A program made the position numbers and the translations under genes. Below the pieces are notes generated by a model that searched no databases, was not told the origin of the DNA, and worked only from the letters and a program-made list of their open reading frames with translations. Below are positions 1 through 64,000 of a DNA stretch of 64,000 nucleotides, piece after piece. How positions within the stretch are numbered: position 1 is the first letter of the stretch; every line of letters begins with the position of its first letter. The stretch is from an uncultured Candidatus Binatia bacterium (lineage in GTDB: Bacteria > Desulfobacterota > Binatia > Bin18 > CBDCRK01): assembly GCA_965220955.1 (NCBI GenBank), contig CBDCRK010000037.1, positions 58,928-122,927 of the forward strand, given 5' to 3'.

Positions 1-826
1 ATTCTGATAAAATGGCGGAGTATGTCTCGACCAAGAAGGGTGTCAGTATCGGGCGGACCCGCTCTCCGTATAGCGCTGACAGAAAACGCCGCGGGCAATA
101 AGATAGGCTTGTTCCACCAGTGCTTGGGTAAAGAGGCCCGTGGCAGGTGTCGCACAACCGACGACGACTAGGGTATGCATGTGAGCGCTCCTCTATGAGT
201 GATGTTATGAATTTCTGAATAGCCAGCAATGAGGCAGATAGCCATAAGGGACCCCTCTCGTTACCAAATAAGCCAATTGAAACAATCTCCTGTTCCTCGC
301 CCGACCCCCGCCTATCAGGCAATTGTCGACTAAATAGGGTTGAAACCCGTAATCATATCTGGGCGACCCACGGCACGCAGCGTGCGATATGTATCGGCTT
401 GCGGCCGTAGCGCTGTTATTATTGACAGCTAGCCTGCTGAATACGCCAAGTCGTATTGCCTGGTATACCGACCGAATTGATTTACTAGGATTCCTAAAAA
501 CTAATGATACCATGAGGTTCGAGTATGGCCTTCTCTACATGGACTCGGATATGGGGTGTTTCGCTCTCGCCTTTCACTTGCAGAGCTTGGCCGAGCTGTC
601 AGTAATAATTTGGTTACCCGCGTTAGCGAATACCAGATCGTTGGAGGCCTGCTATTAGCCTTCCTTGGGTTGTTTGTAGTAAACTGGTATTATGGTAGAA
701 ACAGGTTGCCCAGGGCGTCTTCGTAATAGAAACCTGGTCTTCACCACGTTGTGCTTCGTTCAGAATGACGGGTTGGGGATGAGAACTGGTATGAGTCTCA
801 TCGTATGTGGGGCCTGACGTTACTTC

Positions 827-854
827 TTTGATGGATTGATTTTGATGGATTGAT
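827..854. repeat. Exact tandem duplication of a 14-bp unit (tttgatggattgat x2) immediately upstream of the apaG RBS
   Basis: Two identical adjacent 14-mers at 827-840 and 841-854, followed by GGGAGG (855-860) and the ATG at 865. Confidence 0.7.
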
Positions 855-864
855 GGGAGGTTCT

Positions 865-1248
865 ATGTCCGAAGCTATAACCCGTGGAGTTCGTATCACG
901 GTAAACCCCCAGTATGTTCCCGAGCGCTCCTCTGTCGATCATAGCTACTTCTTCTTTGCCTACCATGTGACCATTCGTAATGAGGGGGATGTCCCTGTCC
1001 AGCTCATATCGCGGCACTGGATTATCACGGACGGTGCGGGCCGGGTGGAAGAGGTCCGTGGGCCTGGAGTAGTTGGCGAGCAACCGCGGCTGCAGCCGGG
1101 GGAAGAATTCGAGTATACAAGCGCTTGTCCCTTGCCGACCGAGGTGGGGTCAATGCATGGTACCTATCAGATGATCACTGATAGCGGTGAGTCCTTCGAT
1201 GCACAAATTGCGCCGTTCACACTAGCCCGTCCCAACACGATGAACTGA
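865..1248 (+). CDS. apaG: ApaG (DUF525) protein
   Basis: ORF 850..1248; conserved ApaG core (FFFAYHVTIRNEG...HWIITDG...GVVGEQP); RBS GGGAGG 4 nt before the ATG at 865, so the true start is probably the MSEAITRG methionine. Confidence 0.8.
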   Translation: MSEAITRGVRITVNPQYVPERSSVDHSYFFFAYHVTIRNEGDVPVQLISRHWIITDGAGRVEEVRGPGVVGEQPRLQPGEEFEYTSACPLPTEVGSMHGTYQMITDSGESFDAQIAPFTLARPNTMN

Positions 1249-1344
1249 ACTTATTGCTCAGTCAAGAATGGGAGCCGGAAGGCCGAGGAAGAAGAGAAAG
1301 TTTTAGGTTGCTGGTTCTGGGTAGACAGAGAGGAATTGTTGTGA

Positions 1345-2076
1345 TCACAAAGCCAAGCGAAAGCCAATGAGGTTAAAACGAAAGTCCGGGTTGTTCCTAA
1401 AGCGGTAAGCCACTCGGCAGAACTGAGCAAAGAGCAGCCATGCCCCCCCCCGCAGAACATGGACTGTCCCCTTCTCTGGACCCTGCGGATTATATACCGG
1501 AGACTCGTGATAATATTTCGCATGATACCAGTCTGCCACCCACTCCCACACATTTCCGGCCATATCATAGAGCCCATAACCATTAGGAGGATATGAGCCT
1601 ACCGGAGTAGTGCCTTCGCGAGTGTCGTAGTTGGCCAGGCTTTTATTGATCTCGTCTCCCCAGGGATAGAGTTTACCCTCCAGCCCCCCTCGCGCTGCTC
1701 TCTCCCACTCGGCCTCCGTTGGCAGCCGTCCCCCGGCCCATGAAGAGTAGGCCTGGGCATCATGCCAGCTTACTAACACCACGGGATGGTTTCCACGTCC
1801 CACAGGATAGGTCTTTCTCTCCGGATCCCAATTGTCGAGCTGTGCCCTGGGATCGTCAAAGTGAGGAGCCCTGTAACCTGTTTCGTCAACGAACTTTCTG
1901 TATTGGATGTTGGTGATTGGGGATTTGCCAAGATAAAAGGCATCCAGGGACACTCGATGGACGGGGCGCTCGGCAGCAACCCCATCTTCACTCCCCATTA
2001 GAAACTCACCCTCCGGAATAAGCACCAGCTCTGACCCATCCTTCTTGTTGGTTATTTCCGTAAGGATCTTATCCAC
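1345..2076 (-). CDS. Formylglycine-generating enzyme (FGE-sulfatase / SUMF1) family protein
   Basis: 243-aa ORF with characteristic FGE motifs (GGAWL, RVAYRFRNNPDFRFNLIGFRLA, WHDAQAYSSWAGGRLPTEAEWE). Confidence 0.8.
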   Translation of the reverse strand: MDKILTEITNKKDGSELVLIPEGEFLMGSEDGVAAERPVHRVSLDAFYLGKSPITNIQYRKFVDETGYRAPHFDDPRAQLDNWDPERKTYPVGRGNHPVVLVSWHDAQAYSSWAGGRLPTEAEWERAARGGLEGKLYPWGDEINKSLANYDTREGTTPVGSYPPNGYGLYDMAGNVWEWVADWYHAKYYHESPVYNPQGPEKGTVHVLRGGAWLLFAQFCRVAYRFRNNPDFRFNLIGFRLAL

Positions 2077-2307
2077 TATGGGTCTCCTCCTTCCACCCTC
2101 TCATTCCCGCGCCAGCGAGAATCCAGAAAAGTTGCCGGCCAATAGATGCCACTCAGGAACAAGTTTCGCAGGAATGACACAAGAAGGAAAGCGTCCTAAT
2201 GTCATAGGGTTTGATTTAGCAAAAAGAAAAGGATTGACACCAGATGAGGCCAGAGGTAACCTGCCGTTCGTTAGTGCTGCAGATGTGAAAATCTTTGGAG
2301 GAAAAGC

Positions 2308-3082
2308 TATGGATTTGGGTCTCAAGGATCGAGTGGCCATTATCACTGGTGGCAGCTATGGCATTGGACAAGCAGTTGCGCAGCATCTAGTCCAAGAAGG
2401 AGCTAAGGTGGCTATCTGTGCCCGGCACGCAGAGCAGTTGGAGCGTACAGCCAAGGAACTGGAGCCTAACGTACTAGCTGTACAGGCGGACATTACCCAA
2501 GCGGAGGATATTGCCAAACTGTTTGACCAAACACTGGGCAAGTTTGCTAGGCTGGATATCCTGGTAAATAACGCCGGGGGCACGCACCTGAGCCAACTCC
2601 TAGACCTACCCGACGAAGCCTGGCAGGAGATTATTGATACCAATCTGTTTAGCGTTATACGTTGCTCGCGCCTAGCGATCCCACACATGAAGAAACAAAA
2701 GTGGGGACGGATTATCAACATCTCCTCGATATTCGGCAAACAGCCCGGTACCGGCATGATCGACTATAACGCCACTAAGGCAGCAGTGATCAGCTTAACC
2801 AAGACTCTGGCCGATGAATTGGCTAAGGACAATGTCTTGGTTAACGCGGTCTGTCCAGGGCCGGTGCGCACACCCCTATGGCAAGAGGCAGCCAAGATAA
2901 TCAATCCGCAAGACCCAGAAGGCATGATAGCCGGCTTTGCTGCCGCTAACATTCCTATGGGCCGGTTTGGCCGGCCGGAGGAGATAGCTAGCCTGGTAAC
3001 ATTTCTTGCCTCAGAGCGGTCGAGCTTTATCACTGGCGCAGCCTATGACATTGACGGTGGCATGGTGAAATATATGGTCTAG
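2308..3082 (+). CDS. SDR family oxidoreductase (3-oxoacyl-ACP reductase-like)
   Basis: TGGSYGIG Rossmann motif, NNAG, catalytic S...Y..K (YNATKAAV); RBS GGAGGA upstream of the ATG at 2308. The longer ORF call from 2045 is probably a 5' overextension. Confidence 0.8.
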
Positions 3083-3675
3083 GTGACATGCCAAGTGGAG
3101 GTATAAAACAGATGCCCTTGGGTGACATTTTCTATAAAGCCGGCTGCCTGCAACTCACGCCGCAGGGCACGGCGTGTTACAAAGTCAGGATCAGGAAACT
3201 GCTCAGAAACGGATAGACGGCCCCCAGGACAAAGTACCCGGCGGATCTCAGCCAGCGCTTGTGGACGATCTGGTATCTCGCCCAGTACGGCGATGAGAAA
3301 GACATGATCGACTGAGTCAGACCGTAGTGGGAGCATAATCGCGCTGGCCTGGACGAAGCCGGCGTTGTCTTGACCGGCCACAAGGATCCGGCGTCGGACC
3401 TCAAGCAGCATGTCCCGCTGGATGTCAAGGCAGGTCAGGCGTCCTCTCTCTCCAACACGACGTGTCGCCTCAAGGGAGTAATAGCCGATCCCCGGCCCAA
3501 TCTCGAGCACGCGCTCGCCCTCCGCCAGCCCGAAGGCGCCAAGAATCTGCTTGGGGCCCGCAACGAGCACCCGCAGCGGTGACTCCAGGACAGCCGCATG
3601 CGAGAATGGACAGGGCATGGGCTCCAGCCTCCTCCAAAGGCGGTCCCACCAAGCACGAATAAGAGACTTAGCCAT
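3079..3675 (-). CDS. Class I SAM-dependent methyltransferase
   Basis: Methyltransf_11-like motif (VLEIGPGIGYY...LDI) in a 198-aa ORF; start could be the internal Met (MPCPFSH). Confidence 0.6.
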   Translation of the reverse strand: MAKSLIRAWWDRLWRRLEPMPCPFSHAAVLESPLRVLVAGPKQILGAFGLAEGERVLEIGPGIGYYSLEATRRVGERGRLTCLDIQRDMLLEVRRRILVAGQDNAGFVQASAIMLPLRSDSVDHVFLIAVLGEIPDRPQALAEIRRVLCPGGRLSVSEQFPDPDFVTRRALRRELQAAGFIENVTQGHLFYTSTWHVT

Positions 3676-3853
3676 CGAAAAACCTCTATGAGGAAATGAT
3701 CTCCCTTGGGTCGACGCTTATCATTCTCCGCTTGATAAGACCAACAGCACTGTTTGTTATGAATTCACCGCTCTGTCACCGGCCAGACAAGGCCGTCAAG
3801 GCTCTAGTTGGAACGCTAGCATAGAGTCGATTTTGAGATGAGGCCAGGATCGT

Positions 3854-3883
3854 TTGACTTGCAGGAAGGGGCGTGCCTATAAT
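3854..3883 (+). promoter_or_regulatory. Near-consensus sigma70-type promoter (TTGACT-18 bp-TATAAT) upstream of the amidohydrolase gene
   Basis: TTGACT at 3854-3859, 18-bp spacer, TATAAT at 3878-3883; a duplicated tattcaaaaa motif follows in the 5' UTR, then RBS AAAGGAGG. Confidence 0.5.
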
Positions 3884-3941
3884 TCGGCAGTAAGAATCTT
3901 AATGTATTCAAAAATATATTCAAAAAAAGGAGGATTAGTCT

Positions 3942-5048
3942 ATGGCTTATCGTATTATTTCAGGGGACTCCCACTTTGTTGAACCCCCTGGCATGTGGGC
4001 CGAGCGCATGGACAAGAAATTCCGCGACAGGGCTCCGCACACCATAAAGGGGTATCAGGGAAAAGAGGGAGAATTTTTTGTCTGTGAGAATATTACCCCC
4101 ATTGCCGTGGCCGGGTTTTTTGGCTCGGGCAAAAGCTCTGAAGAGCTGCCCGAACACAACCGACACGGATTTGATGTGGCCCCAGCTAGCGTCTGGGACC
4201 CGGCTGCACGGCTGAAAGAGCAAGAGAGGGATGGGGTAAGCGCGGAGGCACTCTATACTTCTATGGGCATGATGCTCTTTGGTCTGGAGGATGCTGAACT
4301 ACGGACGGCCGCTTTTCGAGCGTTTAACGACTATGCAGCAGAGTACTGCAGCTATGACCCCAAGCGTCTGGCAGGGCTGGGCGTGATTACCTTAGAGAGC
4401 ATCCCGGCTGGGGTGGAAGAGTTAAAACGGTGTGCCCAAAAGGGACTAAAGGGTGTGCTTATCTGGGGAGCCCCGCCTGAGGATAAACCCTACAGCCATA
4501 GGGACTACGACCCCTTCTGGGCGGCAGCCCAGGACCTGAATATGCCCCTTTCCCTCCATATTCTCACCGGTCGGCGGGGAACAGGAGTCAGCTTTGACCT
4601 ATCAAACATCCTCCACGCCTACATGGCTCTGCCCCAGGAAATCCAGCTCACCCTGGCAAACATGGTCTTTGGCGGCGTGTTCGAGCGGTTTCCCAGGCTA
4701 AAAATTGTCTCCGCTGAAAACGATGTTTCCTGGATTCCCCACTTCATGTACCGTATTGACCATGCTTATGACCGCTTGCGCCATTTTGAGGGAGTCACCC
4801 TCCAGATGATGCCCAGCGAGTATGTCAAACGGCAGGTCTGGGCGACTTTCCAGTTTGAGGATGTATGGATTGATCTGCGCAAGCGCTATGCGCTAGACAA
4901 ACTGATGTGGTCCTCGGACTACCCACACACCGATTCCCCCTGGCCTCGCTCCAAGCAGTGGATCGAAGAACATTTCACAGGGGTACCTGAGAACGAGTTG
5001 GCCGAGGTAGTTGGCGGCAACGTTGCTAATCTCTACGGGATTGCTTAA
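3942..5048 (+). CDS. Amidohydrolase-2 family metal-dependent hydrolase (ACMSD-like)
   Basis: 368-aa ORF with strong RBS; N-terminal ISGDSHF..EP and C-terminal WSSDYPH motifs typical of Amidohydro_2. Confidence 0.7.
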   Translation: MAYRIISGDSHFVEPPGMWAERMDKKFRDRAPHTIKGYQGKEGEFFVCENITPIAVAGFFGSGKSSEELPEHNRHGFDVAPASVWDPAARLKEQERDGVSAEALYTSMGMMLFGLEDAELRTAAFRAFNDYAAEYCSYDPKRLAGLGVITLESIPAGVEELKRCAQKGLKGVLIWGAPPEDKPYSHRDYDPFWAAAQDLNMPLSLHILTGRRGTGVSFDLSNILHAYMALPQEIQLTLANMVFGGVFERFPRLKIVSAENDVSWIPHFMYRIDHAYDRLRHFEGVTLQMMPSEYVKRQVWATFQFEDVWIDLRKRYALDKLMWSSDYPHTDSPWPRSKQWIEEHFTGVPENELAEVVGGNVANLYGIA

Positions 5049-5071
5049 ACGGCGTTAACGACTCTCTGTCA

Positions 5072-5106
5072 AGGGAGAGGGTAGAGACCCTCTCCCTTTC
5101 TAGTTT
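5072..5106. terminator. Rho-independent-type hairpin between convergent genes (amidohydrolase + / cytochrome c' -)
   Basis: Perfect 10-bp stem (agggagaggg / ccctctccct) with a 6-nt loop, followed by a T-rich run (ttctagttt). Confidence 0.5.
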
Positions 5107-5132
5107 GGTGAACACATCCCTATGACTATAGC

Positions 5133-5621
5133 TTATGCCTTCTTCTCCGGCTTGCGGAACTGGTCATGACAGCTCTTGCACGCGCCAAAGACCTTCCTTA
5201 GCTGAGCACCAGCGGTCTCAGCTTCACCGTTGACCGCCGTTTGGGCTAGCTGATCAGCCTCAGTGCTTAGCATTGTGGCCGATTTGACAAAGTCTTCCCA
5301 CTGCTGCCAGATTTCTGCCTTGGCCCGGGAACTATCCGAAGTGCTCCCCTGGGGAAAAAGCTCAGCAATACGGGTAGAGTGGAGCGCAATAGCCTGGGCG
5401 TTGACCGCCATCTCCGCTACCCGGCCACCGTCAAGCTTGGCCTTCATGGCCTTGGCATTCTCGCCAATGTTCTCCATTAAGTAATGACGAAAGTTAATGG
5501 AGTCTTTAGCCTTAGGAAGGCCCTTGGGGTGGTCGTGATCTCCATGCGCAATAGAGCCTGTGCTATAAAGCAGCCCAGCAGCACCAAGAGCAAGAACTAA
5601 ATAAGAAAGAGATAGCTTCAT
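5133..5621 (-). CDS. Cytochrome c' (class II c-type cytochrome)
   Basis: Signal peptide, four-helix-type sequence with a single C-terminal CKSCH heme-binding site; RBS GGAGGAGGA precedes the internal ATG (MKLSLSYLV), so the start is set at 5621. Confidence 0.65.
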   Translation of the reverse strand: MKLSLSYLVLALGAAGLLYSTGSIAHGDHDHPKGLPKAKDSINFRHYLMENIGENAKAMKAKLDGGRVAEMAVNAQAIALHSTRIAELFPQGSTSDSSRAKAEIWQQWEDFVKSATMLSTEADQLAQTAVNGEAETAGAQLRKVFGACKSCHDQFRKPEKKA

Positions 5622-5649
5622 ACCTGTCCTCCTCTCCGTCAGTGTATTT

Positions 5650-6552
5650 TTATTTGCCTTCAACCACATAATGAATCGGCGGGACACTTTTGAGATAGGC
5701 CGCCACTGCCCTGGCATCTTCACGTGTCATATCCTTGTACCCTACAGGTAACCCATCGACAAGCAGGGCCATTAATCCCTGCACATTGTCCGCATTGGGC
5801 TTAAATCCCGTACGCAAGAGGTCGGCAATATCGCGCTCGCTCCAGTCTCCAATTCCGGTCTTTTCATCAGGAGTAATATTGGGAACAATCTCGCCATCTA
5901 CCCCTTCAGCATTGCCCGCAAGGTAAAGAGAATCTTCCAGAGTGCCTGTGACTTTACGTGGGGTATGACACTCGCCACAGTGAGCCACATGCTCGGCAAT
6001 GTATTTCCCTCGTTCCACTCCGGATTCCGGCGCTTGTCGAGAAGCAGAAGCCGGAGAGAAGAAGAGCCAGCGCCATATCCGCATCAGGGTTCCAGAAAGC
6101 GGGAGTTTCATCTCATGGGGTTTGTTTTCTTGGGCAATTGGGGGAAGACTGAGCATATAGACAACCAGAGCCTTCACATCCTCGTCTGCCATGCCACTAA
6201 AAGCGGGGTATGGCATCACCGGACTGAGACGCTCTCCGTTTGGTCGTACACCCAGGCGAATAGAATCGATAATCTCCTGGTTGGTCCATTGGCCAATACC
6301 GTAGGTTGGATCTGACGTGACATTAGTGCCATAATAGGTACCCAAAGGCGTTTTTGTTGGCCGACCTCCGGCGTTTAGCGGTCCTCCCTCTGCCGTGTGA
6401 CATCCACACCCTCCGGCAAGCGCAAAAACATATTTTCCCTTTTCCACCAAGCTCTGGCTGGCTTCTTGGGCAAGGGTACAAGGAGGGAGAGCCCCCCCCA
6501 GCAACAAGATCAGAATAAGAACCCACTTTTTTTTATGCCTTAGACACCGCAT
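5650..6552 (-). CDS. Diheme c-type cytochrome
   Basis: Signal peptide plus two CxxCH motifs (CGCH, CGECH) in a 300-aa ORF. Confidence 0.7.
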   Translation of the reverse strand: MRCLRHKKKWVLILILLLGGALPPCTLAQEASQSLVEKGKYVFALAGGCGCHTAEGGPLNAGGRPTKTPLGTYYGTNVTSDPTYGIGQWTNQEIIDSIRLGVRPNGERLSPVMPYPAFSGMADEDVKALVVYMLSLPPIAQENKPHEMKLPLSGTLMRIWRWLFFSPASASRQAPESGVERGKYIAEHVAHCGECHTPRKVTGTLEDSLYLAGNAEGVDGEIVPNITPDEKTGIGDWSERDIADLLRTGFKPNADNVQGLMALLVDGLPVGYKDMTREDARAVAAYLKSVPPIHYVVEGK

Positions 6553-6696
6553 TGTGCCGCTCTTTGGTCCCCAGTTGTTTATCTAGTTATTTATGAGGAA
6601 GGTTGAGGTTTTGCAAGCAGGTCTTGAGGGAAGAGAAGTGGCGAATCTAAGCAACACAATCTTTGAGATAACTCGGGCACTTCTGCATAAGAAAAC

Positions 6697-6809
6697 TTTT
6701 CCACTTGTATTACGAGAAGAAAAAAGCCTAGGGGCACTGGCTTGTGGATAAGCCTGTGGAAAAAACAAGAAAACTTCAATTTTTAAGATTGGTTATAAAG
6801 TTATCCACA
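6697..6809. promoter_or_regulatory. Cluster of DnaA-box-like 9-mers in an AT-rich intergenic region
   Basis: Perfect TGTGGATAA at 6743-6751 and perfect TTATCCACA at 6801-6809 in inverted orientation; a 1-mismatch TGTGGAaAA at 6755-6763 and a 2-mismatch box at ~6697. Confidence 0.45.
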
Positions 6810-6825
6810 ACTGTGAATAATCCTT

Positions 6826-7032
6826 ATGGCTATTCTACTAGATTTGGGAGCTGCGCAGAGGGATGAGAAAAAGATGCTGGATCTTTTAGGTGGTAGGATC
6901 ACAGTCGAAAGCGAGGTTGGACGCGGCTCGACGTTTCGCGTGTGGGTCCCCACCAACAGAACCGCCTATGCGTACGGCAGCTCATGTTCAGGATTTGAGC
7001 AACGGAACCGCAAGAAACGACTATATATATGA
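6826..7032 (+). pseudogene. C-terminal remnant of a histidine kinase (HATPase_c G2 box only)
   Basis: 68-aa ORF containing only GGRITVESEVGRGSTFRVWVP, the extreme C-terminal motif of histidine kinases; no HisKA/DHp domain upstream. Confidence 0.55.
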
Positions 7033-7140
7033 GGCTTTCGGCTCCGCGCTCCAACTCACTGCTTGTTGGCTGGCGTGAGGTCTGAAATCTGGCAGCTTTA
7101 ATTGAGTCCTATCTGCCTCTCGAAGAGACCCCTGATAACC

Positions 7141-8181
7141 CTACCTAGCCAGTTCCTGACGAATAATGTGCGTCCCAGCCACCAGTGCCTGCAGCTTGGC
7201 TTTGGCAATAGGGCGTGAAGAAGCCGAGAACCCACAGTCCGTGGTCAGGTAGAGTTTTTCCGGCCTGACATGCTTAAGCACAACTCTAATCCGTTCAGCT
7301 ACATCTTCCGGGGTTTCCAAGTACATAGACTTTACATCCACCACTCCGGCTGCAAGCTCGCGGTCATCGCCGAATTCACTCCAAAGGTCGATTTCAGCCA
7401 TTTCCCGGTTGGCAAATTCCAAGGCGAACTGATCGGCCTTGACAGCAAGAACACCTGGAAACAGGGGGCGATAGGTCCGCTTCATTGCCGGTCGACCTTG
7501 GTTGTTACCAAAGCAGATGTGTAGTGCAATCTTGGCTTTTACTCCATCGATAGTACGGTTAAACAGCTTCACCGTTTCCTCTACGGGAAGCGCGGGCTGA
7601 CGGCCTGCGGCCGAGGGTTCATCAATCTGGATAAAATCTGCCCCAGCTGCTACCAGCTGCAACAGCTCGCGGTTAACCAGCTCGGCAATGTCATAGGAGA
7701 GCGCAAGATAGTCTTCTGCTGTATATCCGGCCTTGGGGGTAATAGGCATGGTGAGGGTGAGCGGCCCAGGAGTGCAAATTTTTATGGGATTTTTTGTCAA
7801 GGTGCGCACAAAGGTAAATTCCTCAACTAGCCCCAATCCATGGGGAGCTGAAACGCGCTCCGTAGTCTCGAACCTAGGGGCACTATCATAGCTCATTACC
7901 CCCATTTTGCGCTGGGCGGGGACAATCTTGAGCCCGCCCAGCCTCTCCACTATATTCCAAAGAAATCTCTGGCGGCGCATTTCGCCGTCAGTAAGGATGT
8001 CCAGCCCGGTCTCCTCCTGGTCACAAACCGCCACCCTGACGGCATCTTGTAAGGCTTCTTCTATGTCGGCTGGGCCAAAATCGCCTGAGCGCAAGGCCCG
8101 GCGTGAGGCAAACAGCCATGATGGTGAGGCATAGCTTCCCACTCCCATAGTGGGAAGAAGAGTCTGAGCGTCTGGTGCCAT
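7141..8181 (-). CDS. Cobalamin-independent methionine synthase (MetE C-terminal domain-like, Meth_synt_2) family protein
   Basis: 346-aa ORF with MetE-like motifs (IQIDEP, HICFGN, TTDCGF). Confidence 0.7.
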   Translation of the reverse strand: MAPDAQTLLPTMGVGSYASPSWLFASRRALRSGDFGPADIEEALQDAVRVAVCDQEETGLDILTDGEMRRQRFLWNIVERLGGLKIVPAQRKMGVMSYDSAPRFETTERVSAPHGLGLVEEFTFVRTLTKNPIKICTPGPLTLTMPITPKAGYTAEDYLALSYDIAELVNRELLQLVAAGADFIQIDEPSAAGRQPALPVEETVKLFNRTIDGVKAKIALHICFGNNQGRPAMKRTYRPLFPGVLAVKADQFALEFANREMAEIDLWSEFGDDRELAAGVVDVKSMYLETPEDVAERIRVVLKHVRPEKLYLTTDCGFSASSRPIAKAKLQALVAGTHIIRQELAR

Positions 8182-8360
8182 ATAGGTTCCTCCTGTCTTT
8201 TCAAAGGATCAACCTTTTTTTTACTCTAAAGACTTTCCACATTTTCTTCAAATTGTACACAGGCAGGCAATACTCGCAATGTAGCCTTGACAGCCTAGAT
8301 GTTTCTATGGCGTACTCAAGCAAGTCGAAGTTTACATGATAGGCTGCTAGCGGAGGGAAC

Positions 8361-9230
8361 ATGACACAGTTAGGGCGCTTACGAGACCTTCTTACCCAGA
8401 ACAAACTCACTATGGCTGCCGGTGTATACGATGTGATCTCTGCCCGGATAGTGGAGGAGGCTGGCTTTCCGGTGGTTTACTATTCCGGTGGGGTATCTGC
8501 CGGGGCTCTGGGGTATCCTGACTTTGGGCTGAGAACCCTGACCGAGATGATCATACAGCTTGAAGGAGTGTGCCGGGCGGTTGACCTTCCTGTTATTGCT
8601 GACGCCGAGGCTGGCTTTGGTACTCCGCTTAATGTGGCGCGCATGGTACAAGAGTATGAAAGGATTGGTGTAGCCGGGCTTCATATCGAAGATCAGGACC
8701 TGCCCCGCCGTTGTGGGCATTTAGGGGGAAAGGTGCTGGTCTCGGCCAAAGATCACGCAGCCAAGATCCGGGCGGCAGTTGACAGCCGGGCCAATCCAGA
8801 TCTGCTTATTATTGCCCGTATTGACGCCATTGCCGTCAACGGTCTTGACGACGCCATGGCCCGCGCCGAGGCTTACGTCGAAGCCGGAGCCGACATGCTG
8901 TTCTTTGAAGCGTTTGAATCCATCAAACAGATGGAGAGAGTTTGTAGTCACTTCTCCGCGATTCCGCTCCTTGCCAATATGGTGGAAGGGGGCAAGACTC
9001 CTTTCCTGTCGGCCAAAGATTTGGAGGAGATAGGGTTTAGCCTGGTTATTTATCCGACCACCATGGTACTAGCTGCTACCTTCCAGATGAAAAAGGTGCT
9101 GAAAGAACTCAAAGAGAAGGGGACGACCCAGAACATGTGGAGAGAAATGCTCAGCTTCGATGAAGTGTTTAATGACCTTCTCGGCTGGGATCAGGCACTG
9201 TCGTTTATTGATCACTATAGCGAGAAGTAA
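8361..9230 (+). CDS. Isocitrate lyase / PEP mutase superfamily enzyme (2-methylisocitrate lyase / carboxyphosphonoenolpyruvate mutase-like)
   Basis: ICL/PEPM family signatures (AGVYD, GLHIEDQ, KRCGH-like RRCGHLGGK, ARIDA). Confidence 0.8.
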   Translation: MTQLGRLRDLLTQNKLTMAAGVYDVISARIVEEAGFPVVYYSGGVSAGALGYPDFGLRTLTEMIIQLEGVCRAVDLPVIADAEAGFGTPLNVARMVQEYERIGVAGLHIEDQDLPRRCGHLGGKVLVSAKDHAAKIRAAVDSRANPDLLIIARIDAIAVNGLDDAMARAEAYVEAGADMLFFEAFESIKQMERVCSHFSAIPLLANMVEGGKTPFLSAKDLEEIGFSLVIYPTTMVLAATFQMKKVLKELKEKGTTQNMWREMLSFDEVFNDLLGWDQALSFIDHYSEK

Positions 9231-9362
9231 GAACAGAACCCCGGACCGTACCTACGGGGCCACACTAAGGGGGAGGGTCGGTGGTCTCCCAGTCGGCTTA
9301 TGATAACCTCGTTTGAGATGGATATTGACTTGACTCGGGCAACCCCCTAGAAAATCAAACTT

Positions 9363-10357
9363 ATGATGAAACTTACAATGAAGGCTAGTCTCTCCCCCTT
9401 TCTGATTCCCTTAATCTTAGTGTGCGCCTCGCCGCGGGCTTTGGGTGCTGCTGAAGATGTGTCTTGCGCGGATCACTCCATTGCCGCCAGCGCCGTGCGT
9501 ACACCGAAGGAGGTTGAGGCGTTCGTTCAATGCGCCTACGAGTTCGTCCAGGAAGTAGGCTTTGAGGAAGCCCGGCGAGCCTTCCACGAGGACGAGCGTT
9601 GGAGAAGCGGCCCGATCTATGTCTTCGTCGCCGAAGTGACACCCATGACCGAGATGGCCGGGCGTTCGTCTACCCACCCGACCCCTCAAGGGAAGGCGCC
9701 CCGTGGGGAGTGGTGGTCGATGTCTTCGGCAACGACTACTTCATCGAACTGTATCGCATTGTGAGCAGCTTCGGCGAGGGCTGGATCTACTACTCCTTCA
9801 CAAACCCAGATACGGGCCAGGATTCACCTAAGGCTTCCTATGTCAAGAGCCTCGACTGGTATGATACCCCCTCCGCAATCGGCGCGGGGATCTACCGCCG
9901 TGACCTTCCCGGCACCTGCAGGAGTGAAGAGGTCAACGCCATGGAGCTAGAGGGCGATCCTTCCCAGGAGAGGCTGAAGGAGTTTGTCCGTTGCGCGGCG
10001 ATGGAGCTTGAATCCAAAGGATACTTTGCCATCTTCCCTCTGTCCACCGACCCGCGTTGGGTGCTCAACTCGATCTACTTGTTCGGTCTTGATACGTACG
10101 GCAACCTGCTGTTCAGCGGCGATTCAGAGAACGTGAGGTCAGGCGAATCGGAGTTGAACCCCGATTCTAACGAAACTCTAGGTGGTCAGGATGTAGTGAG
10201 TATTGCGGGAGCTTTCGGAGAAACCTTCCTATACTACTCGACGCGCAATCCCGCCACTGAGATGGAGCAGCGCAAGGTAGTTTTCGTCAAGAGGATAGTG
10301 GCTTATGGTGTGCCAATTCTACTCGGCTCCGGTTATTATCTGGACGATGAAGTGTAG
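9363..10357 (+). pseudogene. Secreted protein with two tandem Cache-like repeats, interrupted by a frameshift
   Basis: ORF 9363..9764 (signal peptide + first repeat) and ORF 9599..10357 continue the same protein in a different frame; the frame switch maps to the GGCCGGGCG run near 9650-9660. The two repeats share a Y/F..F....D.RW....IY.FG.D.YGN pattern. Confidence 0.5.
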
Positions 10358-10447
10358 ATGGTAGAATAGTTCTCCAGTCCACTTTGCTGGCCCATAGACG
10401 GCCCTGGGAGGCAATGTTCACATACTGAAATCAAATTTGTTCAAAAC

Positions 10448-11131
10448 ATGGTTGATACTAGAAAGGTTTATTTCGCAGGCGAATTGTTTAGCCTCAAACA
10501 TTTGATCGGCAACGCAGTTTTAGCCCATGCGATCAATGAGGTTTCAGAAGGTCGATATACCTGCGTTTTGCCCCAGGCGTTGGAGCAGCGAGGTGTGACC
10601 GCCAAAGTTATTAGGGACCAGGACATCAAAAAGCTTATGGAGTGCGATGTCGGCTTGTTCAATTTTGATGGTGGTGAGATCGATTCGGGAACGGTTGTGG
10701 AATACATGATTGCAAAATTTCTGGACATACCCTCGGTAATTGTGCGTTCGGACTTTAGGTTGAGCGGTGACAGTGGCAGCGACCCGTGGAATCTGATGAT
10801 GAGCTTTTATCCGCGCACGAAGATCATTCTCACGGACGGTATGGCGGATTATCACAGCGAACTCAGCCATCGTGATGCGATTAGAGACGATTTTGCAGAG
10901 ATGGCGAGGAATTCCATTGAGGCCGTAACGAGTGCACTCAATTCACTGGCATTGCGTATCATTTCGGGTTTTGACGAGGTTGCCAACCTCTCACCTGTAC
11001 TTCCGAAGCAGAGTAGAAATCAAGTATACGCCTGGGCTCAGTTGATGCCTGGAGATGATTTTAGCAAGATAGTGGATTGTGACGCCTTGCAGGAAATACT
11101 GGAACGAAAAGTTAGAATGGGTTTGCTTTAA
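10448..11131 (+). CDS. Nucleoside 2-deoxyribosyltransferase-like (Nuc_deoxyrib_tr superfamily) protein with ~90-aa C-terminal extension
   Basis: N-terminal KVYFAGELFS and central DxxxxDSGTxxExxxA motif match the NDT/LOG-like Rossmann-like fold; C-terminal part unrecognised. Confidence 0.45.
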   Translation: MVDTRKVYFAGELFSLKHLIGNAVLAHAINEVSEGRYTCVLPQALEQRGVTAKVIRDQDIKKLMECDVGLFNFDGGEIDSGTVVEYMIAKFLDIPSVIVRSDFRLSGDSGSDPWNLMMSFYPRTKIILTDGMADYHSELSHRDAIRDDFAEMARNSIEAVTSALNSLALRIISGFDEVANLSPVLPKQSRNQVYAWAQLMPGDDFSKIVDCDALQEILERKVRMGLL

Positions 11132-12008
11132 AGATGAAGTCTGGTCTGCAATCGCTTGGATGTGTCCAGGGTTGAGATCATTGACCTTGAGGATCCGATC
11201 ACATACCTGCCCTTAAAGGAAGTTCTGCGTTTGTATTGTGACAACAAGATTGTCTGGTTACATAGGGGAGTGTCCCGGGAGTTCGAGTTCGATACGGTGT
11301 GAGGACGGATGACATTTCATTTGTGGGATCACTCTCAACATGAAGTATCAGTTCTGAGCAAATGAGTCAGAGGCGGCATTGTGCTGTGCTGGGGCCGCTG
11401 ATGCGCCTTGGAAATGGGTCTTGACTGCGGTTACGCCCCAGCCCATGACATCCCATTGTTGGCTCCTCTGCCCCAAGCCTTTGCCGGGTTCGCGCCCGCC
11501 GATAAGGGCTTTATCCATGCTTTGCCCCAAGCTCTGCTCAAGTACCCCCACGGTGTAGTCGTGCTCACACCTGCCCCCGATGGTGAAGGCGGGGTCAAGG
11601 TGCTGGGGCGAGTCAGCTCCAAACGGGTCTGGTACTTGCCGCCTCCACCTTACTGTGGCCACGGGTGCGTGGGCGCAAGCTCAAACTCAACGATCAGCAC
11701 ACACTGCCCGAGCCGCACCGCCACCAGCGCATGGAGCTGGCCGAGGGGGGGCTAGGGTGAGGTCAGCCAGTGGGAGGATGGGCGGATGCGGCAGTGGCCC
11801 CCTCAGCCCCTGGTCTTTTATCGGGTGTGGGAGTATAAGGCCGAGGGCACCCGCCGCTATAAGCGAGCGCTGTGGTTGATCTATGTGGGCCAGGCTCTTG
11901 TTCCTGTTTCCCTCTTCTTCCTCTTGGCATAAGGGGTCTTTTGGCGCATAATGGTGATATTAGTCTGTCATAGAGATTCTGATAACCTTGGGATGAACTG
12001 GTAGACAT

Positions 12009-12845
12009 ATGCGATGTTTTTTCTGCAGTTTGCTTCTAGCTTGCCTTCTCTGCCCTACCGGGGCTTTTGCTGACCTCTATCAGTGGACCGATAGCACAGG
12101 AGTGCTCCATATTGTGGACGAGTCCGTGGAGGTTCCGACGGAGTTTCGGAATGCGATGAAGGTATACCATACAAACAAGTCCTCTTCTTCAGGGAAGACT
12201 TTCCTACCTTCCCGTTCATTTGCCGAAAACACCCAAGGACGATTCGCTCAAAAGCTGGCCCAAGACCTGGGATTGATCGAAAGAGAAAGTGAAGATGCCC
12301 TAACCGCCCTTACTAGTGTGGGCATCTCCCCGGCCGGGGGGTGGAAGGCTTACGATTCTCTTAGCCGCGAAGCAGCTGATGAAGTTATTGCTTCGGCCCG
12401 CCGAGCAGCCGAGTCCCATCGCCTTTCTCTATCCGCAGACGGGGCCGAAGGGGTGGTACAGCAAGCTCTAGGTTCGTTTATCCTTGCTGGTCCACCAAAG
12501 GCCGATGTTGTAGAACCAGCTTACAGAGAGGACAAGTATTATAACAGCGAACCTGCGGTGGTGGAATATAAGCAGGAGGTCATTGAGGTTATTCCTCAGC
12601 CCGCTTATGTTTACTCTCCGGTGGTAGTAGTGACCTCACACCACCATCCACACCGTCGCTTGTCTAAGCCTAGGCGTTTTCGCCGTCAACCCCCAGAAGC
12701 GACGGGTCCCGTTTCCTCGCCCTTTTCCTCTTCCCGTTTCACCAATAAAAGGTCAAGGCGTCCCTTTTTTAGCACTCCTCCCCTTCCTCTTCGCCGGCCT
12801 TCTCCCTTTCCCTTTGCTTCGCCCTATCCCGGGGTTAGACGCTAG
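12009..12845 (+). CDS. DUF4124 domain secreted protein with Pro/Arg/Ser-rich low-complexity C-terminus
   Basis: Signal peptide then LYQWTDSTGVLHIVDE (the DUF4124 Y.W.D..G..H.SD signature); C-terminal third is low complexity. Confidence 0.55.
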   Translation: MRCFFCSLLLACLLCPTGAFADLYQWTDSTGVLHIVDESVEVPTEFRNAMKVYHTNKSSSSGKTFLPSRSFAENTQGRFAQKLAQDLGLIERESEDALTALTSVGISPAGGWKAYDSLSREAADEVIASARRAAESHRLSLSADGAEGVVQQALGSFILAGPPKADVVEPAYREDKYYNSEPAVVEYKQEVIEVIPQPAYVYSPVVVVTSHHHPHRRLSKPRRFRRQPPEATGPVSSPFSSSRFTNKRSRRPFFSTPPLPLRRPSPFPFASPYPGVRR

Positions 12846-12958
12846 CCATTTACTGTCGCTCAGGCCATTTCCCGCACACATACCTACCTGATCGTTGCCT
12901 CAGGAGAAAGAGGCAAGTATAAAACTAGCGTTCAGCAGACGAGAGAAAGGAGGCATTT

Positions 12959-13747
12959 ATGCCAAGAAAGCTAGACGGGAGAGTTGCCATTGTCACCGCG
13001 GGAGGAGCAGGGATTGGGGCAGCTACGGTACGACGATTGGTCCAAGAGGGAGCAATGGTGGTGGTAGCAGACCTCAGCGGCAGGAGGGCAGAAGAGGTTA
13101 CAGAGGAGGTCAAGGCCACAGGGGGAAAGGCAGTGTGCCTCAAAATGGACGCCGCCGACCCCCAAGGCGTGCAAGCCACTATCCAGCTTGCTCTGGACAC
13201 CTATGGTCGGCTTGATATCTTACATAACAACGCCGGGTATACTGAAGTTGCGCCAGTCGAGGCACTCTCCTTAGAGAGTTGGAATCGGATTATGGCAGTA
13301 ACGCTTACCAGCACGTTTCTGGGTCTAAAGTATGCGATTCCCCTTATGCGTAAACAGGGCAAAGGGGCGATTATCAACACCGCCTCAATCTCTGGCATCC
13401 GCGGAGATTATGGCCTAAGTGCCTACAATGCAGCTAAGGCTGGAGTCATTAACCTTACTCGCTCGGCCGCCTTGGAAAATGCTAAGTATAACATCCGCAT
13501 CAACTGTGTATGCCCAGGTGGGATTAACACCCGTGTGGCTTCGATTCTTGGCAAGGGGCGGGAAGAGAAATTTCGCCGGACCATGGGTTCGGCCCATCCT
13601 CTGGGGCGGATGGGTGAAGCCAAAGAAATTGCCAACACTGTTCTCTTTCTTGCCTCAGACGAGTCGTCCTTTATCACTGGTGAGGCCATCGTTGTGGATG
13701 GCGGTGTCACCGCGCACACCGGTCTACCAAGTTTACCAAGGACATAA
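12959..13747 (+). CDS. SDR family oxidoreductase
   Basis: VTAGGAGIG, NNAG, S...YNAAKAG catalytic triad; RBS AAAGGAGG upstream. Confidence 0.8.
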   Translation: MPRKLDGRVAIVTAGGAGIGAATVRRLVQEGAMVVVADLSGRRAEEVTEEVKATGGKAVCLKMDAADPQGVQATIQLALDTYGRLDILHNNAGYTEVAPVEALSLESWNRIMAVTLTSTFLGLKYAIPLMRKQGKGAIINTASISGIRGDYGLSAYNAAKAGVINLTRSAALENAKYNIRINCVCPGGINTRVASILGKGREEKFRRTMGSAHPLGRMGEAKEIANTVLFLASDESSFITGEAIVVDGGVTAHTGLPSLPRT

Positions 13748-13925
13748 GCGTTTGACCACAAAGCATGATATCACCGAGTTGCGACGTGATAGGTAGAAGG
13801 CCATGGCCGAGTTACGGCATGATATATGGGACTTAGGGTATCGCTTGACCATCCTTTGAGTACCATGCTTGCCACTGCTATCACTGTGGTCGCTGCTCTT
13901 GTAAAGTTGCTTTAGGAAAACGAGC

Positions 13926-14513
13926 ATGAAAAAGGATTTGCCCAGTGCCCTACGGAGAATCCTCGATAGCCGCCAGCGGGCTGTAGATCAGGAACCGGCA
14001 AGGCGATACGCTGCTGTTCTTGTTCCTCTTTTCTACCACCAAGAGGAATATCACCTGCTCTTCACCTTACGGACGGAGCGTCTCGCCACCCATAGCGGAC
14101 AGGTAGCTTTCCCCGGGGGCCTGTGTGATGCCGGGGATAAGAGTCCCCTCCATACTGCGCTACGGGAAGCCGAAGAAGAGGTCGGACTTAAGCAGGATGA
14201 CGTGCAAGTGCTGGGTTCACTCGACGATATTCGCACCCGAAGCACCAACTATATTGTCACGCCTTTTGTTGGCCTTGTTCCCCACCCCTACTCTTACCGG
14301 CCAGACCCCACCGAAGTAGCCAAGATTTTCTCTGTTCCACTCCTTTTTCTTCAGGACCAGCAAAACCTCAACCATGAGCTTTGGGTCCACAATGATGAGG
14401 AAATTCCTATTGTCACCTATCGCTATCAAGGCTACAAGATCTGGGGAGCTACCCAACGGATCATAGAGAATTTGCTGGAGATCCTTAGCAATGAATATGA
14501 AGATCCCTCATAG
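13926..14513 (+). CDS. NUDIX hydrolase, CoA pyrophosphatase (NudL-like)
   Basis: Nudix box GGLCDAGDKSPLHTALREAEEEVGL plus the upstream LFTLR motif typical of CoA pyrophosphatases. Confidence 0.75.
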   Translation: MKKDLPSALRRILDSRQRAVDQEPARRYAAVLVPLFYHQEEYHLLFTLRTERLATHSGQVAFPGGLCDAGDKSPLHTALREAEEEVGLKQDDVQVLGSLDDIRTRSTNYIVTPFVGLVPHPYSYRPDPTEVAKIFSVPLLFLQDQQNLNHELWVHNDEEIPIVTYRYQGYKIWGATQRIIENLLEILSNEYEDPS

Positions 14514-14650
14514 TCTCCTCTCCAGGCTACCTTTATAAATCGTGGCGCAAAATATGAGAACCGGCGTTATATTTGACAGCCTCCCCATTTCGCTCTATGG
14601 TGAGGATGGTTATCTGGCTCTGGAAAAATAAAAGGTAAGGTCACAAGGCA

Positions 14651-15679
14651 ATGAGGAAGCGTAGAATTAAGGCTTCTATGCTGGTGCTCAGCCTGATTTC
14701 CTTTCTCGCCAGTGGATGCGCCATCAAAAGGTGGATCCCTTTTGTTTCTAACAATGAGCCCACTGTAAATCAGTCTCTGGCTGAACGGCCAGACGGTTCA
14801 CAGGGTTCGGTGTTATCTTTTGGCAACGGCAACAAGGCAGAGGGGGGGCTAAACCCACAGTATGTAACCGAGGGGGATCTCCTCAAGATTGTTAACGAGT
14901 TTCAGAACAGTGCCCAGAGAGACACCTACCGTTTTCCCCTGCCTAAAGACATCACTGGTGCCAATGTACTCAAAGCTACACTCACACGGCTTAAAGACTA
15001 CGAGGACGAACACCCCGGCGCTTATCCGGAGCTCATCGAGTTTACCCGGGCACGAGCCTACGAAGGGTTGCATGAGTATGACAAGGCGGTCGAGTCCTAC
15101 CAACAGGTAACCCAGACGAATAGCCGTCTCAGAGATGAGGCAACCAAAGGGCTAGCGGCACTCACCCGCTTCCTCCAACTCAAGTCCCAACCTATTACCG
15201 CAACTACTCCGCTTGAGTATTTAAAGGCCCTTGACCACAATATTACCGCCTGGCAGGAGTTGGTACAGGAGTTTGCCGAAACCCCTTATGCGACCCTTGC
15301 TCAAGAGGAGGAGGAACGGCTGGACTGGGCTAAAGTGGCCTTTCTTGAGCTGAACCGTCACCGGCTTGAAGACGGCAACGCGCTTGTAGTGCTGGCCTGT
15401 CAGCAGCTTATTGCCAAGCACCAGGAAAGCAAAAATCTCTATCGCTATTTGGTTGAGCTAGGCGACTTTTACACCGTGCTTGCCCACGAATATGTAGCGC
15501 AAAATGATCCCGAAGGACTGCGCTTTGATACCAATACATTTGAAGAATTGGGGCAGTCGGCGTTGCGCCTGTACGGGCGGGTAGCCCAGGAGGACGGGAT
15601 TATGGAAAAACTCGAAGCTAGGGGCAAGCTGGCAGCGCTTGAGGCATACATGGCCAAAGTGGGGCGCCTGAGCCGATGA
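14651..15679 (+). CDS. Hypothetical lipoprotein (signal peptide + lipobox LASGC), mostly alpha-helical
   Basis: 342-aa ORF with lipoprotein signal; no recognised domain; stop overlaps the start of the next gene (ATGA). Confidence 0.5.
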   Translation: MRKRRIKASMLVLSLISFLASGCAIKRWIPFVSNNEPTVNQSLAERPDGSQGSVLSFGNGNKAEGGLNPQYVTEGDLLKIVNEFQNSAQRDTYRFPLPKDITGANVLKATLTRLKDYEDEHPGAYPELIEFTRARAYEGLHEYDKAVESYQQVTQTNSRLRDEATKGLAALTRFLQLKSQPITATTPLEYLKALDHNITAWQELVQEFAETPYATLAQEEEERLDWAKVAFLELNRHRLEDGNALVVLACQQLIAKHQESKNLYRYLVELGDFYTVLAHEYVAQNDPEGLRFDTNTFEELGQSALRLYGRVAQEDGIMEKLEARGKLAALEAYMAKVGRLSR

Positions 15680-17718
15680 GAAAAGCCTTCATATGGGGGG
15701 GTCTCTTTACCTTTCTCTTCATTGTCCCGCTCAGGGCAGAAGAGCTTTCTGATCCGCTTGCCCGTAGGCTTACTGACTTTTTTCCCACTTATACGCCTTT
15801 TGTTCCCGAGATACCGCCGGACCGCTACTTCCCGGATGAAGTGGGAAAGGGGGTAGCTGAGGCGATTGTTGACACTTACCTACAGGACTCGCAGGCCCTG
15901 GAAAAACATTATCAAGACTTGGTGAATAAAGACGCTGAACTGGCCGCCAAAGGGGAGCTACCAAGCGGGATTGCCCCATATGTTCGTAATCTAAGGGAAG
16001 GACTCATTCCTGAAGCAAAAGACGAGGAAAGGGAAGACTTCTTCCTGGCCTCTGCTTCTCCAGGGGATCTGCGGCAAGAAGCCGATCGTCTACTTGCCGA
16101 GGAGAAACGTAGCCAAGTAGGCCGCAAGTTTAATTGGCTCCTCTCCTCCCTGAATGTTACTGGCCTCTTTTTCGGTGCGCCCGCCCAACCCAATATTTAT
16201 GAGACACAGCGTGCGGTGTCGAGCTTTGGTGAGACTAAAAGCATGTCTTCTCGTGAGCGTAAAGCGCTTGTGCTCTATCGGGAATTTCTTCGTCGAGCCC
16301 CCGAGGAGCCAGGCGTTGAGGAGGTTGAAGAAAAAGTGCGCCAGCTCGAAGAGCAGAAAAAGCAGGCGCTATTGGAGAGAGAGTTGCAACAGGCCGAAGT
16401 CTGGTTCGAGAAGCAGGACTACTGGAGAGCAAACTTCCACTATCAGCTCGCTCTTCTGGTTGACGAAAATGCTCCAGAGGTACACGAAGGACTTGCCAAG
16501 GTTGAAAAGCAGCTGCAGCGCAAGGATGAACCGTGGGCCGATAAACAGCCTGTAGACGCGCTAGCTGGACTGAAACGGGCGCAATGGGAACACGACAAAG
16601 ATACAGTCAAATACCTGTTACCTGGAGGCAGATATATCAAAGACAACGTTGTCATTGCTGGCACACAGATTGCCACCGAAGGGCTGATGGGTGGGGTCAC
16701 GTTTGGCGCCCTTTCCTTAGTCCACATTGGAGCAAAAGTGTTCCAGCTGTTCACTAGCAATCCTGTTTCCCACCAGCCGATCATCACCGAGGGAGAAAAA
16801 TACCTGTATGATACTCCTTCCGAGGAGCGTGATCCTGAGGTGTATGGCATCCTTGCCACTGCGTACGAGAGAGAAGGGAGATATGACAAGGCCATCGAGT
16901 ACTATACCCTCGCTGGACAAGAAGAGAAGGTGCCTGCCCTAAAAGAAAGAGCAGCACAAGCCCTCCTGTACATGGCTAAGGAAAGTGACCAAGAGACACA
17001 AAAGGAGTCCTACCTTCGCCTCTTGCTTGAACATTACCCCAACACTGAGGCAGTCCAGGAAGCCGCACCACAGCTACGTGAGCTGACCCAGCTGGAAAAC
17101 CGGGGTCTCAGAATGAGCAAGGCGTTTCTTAAGGAGCATCCTGAGCTTTTCGGCCGGAGCGGATTGGGGCTTAAAGAAACACTCTTTGACCGAGACAGGG
17201 ACAATGTTGAGCTCGCCGACGAGGGGGTGACACTACTGCCTAATGGAGAGATTGCTATTTACTTCCAAACCAAAGAAGGAAGCAGAGTTAAACGCTATAT
17301 TCCACCGCAGGGGGCATGGGATCGTTTCTGGCGACGTTTCCGTGAAGAGGGCTATACCCAGGCCCTCAAAGGAGATGGCCAAGATATGATAGCCCTGATG
17401 GTAGGAGGTACAGCTCAAGACACCGTGTTGAAAGGGCAGAAGGAAAAACACGAAGAAGGGGGATGGCGTCTTCTCCCCTATATGGCGGGAAGCCTTTCCG
17501 GCAGCTATGTTGATCTTCATGGTACTCTACCACCCGAGATTGCCGGCTCACGCATGGCATTTGGCACCGACCAAAACAGCCCTTATGCTGGTATGGAACT
17601 TCCTATGCCCTTTGTGCCGGTGGATTTTCTCTTTATAGGCCGTACTGGTAGCGTTGCCCTTTTTCCGCAAATTCGCCTGCCAGAGAGTCAGCTGAAGGAC
17701 GAGAAACTGTACCAATAA
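15676..17718 (+). CDS. Hypothetical secreted protein, 680 aa, TPR/alpha-helical-like
   Basis: N-terminal signal peptide; long ORF translationally coupled to the upstream lipoprotein gene; no recognised catalytic motif. Confidence 0.5.
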   Translation: MRKAFIWGGLFTFLFIVPLRAEELSDPLARRLTDFFPTYTPFVPEIPPDRYFPDEVGKGVAEAIVDTYLQDSQALEKHYQDLVNKDAELAAKGELPSGIAPYVRNLREGLIPEAKDEEREDFFLASASPGDLRQEADRLLAEEKRSQVGRKFNWLLSSLNVTGLFFGAPAQPNIYETQRAVSSFGETKSMSSRERKALVLYREFLRRAPEEPGVEEVEEKVRQLEEQKKQALLERELQQAEVWFEKQDYWRANFHYQLALLVDENAPEVHEGLAKVEKQLQRKDEPWADKQPVDALAGLKRAQWEHDKDTVKYLLPGGRYIKDNVVIAGTQIATEGLMGGVTFGALSLVHIGAKVFQLFTSNPVSHQPIITEGEKYLYDTPSEERDPEVYGILATAYEREGRYDKAIEYYTLAGQEEKVPALKERAAQALLYMAKESDQETQKESYLRLLLEHYPNTEAVQEAAPQLRELTQLENRGLRMSKAFLKEHPELFGRSGLGLKETLFDRDRDNVELADEGVTLLPNGEIAIYFQTKEGSRVKRYIPPQGAWDRFWRRFREEGYTQALKGDGQDMIALMVGGTAQDTVLKGQKEKHEEGGWRLLPYMAGSLSGSYVDLHGTLPPEIAGSRMAFGTDQNSPYAGMELPMPFVPVDFLFIGRTGSVALFPQIRLPESQLKDEKLYQ

Positions 17719-18032
17719 TAAACAGAAATAAGCAGAGAAAAACCAATCCTCCACCGCGGGCATCTGTCGCTTTACTCAGGAACTATGGGCAGACAAAGAG
17801 TTCTTCACCACCCTGGTTTCGTTGCGTGACGGGTTCATTATAGGCGTTAAAGCATAGCAAAAACAGAGGCTTAACTGCCAGTCATTATCTCAATTCCCCC
17901 TCTTTGTTTTTCCCCACTTTTCTGCTAATAATCCTAAGTTTTCAGCGGTCAGCTTCCAGCAATCGGTTAAGCTAGGAATCCGTAACTATACTTTTGCTAA
18001 CAGTTCACTGTGTTGAGAGAGGAGGAAACGGT

Positions 18033-18356
18033 ATGACAGACCTAATGCAGGTGACCGATGACAGTTTTGAGAACGAGGTGCTTAAAGCCCCGCTGCCGGT
18101 ATTGATGGACCTCTGGGCTCCCTGGTGTGGTCCTTGTCGCGCCATTGCCCCGATTGTGGATGAACTAGCCAATGAGTACACGGGCCGACTGAAGGTTGTC
18201 AAGATGAACGTTGATGACAACCCTCGTACTCCTTCGCGCTACGGAGTGAGAGGGATCCCCAACCTTATTCTTTTTAAGGATGGAGAACTGAAGGAGCAGA
18301 TTGTTGGCGCCGTGCCGAAGGGGCATCTGGTTAAAGCCATTGAGAAGGTTGTGTAG
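18033..18356 (+). CDS. trxA: Thioredoxin
   Basis: WAPWCGPCR active site and thioredoxin fold; RBS GGAGGA before the ATG at 18033. Confidence 0.9.
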   Translation: MTDLMQVTDDSFENEVLKAPLPVLMDLWAPWCGPCRAIAPIVDELANEYTGRLKVVKMNVDDNPRTPSRYGVRGIPNLILFKDGELKEQIVGAVPKGHLVKAIEKVV

Positions 18357-18359
18357 AGA

Positions 18360-19457
18360 TCAAAATAAAAACCTCCGGGTACTGACATTGATGGCAAGTC
18401 CAATCCCAACCATCGCGGTCAGCAGTGCTGACCCCCCATAGCTCAAAAATGGTAATGGCACTCCTACCACTGGGAGGACACCTGTATTCATACCAACATT
18501 GATAACCACCTGCCAGAACACCATTGCGGCTATTCCGACGACAAGCAGTGTACCAAAACGATCCCGTGCCTTCCACGCTACATAGAGGAGCCTTATTAGT
18601 AAGACTCCATAGAGAGCAAGAAGGAGGGCTACACCTATCAAGCCCCACTCTTCTGCTAACACCGCAAAGACAAAATCGGTATGCTTTTCGGGTAAAAAGT
18701 CGAGCCGATTTTGTGTCCCTTGCAGGAATCCTTTCCCCCAGATCATCCCTGAACCCACGGTAATCTTGGACTGAATTATGTGATAGCCTGCTCCTAGGGG
18801 GTCAAGGTCCGGATTAAGAAACGAAAGAATGCGCTGCTTCTGATAGGATTTCAAACCATACCAGAGCGCCGGCAGTATCGCAGCGCCGGCTAAACCAGCA
18901 AAGGCTAGCGAGCGCAGCCGTAACCCGGCCACAAACACCACACTCAAAAATATTAATCCTAGAATCCCGGTTGTGCCGAGGCTTGGCTCAATTAAAATGA
19001 GCGTGGCAGGGAGCGCCACCAAGAGAGCGGGAATAACCATCTGGCGTAGCTCATAACCTTGTACCGGGGCCTCACGGGCCAAGTATCTAGCTAGCATTAC
19101 CACTAGCGTCACCTTCATAAACTCTGAGGGCTGTAGAGATATAAAACCAAACCTGATCCACCTCCTGGCACCGCCGCCCAGCGAACCGATGACCGGCATC
19201 AGTAGCAAAAGTATAATAACCAGAACATATAATAGAGGGACCCACCGCTTTAAATGACGGTAATCAACGGCAAAGGCAACAAACATGCCGATAAGGCCCA
19301 GACCCACCCAGAGTGTCTGGCGTATTGTCCAGAGGCTTAGTGGTCGGTCCTCTTCATAGGTGGCACTGTAGACAGCCAGAACTCCAATCCCGACTAGGGC
19401 TAGGCAGAAGGTCAGGAGCGCCCAGTCAAAATGCGAGAGGAGCTTCTTGTTGAACAT
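18360..19457 (-). CDS. mrdB: Rod shape-determining protein RodA (FtsW/RodA/SpoVE family)
   Basis: 10-TM SEDS family protein immediately downstream of PBP2; start set at MFNKKLL (ORF call extends to 19508), which gives a ~32-nt overlap with mrdA. Confidence 0.8.
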   Translation of the reverse strand: MFNKKLLSHFDWALLTFCLALVGIGVLAVYSATYEEDRPLSLWTIRQTLWVGLGLIGMFVAFAVDYRHLKRWVPLLYVLVIILLLLMPVIGSLGGGARRWIRFGFISLQPSEFMKVTLVVMLARYLAREAPVQGYELRQMVIPALLVALPATLILIEPSLGTTGILGLIFLSVVFVAGLRLRSLAFAGLAGAAILPALWYGLKSYQKQRILSFLNPDLDPLGAGYHIIQSKITVGSGMIWGKGFLQGTQNRLDFLPEKHTDFVFAVLAEEWGLIGVALLLALYGVLLIRLLYVAWKARDRFGTLLVVGIAAMVFWQVVINVGMNTGVLPVVGVPLPFLSYGGSALLTAMVGIGLAINVSTRRFLF

Positions 19458-21348
19458 CCTTCTTCCCCCGGGTCGAGGCAAAATACCTTTCCAGAACCTG
19501 CCGAACAACAGGGGCGGCTACTGCTCCTCCACCCTGACCTGCATGTTCAACCAGACAGACTACCACTATCTCAGGGTCCGCAAACGGGGCAAAGGCGATA
19601 AACCAAGCATGGTCTCGGAATTGTCGAGGAAGTTCGGTTTCATCTTCCTTAAGACCAGCCACCGTCTGGGCTGTGCCAGTTTTGCCAGCCACTAAAACAT
19701 TGGACAGCCGAGATTTTTTCCCAGTACCTGGAGGGCTGTTAACAACATCCCGCATGGCCAGCCGAACAAGGTTGAGGATCTCTTGGTCTATTCCTGCAGT
19801 CAGGTTGACCTCCGGATGGTACTCTTCCACTACTTCTCCCTCAACACTTTCTACCCGCCTAACAAGATAGGGCCGATAGACGATTCCGCCGTTAGCAACA
19901 GCCGCGGTGAGCGTTGCCATCTGCAGGGGGGTAACAGACACATACCCCTGGCCTATCGCCACTGACAGGGTCTCCCTCGCACCCCAGGGAACCCCAAATA
20001 TTTTCTCCTTCCATGCTGCCTCAGGAATCACTCCAACCTTTTCATGATCGAGGGTGATCTTGGTGAGCTGACCCAGGCCAAATCTACGGGCATAATTGGC
20101 AATGGCATCGATTCCTAGCTGCTGTCCTATCTGGTAGAAATAGACATTGCACGACTGTACCAACGCCCGATGCAAATCCACCATTCCATGCCCACCCTTT
20201 TTCCAGCAGTGAAAGAAGCGGCCACCAAATCTTAGGCCGCCCCGGCAAAAAAAACGCGTGGAAGGATTAACCATCCCTTCTGCAAGGGCAGCAGCAGCAA
20301 GAACAACTTTAAACGTCGAGCCTGGGGGATACTGCCCCTGAATCACCCGATTGGTAAGTGGGTGGTAGGAGCTAGTAACCAGCTCCTGCCACTCCTCCGG
20401 GCGAATTCCACGAGCAAAAATGTTAGGGTCAAACGCTGGGCGGCTGACCATGGCTAAGACAGCACCGTCCCTCGGGTCAAGGATCACTAGAGCTCCCTCT
20501 TTTCCCGCCATTGCTTTCTCGGCAGCGTCCTGCATGTCCCAATCAAGGGTAAGAATCAGATTGAACCCTGATTGGGCTCCGATTTCTTCTAAGATTCGCA
20601 GCCGCCTGCCCACCGAATCTACCTCAATGTGCTGGAAGCCGTTTCGCCCACGTAAGTATTTTTCCCATCGCTTCTCTGCTCCAAACTTCCCAATCACCTC
20701 TCCCATGTGGTAGTCTGAAAACAGGATGAGTTCCTCTGGGCTGATCTCGCCCACATAACCCAGAAGGTGGGCGGCAAACCCGTTGGACGGATAGCGCCGC
20801 TTGGGGTGCACTTCTACACTCACTCCAGGAATATCAAGCTTATGCGACTCCACCGCTGCCAGTGTCGACCAATCAACGTCCCGCTTGACCACTACTCCCT
20901 CATAAGAAGGCCGACGCAGGCGGCGCGACGAGACACCGTTGGCTAGCTCTTGGCCACCCGGCAGGTACAGGGTAAGAGAATTGAGAGTAGTCTCGATATC
21001 AGGGGTATCCTCAGGTACCAGAACCACATCAAAAGAGGGACGGTTGTCAACCAACACCCTTCCCTTGCGGTCATAAATGATTCCTCGCAACGCCTCTGTC
21101 TGTTTAAGGCGTAGACGATTACTCTCCGAGAGAGCGCGAAAATGCTCTCCCTCAATGGCCTGCAAATACCATAAGCGGAGACATAGAAGACATATCGTCC
21201 CCAGGACAACCGTGCCGACCGTTAAGAGCCGCGGCCAGAGACTAGGAGAATCGAGTAAGAAGTTGGGAGTCTTTTTAAGGAAAGTGCGGTCTAAACGCCA
21301 ACGCCGGGTCTTTCCCCTTGATCTCTGGGCTCTATGCTTCTGATTCAT
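19426..21348 (-). CDS. mrdA: Penicillin-binding protein 2 (elongasome transpeptidase)
   Basis: 640-aa ORF with PBP dimerisation and transpeptidase motifs (STFK, SCN, KTGT) in mre/mrd context. Confidence 0.9.
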   Translation of the reverse strand: MNQKHRAQRSRGKTRRWRLDRTFLKKTPNFLLDSPSLWPRLLTVGTVVLGTICLLCLRLWYLQAIEGEHFRALSESNRLRLKQTEALRGIIYDRKGRVLVDNRPSFDVVLVPEDTPDIETTLNSLTLYLPGGQELANGVSSRRLRRPSYEGVVVKRDVDWSTLAAVESHKLDIPGVSVEVHPKRRYPSNGFAAHLLGYVGEISPEELILFSDYHMGEVIGKFGAEKRWEKYLRGRNGFQHIEVDSVGRRLRILEEIGAQSGFNLILTLDWDMQDAAEKAMAGKEGALVILDPRDGAVLAMVSRPAFDPNIFARGIRPEEWQELVTSSYHPLTNRVIQGQYPPGSTFKVVLAAAALAEGMVNPSTRFFCRGGLRFGGRFFHCWKKGGHGMVDLHRALVQSCNVYFYQIGQQLGIDAIANYARRFGLGQLTKITLDHEKVGVIPEAAWKEKIFGVPWGARETLSVAIGQGYVSVTPLQMATLTAAVANGGIVYRPYLVRRVESVEGEVVEEYHPEVNLTAGIDQEILNLVRLAMRDVVNSPPGTGKKSRLSNVLVAGKTGTAQTVAGLKEDETELPRQFRDHAWFIAFAPFADPEIVVVCLVEHAGQGGGAVAAPVVRQVLERYFASTRGKKDVQQEAPLAF

Positions 21349-21848
21349 GTGCGCTTGTCACGATAGAGCAAGGCAAAAACCACAGGGGTCAACAATACCG
21401 CGACCACCGTATCCCACATTAAGTAGTGGGCTATCGCCATCTGCGCTCTTACTGTGAGCTGGCCAAAGCCGCTCAGCAGGAAAAACGCGCCCGTTTTGAG
21501 CATTATACCAAGACACACTAGAGAGGCGATCGTTAGGGGGTTACTCGGCCATAGATAGCGCGAGATAGCCACCACCGTAGCAAACACCAGACTCATAGCA
21601 AAAGCATTGACCCCTACTGGCGCCCCTGAGCAGCTGTCAAGAAAGTAGCCAAGAAAAAATGCCCCCGAGGCCCCCCCTGCGGATTGATGGTGAAGCCCAA
21701 GATATACACAAAGGATCAGCATGAGGTCGGGAATAAGGGGAAACTGGTGCAGCAGCGTAGTCTGGAGGAGTAAGGCTCCTGCACCACTCAAGGCAATGAG
21801 CATGGCTACCCTTCCTGATCCGCTAACGATTCCTTCCCCCGTCCGCAC
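21345..21848 (-). CDS. mreD: Rod shape-determining protein MreD
   Basis: 167-aa polytopic membrane protein between mreC and mrdA; start may be the internal Met at ~21803. Confidence 0.7.
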   Translation of the reverse strand: MRTGEGIVSGSGRVAMLIALSGAGALLLQTTLLHQFPLIPDLMLILCVYLGLHHQSAGGASGAFFLGYFLDSCSGAPVGVNAFAMSLVFATVVAISRYLWPSNPLTIASLVCLGIMLKTGAFFLLSGFGQLTVRAQMAIAHYLMWDTVVAVLLTPVVFALLYRDKRT

Positions 21849-22668
21849 GGGAAGTAAAGCGGGGAATCACAAGAACTTCTTCCACCTTAGCAAGTTCGAC
21901 ACTAGGTGCTACCTCCACCTCCTGGAACAGCCGGTTGGCGCTCCATTTCACCCTCACAACCTCGCCGATGAGTTGTCCCTTAGGAAAGATACCATCAAGG
22001 CCCGAAGTAACCACTGCATCGCCCACCTGTACATCGTCGGCCGAGTGAACGTACTTGAGAATACATCTTCCCTCTAGGGTACCCTCAGCAATTCCACGCA
22101 CCCGTTTTCGCTGGACCAACGCATCCGCCCCACTGCTATGGTCAGAAATCAAAAGTACCTGTGCCGCGTGGGGACTAACAGACACCACCCGACCCACTAC
22201 CCCCTCAGGCACCAGAACCGCCATACCCTCGCTAAGGCCATCACGCTTACCTTTACCCAGGGTAAGCGTACGGACCCATCCCAGCGGGCTTCTACCAACC
22301 ACCTGGGCGGCAATAGCACTCCCACTGAAGCTATCTCTGAATACAAGCAGGTCTTCCAGCCGCTTGTTCATTAAATCAAGCTCCACCGCTCGCCGTGCTG
22401 CACTCTGAAGTTCTTGCAGTCGTCGGCGTAGGGCCTCGTTTTCTTGGCGTAGAGCCAGTAACGAGACGTAGCGGTCCCACAAGCGCCTTACACTCCGCAC
22501 CGCCAGCGTAGTTCCAAGCTGTAGCGGGTGCATGATCTCAAGGAAGATCACACCCACTGGGTCTACGCTATAGGGGGTGCGGGTATTCGCCGAGGCAAGA
22601 AACAGCGATAAGAGAAGAAAGAATATACAAGAGAGAACAACCTGATATCGCTGGAGAAATCCGCGCAT
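21823..22668 (-). CDS. mreC: Rod shape-determining protein MreC
   Basis: N-terminal TM, coiled-coil (ALRQENEALRRRLQELQ), then MreC beta domains. Confidence 0.85.
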   Translation of the reverse strand: MRGFLQRYQVVLSCIFFLLLSLFLASANTRTPYSVDPVGVIFLEIMHPLQLGTTLAVRSVRRLWDRYVSLLALRQENEALRRRLQELQSAARRAVELDLMNKRLEDLLVFRDSFSGSAIAAQVVGRSPLGWVRTLTLGKGKRDGLSEGMAVLVPEGVVGRVVSVSPHAAQVLLISDHSSGADALVQRKRVRGIAEGTLEGRCILKYVHSADDVQVGDAVVTSGLDGIFPKGQLIGEVVRVKWSANRLFQEVEVAPSVELAKVEEVLVIPRFTSRADGGRNR

Positions 22669-22684
22669 GTCCCTACTTGATAAG

Positions 22685-23782
<1,098 letters not shown>

Positions 23783-23984
23783 TTATAGCAAGCTTTGCAG
23801 CTGTACGTTCTTATCTAAAAAGGCAAGAAGAAGGGCTTAATGCCTGGTTCTCTCTGTCCCATCTGCCAAGGGAATCGGCTATAAGCAGGCATGGTTTTCT
23901 CTTTTTTGATACAAAGAAAATGGTTTCAAGTGTTGCTTTTCCATTATGGGGTTATTATCTCCTAAATTAAGGAGGTTCTAGACT

Positions 23985-25910
23985 ATGCTAAATTCCCTGC
24001 GTCGTCGGGCTCGGGCTTCTGCCCGCTCCCCTGTGATTAAGACTCTTCTCTTTGTCATTATTATAGTGTTCATTTTTTGGGGGGTAGGTGGAATCACAGA
24101 AAACCAACTAGATATAGTAGCGACCATTGACGATCATGTGATTTCCAGCCAGGAATTTCAGCAAGCTTATGAAAACATTAAGAGCAACTACCGCTATCTC
24201 TATAAGGAACGGTTCTCGCCCGAGCTCCTCCAGTCGCTTGATCTCAAAGGCAGAACGATTGACGAGCTGATCAATCATACACTACTCCTCAGGGAAGCCA
24301 AACGATTGGGGCTCACGGTGGTGGAGGAAGAGTTGCGTGCGACTATTGCTGCCCTGCCTGCTTTCCAAGCCGATGGTCGCTTTCGCAAAGATCTATATCT
24401 GCGGGCGTTGCACTATGCTCGTCTCACTCCAGGCGAATTTGAAGAAGCACAGCGCGAGCAGATTTTAGTCGAGAAACTGCGCAACCTGCTCACCGACTCC
24501 CTGCAGGCGACTGAGAAAGAAGTGAAAGATCTCTACTGGTTTGGCAACGAGAAAGTGATCCTTTCTTTTATTAAGCTCTCCGCTAGTGATTTTTTCGATC
24601 AAGTTACCATCAATGACCATGAAACTGCGGAATACTACCAGACCCACCAAGAATCCTTTCGCCGGCCCGAGCGGGTTAGGCTACGCTACATGGCCTACTC
24701 CTTTGACCGCCTTGCACCCAAAACACAGGTAGCGGATCAGGAGATTTTGGCATATTACAATCTCAACAAGGAGAACGCCTTTACTTTACCTGCCCGGGTG
24801 CATATCCGCCATATCCTCTTCGCCACCCCTTCACAGACAAGCAACAACGAACGGGGAAATATTCGAGCTAAGGCCGAAGATGTGCTTGGGCGTATCCGTA
24901 CGGGCGAGGATTTTTCTTTACTGGCCAAGACCTACTCTGACGACCCGGCCACAGCTCCCGAGGGGGGAGACCTGGGTTTCATTACCAGGGGCCGCATGGT
25001 CAAACCTTTTGAGGAGGCAGCTTTTAGTCTTACCGCTGGAGGTATTAGTAACCTGGTCGAAACAACCTTGGGCTTCCACATTATCAAGGCCGATGCGGTA
25101 GAAGAAGAACGGGTGCAATCCCTGGAAGAGGTCAAGGAAGAAATTCGCCAGATGCTGGGCAAAGAAAGGGCTCAGGACTTAGCTCTGCTACAGGCACAGG
25201 TAGATCAGCAGAAAATCGTTGCGGGGGAATCTCTGGATACCGTCGCCCAGGCAGCAGGAATATCAGTAGAAGAGACACCTTTGCTTGCCTGGGACGAGAC
25301 CATTCCTGGGCTTGGCCGCCAGCCTACATTTATCGAAGCCGCCTTTGCTTTGCCTCTTCAAGGAATTAGCGAGCCCCTGTGGACTGACCAGGGATTCTAT
25401 TTGATCTCGCCAGTTGAGAGAGTTCCCTCAACCATTCCTGATTTGGCTGCTATCCGCGAAGAAGTGGAGCGTAAGCTTAAGAATGAAAAGGCAGAGAAGC
25501 TCGCCCAGGAAAGAGCTAGGTTACTTCTGGCCCAGCTCAAGGAGAGCCAGGACCTTGCCAGTGTGGCTAAAGAGGCTGGCCTAAGGGTTGAAGAGAGTGG
25601 TGCTTTCACTCGCCAGGGAAGCTATATAGCAAAAATGGGCAGCCTACCAGAGCTAAAAAAGGATACGTTTCACCTCACTGCTGAACAGCCCGTAGCTGAA
25701 CAGATCTACACCTGGAGCAGTAATGTTTACCTTGCTGTCTTAAAAGAGCACTTGAAACCTCAACTGCAGGAGTTCGACAAGCAGAAAGAAACCCTTGAGG
25801 AGACCTTAACCCAGCAAAAGAAGGCAACCGTGGTAGCAGAGCTCCTGCGCCTGTTGAAAGAAAAGGCCGAGATCAGCATTAATCAAACCCTGCTCGCCAG
25901 CCTGTCTTAG
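23985..25910 (+). CDS. Periplasmic chaperone / peptidyl-prolyl isomerase, PpiD/SurA-like
   Basis: N-terminal TM anchor, SurA_N-like region and a parvulin PPIase domain (HILFATP..GGDLGFITRG..GFHIIK). Confidence 0.75.
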   Translation: MLNSLRRRARASARSPVIKTLLFVIIIVFIFWGVGGITENQLDIVATIDDHVISSQEFQQAYENIKSNYRYLYKERFSPELLQSLDLKGRTIDELINHTLLLREAKRLGLTVVEEELRATIAALPAFQADGRFRKDLYLRALHYARLTPGEFEEAQREQILVEKLRNLLTDSLQATEKEVKDLYWFGNEKVILSFIKLSASDFFDQVTINDHETAEYYQTHQESFRRPERVRLRYMAYSFDRLAPKTQVADQEILAYYNLNKENAFTLPARVHIRHILFATPSQTSNNERGNIRAKAEDVLGRIRTGEDFSLLAKTYSDDPATAPEGGDLGFITRGRMVKPFEEAAFSLTAGGISNLVETTLGFHIIKADAVEEERVQSLEEVKEEIRQMLGKERAQDLALLQAQVDQQKIVAGESLDTVAQAAGISVEETPLLAWDETIPGLGRQPTFIEAAFALPLQGISEPLWTDQGFYLISPVERVPSTIPDLAAIREEVERKLKNEKAEKLAQERARLLLAQLKESQDLASVAKEAGLRVEESGAFTRQGSYIAKMGSLPELKKDTFHLTAEQPVAEQIYTWSSNVYLAVLKEHLKPQLQEFDKQKETLEETLTQQKKATVVAELLRLLKEKAEISINQTLLASLS

Positions 25911-25983
25911 AGCAGCTAACAAAATGAACGCCAGAGCGTATAGCCATACGCCCTTACATTGGCCAGTGGCTGACCGCTTATTA

Positions 25984-27144
25984 TCAGCGATAGGCCCTTA
26001 GAGCCTCCTGATAGACAATCTTTAGTGGCACATTCTTCTCCTGTGCCAGCCGTCGGCAATCCTCGTACTCTGGAGCAACACTCTCCCGACCCTGAGGGTC
26101 ATAGGCAATCTTAATCCGTACCGGGCCATAAGCAGTTGCCACCTCTCGCACCTCTCGTCGCAGGGCTATTCTCTTAATGGGGAAATAGCGAATCCCCAAG
26201 GTTGAGGTCTCGCGAAAGATTACGGTGCTGAGCTTCTCTCGGTCCTGCTCTTGAGCAAGAACCCAAAGCAGCACCCCGGGACGCCCCTTCTTCATCTGAA
26301 TAGGAGTGAGAAACACATCCTTAGCTCCAATGACAAAGAGACTCTCTGTCACATGCTCGTACAGCTCAGGGTTTAAATCGTCAATGTTTGTCTCCAGCAC
26401 CAGCAGGTCTTCGTGTTGAACCGACTCTACCCGTCTCCCCACCAGTACCCGTAGCAGGTTTGGCCGATCGGATAGCTTCCTCTCTCCGGCGCCATAACCA
26501 ACACCCTCAACCTGCATCTCGGGAATACCGTCTTGCTTGGCCAATGCAGCAAGAATCGCTGCTCCTGTAGGTGTAACCATCTCCGCCTCACCCTCCTGCA
26601 TACGTACCTTCATGTCTTTAACCAGCTCAACCGTTGCCGGAGCAGGAATGGGAAGTATACCGTGGCGGGAGGGCACCAAGCCCTTTCCTAGAGGCAGCGC
26701 CGAAGCAAAGATTTCTTCAATGCCGAGAGTGTGCAAGCCATAGGCGGTTCCAACAATATCGATGATTGAGTCCACCGCACCGACTTCATGAAAGTGCACT
26801 TTCTCTAATGAAACCCCATGAACTCGCCCTTCTGCCTCGGCCAGCACAGTGAAGATCCGAATCGCTCTCTCAGCTACTTGCGGTAAGAGAGAGGCATTTT
26901 CAATCATACCCACAATCTCGGGAAAGCTTCTTTCCTTCTGCTCTTTGGCCTCAATAGCAACCTGAAATTTAATCCCCCTAATCCCGTGCACGTTTCTCTC
27001 TTCTTTTCCTAACATATATCCGCTCAGCGGTAGCTTGCGCATGTCTTCAACAAAAGCCTCCCAGGGAAGGCCGAGATGTAGTAGGGCCCCAATAGTCATG
27101 TCTCCGCTGATACCCGAGAAGGTATCAAAATAGGCAATCTTCAT
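25984..27144 (-). CDS. larC: LarC family nickel-insertion protein (nickel-pincer cofactor biosynthesis, DUF111)
   Basis: Hallmark N-terminus MKIAYFDTFSGISGDMTIGALLHLG and conserved C-terminal domain. Confidence 0.8.
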   Translation of the reverse strand: MKIAYFDTFSGISGDMTIGALLHLGLPWEAFVEDMRKLPLSGYMLGKEERNVHGIRGIKFQVAIEAKEQKERSFPEIVGMIENASLLPQVAERAIRIFTVLAEAEGRVHGVSLEKVHFHEVGAVDSIIDIVGTAYGLHTLGIEEIFASALPLGKGLVPSRHGILPIPAPATVELVKDMKVRMQEGEAEMVTPTGAAILAALAKQDGIPEMQVEGVGYGAGERKLSDRPNLLRVLVGRRVESVQHEDLLVLETNIDDLNPELYEHVTESLFVIGAKDVFLTPIQMKKGRPGVLLWVLAQEQDREKLSTVIFRETSTLGIRYFPIKRIALRREVREVATAYGPVRIKIAYDPQGRESVAPEYEDCRRLAQEKNVPLKIVYQEALRAYR

Positions 27145-27224
27145 GTTGCTCCTCCTATGAGAGGGATAGCTTGCATCCTGTCTATACCCAAGCTATGACA
27201 GTGTAAACCCAATGAGTTCTATCA

Positions 27225-28388
27225 ATGAGTTCTATTGTTGTTCGCTACCACGAAATTGCGCTTAAGCGGGGAAATCGCCCCCGCTTTGTGGCCAAGCTAG
27301 TAGAGAATTTAAAAGCTGCTACTCGAGACCTCGCGGTGCGGCCTGCCCAAGCACGGATGAGCCGGATTGAGGTTCCGCTGTTGACAGAGGCTGACTGGCC
27401 TGAGGTCCGCCGGCGGATTGAGGGAGTATTCGGCGTTGTCAATTTTTCCCTGGCGGAGCGCGGCTTCCGTAACGCCGAAGAGTTAAAGAGGCAAATCGGG
27501 GAAGCTCTGGAAGGCAAGGTTTTCCGTTCCTTTCGCATCCACACTAAACGGGCGGACAAGGCATACCCGTGGACTTCACCGCAGCTTAACACCGAGATCG
27601 GGGCATACGTGAAGGAGCGCACCAGAGCAGCGGTGGACCTGGACCATCCAGAGTTGACCGTTCAGATTGAAATCTTGCCCAAGGAGATATTCTTTTCCAT
27701 CGAGAAAGTCCCTGGGCCCGGCGGCCTACCGGTAGGTATCAGTGGTCCTGTCCTAGGCCTCATCTCCGGCGGCATTGATTCACCCCTGGCTGTCTACCGC
27801 ATGATGCAGCGAGGCTGTCGAGTCGTTTTTGTCCACTTCCACAGCGTGCCGTATCTCAATCGTACCAGTCAAGAGAAAGTCAAGGAGCTTGTTACCCTGC
27901 TTACCCGCCACCAGTTTCACTCTCGGCTGTTTCTTGTGCCCTTTGGCGAAATCCAACGGGAAATCGTCCTAGCGGTTAAGCGTCCCTATCGTATTGTCCT
28001 TTATCGGCGCATGATGCTGCGGATTGCCGAAACTATAGCCCGGCAAGAGGGAGCCAAGGCCCTGATTACTGGCGAAAGTCTAGGACAGGTTGCCTCGCAA
28101 ACCCTGGACAATATTGCCACCATTGAAGAAGCTGCCACCCTACCTGTGCTACGTCCCTTGATTGGTATGGATAAAAACGAGATCTCCCACCAAGCCGAGC
28201 GCATTGGCACTTTTTCCATCTCCATTATTCCTGACCAGGATTGCTGCCAGCTTTTTACTCCTCGTCATCCATCTACAAGCGTCTCCCTTGAGCAGGTAAA
28301 ACGAATCGAGAGCGGGCTCAACGTTGACGAGCTAGTCAAGCTGGGAGTTGGAGGAGCCGAGCTGGTCAAGTTTACTTTCCCTGGATAG
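27225..28388 (+). CDS. thiI: tRNA 4-thiouridine synthase ThiI (THUMP + PP-loop, no rhodanese domain)
   Basis: THUMP-like N-terminus, PP-loop SGGIDSPLA; 387 aa. Confidence 0.8.
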   Translation: MSSIVVRYHEIALKRGNRPRFVAKLVENLKAATRDLAVRPAQARMSRIEVPLLTEADWPEVRRRIEGVFGVVNFSLAERGFRNAEELKRQIGEALEGKVFRSFRIHTKRADKAYPWTSPQLNTEIGAYVKERTRAAVDLDHPELTVQIEILPKEIFFSIEKVPGPGGLPVGISGPVLGLISGGIDSPLAVYRMMQRGCRVVFVHFHSVPYLNRTSQEKVKELVTLLTRHQFHSRLFLVPFGEIQREIVLAVKRPYRIVLYRRMMLRIAETIARQEGAKALITGESLGQVASQTLDNIATIEEAATLPVLRPLIGMDKNEISHQAERIGTFSISIIPDQDCCQLFTPRHPSTSVSLEQVKRIESGLNVDELVKLGVGGAELVKFTFPG

Positions 28389-28503
28389 GTTCGCAAGGAG
28401 GATAGATGCCAATGATACCTCCCAGGGGCTTTGATGCCCTTTTGACCTTCGGGCGTTAGGTGCCTATACGTCGAGAGAAAATGTTCGTTCGACGGAAGTA
28501 GCC

Positions 28504-29094
28504 ATGTCACGTCAGATCCGCAGAGTGTGTGTTTATTGCGCGTCGAGCCGTAAAGCAGATGGCGCGTATCTCGATGCCGCAGGCCGCCTCGGCCGGCTCC
28601 TGGCACGGCAGGGGATTACCTTGGTCTACGGTGGTGGATCTGTCGGAGCCATGGGCGCGCTTGCTGACGGAGCTCTAGCAGAGGGCGGGCGTGTTATTGG
28701 CGTCCTCCCGCGCTTCATGTATGAGCTGGAATGGGGACACAGCAGACTCACTGAGCTCCAGCTCGTCAATGATCTCCACGAGCGCAAGCGGCTCATGATT
28801 GAGGAGGTAGACGCTATCGTTGCCCTGCCCGGTGGATCTGGCACTCTGGAGGAGTTGCTTGAAGCTATCACTTGGAAGCGCCTGGGGTTGTACGTGAATC
28901 CGATCGTGTTGGTTAACATTCGGGGCTTCTTCGATGCTCTAGTGGCACTGTTCGACAGAGCCATTGCCGAGAACTTTATGGACGTACGCCACCGCTCGAT
29001 GTGGATTGTAGTGGAAAGAATCGAAGAGGTGGTGGCTGCGATTCACAAGGCACCAAAGTGGAGCGCTGAAGCACAAAAGTTTGCAACTGTGTGA
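28504..29094 (+). CDS. LOG family protein (TIGR00730; cytokinin riboside 5'-monophosphate phosphoribohydrolase-like)
   Basis: VYGGGSVGAMGA and PGGSGTLEEL motifs. Confidence 0.8.
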   Translation: MSRQIRRVCVYCASSRKADGAYLDAAGRLGRLLARQGITLVYGGGSVGAMGALADGALAEGGRVIGVLPRFMYELEWGHSRLTELQLVNDLHERKRLMIEEVDAIVALPGGSGTLEELLEAITWKRLGLYVNPIVLVNIRGFFDALVALFDRAIAENFMDVRHRSMWIVVERIEEVVAAIHKAPKWSAEAQKFATV

Positions 29095-29427
29095 CCCGCG
29101 GGAGGCGTTATCAACAAAAACCACAAGGTGATGAGAGACAAATGTCCAACCCACTGCTGCACAACTCCTGACCTTGCTCATTCAGGACCACTCATGTAGA
29201 AATGGCGGGCATGTCGCTGCCCATCGAAATTCTTCTCCCACTGCTTCCAAAACTCAGCGCGCGTGACCCTCTACAAGAACTCCGTCACATCCGTCGCAAA
29301 ATTGAGGAAGCCTGCGAGGAGCGAGGCCAAACATACACAGACTATCTCTTACAGGTGCAGAGAAAACATACCGATCGTCTCGTGCGTTGTGGGCCGAAGC
29401 CACGTTTAAAAGTGAAGGAACACCGTA

Positions 29428-29775
29428 TTGCACAATGGTCTTCGGGCAATGCTCACAACACAGGCCATTAAAAATTGGCTTGACCGTCTGCCCAAAGTCG
29501 AATTGCACATACACATCGAAGTTGCCATCCCCCTCCCGGCCCTCTGGCAACTTATCGAGAAATACGGGGCTGCACCGAATATTGGAGGCATTGATGCTCT
29601 GCGAGATCGCTTCAGGTACCTCGATTTCCAGCAGTTTAGCGGGAATTCTAGGTCTGCCTGGATTGATAAAGCTGAACGAGAGACGTCTTTAACCGGATTT
29701 ACCGAAAGGCTGGTATCACCTCCTGGGCAAAACACTGGAGACCTTCGAGGTCATAAGGCGAGGAAACGGAGATGA
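29428..29775 (+). pseudogene. N-terminal stub of an adenosine deaminase-like gene
   Basis: LPKVELHIHIEVAIPLPALWQLIEKYG resembles the ADA N-terminus (LPKxELHxHLDG..) but similarity is lost after ~70 aa; the convergent LLM oxidoreductase gene overlaps its 3' part. Confidence 0.4.
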
Positions 29776-30643
29776 TGAGGTGGGTAACCCCAACGGCAAT
29801 GAATTCTTCAACCTGTTTTCGCACCTCTTGGGAACTGCCCACAAGCATCCACTTACGTGCCTCCTCCAAGGTGGTGTTCCAGGTTGCCGCATAGGCTTCT
29901 AGGGCTTTGCGTTCTTTCTCCCGGTCATTGCTGAGGGTCATCTGGATCAGCACCGACTTTTCAATGGCTGCAGGGTCACGGCCGATCTGATAGCAGTGCT
30001 CTGTCAGCACAGCGATTTTATGGCGAAAGACCTCAGGCGAGCCGAAAGTGTTCCACATATTCGCATGGCGGGCAACAATGCCTAAGGCCACCCTCTCGCC
30101 TGCCGCGCCAAGCATAATAGGGGGATGGGGGTTTTGCATCGGCTTGGGCTTAAAGAGGGCATCGTTGAGCTGATAGTATTTACCAGTGAAGTTGGCCTTC
30201 TCTTCTATCCACAATCGCTTGATCACTTCCAGAGCCTCGTCTAGCATTGCTAGCCGATCGCTAATCTTGGGAAAAGGAATATCATACGCCTTATGCTCCA
30301 GCTCAAACCAGCCAGCACCAAGACCCAGAATTAAACGGCCACCGCTGATCACGTCTACTGTAGTTGCCATCTTTGCCAGCACCGCCGGGTGGCGATAGGT
30401 GTTGCCCGTAACCATCACCCCCAGGCGAGCTTTCTTTGTAGCCATGGCTAGGGCAGCCAGAGTTGTCCAGCCTTCCAAGCAAGGTCCGGTGGGATCAGAA
30501 AAGATAGGAATAAAGTGATCAAACACCCAAGCACTGTCAAACCCCAGGGAGTCCACATTTTGCCAGAGTGAGAGCACCTCCTGCCAAGACCCATGCTGCT
30601 GTGGAGTCTGGATGCCAAAGCGGACCGGATGCGCACTCGACAT
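29699..30643 (-). CDS. LLM-class flavin (F420/FMN)-dependent oxidoreductase (luciferase-like monooxygenase family)
   Basis: Luciferase-like TIM barrel motifs; RBS AAGGAGG before the internal ATG (MSSAHPV), so the start is set at 30643. Confidence 0.75.
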   Translation of the reverse strand: MSSAHPVRFGIQTPQQHGSWQEVLSLWQNVDSLGFDSAWVFDHFIPIFSDPTGPCLEGWTTLAALAMATKKARLGVMVTGNTYRHPAVLAKMATTVDVISGGRLILGLGAGWFELEHKAYDIPFPKISDRLAMLDEALEVIKRLWIEEKANFTGKYYQLNDALFKPKPMQNPHPPIMLGAAGERVALGIVARHANMWNTFGSPEVFRHKIAVLTEHCYQIGRDPAAIEKSVLIQMTLSNDREKERKALEAYAATWNTTLEEARKWMLVGSSQEVRKQVEEFIAVGVTHLIISVSSPYDLEGLQCFAQEVIPAFR

Positions 30644-30729
30644 ACGACCTCCTTTTTTTCTCCTGTTTGCACCTGACAACGTGGCCTATCGGCATGGCTT
30701 TCAGCGTGACCTATTATGCAGCGCGAAAC

Positions 30730-31626
30730 TCAAAGCCGATAGGGAGGAATCGCCTGCTCGTTACCCAGCCGGTCGACCCTTACCGAACCAAAGCGCAGGC
30801 ATCTCACTTCGGCAAGAGACAACAACGGCGAAAGAAATTCAATGGCTCCCTTGCCCATATTGAGATCGGTGAGAAGGCCTAACCCCAGGCAAAAATTCTC
30901 TCCGTCATTAAGCCCAAGGAGGAGTCCTGCTAAGGCCTCAGCCTTAGTCTGAGGAACTCTGCCCCACACAGCAACATCCTTCAGCAAAAGACGGCAGGGC
31001 TTAAGGTTGTTAAAATACGCGGTATATTTTTTGCGCCGGTTATGCCGCCGTTCCTCTGACGAGCGCAGGCGCGTTTGACTAGAAACGGGTAAGCGGTGGA
31101 TCTTCATACCACTGTGGGTCCGGCAGGGACCAAGGATGGGCTCAAGTTCTTGATCATGGGCTAGGGCTAGGATGTGCGTGGGAGAGAGAAGGTCGATCTT
31201 TTGCAGTTTGAACTCCACAGCTAGAGGGCCTTCTACCAAACCCGTGGTGTCAATCAGAATAGCCTTGACCCCTAAGCCAAGGGCTCGTTGCAAGAGTCGT
31301 TTACAACCCACCACCGTCTGCAGCAAGTGCCCCACTGGCGAAGTAGAACCAACAAAGCAACTGGCAACTTTCTCTGGCACAACTTTCTCAGCATTGGCGC
31401 CGGGCTGAAGAAGTACCAGGTTAAGCGTAGTGGGCAGGCCGTAGGTAGATTGACCCATGTCCCCGTCGAGAACGGCTACCGGATTGCTCGCAGCAAGAAA
31501 AAGTTTGGTCAGCCCCTGAAGGAGCATGGTCTTACCCACGTCAGTCTTTCCCAAAACGAAGAAGGTTCCCCCCTCATGGATGATCTCTGGCAAAAGCGAA
31601 CGAAAGGCTTCTTCCTGCTGACCCAT
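30730..31626 (-). CDS. Clp1/Grc3-like P-loop polynucleotide kinase family protein
   Basis: GGTFFVLGKTDVGKTMLLQGL...VAVLDGDMGQS matches the Clp1 P-loop domain (GPxDSGKST...DLDVGQ). Confidence 0.5.
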   Translation of the reverse strand: MGQQEEAFRSLLPEIIHEGGTFFVLGKTDVGKTMLLQGLTKLFLAASNPVAVLDGDMGQSTYGLPTTLNLVLLQPGANAEKVVPEKVASCFVGSTSPVGHLLQTVVGCKRLLQRALGLGVKAILIDTTGLVEGPLAVEFKLQKIDLLSPTHILALAHDQELEPILGPCRTHSGMKIHRLPVSSQTRLRSSEERRHNRRKKYTAYFNNLKPCRLLLKDVAVWGRVPQTKAEALAGLLLGLNDGENFCLGLGLLTDLNMGKGAIEFLSPLLSLAEVRCLRFGSVRVDRLGNEQAIPPYRL

Positions 31627-31663
31627 ATCGGAGTGAGTAACTGAACTAAAGCGCCTCCTCGCT

Positions 31664-32140
31664 CTATGTCACGTCCTCTTCCTTAAGGGACCGACGGCGA
31701 GCTGATAACAAAGAGGAGAACGCCTCCTTGAGCTTGTCATTGTCCAGCGGAGGAAGGGTTAATTCTACAAAGGGTTCTTGGCGGCGAACCAGACGAACTT
31801 CCCGTTCCTCCCCACGTTCGCGCCGGCTCCTCCCCAGGACAAAGAAAATATCCTTGATCACAGGCTCACCCACGCGCCTGTTAATCTTTTCTTTCACCAT
31901 CTCTTTGAGAAATTGTAGCTCCTGCATCCACATGGAGTCCGACACATGGACAAAAAGAAGCCCTTTCTGAATTTTGCTTGGCCACGCATGACGAGCAACC
32001 GTTTCCCCCACTGCCTCTCTCCACACTCCCCACACCTGATACTGCTGCAACTGCCTGCCCATCGGCAGCCGCTGCAGCAGTGTTGTAATCACCTCACCTG
32101 TTAGCGACCATGTTGGCCGTTGGTGTCTTTCTTTTGTCAT
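31664..32140 (-). CDS. DUF721 / DciA-like protein
   Basis: 158-aa ORF with the DUF721 pattern (LQQYQVWGVWREAVGETVARHAWPSKIQKGLLFVHVSDSMWMQELQFLKEMVKEKIN). Confidence 0.6.
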   Translation of the reverse strand: MTKERHQRPTWSLTGEVITTLLQRLPMGRQLQQYQVWGVWREAVGETVARHAWPSKIQKGLLFVHVSDSMWMQELQFLKEMVKEKINRRVGEPVIKDIFFVLGRSRRERGEEREVRLVRRQEPFVELTLPPLDNDKLKEAFSSLLSARRRSLKEEDVT

Positions 32141-32337
32141 TATCAGGCATCATAGAGAAAGTCCCATAAAAAAAGAAGAGCCACCTTTTTCTGAAGAGCC
32201 CTCTCTTTTCTCTGCACCACCGTCAACTAAACGCAGGGTACTAGTGAGGGGGTCTAGTCACAAACCGAAACTATGCAGAATAACTGAAGCTTTCTTTCTT
32301 CTTTATTTTCTCCTTTTTTTCGCTTAAAGCGAAGGTC

Positions 32338-32400
32338 TTGACAAATGAATAAAACACAACATATAGTGCTCCGTCATTTTGTCCACTACAAGATCATGTA
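32338..32400 (+). promoter_or_regulatory. nrdJ promoter with two NrdR-box-like palindromes
   Basis: -35 TTGACA (32338-43), -10 TATAGT (32362-67). Box 1 ACACAACATATAGTGC (32354-69) matches 14/16 of the NrdR consensus acaCwAtATaTwGtgt and overlaps the -10. A second imperfect palindrome TACAAGATCATGTA (32387-32400) is centred 32 bp downstream. Confidence 0.55.
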
Positions 32401-32500
32401 TCATTTAAGAGTCGAAGGAGGGGCCCTTAACTCGAATCTGCCAGCTTTTTCAGCTGGCCCCGCCAGATATTAGACCAGATATTAGAGAGGAGGGGAGAGT

Positions 32501-35464
32501 ATGGCTGAGAGGGTGAGGAAGCGGAATGGCGTGGTCAACAGTCATCGGGTGGAGAAGGAACTAAGCAAAGCCTTAGTCAGCGAATCTAGTGAACGGAGTG
32601 CCCAAAGCACGCAACTAAGCACAGCGTCCATGAGCGAGGCGGAGTCCAACGGATCCGGTCGAGGGCAGGGAAACCTCTTAGAGGTAGAAGGCCAAGGTGT
32701 GGCCATTCAACGCTACTTTACTCGCCCGGGAGAGCCTCCCTTTGACCTTGTCGAGTGGGAGAAGCGCAACGCCATTATTTCCGGAGAACACGGAGAGACC
32801 GTTTTTGAACAGCGCGAGGTTGAGATTCCCAGGCCGTGGTCCCAGCTTGCTACCAACGTTGTGGTATCCAAATACTTTCGCGGGCCGCTCGGTACTCCCC
32901 AGGGGGCAGACCCCCGCCGAGAGCACAGTGTCCGTCAGCTAATTGGCCGAGTGGTGAAGACCATTACTGCCTGGGGTCGGAAGGATAAGTATTTCACAAC
33001 AGAAGAGCAAGCCTCTACCTTTGCTGATGAACTCACCCATCTCCTACTCCAGCAAAAAGCCTCGTTTAACAGCCCGGTGTGGTTCAACGTTGGGGTCGAA
33101 CCTGAGGGAAAAGCCCAGTGTAGTGCATGCTTCATCCTCTCTGTTGAGGACACCATGGAATCGATCCTCGACTGGTATAAGAAAGAGGGCACTATCTTTA
33201 AGGGCGGCTCAGGCTCCGGCATTAATCTTTCCAAAATTCGCTCCTCAAAGGAGAGGCTCTCAGGTGGGGGCCTAGCCTCAGGACCTGTCTCTTTCATGCG
33301 TGCGGCTGATGCCTCAGCTGGGGTAATAAAGTCAGGCGGAAAAACCCGCAGGGCAGCTAAGATGGTTGTCCTTGACGCTGATCACCCTGACATTGTCGAA
33401 TTTATCCACTGCAAGTCCGAAGAAGAGAAAAAGGCCTGGGCCTTGATTGACGCAGGTTATGACGGTTCTCTCGATGGCCCGGCCTACAGCTCTATCTTTT
33501 TCCAGAATGCCAACAACTCGGTGCGGGTAACCGACGATTTCATGAAGGCAGTGATAGAGGATGAAGAGTGGCAGACCCGGTTGGTTATGACCGGAGAGGT
33601 CTGTGAGACCTATAAGGCCCGTGACCTCCTGCGCATGATTGCTGACGCTACCTGGCAGTGTGGGGATCCGGGGATGCAGTTTGACACCACAATGAACAAT
33701 TGGCACACCCGTCCAAACAGTGGACGGATAAACGCAACCAATCCTTGCGGAGAATTTAACTCGCTCGATAACACCGCCTGCAACTTGTCCTCCTTAAATC
33801 TCATGAAATTCCTCAAAGATGACAGCACTTTTGACATTGCCGCGTTTCGCCACGCGGCGGACGTGATGATTACCGCCCAGGACATTCTTGTTGACAACTC
33901 CAGCTATCCTACCCCGGAGATTACAACCAACGCCAAAGGGTTCCGCGAGCTGGGACTGGGGTATGCTAACCTTGGAGCGCTGCTTATGTACCTGGGACTA
34001 CCCTACGACTCTGAGGCTGGACGGCAGCATGCCGCAGCCATCACTGCATTAATGACCGGTGAGGCTTACCTACAATCCGCTCGCTTGGCTGAGCAGTTGG
34101 GACCTTTTTCCGGCTATGCAGTCAACCGCAAGCCCATGCTTAAAGTGATCGAAAAGCACCGCAGTCACGCTCATAAGCTAGACCCCGCCCTAGTGCCTTT
34201 GGATCTCCTTTCCGAGGCCAGAAAAGTCTGGGACGAGGCCCTGAACTTGGGAAAAGAAGTGGGGTTTCGTAATTCGCAGGTCACGGTTTTGGCTCCTACC
34301 GGCACTATTGCCTTTATGATGGATTGTGACACCACCGGTGTAGAACCAGATATTGCCCTGGTCAAATATAAACGCCTTGTTGGCGGTGGACTTCTAAAGA
34401 TAGTCAACAACACGGTTACCCCTGCCCTTAAGCGTTTGGGCTATGACAGTAAAGAAGTCCAGGAGATCGTTGAATACATCGACGAACACGAAACCATTGA
34501 AGGCGCGCCTGAGCTAAGAGATCAACACCTTCCAGTGTTTGATTGTGCGTTTAAGCCGACCAAGGGAGCCCGCTCTATCCACTATTTGGGCCATCTCAAG
34601 ATGGTAGCGGCGGTGCAGCCTTTCCTTAGCGGCGCGGTATCAAAGACAATTAATGTTCCCTCCCAAGTAACTGTCGAGGAAATTGCTGACGCTTATATCC
34701 AGGCTTGGAAGCTGGGGATTAAAGCAGTAGCCATCTACCGCGATGGGTGTAAACGGATACAACCGCTTAGCACCGGGGTAAAGAAGAGCCCGGAGGTGGG
34801 AGACCGCCCCCGAGAAGCTGTGGCAGTAGAAGCTCATCCAGTGCGCCGTCGTCTGCCTACTGACAGGCAGGCGCTCTGTCATAAGTTTGAGATCGCTGGG
34901 CACGAGGGTTATATCCATGTGGGTTTCTATGAGGATAGCGCGCCCGGTGAGATCTTCATCAAGATGGCCAAAGAAGGAAGCACTATTTCTGGCCTTATGG
35001 ATGCTGTCGGGCTTCTCACCTCAATGGCACTGCAGTATGGTGTGCCACTTGAGGTGCTGGTGGACAAGTTTAGCCATGTCCGTTTCGAGCCTTCGGGCTT
35101 TACTAAGAACCCGGATGTTCCCTATGCGAAATCGCTCATTGACTACCTTTTCCGTTTTCTAGGCACTCGTTTCCTATCGGCCGAGCAGAAGCAGCAGGTT
35201 GGTTTGATGGAAAGTGGCAACTGGCAAGAGGCCCCACAGAACGAAAATGACCAGCCTCATGGCCAAGCGACTATGACCATAGCTGAGCCTGGTTATACCT
35301 CGGCAGCTGCTACTGGTTTTAACCCTAAGCCAGCCCTTGTTAGCAGAACTCCTTGGCAGTCGCAGGCCGACGCGCCGAGCTGTCCTGACTGTGGCGCTAT
35401 TATGATCCGCAACGGCTCCTGTTATAGGTGCCTAAACTGTGGAGCCACCAGCGGGTGCTCATAA
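32501..35464 (+). CDS. nrdJ: Class II (adenosylcobalamin-dependent) ribonucleotide reductase
   Basis: 987-aa ORF with RNR active-site motifs (NPCGEF, SSLNL) and a C-terminal Cys-rich zinc ribbon tail; strong RBS AGAGGAGGGGAG. Confidence 0.9.
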   Translation: MAERVRKRNGVVNSHRVEKELSKALVSESSERSAQSTQLSTASMSEAESNGSGRGQGNLLEVEGQGVAIQRYFTRPGEPPFDLVEWEKRNAIISGEHGETVFEQREVEIPRPWSQLATNVVVSKYFRGPLGTPQGADPRREHSVRQLIGRVVKTITAWGRKDKYFTTEEQASTFADELTHLLLQQKASFNSPVWFNVGVEPEGKAQCSACFILSVEDTMESILDWYKKEGTIFKGGSGSGINLSKIRSSKERLSGGGLASGPVSFMRAADASAGVIKSGGKTRRAAKMVVLDADHPDIVEFIHCKSEEEKKAWALIDAGYDGSLDGPAYSSIFFQNANNSVRVTDDFMKAVIEDEEWQTRLVMTGEVCETYKARDLLRMIADATWQCGDPGMQFDTTMNNWHTRPNSGRINATNPCGEFNSLDNTACNLSSLNLMKFLKDDSTFDIAAFRHAADVMITAQDILVDNSSYPTPEITTNAKGFRELGLGYANLGALLMYLGLPYDSEAGRQHAAAITALMTGEAYLQSARLAEQLGPFSGYAVNRKPMLKVIEKHRSHAHKLDPALVPLDLLSEARKVWDEALNLGKEVGFRNSQVTVLAPTGTIAFMMDCDTTGVEPDIALVKYKRLVGGGLLKIVNNTVTPALKRLGYDSKEVQEIVEYIDEHETIEGAPELRDQHLPVFDCAFKPTKGARSIHYLGHLKMVAAVQPFLSGAVSKTINVPSQVTVEEIADAYIQAWKLGIKAVAIYRDGCKRIQPLSTGVKKSPEVGDRPREAVAVEAHPVRRRLPTDRQALCHKFEIAGHEGYIHVGFYEDSAPGEIFIKMAKEGSTISGLMDAVGLLTSMALQYGVPLEVLVDKFSHVRFEPSGFTKNPDVPYAKSLIDYLFRFLGTRFLSAEQKQQVGLMESGNWQEAPQNENDQPHGQATMTIAEPGYTSAAATGFNPKPALVSRTPWQSQADAPSCPDCGAIMIRNGSCYRCLNCGATSGCS

Positions 35465-36013
35465 GATGAGGCTCACAAGATGAGGAGGACTTTTTCTCTA
35501 TTCGGCTTTTTTCAAGCTGGGAGACCAAAGGAGGGAGAAGGGGGCGAGCGACGAAAGAACGGCCTTCCACAGTGGGGGGAGGAAGGGCTGAATAATCGGG
35601 CGGGGTGTCTACGGGCGCCCCGCGGGGTGGAGTAATTAGTTGCTTAATGTGATGGGCATACGAATCGGGTGTGTATGCGAGATGCCATAGATAACATGAG
35701 GCGCCGCAGATTTGGCCACCTTCACTTCCTTGGGTTTCACCTGAGGAGTAATGTGCAGGACAAAGCCATTGCGAGCTGTGAGAAAACGCTGGGGTTTCTG
35801 CGAAGATTGTTGCTGATCCATAGACTATGTTTCTGCCTCATAAAAAATTAGCGTCCGAGGCTGGTAGTCAAGCGCTTACCTCGTCTGGCTGACAGCTGGC
35901 TTCCGACCGCTGAGTCTTTACATAGCATAGTCTTCACTCACCTCCAACTGCTTGCAAGCTACACTACTCCAGTTTATGCTAGGGACAGCAAACAGAGCCG
36001 AAGGAGATTGACA

Positions 36014-36667
36014 ATGGGATTGTCAGATGAGCTGCGCCAGAAGCACGAGACACTGTGGGAAAAAATGGTCATGCATTCGTTTGTCCGAGAGCTGGGTGAG
36101 GGTACGCTGCCGGCAGAGAAATTTATCACCTACTTTGTTCAGGACTATACTTTCCTGGTTGACGCAACCAAGATGATGGCCCTGGCTATTTCCAAGGCGC
36201 CCGATGTAGAGGCCGCACAAAAAATTTCTGCTTTTCTCAATGCAGCGATTACCGGGGAGGAGAGTCTTTTTCGCCGGGGCTTTGAGGAGCTGGGCGTACC
36301 TCCTGGAAGATACACTGGAGCAGAGCTACTTCCTACGGCTCTGTCCTATGCCAATTTCCTTCTGCGCACTGGTCATGAGGGAAGCTTTAACCAGATCCTG
36401 ACAATTCTTATGGTTGTCGAATGGACCTATCTCGATTGGGCAAAGAGGCTGGTAGCACAGGGGAAAAAACCGGTAAGAAAAGTGTATCAGGAGTGGATTG
36501 ACATCCACGTTGCACCAGCCCTGGAAGAGTTTGTTGGCTGGGCAAAGGAGCGAATTGACAACAGTCCAGTGGGCGAGCGAGCGTCTATCGAACAGACATT
36601 TTTAGTTACGCTCCGCTACGAATACCTCTTTTGGGATATGGCGTACCAAGGAGAAAGCTGGCCCTGA
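36014..36667 (+). CDS. TenA/Thi-4 (thiaminase II / heme-oxygenase-like) family protein
   Basis: TenA-like helices (FVQDYTFLVDA, WTYLDWAKR); RBS AAGGAG 7 nt before the ATG at 36014. Confidence 0.7.
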   Translation: MGLSDELRQKHETLWEKMVMHSFVRELGEGTLPAEKFITYFVQDYTFLVDATKMMALAISKAPDVEAAQKISAFLNAAITGEESLFRRGFEELGVPPGRYTGAELLPTALSYANFLLRTGHEGSFNQILTILMVVEWTYLDWAKRLVAQGKKPVRKVYQEWIDIHVAPALEEFVGWAKERIDNSPVGERASIEQTFLVTLRYEYLFWDMAYQGESWP

Positions 36668-36767
36668 GAAAGTCACTGCTGCTCGGCTGAGCTTGCAACT
36701 CAGTCCAAGCCAAAGGTTCACCAGGTTTACAAGGAACCCTGCGGGAACCCCTTCGGAATGCTTTCTC

Positions 36768-37064
36768 TCAATGTCCGATTTCTTCCTCAGAGTTTTCCTC
36801 AATTGCTCCTTCAGCCTGATCGAGGAGGAAGCTCAGCTCACGTAGAGCCTCGTTCATGTGATAGGCTACAGCCAGCAGGGAGCCATAGGCAATCTCTTCC
36901 GTGTCGTGTAGCTTTAGGTGGTCATTGACCATAGAGAGAAGGCTACGCATTTGTTCTTCAGCGTCATAGAGGTGCTCACAAAGACCCATGGTTCCCTCCC
37001 GACCCTGACCTATAAGGCCAAGAAGCATTGATTTCACCATAAGGGAAAAGACTAACAAGGGCAA
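36768..37064 (-). CDS. Small hypothetical acidic protein
   Basis: 98-aa ORF (likely start at the internal ATG giving ~90 aa); no RBS or recognisable domain. Confidence 0.3.
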   Translation of the reverse strand: MPLLVFSLMVKSMLLGLIGQGREGTMGLCEHLYDAEEQMRSLLSMVNDHLKLHDTEEIAYGSLLAVAYHMNEALRELSFLLDQAEGAIEENSEEEIGH

Positions 37065-37154
37065 GGGTAGATCCCTATCCCTCTACTTTTACATAGCCAA
37101 TCGGTGCTTTAGAAAAATCCCACATTGGTACCTTTTGGCAAACGATCTTGCTGA

Positions 37155-37292
37155 GCACCCGGCCTGCCCGTCCCGGCCATTGGGGCGGTGCTCTGGCATG
37201 CCTCGATGGAGACGACGGCTGGCTATGCCAAAGTCGATTTGCCCTTGCTCCAGCAAGTGGCCCAACCCTGGCCGGAGGTGGCGCCATGTTGA
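37155..37292 (+). pseudogene. C-terminal tail fragment of a tyrosine recombinase
   Basis: Short frame ending ...LWHASMETTAGYAKVDLPLLQQ..., matching the extreme C-terminus (LGHAS..TT..Y..V) of phage-integrase-family proteins; nothing upstream. Confidence 0.45.
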
Positions 37293-38030
37293 TGACCGCA
37301 GTCGATACCTACTTAGCCGTACGGCGGGCGGCAGGCTTTCAACTCAACCATCTTGAGGCCTATTTGCGCAGCTTCGCCCGCTTTATGCACGCGGAGAACC
37401 CGCGGCATGAGATCCCCCCCGCAAACCCTCTTCTGTGGGCGGCGCCAGCAACCGACCCCCTATATCTTTAGCGAGGCGGAAATCCAGCGCATTGTGGCTC
37501 ACGCGCGGCAACTCAGTCCCTTGGATTCGCTGCGGCCCTCTACCTACAGCACCCTGTTTGGTCTGCTCGCTGCCACGGGGATGAGTTGCGCGGAAGCTCG
37601 GGCGCTCCAGCTCAGCAATATCACTCCGGCTAGAATCCTCATCCGGGAAAGCAAGTTCAAGAAAAGCCGACTGCTCCCGCTGCACGACACAACCTGGGTG
37701 GCCCTGGAGGGCTACCTCGACCGGCGGCGGCGAGTCGCCGGCCACGATCCGCACCTGTTTGTCTCCCGCCGCGGCGGCAAGCTCTCTCACACCATCGTGG
37801 CCGAAACCTTCCATGCGGTAGTGCAAGCAGCTGGCGTTCCGAGTGAGCCAGGCAAACCCTGCCCCCGGCTCATGGACCTCCGGCATATCCTCGCCGTCCG
37901 CGGGCTCGAGACGTGTCTCGATGGCCGCGATCAAGTCCTTCATGCACTTTCCGGAGTACCGCGTCCCGGCCCACCTGGAGCAGATTCGCTAGGCCCTGGC
38001 CATCCCCGCAAAAAAACCAGCAGCCCCTGA
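37286..38030 (+). pseudogene. Tyrosine recombinase / phage-integrase family gene disrupted by at least two frameshifts
   Basis: N-terminal SAM-like domain (MLMTAVDTYLAVRRAAGF..LEAYLRSFARF) in one frame and the catalytic domain (IRESKFKKSRLLPLHD..HLFVSRRGGKL..LRHILAV) in another; the C-terminal HxxR..Y region shifts again. Confidence 0.6.
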
Positions 38031-38090
38031 TCCCGCATCTCTCCCTCACAGAATGTTAAGCTTGGCATCAACGAGGAGGAATTTTATCGC

Positions 38091-38633
38091 TTGGCGGATG
38101 AAAACAGCGATGGAGAGTACCTTGACGGAAGGATTGTCATGCATTCGCCTGCCTCAAATCGGCACGAGGATACTTCCCGTTTTCTCCTCACCCTCCTGAG
38201 CGCCTACCTGGATGAAAAAAGAGCAGCGGTGGGGCGCGGCTCCCGTTATCCGAGGCGTCTCGATGCCAGCTGGTCCCCGGAGCCTGATATCCTGGTAGTC
38301 CGCAAGAGTCGCCGGCAGCTTATGACGTCCCGCCGTTTGGAAGGGCCCGCCGATATGGTCATCGAGATCGCTTTGGAGAGCGACCCCAGGCTGGACTACC
38401 GTGAAAAGCTCCCACGCTATCGCCAGGCAGAGATCGAGGAGATCTGGATCATCAATCCCTTCGAGAACGATATCCTGGCGGAGGTAAAAACAACGGCCGG
38501 CTACACCACGCAGGTCCTGTCCTCGGGACAGCTAAGGTCCAAGGTACTGCCCGGTTTCTGGATCGAGGTCTCCTGGTTCTGGCAGGAGGAGTTGCCGCCA
38601 ACGCTCAGGTGCCTACGAGAAATCATGCAATAA
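38091..38633 (+). CDS. Uma2 family (DUF820) putative endonuclease
   Basis: EYLDGRIVMHSPA...PDILVV...EIALESD...Y..A.IEEIWIINP pattern of Uma2/PD-(D/E)xK; the frame stays open ~20 codons upstream without an ATG, so the start is uncertain (TTG at 38091). Confidence 0.6.
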   Translation: MADENSDGEYLDGRIVMHSPASNRHEDTSRFLLTLLSAYLDEKRAAVGRGSRYPRRLDASWSPEPDILVVRKSRRQLMTSRRLEGPADMVIEIALESDPRLDYREKLPRYRQAEIEEIWIINPFENDILAEVKTTAGYTTQVLSSGQLRSKVLPGFWIEVSWFWQEELPPTLRCLREIMQ

Positions 38634-39514
38634 TTCCTTAGTAGAGAGGAATAATCCCTTTTGCCCATTCTCATCCCTGTCCATCTCTTTCTTATAGGGG
38701 TGCCTATAGTCTCGGAAAGATAGCAATTCGCTAAGCGCCTGGTGGCTGTATTCGGACTCTGAAATCACCAGCCCGGCCAGAAACGCACCCAAGGCCAAAG
38801 AGAGTCCAGCTTGCGCTGTTACCCAGGCAGTACCCAACCCCAGAAGCAAGATACTAACTAAGAAGAGCTCACGGCTGCGCGTACGTACGACCTGATACAA
38901 TACCGTGGGGACAAGGTAACGGGTGGCAACAAGCACCAGAACCAGGACCCCCCCGCTTTCCCTACGACTACAAGCACAGGTTCTGATCCTTGAGCTCCAG
39001 CACCGGCTAAAAACGGAACCAGCAACATCATCAGCACAACGCTAAGATCCTGAAGAATTAGGATGCCTAGTGCAGTACGCCCCTGGGGACTATCGAGAGT
39101 AGCTTGCGCTGCCAGGAGCCTTACCACAATGGCAGTGCTGCTCAGAGAGATAAGGAAACCAAGGAACACAGAGGGGCCCATCGGCTGGCCCAACACTTGG
39201 GCGAGCACAAATACCACTCCTACCGTACCCAACACCTGCAGCGTCCCGCCCAGAAGCACAGCTCGCCGGATGAGCATAAGCTCCCGGAGGGAGAATTCGA
39301 TGCCAATGGTAAACAGCAGCATAACAACGCCAATTTCGGCCAGGACTTCAACTTCCTGCACCGCGGCGATCAGCTGCAACCCATGCGGACCAACTAGAAC
39401 TCCGATAAAGAGAAACCCCACAATGGTCGGTAACCGCAGGTAATGGAAAACAAAGAGGACCCCTAGGGACAAGCCAAAGATAATAATCAAGTCTGTTAGA
39501 ATATGCACTTCCAC
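38613..39514 (-). pseudogene. CPA2 (KefB/KefC-type) cation:proton antiporter membrane domain, frameshifted and truncated
   Basis: ORFs 38858..39514 and 38613..38936 together cover the Na_H_Exchanger TM domain with a frame change near 38900-38940; no C-terminal KTN/RCK domain. Confidence 0.55.
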
Positions 39515-39925
39515 ATTGGGCTCCTATCAACAGAGGAAGGGAGACCGGTATACCCCGAGCAAAGTCATTTGGCAAATGTCAGGGGTCGAGCAGCCCCGCG
39601 GCCGGAGCTAGCAGGAAATTGGATCTCTCGTCAATAGCCTCACTGGACGCTCTTGCTATCGAGTGCGGTCGCGGGCCGAGAGAGTTCTGAGTAGCAACTA
39701 TAGGCCAAAAGAGAGGCCAGTAGAACTCTACAGGTTCACTGATGGTAAGTAGGGGAAAGGGCTATTGTAAGCCAACCAAAGAAGAAAGACCGACAAGAAG
39801 GACCGCTGGACAAGCAAAAAAATTAGAGTTCTTCTGACTTGAACTCATAAGCCACCTCACTTTCTGTTCTTAGTATTGTATTTTCATCAAGAAGAGAAGG
39901 GGGTTGTGTAAGTTCGTATATAATT

Positions 39926-39960
39926 CCCAAAAAAATAGGGGCGCAAAACCTTGCACCCCT
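39926..39960 (-). terminator. Rho-independent terminator of the hsp20 gene
   Basis: On the minus strand, a 10-bp GC-rich stem (AGGGGUGCAA/UUGCGCCCCU) with a GGUU loop followed by a U7 run. Confidence 0.65.
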
Positions 39961-39980
39961 ACCCTTAGCCCAACGGCTGC

Positions 39981-40445
39981 TTATTTAGCCTCAATAGGAA
40001 TCTGTCTGGTTGTCTTAGCTTTGGGGGCAGGCAGAGAGATATCCAAGACTCCGTCGTGATAGCGAGCGCTGACACCATCGGCGTCCGTTCCCTCAGGCAG
40101 AGGTAGACTGCGCTCAAAACGCCCATAGCGCACCTCACGGTAGGCATAATGGCTCCCGTTCCCAGTGTGCTGATGATCAACTTTGCGCTCGCCCTTAATA
40201 GTGAGCTGATCATTAGCCACCGAGACCTCCACATCCTTGGGATTCACTCCCGGCAGATCGGCCTTTATAATCAGCTTATCTCCCTCCAGATAGCTCTCTA
40301 CCGAAGGATACCCATCGCCAGAGCGGAACCACACAGGAAGATCTCGCTCCCAATTTCCAAAGAAATGGCCAAAGAGATTATCCATTTCCCGGTGAAAGGG
40401 AGAAAATTCCTTAAAAGGTTTCCACAGCACTAATTCACTCCTCAT
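39981..40445 (-). CDS. Hsp20 / alpha-crystallin family small heat-shock protein
   Basis: Alpha-crystallin domain (DLPGVNPKDVEVSV...GVLDISLPAPK); RBS AGGAGGTGA; TTGACA-16-TAATTT sigma70-like promoter upstream. Confidence 0.85.
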   Translation of the reverse strand: MRSELVLWKPFKEFSPFHREMDNLFGHFFGNWERDLPVWFRSGDGYPSVESYLEGDKLIIKADLPGVNPKDVEVSVANDQLTIKGERKVDHQHTGNGSHYAYREVRYGRFERSLPLPEGTDADGVSARYHDGVLDISLPAPKAKTTRQIPIEAK

Positions 40446-40764
40446 AACTTCTCACCTCCTATACGTTTTTTTCACCTCTTGTCACTTTTAAATTAAGCAT
40501 CATCCAAATGCTGTCAAGGGAAATGCGGCCCCATTATTCGTCCCTTTTATGGGGCAGCTAAGGCGAAGGTCTCCCCTGGCTCCTCACTAGACCTCCCTAC
40601 CTTGCTAGCAATAAATAAATAGAGGAAACTAGGGGGCACTTGCTGGAGCTAGCGGAAATTTTTAGTGAAACCACATTCGCAATCCGCTTTATCCAAACAA
40701 TGAAAGAGAACGGCTAGAGGTAGTATTGCTGTAGCTGAAAATGTGACAACCAAAGGGGAATAGT

Positions 40765-41337
40765 ATGAGGTTCCTTCCAACTGACCTTCCAGGTGTTATT
40801 ATTGTTGAGCCAGATGTTCATCAAGACTCACGAGGATTTTTTTTAGAGACTTACCAGGCGCGAAAGTATCAGGAGGGTGGTATTCCTACTGTATTTGTGC
40901 AGGACAACCACTCGCGGTCAGTCCAAGGAACCATCCGGGGACTGCACGCACAGCTGCAGTACCCTCAGGGCAAGCTGGTGCGAGTAATTGAGGGTGAGAT
41001 TTATGATGTGGCGGTAGATCTTCGGCGTGGATCCCCAACCTTTAGTCGCTGGATCGGAGTTGCTTTATCCGCGGAGAACTTTCGACAGTGCTATATTCCT
41101 CCGGGCTTTGCCCACGGCTTCTGCGTCACCAGCGAGTTAGCCCAGATCGAATATAAATGCACGGATTTTTACCATCCCACTAGTGAAATTAGCCTCCGCT
41201 GGGATGACCCTGATTTGGGCATTACTTGGCCGGCGGTGACCCCAACTCTGTCCCCCAAGGACCTTGCAGCCCCATGCCTTCGTGACCTCATGGACAAACT
41301 CCCTGTCTTTCCGGAAGTGACCGGAAAAACCTTTTGA
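40765..41337 (+). CDS. rfbC: dTDP-4-dehydrorhamnose 3,5-epimerase
   Basis: RmlC cupin motifs ([35 protein letters not shown]). Confidence 0.85.
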
Positions 41338-41381
41338 CCAGCCTTTGGGGAATGAGACAGGACTTGGAAGAGGGGGACGAA

Positions 41382-41993
41382 CTACTTTTCGGCTTCTGCC
41401 AAAACCGCATCGAATAATTGCCGGTAACGCTCACGCGACAGCGCGCCTTCAACAACACGCCGCTTGCCCACAAACATTGTGGGAATCGCGGTCACCCGGT
41501 CTTGCTCTACCCCCATGCTGAACTCACGCCAGACCAGTTCCTTAAGCTCTGGATCAGTCATCTCTTCGTCAAAGCGTTCGAGGTCCGCGCCAACACTTGT
41601 TGCAATCTGCCGTAGCACCGCCGGATCTTCCAGGTTTTGGCTGAGGCTAAAGAACGCCCGCATGGCTTCTAGGTGGAAGGCGTTGAATAAGGCCGATCCC
41701 TGCCGAGCTATGGCCTTGCCAGCAATATGGGCGGGTAAACTAGTACTGGGGTAAGAAGTGCCCTGCCAGGGAGCAAAGGTTAGAGCAGGCTCAGCTTCCT
41801 GGGCCTTGTGCCAGTGTGCAGCCACATATCCGTTCCAGCCTTTGTGTGCATCCTCACGAAACAGGAGAAAGCTGCGCCACTGGATTGTGAGCCGCTCTTT
41901 ATACTCTTCTTGCAGGCAGTGTAGCCGCACCGCGGCCACATAACACCAGGGTCAAAGGTAATCGGAAAAAACTCGAACTATCACCGGTCGCAT
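41382..41993 (-). CDS. DsbA/FrnE-like thiol:disulfide oxidoreductase, predicted selenoprotein (in-frame TGA = Sec at 41952-41954)
   Basis: The ORF track starts at 41939, but the frame continues upstream through a TGA to an ATG at 41993 with RBS AGGAG 7 nt upstream. The N-terminus MRPVIVRVFSDYL-U-PWCYV reproduces the DsbA/FrnE active site FSDxxCPWCY with TGA in place of the first Cys. A 9-bp stem + GGU loop hairpin starts 11 nt after the TGA (SECIS-like). Confidence 0.6.
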
Positions 41994-42307
41994 ATCCTTA
42001 CTCCTGTATAAGCGCTATCATAGCACAGGTCCTGAGAGGAAAATCTCCCTAACTAAAAGGTTTTCTCCTATGCCCCGAACGACCCTATTCTTGCTGGGGA
42101 TAGGCATCCTGACAATCTCCACTGCTGCGCCGCTTATCAAGCTGGTCCCCCATGTACCTGCCTTGTAAGGTATAGGTACCCTCTTCATCCTGACCGGCAC
42201 TGGTCTCGGCCAAAAACAGAGGGAATAGGGACCATAGTAGGGAGTTGTGAAGTGACTGAACATTGTCTACAGTAGATCCTTAACAGTCAGCTGGAGGCTG
42301 GTTTCCC

Positions 42308-44329
42308 ATGAGCGAGCATCACGAAGCAGAAAGACAAGAAAGTCATCCAGAGTCCGGGCGTACTGAGCCCTATCGCCCTGGACGCCATCGTTACCTCAGG
42401 AAAAAGCCGCTGCAGGAGTCGCTGCAGATCTTCCTAGGGGCTGTGACTATGCCGTCCCGGCGTGCCGAAACCATAGCCGTTGAGGAGGCTCTCCACCGCG
42501 CTATTGCTCAACCCATTTTTGCCAAAATCTCCTCTCCTCATTACCATGGCGCTGCTATGGACGGTATTGCTGTGCGGGCTGAAGACACCTTTGGCGCTAG
42601 TGAAGTTGTTCCCCTTACCTTGAGCCTTAACTCCAAGAAGCCATCAGCCAGAGGGCAGAAGCCAACCGACGGATATCGGCCTTTTCAATACGTAGACACC
42701 GGTAGCCCTCTCCCATCTTGGGCCAACGCGGTGGTGATGATCGAACGGGTATTTAAACACAATGATCACGAGGTCGAGGTCCGCGACGCGGCTGCGCCCT
42801 GGCAGCACGTGCGTCTGGTTGGCGAGGATATTGTAGCCACGGAACCCCTACTCTCCCGCGGACACAAGGTTCGACCCTATGATATGGGAGCCCTTCTCGC
42901 CGCTGGGTATACGCGTATCCCAGTCAAACCCAAGCCCAGTGTAGCCATTATCCCTACAGGCAGCGAGCTCATTGAGCCTGGAGACAAGCCACAGCCCGGT
43001 CGCATCATTGAGTTTAACTCACGGGTGATGGCCGGGTTTATTGAGGAATGGGGAGGTCATCCCCATCGCCTACCACGAGTGAAGGATGATCTTACGGTGG
43101 TAACGGAGACCCTGGCTGCAGCGGTCTCACAGCATGATATTACCACCATCATTGCTGGTTCCTCGGCCGGGGAGCATGACTTCACCGTAAGAGCTATAGG
43201 AAAACTGGGCGAGGTTCTTGTCCATGGTATCGACATTATGCCCGGCAAGCCGGCCATTCTGGCCATCATCCAGGGGAAGCCGGTGGTTGGCATTCCCGGC
43301 TATCCAGTCTCCGCGGTTGTGGTCTGCCAACAGATTTTGCGCCCACTGATTGCCAAATTTCTTGGTTGTCCAGCAGAAGAGCCCCCCAAGGTCAAAGCTA
43401 TGACGGCAAAAAAAATTCCTTCACGGCTGGGCCTGGAAGAGTTTATACGGGTAAGCCTGGGAAAGGTTGGGAACCGGGTCATTATGAACCCCCTGGGACG
43501 CGGGGCCGGCGTTATTACTACCATGGTTAAAGCCGACGGCGTGTTGCGCATTCCTTCTTTAGACGAAGGGATCAATGCCGGACAGGAAATAGAGGTCGAA
43601 CTTTTGCGTCCGAGAGAGGATATTGACAACACCATCCTCTTTACCGGTAGCAATGACCTCACCATTGGCGTGCTGGACGATCAGCTCAAGACCCGTTATG
43701 CAGATCTCAGAATCTCGGCAAGCAATGTGGGTAGTCTTGGCGGGCTGGTATCGCTTAAGCGTGGAGAGGCCCACCTCATTGGTACCCACCTCCTTGATCC
43801 GGCTAGCGGAAAATACAACCTACCTGATATCAAAAAGTATCTCTCGCTCTCCAAGGTCATGGTCATGAACCTTGTCATCCGCGACCAAGGGCTGATTGTG
43901 GCCAAAGGGAATCCCAAGAAGCTCAAAGGCATCAAGGACCTGGTACGCAAAGACGTCACGTTCATGAACCGCCAGCCTGGTGCTGGCACTCGTGTCCTTC
44001 TGGACTACAAACTTAAAAAGTTTAAGATTCCTCCCGAACGGATCCACGGCTATGAAAAAGAAGAGTTCACCCATATGGCAGTAGCCGTGGCTGTGGCTAG
44101 CGGGCTGGTTGATACCGGCCTGGGGATCAAATCGGCAGCCATGGCCCTGGGGCTTGATTTTATCCCCGTTGAGCGGGAGGACTATGATCTGGTTTTTCTC
44201 AAAGAGTTTTTTGAGAACGATAGGGGTCAGAAGCTTGTCGAGGTTATCCGTTCCGATGCCTTTAAGCAGGCAGTAGAAAAACTCGAGGGCTATAACACTA
44301 CCAAGACAGGCACCCTCAAAAAAGCTTAG
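42308..44329 (+). CDS. moeA: MoeA (molybdopterin molybdotransferase) fused to a C-terminal periplasmic-binding-protein-like domain
   Basis: MoeA N-terminal, MoCF_biosynth and C-terminal domains, followed by a ~250-aa PBP-like domain; start may be the internal Met (~42446). Confidence 0.7.
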   Translation: MSEHHEAERQESHPESGRTEPYRPGRHRYLRKKPLQESLQIFLGAVTMPSRRAETIAVEEALHRAIAQPIFAKISSPHYHGAAMDGIAVRAEDTFGASEVVPLTLSLNSKKPSARGQKPTDGYRPFQYVDTGSPLPSWANAVVMIERVFKHNDHEVEVRDAAAPWQHVRLVGEDIVATEPLLSRGHKVRPYDMGALLAAGYTRIPVKPKPSVAIIPTGSELIEPGDKPQPGRIIEFNSRVMAGFIEEWGGHPHRLPRVKDDLTVVTETLAAAVSQHDITTIIAGSSAGEHDFTVRAIGKLGEVLVHGIDIMPGKPAILAIIQGKPVVGIPGYPVSAVVVCQQILRPLIAKFLGCPAEEPPKVKAMTAKKIPSRLGLEEFIRVSLGKVGNRVIMNPLGRGAGVITTMVKADGVLRIPSLDEGINAGQEIEVELLRPREDIDNTILFTGSNDLTIGVLDDQLKTRYADLRISASNVGSLGGLVSLKRGEAHLIGTHLLDPASGKYNLPDIKKYLSLSKVMVMNLVIRDQGLIVAKGNPKKLKGIKDLVRKDVTFMNRQPGAGTRVLLDYKLKKFKIPPERIHGYEKEEFTHMAVAVAVASGLVDTGLGIKSAAMALGLDFIPVEREDYDLVFLKEFFENDRGQKLVEVIRSDAFKQAVEKLEGYNTTKTGTLKKA

Positions 44330-44382
44330 CCAGAAAAAAGATTGGTAGAGGCGTATGGCAATATGCCCCTACTTTATCGCCA

Positions 44383-45498
44383 GTGAAAAATAACATGGGT
44401 ATCTTTGAAAGGATGGCAGCCCATGACCACGAAGAGGTGGTCTTTTTCCGCGACAAGACAACGGGCCTGCGGGTGATTGTTGCTATCCACAGCACGGCGC
44501 TGGGCCCAGCCATGGGCGGCACACGCATGCTCCCCTATGCCTCTGAGGACGAGGCACTTACCGACGTGCTGTTGCTGGCTCGGGCCATGACCTACAAGTC
44601 AGCAGTAGCAGGCTTAGATGTGGGTGGTGGCAAGGCCGTTATTATTGGCGATCCTGCTCAGGACAAATCAGAAGCATTACTGCGAGCCTATGCCCGCTTC
44701 ATTCACTCCTTGGGCGGCCGATACTTTGCCACCACCGATGTAGGCACCAACACTGCCGACATAGACATTCTACGTCGTGAGACGCCCTATATAACCGGCT
44801 GCTCCCCTGCCTTTGGAGGTAGCGGGGATACCTCCATCCTTACTGGGCTCACCGTTTATCTGGGCATGCGAGCGGCCGTTAAAGAGGTGTTGGGTCAAGA
44901 CTCTCTAGCCAACCTGCGCGTGGCAGTGCAGGGTATTGGCAAGGTCGGCTGGCACCTGATGGAGCATCTGGCCAAGGAAGGCTGTCACCTTACCATTACT
45001 GACGTGAACGCCGAGGTGGTGGAGCAAGCTGTTAAGAAGTTTGCGGCCAAAGCCGTGCCACCTGACGCCATCTATGATGTGGAGTGTGATGTTTTTTCTC
45101 CCAACGCCCTAGGTGCTGTCTTGGATGCCATAACGATTCCCCGCCTACGCTGCCGCATCATCTGCGGCGGAGCCAACAATCCCCTGGCCGAGAAACAACA
45201 CGTCGACGAACTCATGAAGCGAGGGATTCTGTTTGCTCCTGACTTTGTGGTCAACAGTGGCGGCATTATTAATGCGGCTGAGGAGCTGTGGGGTTATAAC
45301 GCAGCACGGGCGGAGGCGCGGGCCCGAACCACTTATGAAACAACACTACGGGTATTCGATTTGGCTCGTAAGCTAGGTATCAACCCCTATATGGCAGCCG
45401 AGCAACTAGCCGAAGAGCGCATCCAGAAGGTGAGCGCCATTCGCCATTTCTATTTGCCTTCACTCCCACCTCAGAGCCGACCCCTCGGCCTATCTTAA
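44383..45498 (+). CDS. Glu/Leu/Phe/Val dehydrogenase family (leucine/phenylalanine dehydrogenase-like)
   Basis: GGGK catalytic motif (LDVGGGKAVIIGDP), NAD-binding GIGKVGWHL. Confidence 0.8.
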   Translation: MKNNMGIFERMAAHDHEEVVFFRDKTTGLRVIVAIHSTALGPAMGGTRMLPYASEDEALTDVLLLARAMTYKSAVAGLDVGGGKAVIIGDPAQDKSEALLRAYARFIHSLGGRYFATTDVGTNTADIDILRRETPYITGCSPAFGGSGDTSILTGLTVYLGMRAAVKEVLGQDSLANLRVAVQGIGKVGWHLMEHLAKEGCHLTITDVNAEVVEQAVKKFAAKAVPPDAIYDVECDVFSPNALGAVLDAITIPRLRCRIICGGANNPLAEKQHVDELMKRGILFAPDFVVNSGGIINAAEELWGYNAARAEARARTTYETTLRVFDLARKLGINPYMAAEQLAEERIQKVSAIRHFYLPSLPPQSRPLGLS

Positions 45499-45684
45499 CT
45501 GCCGTAAAGTCCTTTCTAGCTCTCTCCGGTTGATAACCCGCATCACTGTCACCAAGGTCCCATCAAGGCGGTAGAGTACCCGATAGTCACCCGAGCGGAG
45601 GCGATAAATTGGGAAGGAGAAACCTCTAAGCCGTTTGATTTGAGGAGGCCTGCCTGCAGTGCTTCCCCTTCTCCGAACATCTTG
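45490..45684 (-). pseudogene. C-terminal remnant of a RelE/ParE-family toxin gene
   Basis: Minus-strand frame encodes ...FIALRSGDYRVLYRLDGTLVTVMRVINRRELERT*, the conserved C-terminal half of ParE/RelE; the N-terminal ~30 aa and any antitoxin gene are absent. Confidence 0.4.
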
Positions 45685-45714
45685 CTATGGCTCCTTCGCC
45701 TGGATCAACAAAAG

Positions 45715-47250
45715 CTATGTCCCTGATGTCATGCGGTTACGCACCATACGATTAACAGCTTCGGCAGTTTCACTAGCCCTATTTTCAAGCGCAGCAATTT
45801 CTTCCAACCACAGATGCTTTGCCTGGTGATCTTTCACCGCGGCAGCGTTGACACGCACATTGAGGGCGGCAGCCTGGGCGGCAGCCAACGCCAGATTGGC
45901 AGCAGAACCGGCGTCGGAGAGGGCGTTAAGGTTGCTCTTTTCAGCCACAATGACAGCCAGGCCCAACACCTTCGTAGCATCACGTGCGACACACAGCGGC
46001 ACAGCCGCTGCACCGTACAGAGCTCGCTCGATAGCAGTGTCTCGCACTGCCGTTGCAGCACTAGAGTCCTGCGGCAGTTTATAGGCACGCATCATGGCAT
46101 CAAAGGCGGTGATATCAGCGCCTACGCTGCCCGTAAGGTCAGCACGCAGCTTGTTGGCAGCACTACACACTTTCTCCATCTCGGGAGCAACGTCAGCATA
46201 TGGCTTTTTGCCAATGGTAAGATGAGCCACCATGGCCACCAGTGCAGCAGCCATGGCCCCGGTATATGCCGCTGCTGCACCGCCACCCGGTGTTGCCGTT
46301 CCTGCAGCAAGTGAGTCAAGAAAGGCATTGGCGGTCTCCTCTACGCCCTGCGGTTGTTCGGGCATGGACAGTTTGTTTTCAAAAACCTGCTCGTCTTGCA
46401 GTCCATCCAATTGTAAATACCACTGGGCCGCGTCGATAAGGGCAGTATGGGGAATCAGACCAATAAGTTCAGAGCGCAGGATGTTGGTTCCATAGCGTGC
46501 GGCCTCGTGGCGCACCATTTCCACAACCCGGTGCACAGGCGTCTGGCGAAAGTCGGTCAGGTTCATGCTCACCTGGGCCTGCCCGCCAACGAGCAGGCCC
46601 AGGGCTTTGACATATTGCAGACCTCCGGAGGAATGGCGGACGGCGCGAGCAACCTTTTTAGCAATGCCCACGTCAGACGTGTTGAGGTATACATTATAGG
46701 CAATGAGGAACGGGCGCGCACCCATGACAGTGGCACCAGCTTTACCCAGACGCATCGGACCGAAGTCTGGCTTACGGTTAGGATTAGTCCCGATTTCATC
46801 CTTCAATCCCTCGTACTGGCCGCGGCGGATGTTCTCCAAATTCTGCCGATCAGGACGCGTAGCTGCCGCCTCATACAAGTACACTGGGATACCCAGCTCA
46901 CTCCCCACCCGTTCACCCAGCCGGCGAGCCATGGCAACACAATTGTCCATAGTGGCATGGCGGATGGGGACAAAGGGCACAACATCGGTGGCGCCGATAC
47001 GCGGGTGCACGCCCGCGTGTTGATCGAGATCGATTAACTCGGCAGCCTTGACGATCCCAACGAATGCTCCGGCTTCCACAGCAGCTGAGTCGCCCACAAA
47101 AGTGATTACGGTACGGTTATGATCGAGATCGGAGCTGACATTGAGTATCCGCACGCCTGATACCGTCCTAATCGCTTCCACAATGGCCTGTACTACTTCA
47201 GGGCGGCGTGCTTCAGAAAAGTTGGGAATACATTCGACAAGTTCGGACAC
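45715..47250 (-). CDS. Bifunctional glutamate formimidoyltransferase / formimidoyltetrahydrofolate cyclodeaminase (FTCD-like)
   Basis: N-terminal FTCD_N/FTCD domains (MSELVECIPNFSE...) and a C-terminal all-alpha cyclodeaminase domain; GTG start. Confidence 0.8.
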   Translation of the reverse strand: MSELVECIPNFSEARRPEVVQAIVEAIRTVSGVRILNVSSDLDHNRTVITFVGDSAAVEAGAFVGIVKAAELIDLDQHAGVHPRIGATDVVPFVPIRHATMDNCVAMARRLGERVGSELGIPVYLYEAAATRPDRQNLENIRRGQYEGLKDEIGTNPNRKPDFGPMRLGKAGATVMGARPFLIAYNVYLNTSDVGIAKKVARAVRHSSGGLQYVKALGLLVGGQAQVSMNLTDFRQTPVHRVVEMVRHEAARYGTNILRSELIGLIPHTALIDAAQWYLQLDGLQDEQVFENKLSMPEQPQGVEETANAFLDSLAAGTATPGGGAAAAYTGAMAAALVAMVAHLTIGKKPYADVAPEMEKVCSAANKLRADLTGSVGADITAFDAMMRAYKLPQDSSAATAVRDTAIERALYGAAAVPLCVARDATKVLGLAVIVAEKSNLNALSDAGSAANLALAAAQAAALNVRVNAAAVKDHQAKHLWLEEIAALENRASETAEAVNRMVRNRMTSGT

Positions 47251-47472
47251 AATGACTTCTCAGAACAAAGATGCCAGCACTATTTAGCCTATTACTCGCA
47301 CAGAAATATGTTGGTTGTAGGGGCTTAGGAGCAGAGTATATGAAGCGTCAGATTGCTGAGGAGAGCCGGGCCTTTTTTCGCAAAGGACTTTCATGTCGCG
47401 GCAGGGCCCCGGACTCCTATATTGGCTATACGGTCTCGTTAGTCAGGAAGGAAGGCGCATGAGGGTACTGGG

Positions 47473-48192
47473 TTACGCCGCAAAAATTTCCTCGAAGAAC
47501 GACGCCATCGTCTTCCACGAACGCTCGTCCGCGAGCTTGTTGTAAGCAAGCCCTTCCATGCCCACACTGTCGGCTGCCGGATTGGTGAAGCTGTGCACCG
47601 TACCGCCATAACTAATAATCTGCCAGTCCACCCCAGCCTTGCTCATTTCCTCGGCTAAGGCATTGACCTGAGCCAGCGGCACAAACGGGTCGTCGGCCCC
47701 GGTACAAACCAGGACCTTTGCCTTGACCTGACCGACCTCCGCCGGACGTTGCGTCTCCAGACCGCCATGAAAGGATACTATGCCCTTCAGCGCTGCTCCG
47801 TCCCGCGCCAGCTCTAAGGCGAAGGTGCCACCCATGCAATAGCCCATCGCCGCTAACCGGCTCGAATCAACCTGCGGTAGTGAGGCTAGCTTCTCTAGCG
47901 CCACGCGCGCACGTTGGCGGAATTTTATGGGGTCCTCGCGTAGAGGACCGGCATATTTCATTGCCTCTTGAAGATCTTTGGCCTCGATGCCGTTGCCATA
48001 GGGATCACCCGCCAACGCCACGTACCCAAGACCGGCCAGCCGCTCGGCACGTTGCTTGGCATGGATGCCCAGCCCAAAGGCCTCCGGCATTACCAGCACT
48101 CCCGGGCGCTTATGGGATTGCTGGTCGTCCAAAGCAACAAACCCTCTCAGGGTCACGTCGCCGTCCTGGTACTCGATGCTCTCAGTCTTCAT
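47473..48192 (-). CDS. Dienelactone hydrolase family protein
   Basis: DLH fold motifs (GYCMGG nucleophile elbow, SFHGG); start set at the internal ATG (MKTESIEYQ); the ORF call extends to 48288. Confidence 0.7.
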   Translation of the reverse strand: MKTESIEYQDGDVTLRGFVALDDQQSHKRPGVLVMPEAFGLGIHAKQRAERLAGLGYVALAGDPYGNGIEAKDLQEAMKYAGPLREDPIKFRQRARVALEKLASLPQVDSSRLAAMGYCMGGTFALELARDGAALKGIVSFHGGLETQRPAEVGQVKAKVLVCTGADDPFVPLAQVNALAEEMSKAGVDWQIISYGGTVHSFTNPAADSVGMEGLAYNKLADERSWKTMASFFEEIFAA

Positions 48193-48469
48193 GCCATTGC
48201 TCCTATAGTTGCGTCTCAAGCGGATGAGACCTGTCCTTACAATAGTTTCGTCCTCGGCCGCTCGCCCCAAAAGGCCGCACAAGGACACACTTCTTTTGTG
48301 GCATCCCAGACTGCTGAAGTCAAGCGTTCCCTTTCGCCTTGCAACACTGCTGTTCTTGATTTACTTTAGGGTTATTTAGGGAGCGGCTGCAATTCTGGCG
48401 GTCAAGTGTGTGGCTTGCCCCATGCTCTGTACAATCAGCGGTCGCTTGAGCAATAACCAGGAGGCACCT

Positions 48470-49345
48470 ATGTCATATGCTGACTCAGATGGCGTAAAGC
48501 TCTATGTCGAAGAAACAGGGAACGGTTATCCGATTGTATTTGTTCACGAGTTCGCCGCGGACCATCGTGAGTGGGAAACCCAGGTACGCTATTTCTCGCG
48601 CAATTATCGCTGCGTCACCTATGCCGCCCGTGGCTATACGCCCTCGGATGTCCCTGAGGATGAGGCCGCATACAACTACATCCACTTTGCCGATGACATA
48701 GCCGCAGTCATGCGACACGTTGGAGTGCCCAAAGCCCATATCGTAGGGCTTAGTCAGGGGGCGTATGCAACTCTGATGTTTGGGCTCCGGCATCCCCAGT
48801 TGGCAAGTGCGCTTGTCGCCGCGGGCTGTGGAAGCGGCTCGGCCAGGGAGCAGCGAGAGGATTTTTTGAAGCAATGCGAGATCAATGCGCACCGGTTTGT
48901 GCAGGAAGGGGCAACAGCCCTGGCCCAAGAAATGAGCCTCAGCGCCAGCCGGGTGCAGCTGCTGAACAAGGATCCGCGCGGGTGGCAGGAATTCGTTGAC
49001 CACCTGAGCCACCATTCCGCCAGAGGCTCGGCGCTGACGATGAGAAACTACCAAGGCAAGCGGCCGTCTCTGTACGAGTTTGCCGAGCAGTTTTCCGCAC
49101 TGACAATCCCCACCCTGATTATTGTCGGCGATGAGGACGATGCCTGCATTGAGCCCAGCGTCTTCTTGAAACGTACCATTCCGACTGCCGGGTTGTTTGT
49201 ACAGCCACGGACCGGCCATGCCATCAACCTCGAAGATCCGGCCGTATTTAATCGCGAGGTCCAGGAATTTTTTAGTACCGTAGAGCGAGGACGCTGGGGC
49301 AGACGCGATCCGAGGGCCACGGTTAGCGTACAAATCCCGCGCTGA
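48470..49345 (+). CDS. Alpha/beta-fold hydrolase
   Basis: GLSQG nucleophile elbow, HG oxyanion, C-terminal His; RBS AGGAGG before the ATG at 48470. Confidence 0.75.
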   Translation: MSYADSDGVKLYVEETGNGYPIVFVHEFAADHREWETQVRYFSRNYRCVTYAARGYTPSDVPEDEAAYNYIHFADDIAAVMRHVGVPKAHIVGLSQGAYATLMFGLRHPQLASALVAAGCGSGSAREQREDFLKQCEINAHRFVQEGATALAQEMSLSASRVQLLNKDPRGWQEFVDHLSHHSARGSALTMRNYQGKRPSLYEFAEQFSALTIPTLIIVGDEDDACIEPSVFLKRTIPTAGLFVQPRTGHAINLEDPAVFNREVQEFFSTVERGRWGRRDPRATVSVQIPR

Positions 49346-49524
49346 GGCGATGGAAACCCAAAAGCCGCTGGCGCGGAGGTAGCCTGTCCTGAGCTTAGCG
49401 AAGGGTTCAGAGCGAACGCCGAGGAGGAAGTGTTTAGATGTGTCTAGAGGGAAGACAGTAATAAAAAAAGGGAGTTATATACGATTTTACACAAGTCCAC
49501 CCAATTTAGTGAGGCTGAATGCTA

Positions 49525-49592
49525 AACCATGCCCTGCCCTACCTTGCCTTGACAGGCCATGCCTTAACGGGCCAAGCCCTGCCTTGATGAGA
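49525..49592. repeat. Three imperfect direct repeats (~15-17 bp, core gcc(a/c)tgcctt(g/a)a) at the left edge of the AT-rich island
   Basis: ccttgccttgaca / ggccatgccttaacg / ggccaagccctgccttgatg, read directly from the sequence. Confidence 0.4.
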
Positions 49593-49690
49593 GTTGGGCA
49601 AATCTGGGGAGAACCGAGACTCAGCCATGTCCTCCGGAACAAATTGTTTCGGATAATCGCCGAAGCAATTGAAATAGAAAGGAGAAGAGA

Positions 49691-49966
49691 ATGGCGCACA
49701 ATTTCATGTTAGTCTTTAAGGAAAACCCAATATTTAAGGAAGACCCACAACCAACTGAACCTCTTGCCCGCATCGCTCTCAGAAGCTGGACGAAGGACAA
49801 GGATGGATTAATTTTCATCGCTTCCCTTTGTAAGGGAGAATATGAACTTGAGTATGAAGTGAACCAACTCAAGGCAGAACTCGACGAGATACTCCGCCTT
49901 GGGCGTGAGAAATTTAAGAATCACAACGCCAAAAAATCAAAAAGGTCCGGCAAAGCAACCCCGTAG
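49691..49966 (+). CDS. Hypothetical small basic protein (91 aa)
   Basis: Strong RBS GAAAGGAG; low-GC context; no recognised domain. Confidence 0.45.
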   Translation: MAHNFMLVFKENPIFKEDPQPTEPLARIALRSWTKDKDGLIFIASLCKGEYELEYEVNQLKAELDEILRLGREKFKNHNAKKSKRSGKATP

Positions 49967-50019
49967 GAAGTGGAGGTATTTGGAGAAAAAGAAAACGGCT
50001 CTGGGGTTGGGGTACAGAG

Positions 50020-50238
50020 ATGAGCAAGGGGATGAGCAAGGGTAAGTATTGCCCCCTGTGTCAACGGTTCGTCGAGCCTGAAACACGGGGAAATGACAGT
50101 GCCGGCTGCATTCTTTTTTTGCTCTGCTTCTTTCTTGCTATCCCCACTCTCGGATTGAGCCTACTCGGTTTCCTGCTATGGGCGTTGTCTGCTAAAGGAC
50201 GGTGCCCCATATGCCATAACGCTCAGCTAGAAAATTAG
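50020..50238 (+). CDS. Hypothetical small membrane protein with split zinc-ribbon (CPLC...CPIC) flanking a TM helix
   Basis: 72-aa ORF; CxxC ... TM ... CxxC arrangement. Confidence 0.4.
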   Translation: MSKGMSKGKYCPLCQRFVEPETRGNDSAGCILFLLCFFLAIPTLGLSLLGFLLWALSAKGRCPICHNAQLEN

Positions 50239-50269
50239 GAAAACCAGCAACTTCAAAGGAGAAGAGAGC

Positions 50270-50458
50270 ATGAGCTTATCCGAGTGGCTGTCTATCATTG
50301 CTTACTATGCCCAGTTGATGGCTATCTTCTACGGCATCCGTCAGATGGGGAAAGCAAGCATTCAGAGAGATAAGGCTTTGGAGCAACAGGGCAAGGCTTT
50401 GGAAGATATGGGAGCTGGGATACGGGAACTGCTACAGAGAACGCCCAGGGCTGCTTAG
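50270..50458 (+). CDS. Hypothetical small membrane protein (62 aa)
   Basis: RBS AAGGAG; N-terminal TM helix. Confidence 0.4.
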   Translation: MSLSEWLSIIAYYAQLMAIFYGIRQMGKASIQRDKALEQQGKALEDMGAGIRELLQRTPRAA

Positions 50459-50493
50459 GAGAAACGGTGGTCAAGAAGGGAAGGGAAGAGAAT

Positions 50494-50925
50494 ATGCCAG
50501 AAGATTCAGGACAAAATTGGGTAGTGAGACGTTATGAATGTAGGGTCGAGAAGCAGTTAGAGAAGCTTAGAAATGTTCTTGAACAGGATGTTAATCAAAT
50601 GAACATCCTGCTTGGCGAGAAAAGTGAGTGGTGGTTCGATGTTTCTGATCCAGGTTTGCTTGAATCTGAATCTGGATGTGAGGTCAGAAAAGTTGATAAG
50701 TATACTCGATCTCTCGTTTCCGTTGGGTCAGAGAACACAGTTTCCTTTATCTTGGAAAAGCAAGCAATTCATGTAAAGCACGATGGTAAAGAACTATTCA
50801 AGGTTCAGCTTGAGTGGAATGGGCGGCAGAGCCATTGTGACCTCAAGATTGATGGGGAGACCTATGAACTTTGGGAAATATCCCATATAGCCCTGGGTCC
50901 TTTCTTCTTTGAGGGCAAGTTTTAG
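50494..50925 (+). CDS. Hypothetical protein (paralog A of a duplicated gene)
   Basis: ORF 50467..50925; start set at MPEDSGQNWVV by analogy with paralog B (MPEEDLGPDWVV) and the GGGAAGGGAAG RBS. Confidence 0.5.
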   Translation: MPEDSGQNWVVRRYECRVEKQLEKLRNVLEQDVNQMNILLGEKSEWWFDVSDPGLLESESGCEVRKVDKYTRSLVSVGSENTVSFILEKQAIHVKHDGKELFKVQLEWNGRQSHCDLKIDGETYELWEISHIALGPFFFEGKF

Positions 50926-51870
50926 AAAGTCAGGAGGTCAGGCAGGAGTAGCTGAGCTGTTTTCCATCCATAAGTCTGACCATTGCGGTCATGCGATCCA
51001 AGATAGAGAGTGGCCGCAGGTTATGGCGGCCCACAAACTCGTTCACGTACCTGCCCAAGTGCTTCACGCTCATTTTATGGTAGACGCCATAGTGCCCACG
51101 TTTAAGGAGTGCCCAGAAGCTTTCTATGCCGTTAGTGTGAACCATGCCCGAAACGTACTGGCCGGCACTATGTCTGACAGAGTGGTGGTTTTTCAGGTCA
51201 ATATAGCCGCCATGGTCGTCCGTAAAGACAAGGGCGTCCTCTGGCTATTCGTTCTTCAACAAACTTCTGTAGAGTGGCTTTATCGGTGCCGAGAGACACC
51301 ATGGCTTTTAGCTGGTTAGTCCCACGGTCCAAGATCCCTAACACGGGAGTCTTACCGGCTGTCCCTCTACCCGAGCGTAGTTTCTTGTCTCCGTGCTTAT
51401 TCTTCTCTCTTCCGCCCACATAGGTTTCATCTACTTCTACCGGGCCCACACAAACCGAGAGTCATTATCATTCCATATTTCCCTTATGCGGTGCGCCAGA
51501 TGCCAGGCTGTTTTCTGGGTAATACCAAGGTCACGGGCAAGCCGAACGCTCGACACACCTTAACACTGGTGCTTATCATGTAGAACGCCAGAGCCCAGCC
51601 CTGAAATCCAAGCTTGGAGCTCTGCATTGGGGTTCCCGTCTTTACTGAGAAGTCTCTCCTGCAATGCCGGCAATGGTAAGGCTGGGGCTTGCGGTGGGGC
51701 GAAGGTATAGGTCTCGTGATTCACACTTCGGACACCGTATACCGCCCGGCCAGCGAGCCTCTATAAACCATTTCTCAGCCGTAGCATCGTCAGGGAATTT
51801 ATGAAGTAACTGGGCCAGCGAGAGTTGTTTCTCCATACACCCTAATGATAGCAAAGGCGTATAACATCTT
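50926..51870 (-). mobile_element. IS1595-family insertion sequence remnant; transposase split into three frames
   Basis: Minus-strand pieces: N-terminal zinc-ribbon (51642..51854, ...RWPGGIRCPKCES...), central DDE region (51198..51449, ...DETYVGG...) and C-terminus (50930..51145, ...NGIESFWALLKRGHYGVYHKMSVKHLGRYVNEF...). Confidence 0.7.
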
Positions 51871-51882
51871 AAAGGAGGATCT

Positions 51883-52290
51883 ATGCCAGAAGAAGATCTA
51901 GGACCAGATTGGGTAGTGAGACGTTATGAATGTGGGGTCGAGAAGCAGTTCCTTAAGCTTAGGAATGTTCTTAAAGGTGATGTTAGTAAAATGAACGTCC
52001 TGCTTGGCAAGAAAAGTGAGTGGGAGTTCAGTGTTCCTAAGCTAGCTGCTTTTGAAACATATAAAATTGATGTCGTAAAAGAGCACAAGTCTATGTCTCT
52101 CCTTCGGTCAGAAAGCACAGTTTCCTTTACCTTGGAAAACCAGACAATTCATGTAGCGCAGGGTGATAAAGAACTATTTAAGTAGAGCTTGCCTGGAATG
52201 AAAGGCAAAGCCATTGTGACCTGAAGATCGACGGTGAACCTTATGAGCTTTGGGAAATCTCTCAGAGAGCATTAGGACCTTTGAGGATTA
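51883..52290 (+). pseudogene. Paralog B of the 50494..50925 gene, carrying a frameshift/premature TAG
   Basis: First 100 aa collinear with paralog A, then TAG at 52183-52185; the remaining homologous C-terminus (...CDLKIDGEPYELWEIS...) continues in another frame (apparent 1-nt deletion) and runs into the convergent peptidase gene. Confidence 0.5.
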
Positions 52291-53697
52291 TTTCCCCAAC
52301 TCCTCTAAGACCTCTATCAAGGTTTGCGTGCCTGAGATCAGGCTTTCTAAAGAGATTCGCTCATTGAGTCCATGCACGCGCCGAGACTCCCCCTGAGCAA
52401 GTGTGATAGCGGTAAAACCGTAGCTAACAATGTCCTTTCTGCGAAAGTAGTGAGAGTCAGTGAATCCCACTAAAATGCCCGGTACTACAGGGGCCTCGGG
52501 GTGATGGCGAGAAGCCACGGTTTGGATCGTACGGAAAAGCTCAGTGTCCGTCTTAGAAGCAAGGGACGGAAAGTTAAGCAAAATGGAAAAGCGCACCTGG
52601 GGGTCATCTGCCACTTGTTCCAACTCGGCAATAAACTTCTGCGGGTCTTCTCCGGGGAGTAGACGACAGTCAAGCTGAGCCGTGGCCTGGGCAGGAATCA
52701 CATTCGTTTTATTGCTTCCTGAAATAACGGTGGGCACAATGGTATTGCGTACCAGCGCATTGTAAAGGGGGTTAGCCATAAACTCCTGACGAAAGGTAGG
52801 GTCTTTAAGTGCCTGGGTCAGGTCGCGATAGTGCTCTCGTTTGGCTGGCTCTTCCTGCTCCGCCAGGGCCGTGAAAAACTCCTGCACTGCTGGCACAACC
52901 TTGACCTCGGTCTCATGGAGGCGAATCTTTTCCAGAGCACGGATCAGGCGTGTCACCGCAGTCTCGGGCAACGGAACCGAACCATGTCCGGCCTGGCCGC
53001 TAGCTGCCAACTGGACCCAGCAGGGGGCTTTCTCTGCCACGGCCACGGAGTAAGACCTCTTGCCGTCTTTCATCCTGATTCCTCCACCCTCGTTGAGCAG
53101 AAACTCGGCATCGGCAATAAGATCAAAATGGTTATCCACAAACCACCCGGCCCCTAGCTTCCCCCCTGTCTCTTCATCCGCTGTCCCTAGGAATATGATA
53201 TCACGCTTAAGTAGCGTGCCCATCCGCTTAAGCAGAGCCATGGCAAGAAACTCAACCGTTCCCACCCCTTTGCAATCCATTGCTCCCCGGCCGTACACAT
53301 ACCCATCTTTGATCACACCAGCGAAGGGATCAACTTCCCAGCCCACTTTTGTGGCTGGTACTACATCAAGGTGATTGAGTAGTATCACTGCCTTTTTTTC
53401 CCCTGTGCCCTTGAGTCGAGCGTATACTATTCCTCGCCCCGGCTGGGACTCAAATACCTGGGCAGGAATTCCCTCCTGAGCAAATCGCTCCTGGAAGAAC
53501 TTGGCTGCAGGAGTTTCGTTTCCTGGCGGGTTGGTGGTGTCGATTTGAATATAGTGGCTAAGCAGATCACCCGCTTCCTCCTGGACCACGCTCCAGTCTA
53601 CCTCAGTTGCCCAGGCAACCCGAAGGACAAAGCAAAAGGAGAAAAAACAGAGGGGAATCACAAATTTACGGAGAACCAGAGCCATCTTAACCCCCAC
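52288..53697 (-). CDS. M20 family metallopeptidase (ArgE/DapE/CPG2/PM20D1-like), secreted
   Basis: Signal peptide; M20 motifs (NHLDVVP, GRGAMDCKG, TADEETGG). Confidence 0.8.
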   Translation of the reverse strand: MGVKMALVLRKFVIPLCFFSFCFVLRVAWATEVDWSVVQEEAGDLLSHYIQIDTTNPPGNETPAAKFFQERFAQEGIPAQVFESQPGRGIVYARLKGTGEKKAVILLNHLDVVPATKVGWEVDPFAGVIKDGYVYGRGAMDCKGVGTVEFLAMALLKRMGTLLKRDIIFLGTADEETGGKLGAGWFVDNHFDLIADAEFLLNEGGGIRMKDGKRSYSVAVAEKAPCWVQLAASGQAGHGSVPLPETAVTRLIRALEKIRLHETEVKVVPAVQEFFTALAEQEEPAKREHYRDLTQALKDPTFRQEFMANPLYNALVRNTIVPTVISGSNKTNVIPAQATAQLDCRLLPGEDPQKFIAELEQVADDPQVRFSILLNFPSLASKTDTELFRTIQTVASRHHPEAPVVPGILVGFTDSHYFRRKDIVSYGFTAITLAQGESRRVHGLNERISLESLISGTQTLIEVLEELGK

Positions 53698-53868
53698 CTT
53701 AATCCTCTCCTATCGAACAGGAGGGAACTATCTTTTTGCCTTCTCTCAAAAATTTCCTTGCTTACCGCTTGGATCCACTCGGCTTTGCTTGCTGACTGAC
53801 GATATGCTTAGTTCTTCTCCCCTGGCGGGGAGGATTAAAGAAAGGGGAGGACTTTTGGCAGCATCTTA

Positions 53869-54570
53869 TTAGGAAGCAGCTATAGCCCGCTCGATGCCAT
53901 CAAAGAACTGCCACCACATATCAAGCGAGCAGTTGAGGGCCAAACGCACTCTTTCTTGCCACTCCTCCGTAGTGGCGTGACGCACAACAATGTGATCACC
54001 TACATCGCTGTGATCCTTATCTGCCTCTTCGTGTATATCCCAAAAAGCAACCTGAGCGCTGGTAAGTCCGTAGTGCTTTTCCAGGGAACGGGCAAAGGGA
54101 CTAAAGCTGCCTGGCACCTGTCCCTCAGCCGCAAGGTTGATGGCTGCTGCTCCTTCAATAAAAGAGCGCTGCTTGGTAGACAGCTCAAACCAATTGATGA
54201 GCGTAGCAGTAGCTGGTAAGGGCTCGCCATAGACTATCTGCTCACGGGACAGCCCCAGCCCCTGGCCAAAACGGACGAATAGCTCAGGGTGAGGGAGGTT
54301 GCAACCCGAGATCTTACCTGTCTCTTCTTCGAAGAGGCTCTCGGCCAGCTTGATCCGCTCTTCAGCAAACGGACAATTGGCATGCATAGCGCTCACTGCC
54401 CGAGGAAACTCACGCACCTGCAGGAAAAATTGTACGGCCCAGGTCTGCATCTGCAGGAGCGTAAGTTCTCCCTCCATAATCTTGAGCCAGAGCGGGTGGC
54501 GACCAAACGTTCGCTTGGCCTGGATTGTCTCCATCAAATCTTGCACAAATTCTCGGTTTGACACGGTCAT
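53869..54570 (-). CDS. PqqC-like / heme-oxygenase-like (TenA_C/CADD-like) family protein
   Basis: Strong similarity to the PqqC pattern (RHPLWLKIMEGELTLLQMQTWAVQFFLQVREFPRAVSAMHANCP...LFVRFGQGLGLSREQI); start at the internal ATG (54570), whose ATGA overlaps the ribBA stop. Confidence 0.6.
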   Translation of the reverse strand: MTVSNREFVQDLMETIQAKRTFGRHPLWLKIMEGELTLLQMQTWAVQFFLQVREFPRAVSAMHANCPFAEERIKLAESLFEEETGKISGCNLPHPELFVRFGQGLGLSREQIVYGEPLPATATLINWFELSTKQRSFIEGAAAINLAAEGQVPGSFSPFARSLEKHYGLTSAQVAFWDIHEEADKDHSDVGDHIVVRHATTEEWQERVRLALNCSLDMWWQFFDGIERAIAAS

Positions 54571-55838
54571 AGAGTTGCCCTCTTTAAAGATTCCTTCCCT
54601 CCTCGATTGTAAGCTGCAGGTTGTGGGTTTCGTTTTCTCGACGCAGAAGGAGTACGCCGCTGAGAGGGAACGCTCAACGGCACACACTCAACAATCTCCA
54701 AACCATATCCAGGTAAACTCACCAAACGGGGCGGATTATTAGTGAGGAGCCGCATTTTTCTCACCCCCATATCTCGTAGGATCTGGGCGCCAATGCCATA
54801 GTCACGAAAGTCGCGTAACCGGGAGGTTAGGCTTGTGCTTAGCTGGCGTGATTTCTTACTGCGACCTTTTCCATCCAAGCCATGGTCGCGAAAGAGGTCT
54901 GTTCCTCGTCCCTCCTGCCGCAGGTAGAGGATCACCCCTTTCCCCTCAGCAGCAATGATCTCCATTGCCTGGTGAAGAAGGGCTCCCGTATTGCGGCGGG
55001 CGTAACCAAACACATCCCCTGGCAGATACTCGGTATGGGCCCGCACCAGCACTGGCTCCTTGGGGTTAATCTTTCCCTTGACTAGGACTAGATGCTCCTC
55101 TTCATCCACGTCACTGATATAAACGCAGGCAGTAAAGTCGCCGCCATAGCGGCTTGGCACCTTTGCTTCCGCCACCCGGTGAACTAGGGAATCATGCCGC
55201 AGACGGTATTGGACAAGGTCAGTAATGGTAGCGATCTTAATCCCATGCCGGGCGGAGAACTTCTCGAGGTCTGGCAACCGCGCCATGGTACCATCATCCT
55301 TCATAATCTCGCAGATCACTCCAGCGGGTTTAAGCCCAGCGAGGCGTGCAAGATCCACGGATCCTTCGGTTTGCCCAGTACGCACAAGCACCCCGCCTCT
55401 GCGGGCACACAGGGGAAACATATGTCCCGGAGTCACTAGGTCCTCGGACCGTGTGTTGTCACGGATGGCAGTAAGAATGGTGGTGGCCCGGTCCTCCGCC
55501 GAAACTCCCTTACCTACTCCATAGCGGGCATCAATAGAGACGGTAAATGCAGTGCCTAAGGGCGCAGTGTTTTTGCTCACCATCATGGATAGGCCGAGCG
55601 CATCAACCTGCCCCGCAGTCAGGGGTAGACAGATGAGCCCTCTACCGTACTTAGCCATGAAATTGATCGCCGCCGGCGTTACTTTCTCCGCTGCTAGGCA
55701 AAGGTCTCCCTCATTCTCTCGATCTTCATCGTCCATAAGGATGATCATCTGGCCAGCACGGGTTTCCTCGATTGCCTCTTCAATCGAGACCACATAGGAA
55801 CTCTTGTACACTGGAGTAGGTAGTGGTGTCGAAAACAT
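54567..55838 (-). CDS. ribBA: RibBA-like: 3,4-dihydroxy-2-butanone-4-phosphate synthase fused to a degenerate GTP cyclohydrolase II-like domain
   Basis: N-terminal RibB motifs intact (DDEDRENEGDL...); in the RibA-like domain the zinc-ligand region reads HTEYLPGDVFGYARRNTG instead of HSECLTGDxFGSxRCDCG, so all three Cys are absent, and the following catalytic stretch is also divergent. Confidence 0.7.
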   Translation of the reverse strand: MFSTPLPTPVYKSSYVVSIEEAIEETRAGQMIILMDDEDRENEGDLCLAAEKVTPAAINFMAKYGRGLICLPLTAGQVDALGLSMMVSKNTAPLGTAFTVSIDARYGVGKGVSAEDRATTILTAIRDNTRSEDLVTPGHMFPLCARRGGVLVRTGQTEGSVDLARLAGLKPAGVICEIMKDDGTMARLPDLEKFSARHGIKIATITDLVQYRLRHDSLVHRVAEAKVPSRYGGDFTACVYISDVDEEEHLVLVKGKINPKEPVLVRAHTEYLPGDVFGYARRNTGALLHQAMEIIAAEGKGVILYLRQEGRGTDLFRDHGLDGKGRSKKSRQLSTSLTSRLRDFRDYGIGAQILRDMGVRKMRLLTNNPPRLVSLPGYGLEIVECVPLSVPSQRRTPSASRKRNPQPAAYNRGGKESLKRATL

Positions 55839-56461
55839 TGTTTTCCTCCAAAGAATAGTGACCCTATCTTATATCCTGCCTACCCTAGCAATGTAAAGAT
55901 GCAACTACCCGGCTAAACAGTCACTGGGAGTAGTAGGAGTTTGCTGGCTCTATTTGTCAAAACATATAGAATTTTCTATATGTTACGCTGATTGGTCAAG
56001 AGGCGAAGATCGTATATGCTAAGCGAATTGGCAAAGAATCAGCTGAATGTTTTCAATCATCGGCCAGACTCTGAATATACCAAGAGACGGTTAGGCTTCC
56101 CAAGCGCGGTATTTCTATTAGGCCGATTGACCAGTATCTCTACGTAACATTCCAGGGGTCGGGCTACACAGGCCCCTTACTCGTTTTAGACCACTTATTT
56201 AATCTGACCCTGGTCTTAATCCTCTTTGCTCTCTGCGCCAGCACCGGAAGTTTAGTGCTAGTAGGATGGGGCTATACCTTATATACATAGGGTTACGACA
56301 TTGGGTGAAGGTGGGTTGAGGCATTGTGAAAGAGGGTATGGTGGAGGGGAATGAGTTAAGGAAAGAATTGCATTGCGACCCGTTAGGCTTTCGTCTATTT
56401 TGGGACAGCATAAAAAACAGGCCTCAAAGGCAAATAAAAACCCGTTCACCAGGAGGACGTG

Positions 56462-58798
56462 ATGGCAGGCGCTTTAGACGGCGTGCGGATTGTCGAATTG
56501 GCCCAAGGCATTGCCGGACCCTATACTGGTATGCTGCTCGCCGAACAGGGAGCAGATGTTATCAAAATCGAACCCCCTCAAGGGGATAAAGCCAGAGGTA
56601 CGCCAGGGTTTCATGTCTGGAATCGTAGCACGCGAAGCGTCATTGCTGACCCTGCAACTGCTGAAGGCAAAGACTTCATCCTCAGTCTTGCCTCTACTGC
56701 TGATATTGTTCTAACTGACTATCAGCCCGAAGAAGTAGAGAAACTTGGCCTAAACTACGAGGTTTTTTCTCAAGATAACCCCGGTCTTATTTACTGCCAC
56801 CTTCCTGCCTACGGCGGCTACGGCCCGCATGCTGGCCGCTATCCCGACGACACGCTAGTGGCCGCAGTGAGCGGCCTTCTGGGTAGTCAATGGTCTCACC
56901 GTGACGGTGGGGTATACCTGGTGCTTCCTATTGCTAGTTATGGGGCGGCCTTTGTTGCCAGTAGTTCCATCTCTGCTGCTCTCTTCGAGCGGGAGGGAAG
57001 TGGAAGAGGACAAAAGATTGAGGTTTCGTGGCTGGCTGGAGCCTTTGCTATGCAGAGCGGCACTATTCTTTATCACCCTGAATTGCTTCGCTTGTTCAGT
57101 GGCCGTCTCAACCCCCTAGGCCCAATCCCGGTCTATCGCCTGTATAAGGCTAAAGACGACTGGCTCTTTGTGGCTTGTGGGAACACAACCTTCTGGAACA
57201 AATTTTGTCTGGCACTTGAGCATCCGGAGTGGACTTCTGATCCACGTTACGAGAAGGCACCCTGGGGAATTGCCCCAGAGGACCGGGATGAACTCGCGGA
57301 GAGGATTGCTGCTGTCATTGCCGGTAAACCCCGTGAGGAATGGCTACGCATTCTACGAGAGTATGACGTGCCTTCTGCTCCGGTAACTAGTCGTCAGGAG
57401 TTCATTGATCACCCTCAAACTATCCACAATGGCATGCGGGTAGAAGTAGATGATCCGAAACTGGGCAAGACCGTGCAGATGGGGGTACCGGTGCGTATGT
57501 ATACAACCCCTGGGACCATTAAAGGACCTGCCCCATTGCTGGGACAGCATACAGACGAAGTCAAAAGAGAGGGAGTGAGGGCAGGTTTCAAACCTGCCCT
57601 CACCTCTTCATATTCTTCTTACCCTCTCCAGGGGGTCCTTGTTCTCGACTTTGCCAGCTACATTGCTGGCACCTATGGCCCCATGGTGCTGGCTCAGCTT
57701 GGAGCTACGGTCATCAAGGTTGAGTCGCTTCAGGGAGATGCGTTTCGCGCTTTTGGCTTTGGCTTCCTGGGATGGAATCAGGGGAAAAGGGGCATTTCCG
57801 TCAACCTGAACCAACCCGAGGGACGGGAGGTTATTTACGACCTGGTACGCAAGGCTGATGTTGTGGTGGAAAATCTCCGGCCCGGTGCCACAAAGCGCTA
57901 CGGTATTGACTATAAGACTCTCTCTGAGATCAATCCTCAATTGATTCATGCCACAGTTACGGGTTTTGGCTCTAGTGGCCCGGACCACAACCAGCCGGCG
58001 TTTGATCCTCTCCTCCAAGCTCGCTCCGGAATCATGCAAGCTCAGGGTGGGCACGGGCATCCGCCTTTCTATCTCACCTGTGGAGTGTGTGATTATGCTG
58101 CCGCACTGCTCAGCGCCTATGGTGTCTGTGCCGCCCTCTATGCCCGTAGACGAGGGGGTAAAGGCCAGAGGATTGAGACTTCTCTTTCCCAGGCTTCTAT
58201 TGCGGTACAGTCAGGAAGTTTTATTTTCTACAAAGGCCGGCCGGATTTAGAGAACGGCGGGCCAGACTTATGGGGAACCAGTGACCTGTATCGCATTTAC
58301 CTCACTGCCAACAACTCCCTCTTTCTTGCTGTTCTAGAAGACCCCCACTGGCAGGCACTCTGCAGTGCTATTCGGCGAACGGACCTGAGCGACCGTTACA
58401 GTTTCCATCAGGCTTGCCGGGAAAGTGTGGAAAGCCCGCTGGGAGAGATACTGGCAGAAATCTTCGCAAGCAAGACAACCGAAGAGTGGGTCTCACTCCT
58501 GGATACCGTTGGGGTCCCCTGCGCGCCGATATTACCCCTTCCTCAACTCTTTAGCGACGAGCACGTTGTGGCCAACGACCTACTTGCCACCCACACCCAC
58601 CCCCAGTGGGGTGAAGTACGACAGACCGGCATCTTTGCTAAATTCTCCCGCACCGCCGCAACCGTTCCCTATGCAGCCCCACTCCTGGGACAGCACACCA
58701 CGGAGGTGTTGCAAGAGGTGGTAGGATACGATGAGGAGAGAATTCAAATGCTGCTGAACGCTGGTGTCATCAAACAGGCGCTGTGGAAGAATCAATGA
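56462..58798 (+). CDS. Fusion of two family-III CoA-transferase (CaiB/BaiF) domains
   Basis: 779 aa; two complete CoA_trans_3 units, each starting with the GxRIVELAQGIAGPY / GVLVLDFASYIAGTY glycine-rich motif; RBS AGGAGG before the ATG at 56462. Confidence 0.75.
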   Translation: MAGALDGVRIVELAQGIAGPYTGMLLAEQGADVIKIEPPQGDKARGTPGFHVWNRSTRSVIADPATAEGKDFILSLASTADIVLTDYQPEEVEKLGLNYEVFSQDNPGLIYCHLPAYGGYGPHAGRYPDDTLVAAVSGLLGSQWSHRDGGVYLVLPIASYGAAFVASSSISAALFEREGSGRGQKIEVSWLAGAFAMQSGTILYHPELLRLFSGRLNPLGPIPVYRLYKAKDDWLFVACGNTTFWNKFCLALEHPEWTSDPRYEKAPWGIAPEDRDELAERIAAVIAGKPREEWLRILREYDVPSAPVTSRQEFIDHPQTIHNGMRVEVDDPKLGKTVQMGVPVRMYTTPGTIKGPAPLLGQHTDEVKREGVRAGFKPALTSSYSSYPLQGVLVLDFASYIAGTYGPMVLAQLGATVIKVESLQGDAFRAFGFGFLGWNQGKRGISVNLNQPEGREVIYDLVRKADVVVENLRPGATKRYGIDYKTLSEINPQLIHATVTGFGSSGPDHNQPAFDPLLQARSGIMQAQGGHGHPPFYLTCGVCDYAAALLSAYGVCAALYARRRGGKGQRIETSLSQASIAVQSGSFIFYKGRPDLENGGPDLWGTSDLYRIYLTANNSLFLAVLEDPHWQALCSAIRRTDLSDRYSFHQACRESVESPLGEILAEIFASKTTEEWVSLLDTVGVPCAPILPLPQLFSDEHVVANDLLATHTHPQWGEVRQTGIFAKFSRTAATVPYAAPLLGQHTTEVLQEVVGYDEERIQMLLNAGVIKQALWKNQ

Positions 58799-58903
58799 TC
58801 TCGAATAACATAACCCCGGCCACCAAAGATAACATCCGAAGCCTTGATACGCCCTTGATCGCTTTTTTATCCCATCCAGGGCTACTGAATTTATTGCTGG
58901 GCT

Positions 58904-59059
58904 TTATAACACCCCAGACGGGCTTTGCGCCTGGGACAGGCTGGCGGTGAGGCTGACAAGCAAGACGATGCTTCCCGCTCTTTTACCGTAATTACTCCCT
59001 GGCAGCTCAAGAAGAGACAAACGAGCCAGAGCCAGACAATCACGTAAGTCAATACGCAT
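58904..59059 (-). CDS. Small ORF (51 aa) with a canonical RBS, antisense to the region upstream of the MTase gene
   Basis: AGGAGG 6 nt before the ATG (MRIDLRDCLALARLSLLELPG...); not in the ORF track because it is under 60 aa; function unknown, possibly a relic. Confidence 0.25.
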   Translation of the reverse strand: MRIDLRDCLALARLSLLELPGSNYGKRAGSIVLLVSLTASLSQAQSPSGVL

Positions 59060-59202
59060 GCCCGACCTCCTTTCTCCTCTTGACTGGCAAACGTGTGACC
59101 TAGTAAGAAGCTTACTGGCAAAACTACAGAGCTATCTGCGGTATGGCAAATATGAGGAGGCAGGGACGGGGGAAACGTTCTTAGCCCTCAGTAGAAATCA
59201 TT

Positions 59203-60651
59203 ATGATACAGAAGATACTAGGACAAAAAGTCGGGAAGGAAGGCTTTGCCTTGCAACCATCACTGCCATTCTTTCAGAAAAAGAATGGCACAAAACCAGA
59301 AGAATCTATAGACGTTGAGCGTAGACTGTCAGTTCTGCTCAGACATGATCTCACATTTAGGGGAGAGAAAACATCTTACGCGGGCCATAACATCCATGCT
59401 TTTGCGGCAAAGTTTCCGCCACAGATACCTCAAGCTTTTGTCAACGAGTTAACCAAGCCAGGGGAACGTATTCTTGACCCTATGGCTGGGTCTGGCACTG
59501 CCTTAATAGAAGCAGTGCTTGCTAGCCGTTTTGGCATCGCGGTTGATCTTGATCCTCTGGCTTCATTGATCTCTAAAGTAAAAAGCACGCCCATTGATTT
59601 CGCAGAGTATAAACATGCTAGCGAGAAAGTATTGAGAGAGGCAAGAAAGAAATTATGCTCAGCAGACGACAGAATATTATTGCGTTTCTACTCCCCGAAA
59701 GCCGTTGAATTTTTCCGATTTTGGTTTACCAAGGAAATTATCAATGAACTTTTTGCCTTGATCCGTGCAATCAGAAAAGTCAATAAACCAGAAATTCGAG
59801 TGTTCTTAAAGGTGATCTTTTCCTCTTGCATTATCACTAAAAGTGGTAGCCTTACGCTTGCACGAGATTTAGCACACAGCCGTCCGCATCGTGATCTAAC
59901 CAGACAGATAAAGCAAAGTGCATTCGATGTATTTCAAGACAGAATGTACAGCACGCTCGTTTCCCTGTATCACGTTTCTCAATTCCCTCCATCGTCTTTG
60001 GTATTGCGTGCTGATTCAAGAAATCTTCCATTAGCCACAAATTCTGTACACTTGATTGTGACTTCTCCGCCATACGCCGCCAACGCGATTGACTATATGC
60101 GCGCCCATAAGTTTTCGCTTATTTGGCTTGGTTACGAGCCGGACGATTTGAGTTTAATACGTAGCCGGTGTATAGGCTCAGAACTTAAGCCAGAAACCTT
60201 AAACGTCGATTCAGCAACAGGGAATGATATCATTGAACGACTAAAAACCATAGAAGAAAAAAGGGCTGCTGTTGTTGCCCACTACTATAACGAAATGAAG
60301 CTCTCATTGCTTGAAATGCTTCGCGTTCTTATACATGGCCGTGCAGCAGTTCTTGTAGTGGGCTCCTCAATCATTAAAGGGATCGATATCAAAGCCCCGA
60401 CCGTCTTGGCAGAGATAGCGACATCTGTAGGTTTTCACATAGTAGACGTTGCCAAGCGCGATATTGTACGTGACGCACGGATGATGCCTATAAGTCACAA
60501 AAGCGAGCGTACTGGCATTGAGGCTCGAATGCATGAAGAGGGAGTAATCGGCTTAATAAAACCATTAGAAGGGGAGGTCAATGCCAACGCGCAAACAGAT
60601 AATGCAATTCATAGCAACAGAACTAGCGAGGTTGGTGAAAACCCCAGCTGA
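59203..60651 (+). CDS. Type II DNA amino-methyltransferase (N6-adenine or N4-cytosine; motif I DPMAGSGT, motif IV SPPY)
   Basis: AdoMet motif DPMAGSGTA at ~aa 92 and catalytic TSPPYAANAIDY at ~aa 290; low-GC gene. Confidence 0.75.
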   Translation: MIQKILGQKVGKEGFALQPSLPFFQKKNGTKPEESIDVERRLSVLLRHDLTFRGEKTSYAGHNIHAFAAKFPPQIPQAFVNELTKPGERILDPMAGSGTALIEAVLASRFGIAVDLDPLASLISKVKSTPIDFAEYKHASEKVLREARKKLCSADDRILLRFYSPKAVEFFRFWFTKEIINELFALIRAIRKVNKPEIRVFLKVIFSSCIITKSGSLTLARDLAHSRPHRDLTRQIKQSAFDVFQDRMYSTLVSLYHVSQFPPSSLVLRADSRNLPLATNSVHLIVTSPPYAANAIDYMRAHKFSLIWLGYEPDDLSLIRSRCIGSELKPETLNVDSATGNDIIERLKTIEEKRAAVVAHYYNEMKLSLLEMLRVLIHGRAAVLVVGSSIIKGIDIKAPTVLAEIATSVGFHIVDVAKRDIVRDARMMPISHKSERTGIEARMHEEGVIGLIKPLEGEVNANAQTDNAIHSNRTSEVGENPS

Positions 60652-61318
60652 CATATGGATTGCTCTCTATGTGTTGCTTCTTGATTATGTCAATAGTGTC
60701 CCTCGTATAACTGACGCAAACAGACTTAAGTCAGGGTCGATCTGGTTCCGCAGAGCCGAACTTGTTGGAGCAACGTTGGCGCAGACGCTCGGCTGTATTC
60801 CGGCAGACACACCTAGCCGCGTCAATCAACTTATGCAAACCGTCTATCCCCCTGGCACGCAAAGAATGAATCCTATAGGTATCGCCCTGGCGGCTGCCAC
60901 TATTTACTTGATAGACAGATTCGCGGGTAATTATCGCTGGCAAACAGAAGCAAGAATTGGCATCGACGTGTTTCCAAATCTTATTAATTCTCGTCGCCGC
61001 TCTGTAGATATCGTTGCGTTTTATCCAAACAGCAATACGCCCTATGCCGTGATCTCAAGCAAGTGGGGAATGCGCCACGACAGGATACTAGACCCCCAGC
61101 AAGAAGCAGACACCTATAAACAACATGAGCCAAATCTGAAGTTCTATGTACTTACGAACGAGTTTGACAATGGAAGGCTTCAACATCTACTCAACTACCC
61201 AGCCATTGATGGAGTCTTTCATATTAGCAAGGACTTAGTTTGGCAGGTGTACGGGGGCAACCCGCCTGGGCTCACTGGCCTAATGGACTTTACTGACCTG
61301 TTTCCTTTGTTTCCCTAG
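60581..61318 (+). CDS. Putative cognate type II restriction endonuclease (PD-(D/E)xK-like)
   Basis: Overlaps the MTase 3' end by 71 nt; RBS GGGGAGG before the ATG; possible nuclease core (RRRSVDIVAF ... AVISSKWGMR); no database-level identification possible. Confidence 0.45.
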   Translation: MPTRKQIMQFIATELARLVKTPADIWIALYVLLLDYVNSVPRITDANRLKSGSIWFRRAELVGATLAQTLGCIPADTPSRVNQLMQTVYPPGTQRMNPIGIALAAATIYLIDRFAGNYRWQTEARIGIDVFPNLINSRRRSVDIVAFYPNSNTPYAVISSKWGMRHDRILDPQQEADTYKQHEPNLKFYVLTNEFDNGRLQHLLNYPAIDGVFHISKDLVWQVYGGNPPGLTGLMDFTDLFPLFP

Positions 61319-61616
61319 TAAATTATGCCTTTCTTCAAGTGGCAGCACGTTCCCTGTGGACGGCTTAGGGGGTCAGGCATGTATATTGACTTACTCAGAG
61401 TCTCAATTCTGTAGCAAGAACCGAAGATATCTGAGACGGAGCAGAACGCCACTATCTTAAACTAGGAAATTCTGAACCTTAATAACCTTAGCGCATTCAG
61501 GTTTGCTGCCTTCCGTGCCGCTGCACGCCGTCGGCTTTCCCCTCTCGGGATACCGAGAGGCTATCCTCCTGATGGTTGTTTAGGGAAAAAGCTATCAAAG
61601 CTAGGGTGGCGGACTG

Positions 61617-62255
61617 TTACATCATGGCCGCGCCAAACTGCATGGCCAGGGCCATATCGCCGCTGACCTTAATAATACCGCCCATAAAGGCTGATTGAGG
61701 ATTCAGTTCTCCTCGGGCCATCTTATGGGCATCTTCAACCTTTATGCTCATGACTGTTTGCGGGGTAGCCGGACATTCCCCCTCGCCAAACTGAAGGTCA
61801 AATCCATGTTCACTACCATCAGGGAAATCGGTAAAAGTAAAACGCAGCACGCCCTGGAGAGTCTTTAACCGCTCGATGCGCGATTTGGTCAACTGACCCT
61901 GCCCCCCTCCCTGTCCAGGAGCCAGCATTGCTTCCCCGCTGGTTACCGTTGCTTGCCAGTCATTATAAGACTGATATGTGGTCATGAGTGGCGGAAAAGC
62001 AGGCTCGGTCTCGACCGCCATCTCCCCAGCTTGGGTGTTCAGATACCATGTGCCCCCACCTTCTCCCTCAATCACTACTTTGACTGTGGCCTGGGCGTTG
62101 AGATGATCCTGGACCTCCTGTTCCAGAGCTATAATTCTACGGCGTAAGTCATCAACACGCTGTTTAAAGCGCGGCGCGATACCTTCTTGAAGAAAGCTTT
62201 TGGGAGTAAGCTGTGGCTGGGGTGGGGTTGAGGGAATCTGACCTTCATCTGCCAT
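61617..62255 (-). CDS. SCP2 sterol/lipid-binding domain protein
   Basis: SCP2 motifs (VKVVIEGEGGGTWYLN..., GELNPQSAFMGGIIKVSGDMALAMQF). Confidence 0.65.
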   Translation of the reverse strand: MADEGQIPSTPPQPQLTPKSFLQEGIAPRFKQRVDDLRRRIIALEQEVQDHLNAQATVKVVIEGEGGGTWYLNTQAGEMAVETEPAFPPLMTTYQSYNDWQATVTSGEAMLAPGQGGGQGQLTKSRIERLKTLQGVLRFTFTDFPDGSEHGFDLQFGEGECPATPQTVMSIKVEDAHKMARGELNPQSAFMGGIIKVSGDMALAMQFGAAMM

Positions 62256-62290
62256 AACTTCTGTCCTCCGTTACTCTATAAAGTCAGTTC

Positions 62291-63517
62291 TTATTCGCCT
62301 GTATCTTTTCCGGCTCCTGACCCCTCCTTCTGTAAGGCTTGGCTCATTATTTTTACGGCTTTGTCCATTTCCATGGCAGAGATGATCAAAGGCGGGGCCA
62401 AGCGAACAACCGTGTCACGGTGCAGAGTCCAGTTGAGGATGAGACCCTGGGCAAAGCAGGAACGGACAAAAGCCTGGGTGGCTTCTGGATCGGCAAACTC
62501 CAGGCCAACCAGGAGGCCCTTACCGCGCGCTTCCTTAAGGCCACCCTGGCCAATAAGACTTCTTAGCCTCTGTACCAATTTCTCCCCCATCACCCGCGCG
62601 CGCTCCGGCAAGTCTTCCGTAAGAATAAACTCCAGAGAAGCCAAACCAGCAGCGCAGCAGACAGGATGGCCACCGAATGTGGTCACATGAGCCAAAGGAG
62701 GATCGTGGGAAAGGGTGGCCATAATCTCTGGCGTACCCACAAAGGCGCCCAGTGGCATTCCCCCACCCAGGGCTTTGGCCAGGACCAGTATATCAGGCGT
62801 AACATCCCAGTGCTCGTAGGCAAAGAGTTTTCCCGTACGACCAAAGCCAGTGATGACCTCGTCGAAGATCAAGAGGGCGCCTACTGCGGTACAGTAACGA
62901 CGCAGAGTGGGAAGAAATTCGTCATCGGGAATGCGTACTCCGCCCTCCCCCTGGATGGGCTCAATAATCACTGCGGCAACGGAAGGATCAATCACGTCTA
63001 AAGCCTTCCTATCATTGAATGGCAGAAACTCCACAGTGGGAAGCAAAGGCTCGAATGGGGTACGATAGAAGGGATTTCCACCTACAGATAACGAGCCAAA
63101 GGTGTCTCCATGAAAACTACCCACAAAGCTCACAAAGCGAGAGCGGCCCGTGTATTTGCGGGCGGTCTTTAGGGCTCCTTCGACTGCTTCGGTCCCGCTG
63201 TTGGTAAAGTAGGTCATGGACAAGGGAGCAGAAACAACCTCGGCTAGGCGACGGGCGAGCCGCACCTGAGGTTCCTGGACGTACTCCCCGTATACCATGG
63301 CATGGAGGTATTGCTCGGCTTGTTCCTTGATTGCCTGCACAACCACCGGTTGGGTGTGACCAATGCTGGCTACACCCAGGCCAGAAAGAAAATCCAGGTA
63401 CTCCCTGCCGCTCTTGTCCCAGACTAGGCACCCCCGGGCTTTTTCGATTTCGATGCCCATGGGCTCGGACGACGTCTGGCAGACAAAATGGAGGAAATCC
63501 TCCTGCAATGAACTCAT
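62291..63517 (-). CDS. Class III pyridoxal-phosphate-dependent aminotransferase (acetylornithine/omega-aminotransferase-like)
   Basis: AT-III motifs (FTNSGTEAVEGALK, FDEVITGFGRTG, LAKALGGGMPLGA with the PLP lysine). Confidence 0.8.
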   Translation of the reverse strand: MSSLQEDFLHFVCQTSSEPMGIEIEKARGCLVWDKSGREYLDFLSGLGVASIGHTQPVVVQAIKEQAEQYLHAMVYGEYVQEPQVRLARRLAEVVSAPLSMTYFTNSGTEAVEGALKTARKYTGRSRFVSFVGSFHGDTFGSLSVGGNPFYRTPFEPLLPTVEFLPFNDRKALDVIDPSVAAVIIEPIQGEGGVRIPDDEFLPTLRRYCTAVGALLIFDEVITGFGRTGKLFAYEHWDVTPDILVLAKALGGGMPLGAFVGTPEIMATLSHDPPLAHVTTFGGHPVCCAAGLASLEFILTEDLPERARVMGEKLVQRLRSLIGQGGLKEARGKGLLVGLEFADPEATQAFVRSCFAQGLILNWTLHRDTVVRLAPPLIISAMEMDKAVKIMSQALQKEGSGAGKDTGE

Positions 63518-63656
63518 TATGTAGGCACTCGGCTCTCAGCGTTTAGCTTCTGTTGGCAACACACCCTTAGTTCTCTGAGGTCCCTTATCTCACTATGTTC
63601 GAGCCTATCTATTCAGCAGGGCAGAGACAAGGCTGATTGCTGACTGCTGAACGTTC

Positions 63657-64000
63657 TTATATTGGCTCCTCAACACCAACCCAACGAATCAGGTCACGAA
63701 GACACAGGCGGCCCCCGTGGTGCCAGCTGAGAGACGGTTTCTGCATCTTGCCTATAGGACAGATGCGAGCTACCCCGGCCTCACCCAGAATCTCGGCAAC
63801 CACCGGTAAACGCTCAGACGTGACCGCCACGCCAGCAGCCTCTAGATAAGTCCGCCATGGTCGAAGAAATTCGGCTATTTGTTGTACATCATCCAGAGGT
63901 TTCACCCGTACTGTTCTATTGAGCGGAGAAGAGAGAAAAGTAGGATCTTCGTCATAGATCACTGTCCAGTCGGTCCCCTGAGGGCTGGTATGAAGAACTA
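63657..64000 (-). CDS. Partial gene (5' end outside window): tentative LuxC-like acyl-CoA reductase C-terminus
   Basis: Minus-strand frame is open to the window edge; the C-terminal segment ...RICPIGKMQKPSLSWHHGG... resembles the acyl-CoA reductase (LuxC) family C-terminus. Confidence 0.35.
   Translation of the reverse strand, partial: VLHTSPQGTDWTVIYDEDPTFLSSPLNRTVRVKPLDDVQQIAEFLRPWRTYLEAAGVAVTSERLPVVAEILGEAGVARICPIGKMQKPSLSWHHGGRLCLRDLIRWVGVEEPI

Follow-up and report, generated by a model that had tools for sequence, protein, structure and literature searches.

The 64,000-nucleotide stretch of DNA analyzed here (hereafter, the window) carries on its minus strand a ribBX-type gene followed directly by a gene for a predicted CADD-related heme-oxygenase-like two-metal oxidase (HDO) (Table 1). 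Minus-strand bases 54570-54567 read ATGA, so that the TGA stop codon of ribBX shares bases with the ATG of the oxidase gene, just as the preliminary description of this locus had claimed. This ATG is backed by homologues of 230-240 aa with the same start position, and a Shine-Dalgarno-like AGAGGG lies 6 nt upstream of it. The same overlap was found in a relative, L112, whose RibBX is 85% identical, and ATGA overlaps also occur in two further gene pairs of the window (15676-15679 and 21345-21348), indicating that the overlap as such is ordinary. Besides the oxidase gene, the neighbors of ribBX in the window are genes for a CoA-transferase and an M20 peptidase.

Table 1. Coordinates of the ribBX-oxidase locus within the window, with the basis for each assignment.
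Feature	Position	Strand	Basis or description
ribBX-type gene, 423 aa	54567..55838	-	Predicted DHBP synthase domain and cysteine-less GTP-cyclohydrolase-II-like X domain
RibB (DHBP synthase) domain, residues 17-215	55194..55790	-	Gapless alignment to V. cholerae RibB (7UEZ)
X domain, residues 220-390	54669..55181	-	Predicted GCHII fold homologue without catalytic residues; aligned to 2BZ0 and 4I14
Former zinc loop (Tyr271, Arg282, Thr284)	54987-55028	-	Alignment to 2BZ0 and 4I14
Replaced catalytic loop	Residues 313-346		Alignment to 2BZ0 and 4I14
Putative CADD-related HDO gene, 233 aa from ATG	53869..54570	-	PF14518, 100.9 bits
ATGA stop/start overlap, ribBX to oxidase gene	54567..54570	-	Direct sequence reading
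Promoter-like TTTACA-N18-TATAAG upstream of ribBX	55868..55897	-	Kept in the window, L112, and L113
GGAGG Shine-Dalgarno of ribBX, after the promoter-like element	55845-55849	-	

The promoter-like element upstream of ribBX fails the strict rule of the consensus scan, and its promoter function is therefore putative. Neither an FMN riboswitch nor any other known RNA was detected at gathering thresholds across the window, and a relaxed search of 55700-56600 (E ≤ 10) returned chance-level RNA matches only. A perfect palindrome, AACATATAGAA-AA-TTCTATATGTT (55961-55984), was considered as an operator shared by ribBX and the oxidase gene, and this idea was dropped because the palindrome occurs in the window species only and is missing from L112, from the second close relative L113, and from all other loci. 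No pqq genes or further rib genes were present among the scanned ORFs of the window, which comprised every ORF with a length of 150 aa or more and a few smaller ones, with pqqA and pqqD being too small to show. Similarly, the window and 0.86 Mb of other loci contained no stand-alone ribA, only X domains and the canonical RibBA of unrelated organisms. Literature searches on riboflavin in Binatota and on RibA cysteine numbering yielded nothing useful.

The C-terminal half of the ribBX product matches PF00925 (GTP_cyclohydro2) end to end (162 bits, residues 221-387), and E. coli RibA (2BZ0) and M. tuberculosis RibA2 (4I14) served as references for its alignment at the residue level. The zinc cysteines of RibA, with roles reportedly described by Kaiser 2002 and Ren 2005, are replaced at all three positions (Cys54 by Tyr271, Cys65 by Arg282, and Cys67 by Thr284), Tyr105 is replaced by His319, and the YxLQxxGxDTVxAN segment is swapped for an unrelated basic, low-complexity stretch. 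Arg128 of RibA is retained as Arg345, as are the RxHxE, QEGRG, and LLTNNP motifs. No shifted cysteines were found in residues 216-390, where the single cysteine, Cys238, is not conserved, and the zinc loop contains neither a conserved cysteine nor an alternative histidine cluster. The three zinc cysteines are absent from all of the 120 closest homologues (120/120), which, where a source gives them a name, are labeled Candidatus Binatia or Deltaproteobacteria. Compared with the window protein, the homologues show 74% and 84% identity in the two folded parts of the X domain, 78% in the RibB domain, and 42% in the replaced loop. The X domain is as well conserved as the RibB domain, a pattern which suggests selection across the clade. 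The TIGR00505 (ribA) score of 123.6 is below the cut-off of 205.85, and the NCBIfam models for bifunctional RibBA all fall short as well (462.8 vs 569, 450.1 vs 513, and 444.7 vs 764), so that the protein has neither a passing score nor the Cys54/65/67 triad of a bifunctional RibBA; its GCHII-homologous C-terminal domain without zinc cysteines and ring-opening residues is that of RibBX. These alignments bear out the earlier claims that the RibA half lacks its three zinc-ligand cysteines and that its catalytic segment has diverged, and they answer the concern, also raised there, that the zinc ligands might merely be shifted. As judged from these substitutions, the X domain is very unlikely to open the imidazole ring of GTP. 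An AF2 model of RibBX was of low confidence (pLDDT 65.9, with low-confidence stretches at 269-283 and 308-347), and because of this it was used solely as weak support for possible disorder in the replaced X-domain loops.

The N-terminal half matches PF00926 (DHBP_synthase; 277 bits, residues 20-211) and passes the ribB model TIGR00506 (231 vs a cut-off of 177.45), providing the DHBP synthase domain with which RibBX proteins begin. In the gapless alignment to V. cholerae RibB (7UEZ), in which residue n of the query corresponds to n-2 of the reference, Gln156 (codon 55371-55373) occupies the position of the metal-ligand histidine of the GHTE motif (V. cholerae His154), and Lys110 that of Thr108. 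All Binatia-type loci have GQTEG, compared to GHTE in canonical loci, and Gln156 is invariant across the clade irrespective of whether the oxidase gene is adjacent. Different residues (K, R, S, H, N, or T) occur at the relaxed Thr108 position, and the Binataceae RibB additionally has His137 replaced by Tyr. Among the catalytic residues checked, R40, E41, E43, D45, C70, D116, R117, R153, T157, E158, and E177 are conserved clade-wide, with D116E in a few non-Binatia loci as the sole exception. The RibB half had been called canonical, which holds for its passing model score and for these remaining active-site residues but not for the Gln156 and Lys110 positions. The presence of Gln in place of the GHTE histidine in a whole clade had been overlooked in that sequence-only reading. 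We considered whether Lys110 might substitute for the metal ligand lost by the His154 to Gln change, but residue 110 is not constant within the clade, whereas Gln156 is invariant, and the idea was rejected on these grounds. His154 of RibB is a metal ligand (PMC9305975, PMC5228156), and since the Gln at this position is clade-wide and the V. cholerae His154Ala variant was reported to be inactive (PMC5228156), DHBP synthase activity of the window protein is not assured.

The partner protein had been described as PqqC-like, to be classified as PqqC, CADD-type, or TenA_C. Its six metal ligands (E82, H94, E149, H180, D184, and H187) are all present and invariant in its family, consistent with the heme-oxygenase-like fold and two-metal ligand set of CADD-type proteins. 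The CADD model TIGR04305 is its best NCBIfam match, although with a score of 121.9 under the cut-off of 200, and the PqqC model TIGR02111 gives 54.9 under a cut-off of 240. The best PDB sequence matches, 9PJ4 (6.5e-21), 1RCW, and 8VA9, are 4-aminobenzoate synthases, and the best fold match of its AF2 model (pLDDT 91.3) is CtCADD (TM 0.83/0.89). The sacrificial Tyr27, relay Tyr43, and amine-donor Lys152 are essential in CADD and N. europaea NePabS (PMC11965152), whereas the oxidase has Trp28, Trp44, and Phe159 at these positions; within its family Trp28 is invariant, the Tyr43 position holds Phe or Trp, and the Lys152 position holds Phe or a variable residue. The Tyr/Tyr/Lys signature was found in 21 of 93 full-length representatives, which are 30-47% identical to CADD and 35-67% identical to NePabS, and the oxidase, 31% identical to CADD, falls outside this group. 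These features indicate a predicted CADD-related two-metal oxidase that is neither PqqC nor, because Trp/Trp/Phe replace Tyr27/Tyr43/Lys152, a CADD-type p-aminobenzoate synthase. The PqqC-like label consequently does not carry over to function, and the classification resolves toward CADD relatedness but not toward the Tyr/Tyr/Lys group. Given that the self-sacrificing Tyr and the Lys of CADD are absent, the substrate of the oxidase is probably a free small molecule.

Conservation of the pair proved to be narrow. Apart from the window species, direct adjacency of ribBX and the oxidase gene was found in L112 and L113 only, whose RibBX are 83-85% identical to that of the window, and none of the 80 other ribBX loci had the oxidase gene within 6 kb of ribBX. 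In the closest of those 80 loci (72-77% identity) the order is ribBX-hslO-M20, with hslO in the slot of the oxidase gene, and oxidase homologues of 65-75% identity occur in at least five unrelated contexts elsewhere. A looser, same-strand ribBX-dsbD-oxidase order is present in 16 Binataceae loci, where a dsbD-like gene separates the two genes, which lie ~2 kb from each other. The dsbD-like and hslO neighbors of ribBX, for their part, are conserved. The ribBX-oxidase linkage is thus weak and is not the operon signature of a pathway, and because the presumably co-transcribed arrangement is confined to a narrow lineage, gene order has probably brought the two together by accident. Conservation of the pair in related genomes, which the preliminary description had proposed as a check, was therefore seen in L112 and L113 and, loosely, in Binataceae, but not in the other 80 loci, and the suggestion made there that the pair marks a different small-molecule pathway is not supported. 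Adjacency in three species together with the 16 Binataceae loci may still reflect a weak functional or regulatory link.

Based on the data presented above, we favor, with moderate confidence, a reading in which a Binatia-lineage RibBX has acquired a lineage-local oxidase neighbor through gene order, rather than the two forming a dedicated two-enzyme pathway. The N-terminal domain would most likely still make 3,4-dihydroxy-2-butanone 4-phosphate for riboflavin synthesis. The X domain would descend from a GTP cyclohydrolase II, having lost zinc binding and ring opening but being retained in a structural or regulatory role as a folded module without catalysis, and GTP cyclohydrolase II itself would presumably be encoded by another gene outside this locus. 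The oxidase appears to belong to a tight, vertically inherited orthologue group, mostly from Binatia where the sources name them, of putative two-metal, O2-activating heme-oxygenase-like oxidases related to CADD. In the window lineage its gene would have landed right behind ribBX, in the slot filled by hslO in the closest other sampled lineages, and it would now depend on the ribBX promoter for its transcription, with the ATGA overlap coupling its translation to that of ribBX, the pairing being one of local gene order.

A genuine two-enzyme pathway, in which RibBX provides DHBP or another four-carbon unit derived from pentose phosphate and the oxidase converts it to a new small molecule, would account for the operon-like coupling that the window species shares with L112, the adjacency in L113, and the same-strand order in the 16 Binataceae loci, and the altered RibB metal ligand could signal changed chemistry. 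We nevertheless consider it quite improbable, as the oxidase is missing from 80/80 other ribBX loci, its homologues stand alone in at least five unrelated neighborhoods, hslO takes the same slot in the closest other loci, and Gln156 is clade-wide independent of oxidase adjacency. It is unlikely, too, that both RibBA-like halves are dead or repurposed, leaving a pseudoenzyme or regulator in a conserved ribBX-dsbD-hslO redox-stress neighborhood and riboflavin synthesis to other genes. The invariant Gln at the His154 position, the relaxed Thr108 position, the additional His137 to Tyr change of Binataceae, the reported inactivity of the His154Ala variant, the lack of a rib operon context and of an FMN riboswitch, and the conserved dsbD-like and hslO neighbors are all consistent with that idea. 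However, the amide oxygen of Gln is an acceptable Mg2+ ligand, the RibB domain scores above its equivalog-domain cut-off, and the other catalytic residues checked are conserved save for the few D116E loci.

That the protein has remained a bifunctional RibBA, with a cyclohydrolase that uses other metal ligands, is scarcely credible: the end-to-end GTP_cyclohydro2 match and the kept Arg128, RxHxE, QEGRG, and LLTNNP speak for it, but the loop is poorly conserved in sequence and has neither a conserved Cys nor a His cluster that could stand in for the triad, Tyr105 is replaced, the DTVEAN segment is missing, and the protein is below every RibA and RibBA cut-off. We regard as highly unlikely the possibility that the oxidase makes p-aminobenzoate in the manner of CADD and NePabS, with the operon coupling riboflavin and folate cofactor supply. 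Its best PDB, NCBIfam, and fold matches and its complete set of six ligands would fit, but all three residues essential in those enzymes are replaced, its TIGR04305 score is under the cut-off, and it lies outside the 21 Tyr/Tyr/Lys representatives. There is also a slim chance that either a RibBA-like protein with changed chemistry in both halves takes part, together with the CADD-like oxidase, in a small-molecule route linked to redox or stress, or the oxidase sacrifices its own invariant Trp28 in place of the Tyr27 of CADD, releasing an indole-derived metabolite.

The main consequences concern annotation and mechanism. RibBX-type genes are named 'DHBP synthase/GTP cyclohydrolase II' by JGI, which for ribBX is at best half right, and the oxidase family is named 'pyrroloquinoline-quinone synthase', which is wrong; Binatia pathway reconstructions that trust these names would falsely credit these bacteria with both GTP cyclohydrolase II and PQQ synthesis. 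A clade-wide Gln at a RibB metal ligand thought to be essential provides a cheap test case for a one-metal RibB mechanism, and the oxidase family shows that a large, tightly conserved CADD-like family exists without the sacrificial residues.

Among known systems, PqqC (1OTV/1OTW) has the same fold as the oxidase (TM 0.86/0.79) but is cofactor-less and lacks four of the six ligands, five of the six corresponding positions being occupied by His, Gly, Arg, Ser, and Asn. CADD (C. trachomatis CT610) and NePabS (N. europaea NE1434) are closer, sharing the seven-helix heme-oxygenase-like fold, the E/H/E/H/D/H ligands, and a stand-alone gene with no obligate partner; besides the three replaced residues, the oxidase differs from them in a family-specific SGCNLP insertion with its invariant Cys90. 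The canonical bifunctional RibBA of M. tuberculosis (RibA2, 4I14) has the same two-domain architecture and length as the ribBX product (355.7 bits over residues 18-392), in contrast with which the window protein lacks the Cys triad, Tyr105, and the DTVEAN segment, its best bifunctional model score being the 462.8 given above. The 373-aa protein of PDB 6MNZ, which we take to be A. baumannii RibBX although its database name is DHBP synthase only, aligns over both halves of the window protein; it retains GHTE, whereas the window RibB has Gln at the His154 position.

The fusion of RibB to a RibA-like X domain devoid of the cysteines has been described as the RibBX class (Brutinel 2013, Nouwen 2021, summarized in PMC10012899), in which the X domain is inactive and modulates RibB (PMC10012899). 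The ribBX-type gene of the window appears from its sequence to be a Binatia example of this type, so that the arrangement, although put forward as non-standard for riboflavin, is not new in kind. With the RibBX of Shewanella oneidensis, Aeromonas salmonicida, Bradyrhizobium ORS285, and Acinetobacter baumannii it shares an N-terminal DHBP synthase, a GCHII-homologous domain without zinc and ring-opening residues, and conservation of the X domain, which is therefore likely to be functional but non-catalytic. It differs in coming from Binatia-type bacteria rather than Proteobacteria and in lying outside any ribD-ribE-ribBX-ribH operon, the main rib operon in Proteobacteria. Moreover, its X domain gives 136.7 bits to M. 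tuberculosis RibA2 and 91.2 to E. coli RibA, but only 49.9 to the X domain of 6MNZ, and because it is much nearer to real RibA, its degeneration was probably independent of that in the known RibBX. RibBX-type degeneration has probably arisen at least twice more outside Proteobacteria, in the Binatia type described here and in the type represented by loci L106-L111.

The ribBX protein, which joins a RibB (DHBP synthase) domain to a RibA-like (GTP cyclohydrolase II-like) X domain, matched the Pfam models DHBP_synthase (277 bits) and GTP_cyclohydro2 (162 bits) end to end and passed the NCBIfam ribB domain model (231, cut-off 177.45), but failed the ribA model (123.6, cut-off 205.85) and every bifunctional model. 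A residue-by-residue comparison of the X domain with M. tuberculosis RibA2 (4I14) and E. coli RibA (2BZ0) places Tyr271, Arg282, and Thr284 at the positions of E. coli Cys54, Cys65, and Cys67, reportedly the zinc ligands (Kaiser 2002, Ren 2005); Tyr105 is replaced by His319, a basic, low-complexity stretch stands in for the YxLQxxGxDTVxAN segment, and Arg128 is retained as Arg345. A bioRxiv paper describes C55 of A. baumannii RibA as a zinc site. The missing triad and failed models support the prediction, already made in the preliminary description, that the cyclohydrolase half would be catalytically dead. All three cysteines are absent from 120 of the closest 120 homologues (66-100% identity), whose named sources are metagenome-assembled genomes of Candidatus Binatia or 'Deltaproteobacteria'; the first position holds Tyr, Phe, or His and the third invariably Thr. 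Against the window protein they are 78% identical over RibB and 74% and 84% over the two folded stretches of the X domain; the figure drops to 42% for the replaced loop and 17% for the tail. As judged from sequence, the cysteine loss is a clade property under selection rather than gene decay. Canonical RibBA genes from the same metagenome scan retain CxxxxxxxxxxCxC and DTVEAN. Loci L106-L111 encode a third, unrelated cysteine-less RibBA type with an independently degenerate C-terminal domain (QTA.V.RDVF...), and the RibB half of most of these proteins retains GHTE.

The RibB half aligned without gaps to V. cholerae RibB, in which His154 of the GHTE motif coordinates the catalytic Mg2+ together with Glu39 and a His154Ala mutant was reported inactive (PMC9305975, PMC5228156). 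This histidine is Gln156 in the window protein and Gln in every Binatia-type locus (L007-L096), while canonical loci retain His. The Thr108 position, variable across the clade, is Lys in the window protein. The RibB half, called canonical in the preliminary description, is not fully so. The remaining catalytic residues checked are kept clade-wide, except for D116E in a few non-Binatia loci; Binataceae RibB additionally carries His137 to Tyr. Because a glutamine oxygen can ligate Mg2+, the RibB domain is probably active despite Gln156.

The downstream partner had been labeled PqqC-like. It matched Haem_oxygenas_2 (100.9 bits) and, in part, TENA_THI-4 in Pfam, and its top PDB sequence matches were the 4-aminobenzoate synthases 9PJ4 (by its residue numbering N. 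europaea NePabS) and 1RCW and 8VA9 (both CADD), with PqqC well below. TIGR04305 (121.9) and PqqC (54.9) both fell short of their NCBIfam cut-offs. The AF2 model (pLDDT 91.3) had CtCADD as its top fold match (TM 0.83/0.89), and the metal ligands E82, H94, E149, H180, D184, and H187 are invariant among 121 family members, whereas most of the six are missing in PqqC. With its PqqC score below cut-off, PqqC ranked low in the PDB, and all six two-metal ligands intact, a PqqC identity was rejected, and the gene is better described as a predicted CADD-related two-metal oxidase from a large uncharacterised family. In CADD and NePabS, Tyr27, Tyr43, and Lys152 are essential (PMC11965152). In the oxidase family, by contrast, Trp invariably stands at the sacrificial Tyr27 position, Phe or Trp replaces the relay Tyr43, and Phe or a variable residue takes the place of the amine-donor Lys152. 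An exhaustive search found the Tyr/Tyr/Lys signature in 21 of 93 full-length representatives, which share 30-47% identity with CADD and 35-67% with NePabS. The window oxidase (31% identity with CADD) falls in the uncharacterised majority without it. Cys66 is likewise invariant in the family, as is Cys90 within an SGCNLP insertion (window residues 88-93) that immediately precedes ligand His94; this insertion is missing in CADD, NePabS, and PqqC.

Reading of the sequence confirmed the reported gene overlap, the ribBX stop TGA sharing bases with the oxidase ATG (ATGA), though such overlaps are commonplace (two further cases in the window). On all four contigs of the window species the oxidase directly follows ribBX with this overlap; the pair is also adjacent in two relatives, L112 (RibBX identity 85%; ATGA) and L113 (83%; short spacer with GGAGG). 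None of 80 other ribBX-type metagenome loci (38-77%) had an oxidase in the available flank (up to 6 kb), which lends no support to the distinct small-molecule pathway proposed earlier. In most Binatia loci ribBX is followed by a dsbD-like gene and often then hslO, and the closest of the 80 (72-77%) read ribBX-hslO-M20 peptidase (hslO 305.5 bits vs 244). Sixteen Binatus/Binataceae genomes have ribBX-dsbD-oxidase-gyrB-gyrA, with ribBX and oxidase ~2 kb apart, and oxidase homologues (65-75% identity) lie beside glycosyltransferases, enoyl-CoA hydratases, acyl-CoA dehydrogenases, DUF3014, or P450/E1 dehydrogenase. These neighbourhoods indicate that the linkage is lineage-restricted and loose. Since the window order is ribBX-oxidase-M20, the oxidase occupies the slot held by hslO (Hsp33) in the closest loci (L032-L034, L037, L042, L044, L046, L049); a second such alternation, after ribBX-dsbD, distinguishes L039, L041, L048, L052, L053, and L084 (hslO) from L007-L026 (oxidase). 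That the oxidase recurs in the hslO position in two lineages is noteworthy, yet falls short of marking a pathway.

A GGAGG Shine-Dalgarno sequence precedes ribBX, and an Rfam search detected neither an FMN riboswitch nor a member of another family. The palindrome upstream occurs once in the window (chance expectation, none) and was not found in the 83-85% identity relatives. In L112 and L113, too, a homologue of the CoA-transferase gene is found upstream of ribBX and is encoded on the other strand. Apart from M20 after ribBX-hslO in the closest loci, neither M20 nor the formiminotransferase-cyclodeaminase showed a specific link to the pair in other genomes. Within 50467-52185, immediately beyond the downstream side of the M20 gene, GC content dips to 0.49; together with the transposase fragment and its flanking paralogous ORFs, this points to local rearrangement. 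The methyltransferase region may be an orphan methylase or restriction-modification remnant.

Positions of the gene pair and surrounding features in the window
Feature	Position	Strand	Remarks
ribBX ORF	54567-55838	minus	423 aa
Gln156 codon	55371-55373		in ribBX
Oxidase ORF	53869-54570	minus	233 aa; downstream of ribBX
Promoter-like element	55868-55897	minus	TTTACA-N18-TATAAG; 5' of ribBX; kept in two related contigs
Perfect palindrome	55961-55984		AACATATAGAA-AA-TTCTATATGTT; ~65 nt upstream of promoter-like element
Double family-III CoA-transferase	56459-58798		fused, 779 aa; two CoA_transf_3 domains; divergent from ribBX
Region with N6_N4_Mtase (DNA methyltransferase-like) gene	59203-61318		gene overlaps 245-aa ORF without Pfam match
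M20 peptidase	52288-53697		signal peptide; 171 bp downstream of oxidase
Paralogous ORFs	50467-50925, 51883-52185		flank transposase fragment
IS1595-type transposase fragment	51198-51449	minus	
Formiminotransferase-cyclodeaminase	45715-47250		folate-dependent; 7 kb from pair
TenA/thiaminase-II-like gene	36008-36667		second heme-oxygenase-fold gene; TIGR04306 115.9 bits, cut-off 130
Region with TenA-like gene	36008-38633		adjoining phage-integrase fragment and Uma2 endonuclease gene

The preliminary description regarded the pairing of this fusion with a PqqC-like gene as a non-standard riboflavin or PQQ arrangement; RibB joined to a dead RibA is itself of a described kind. RibBX proteins, functional RibB fused to a degenerate RibA-like domain, have been described from Proteobacteria, Shewanella among them; their X domain is without zinc-binding and ring-opening residues and GCHII activity yet still modulates RibB, and ribA is supplied separately (PMC10012899, which summarises Brutinel 2013 and Nouwen 2021). 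The Binatia X domain scored 136.7 and 91.2 bits against true RibA domains and 49.9 bits against the X domain of the two-domain protein 6MNZ, and this greater closeness to true RibA points to degeneration independent of the 6MNZ type. Unlike proteobacterial ribBX, the window gene lies outside any rib operon, with no rib genes among the scanned ORFs of the 64-kb window. With its DHBP synthase and cysteine-less RibA-like domains, it adds a member from outside the Proteobacteria to the already known RibBX class.
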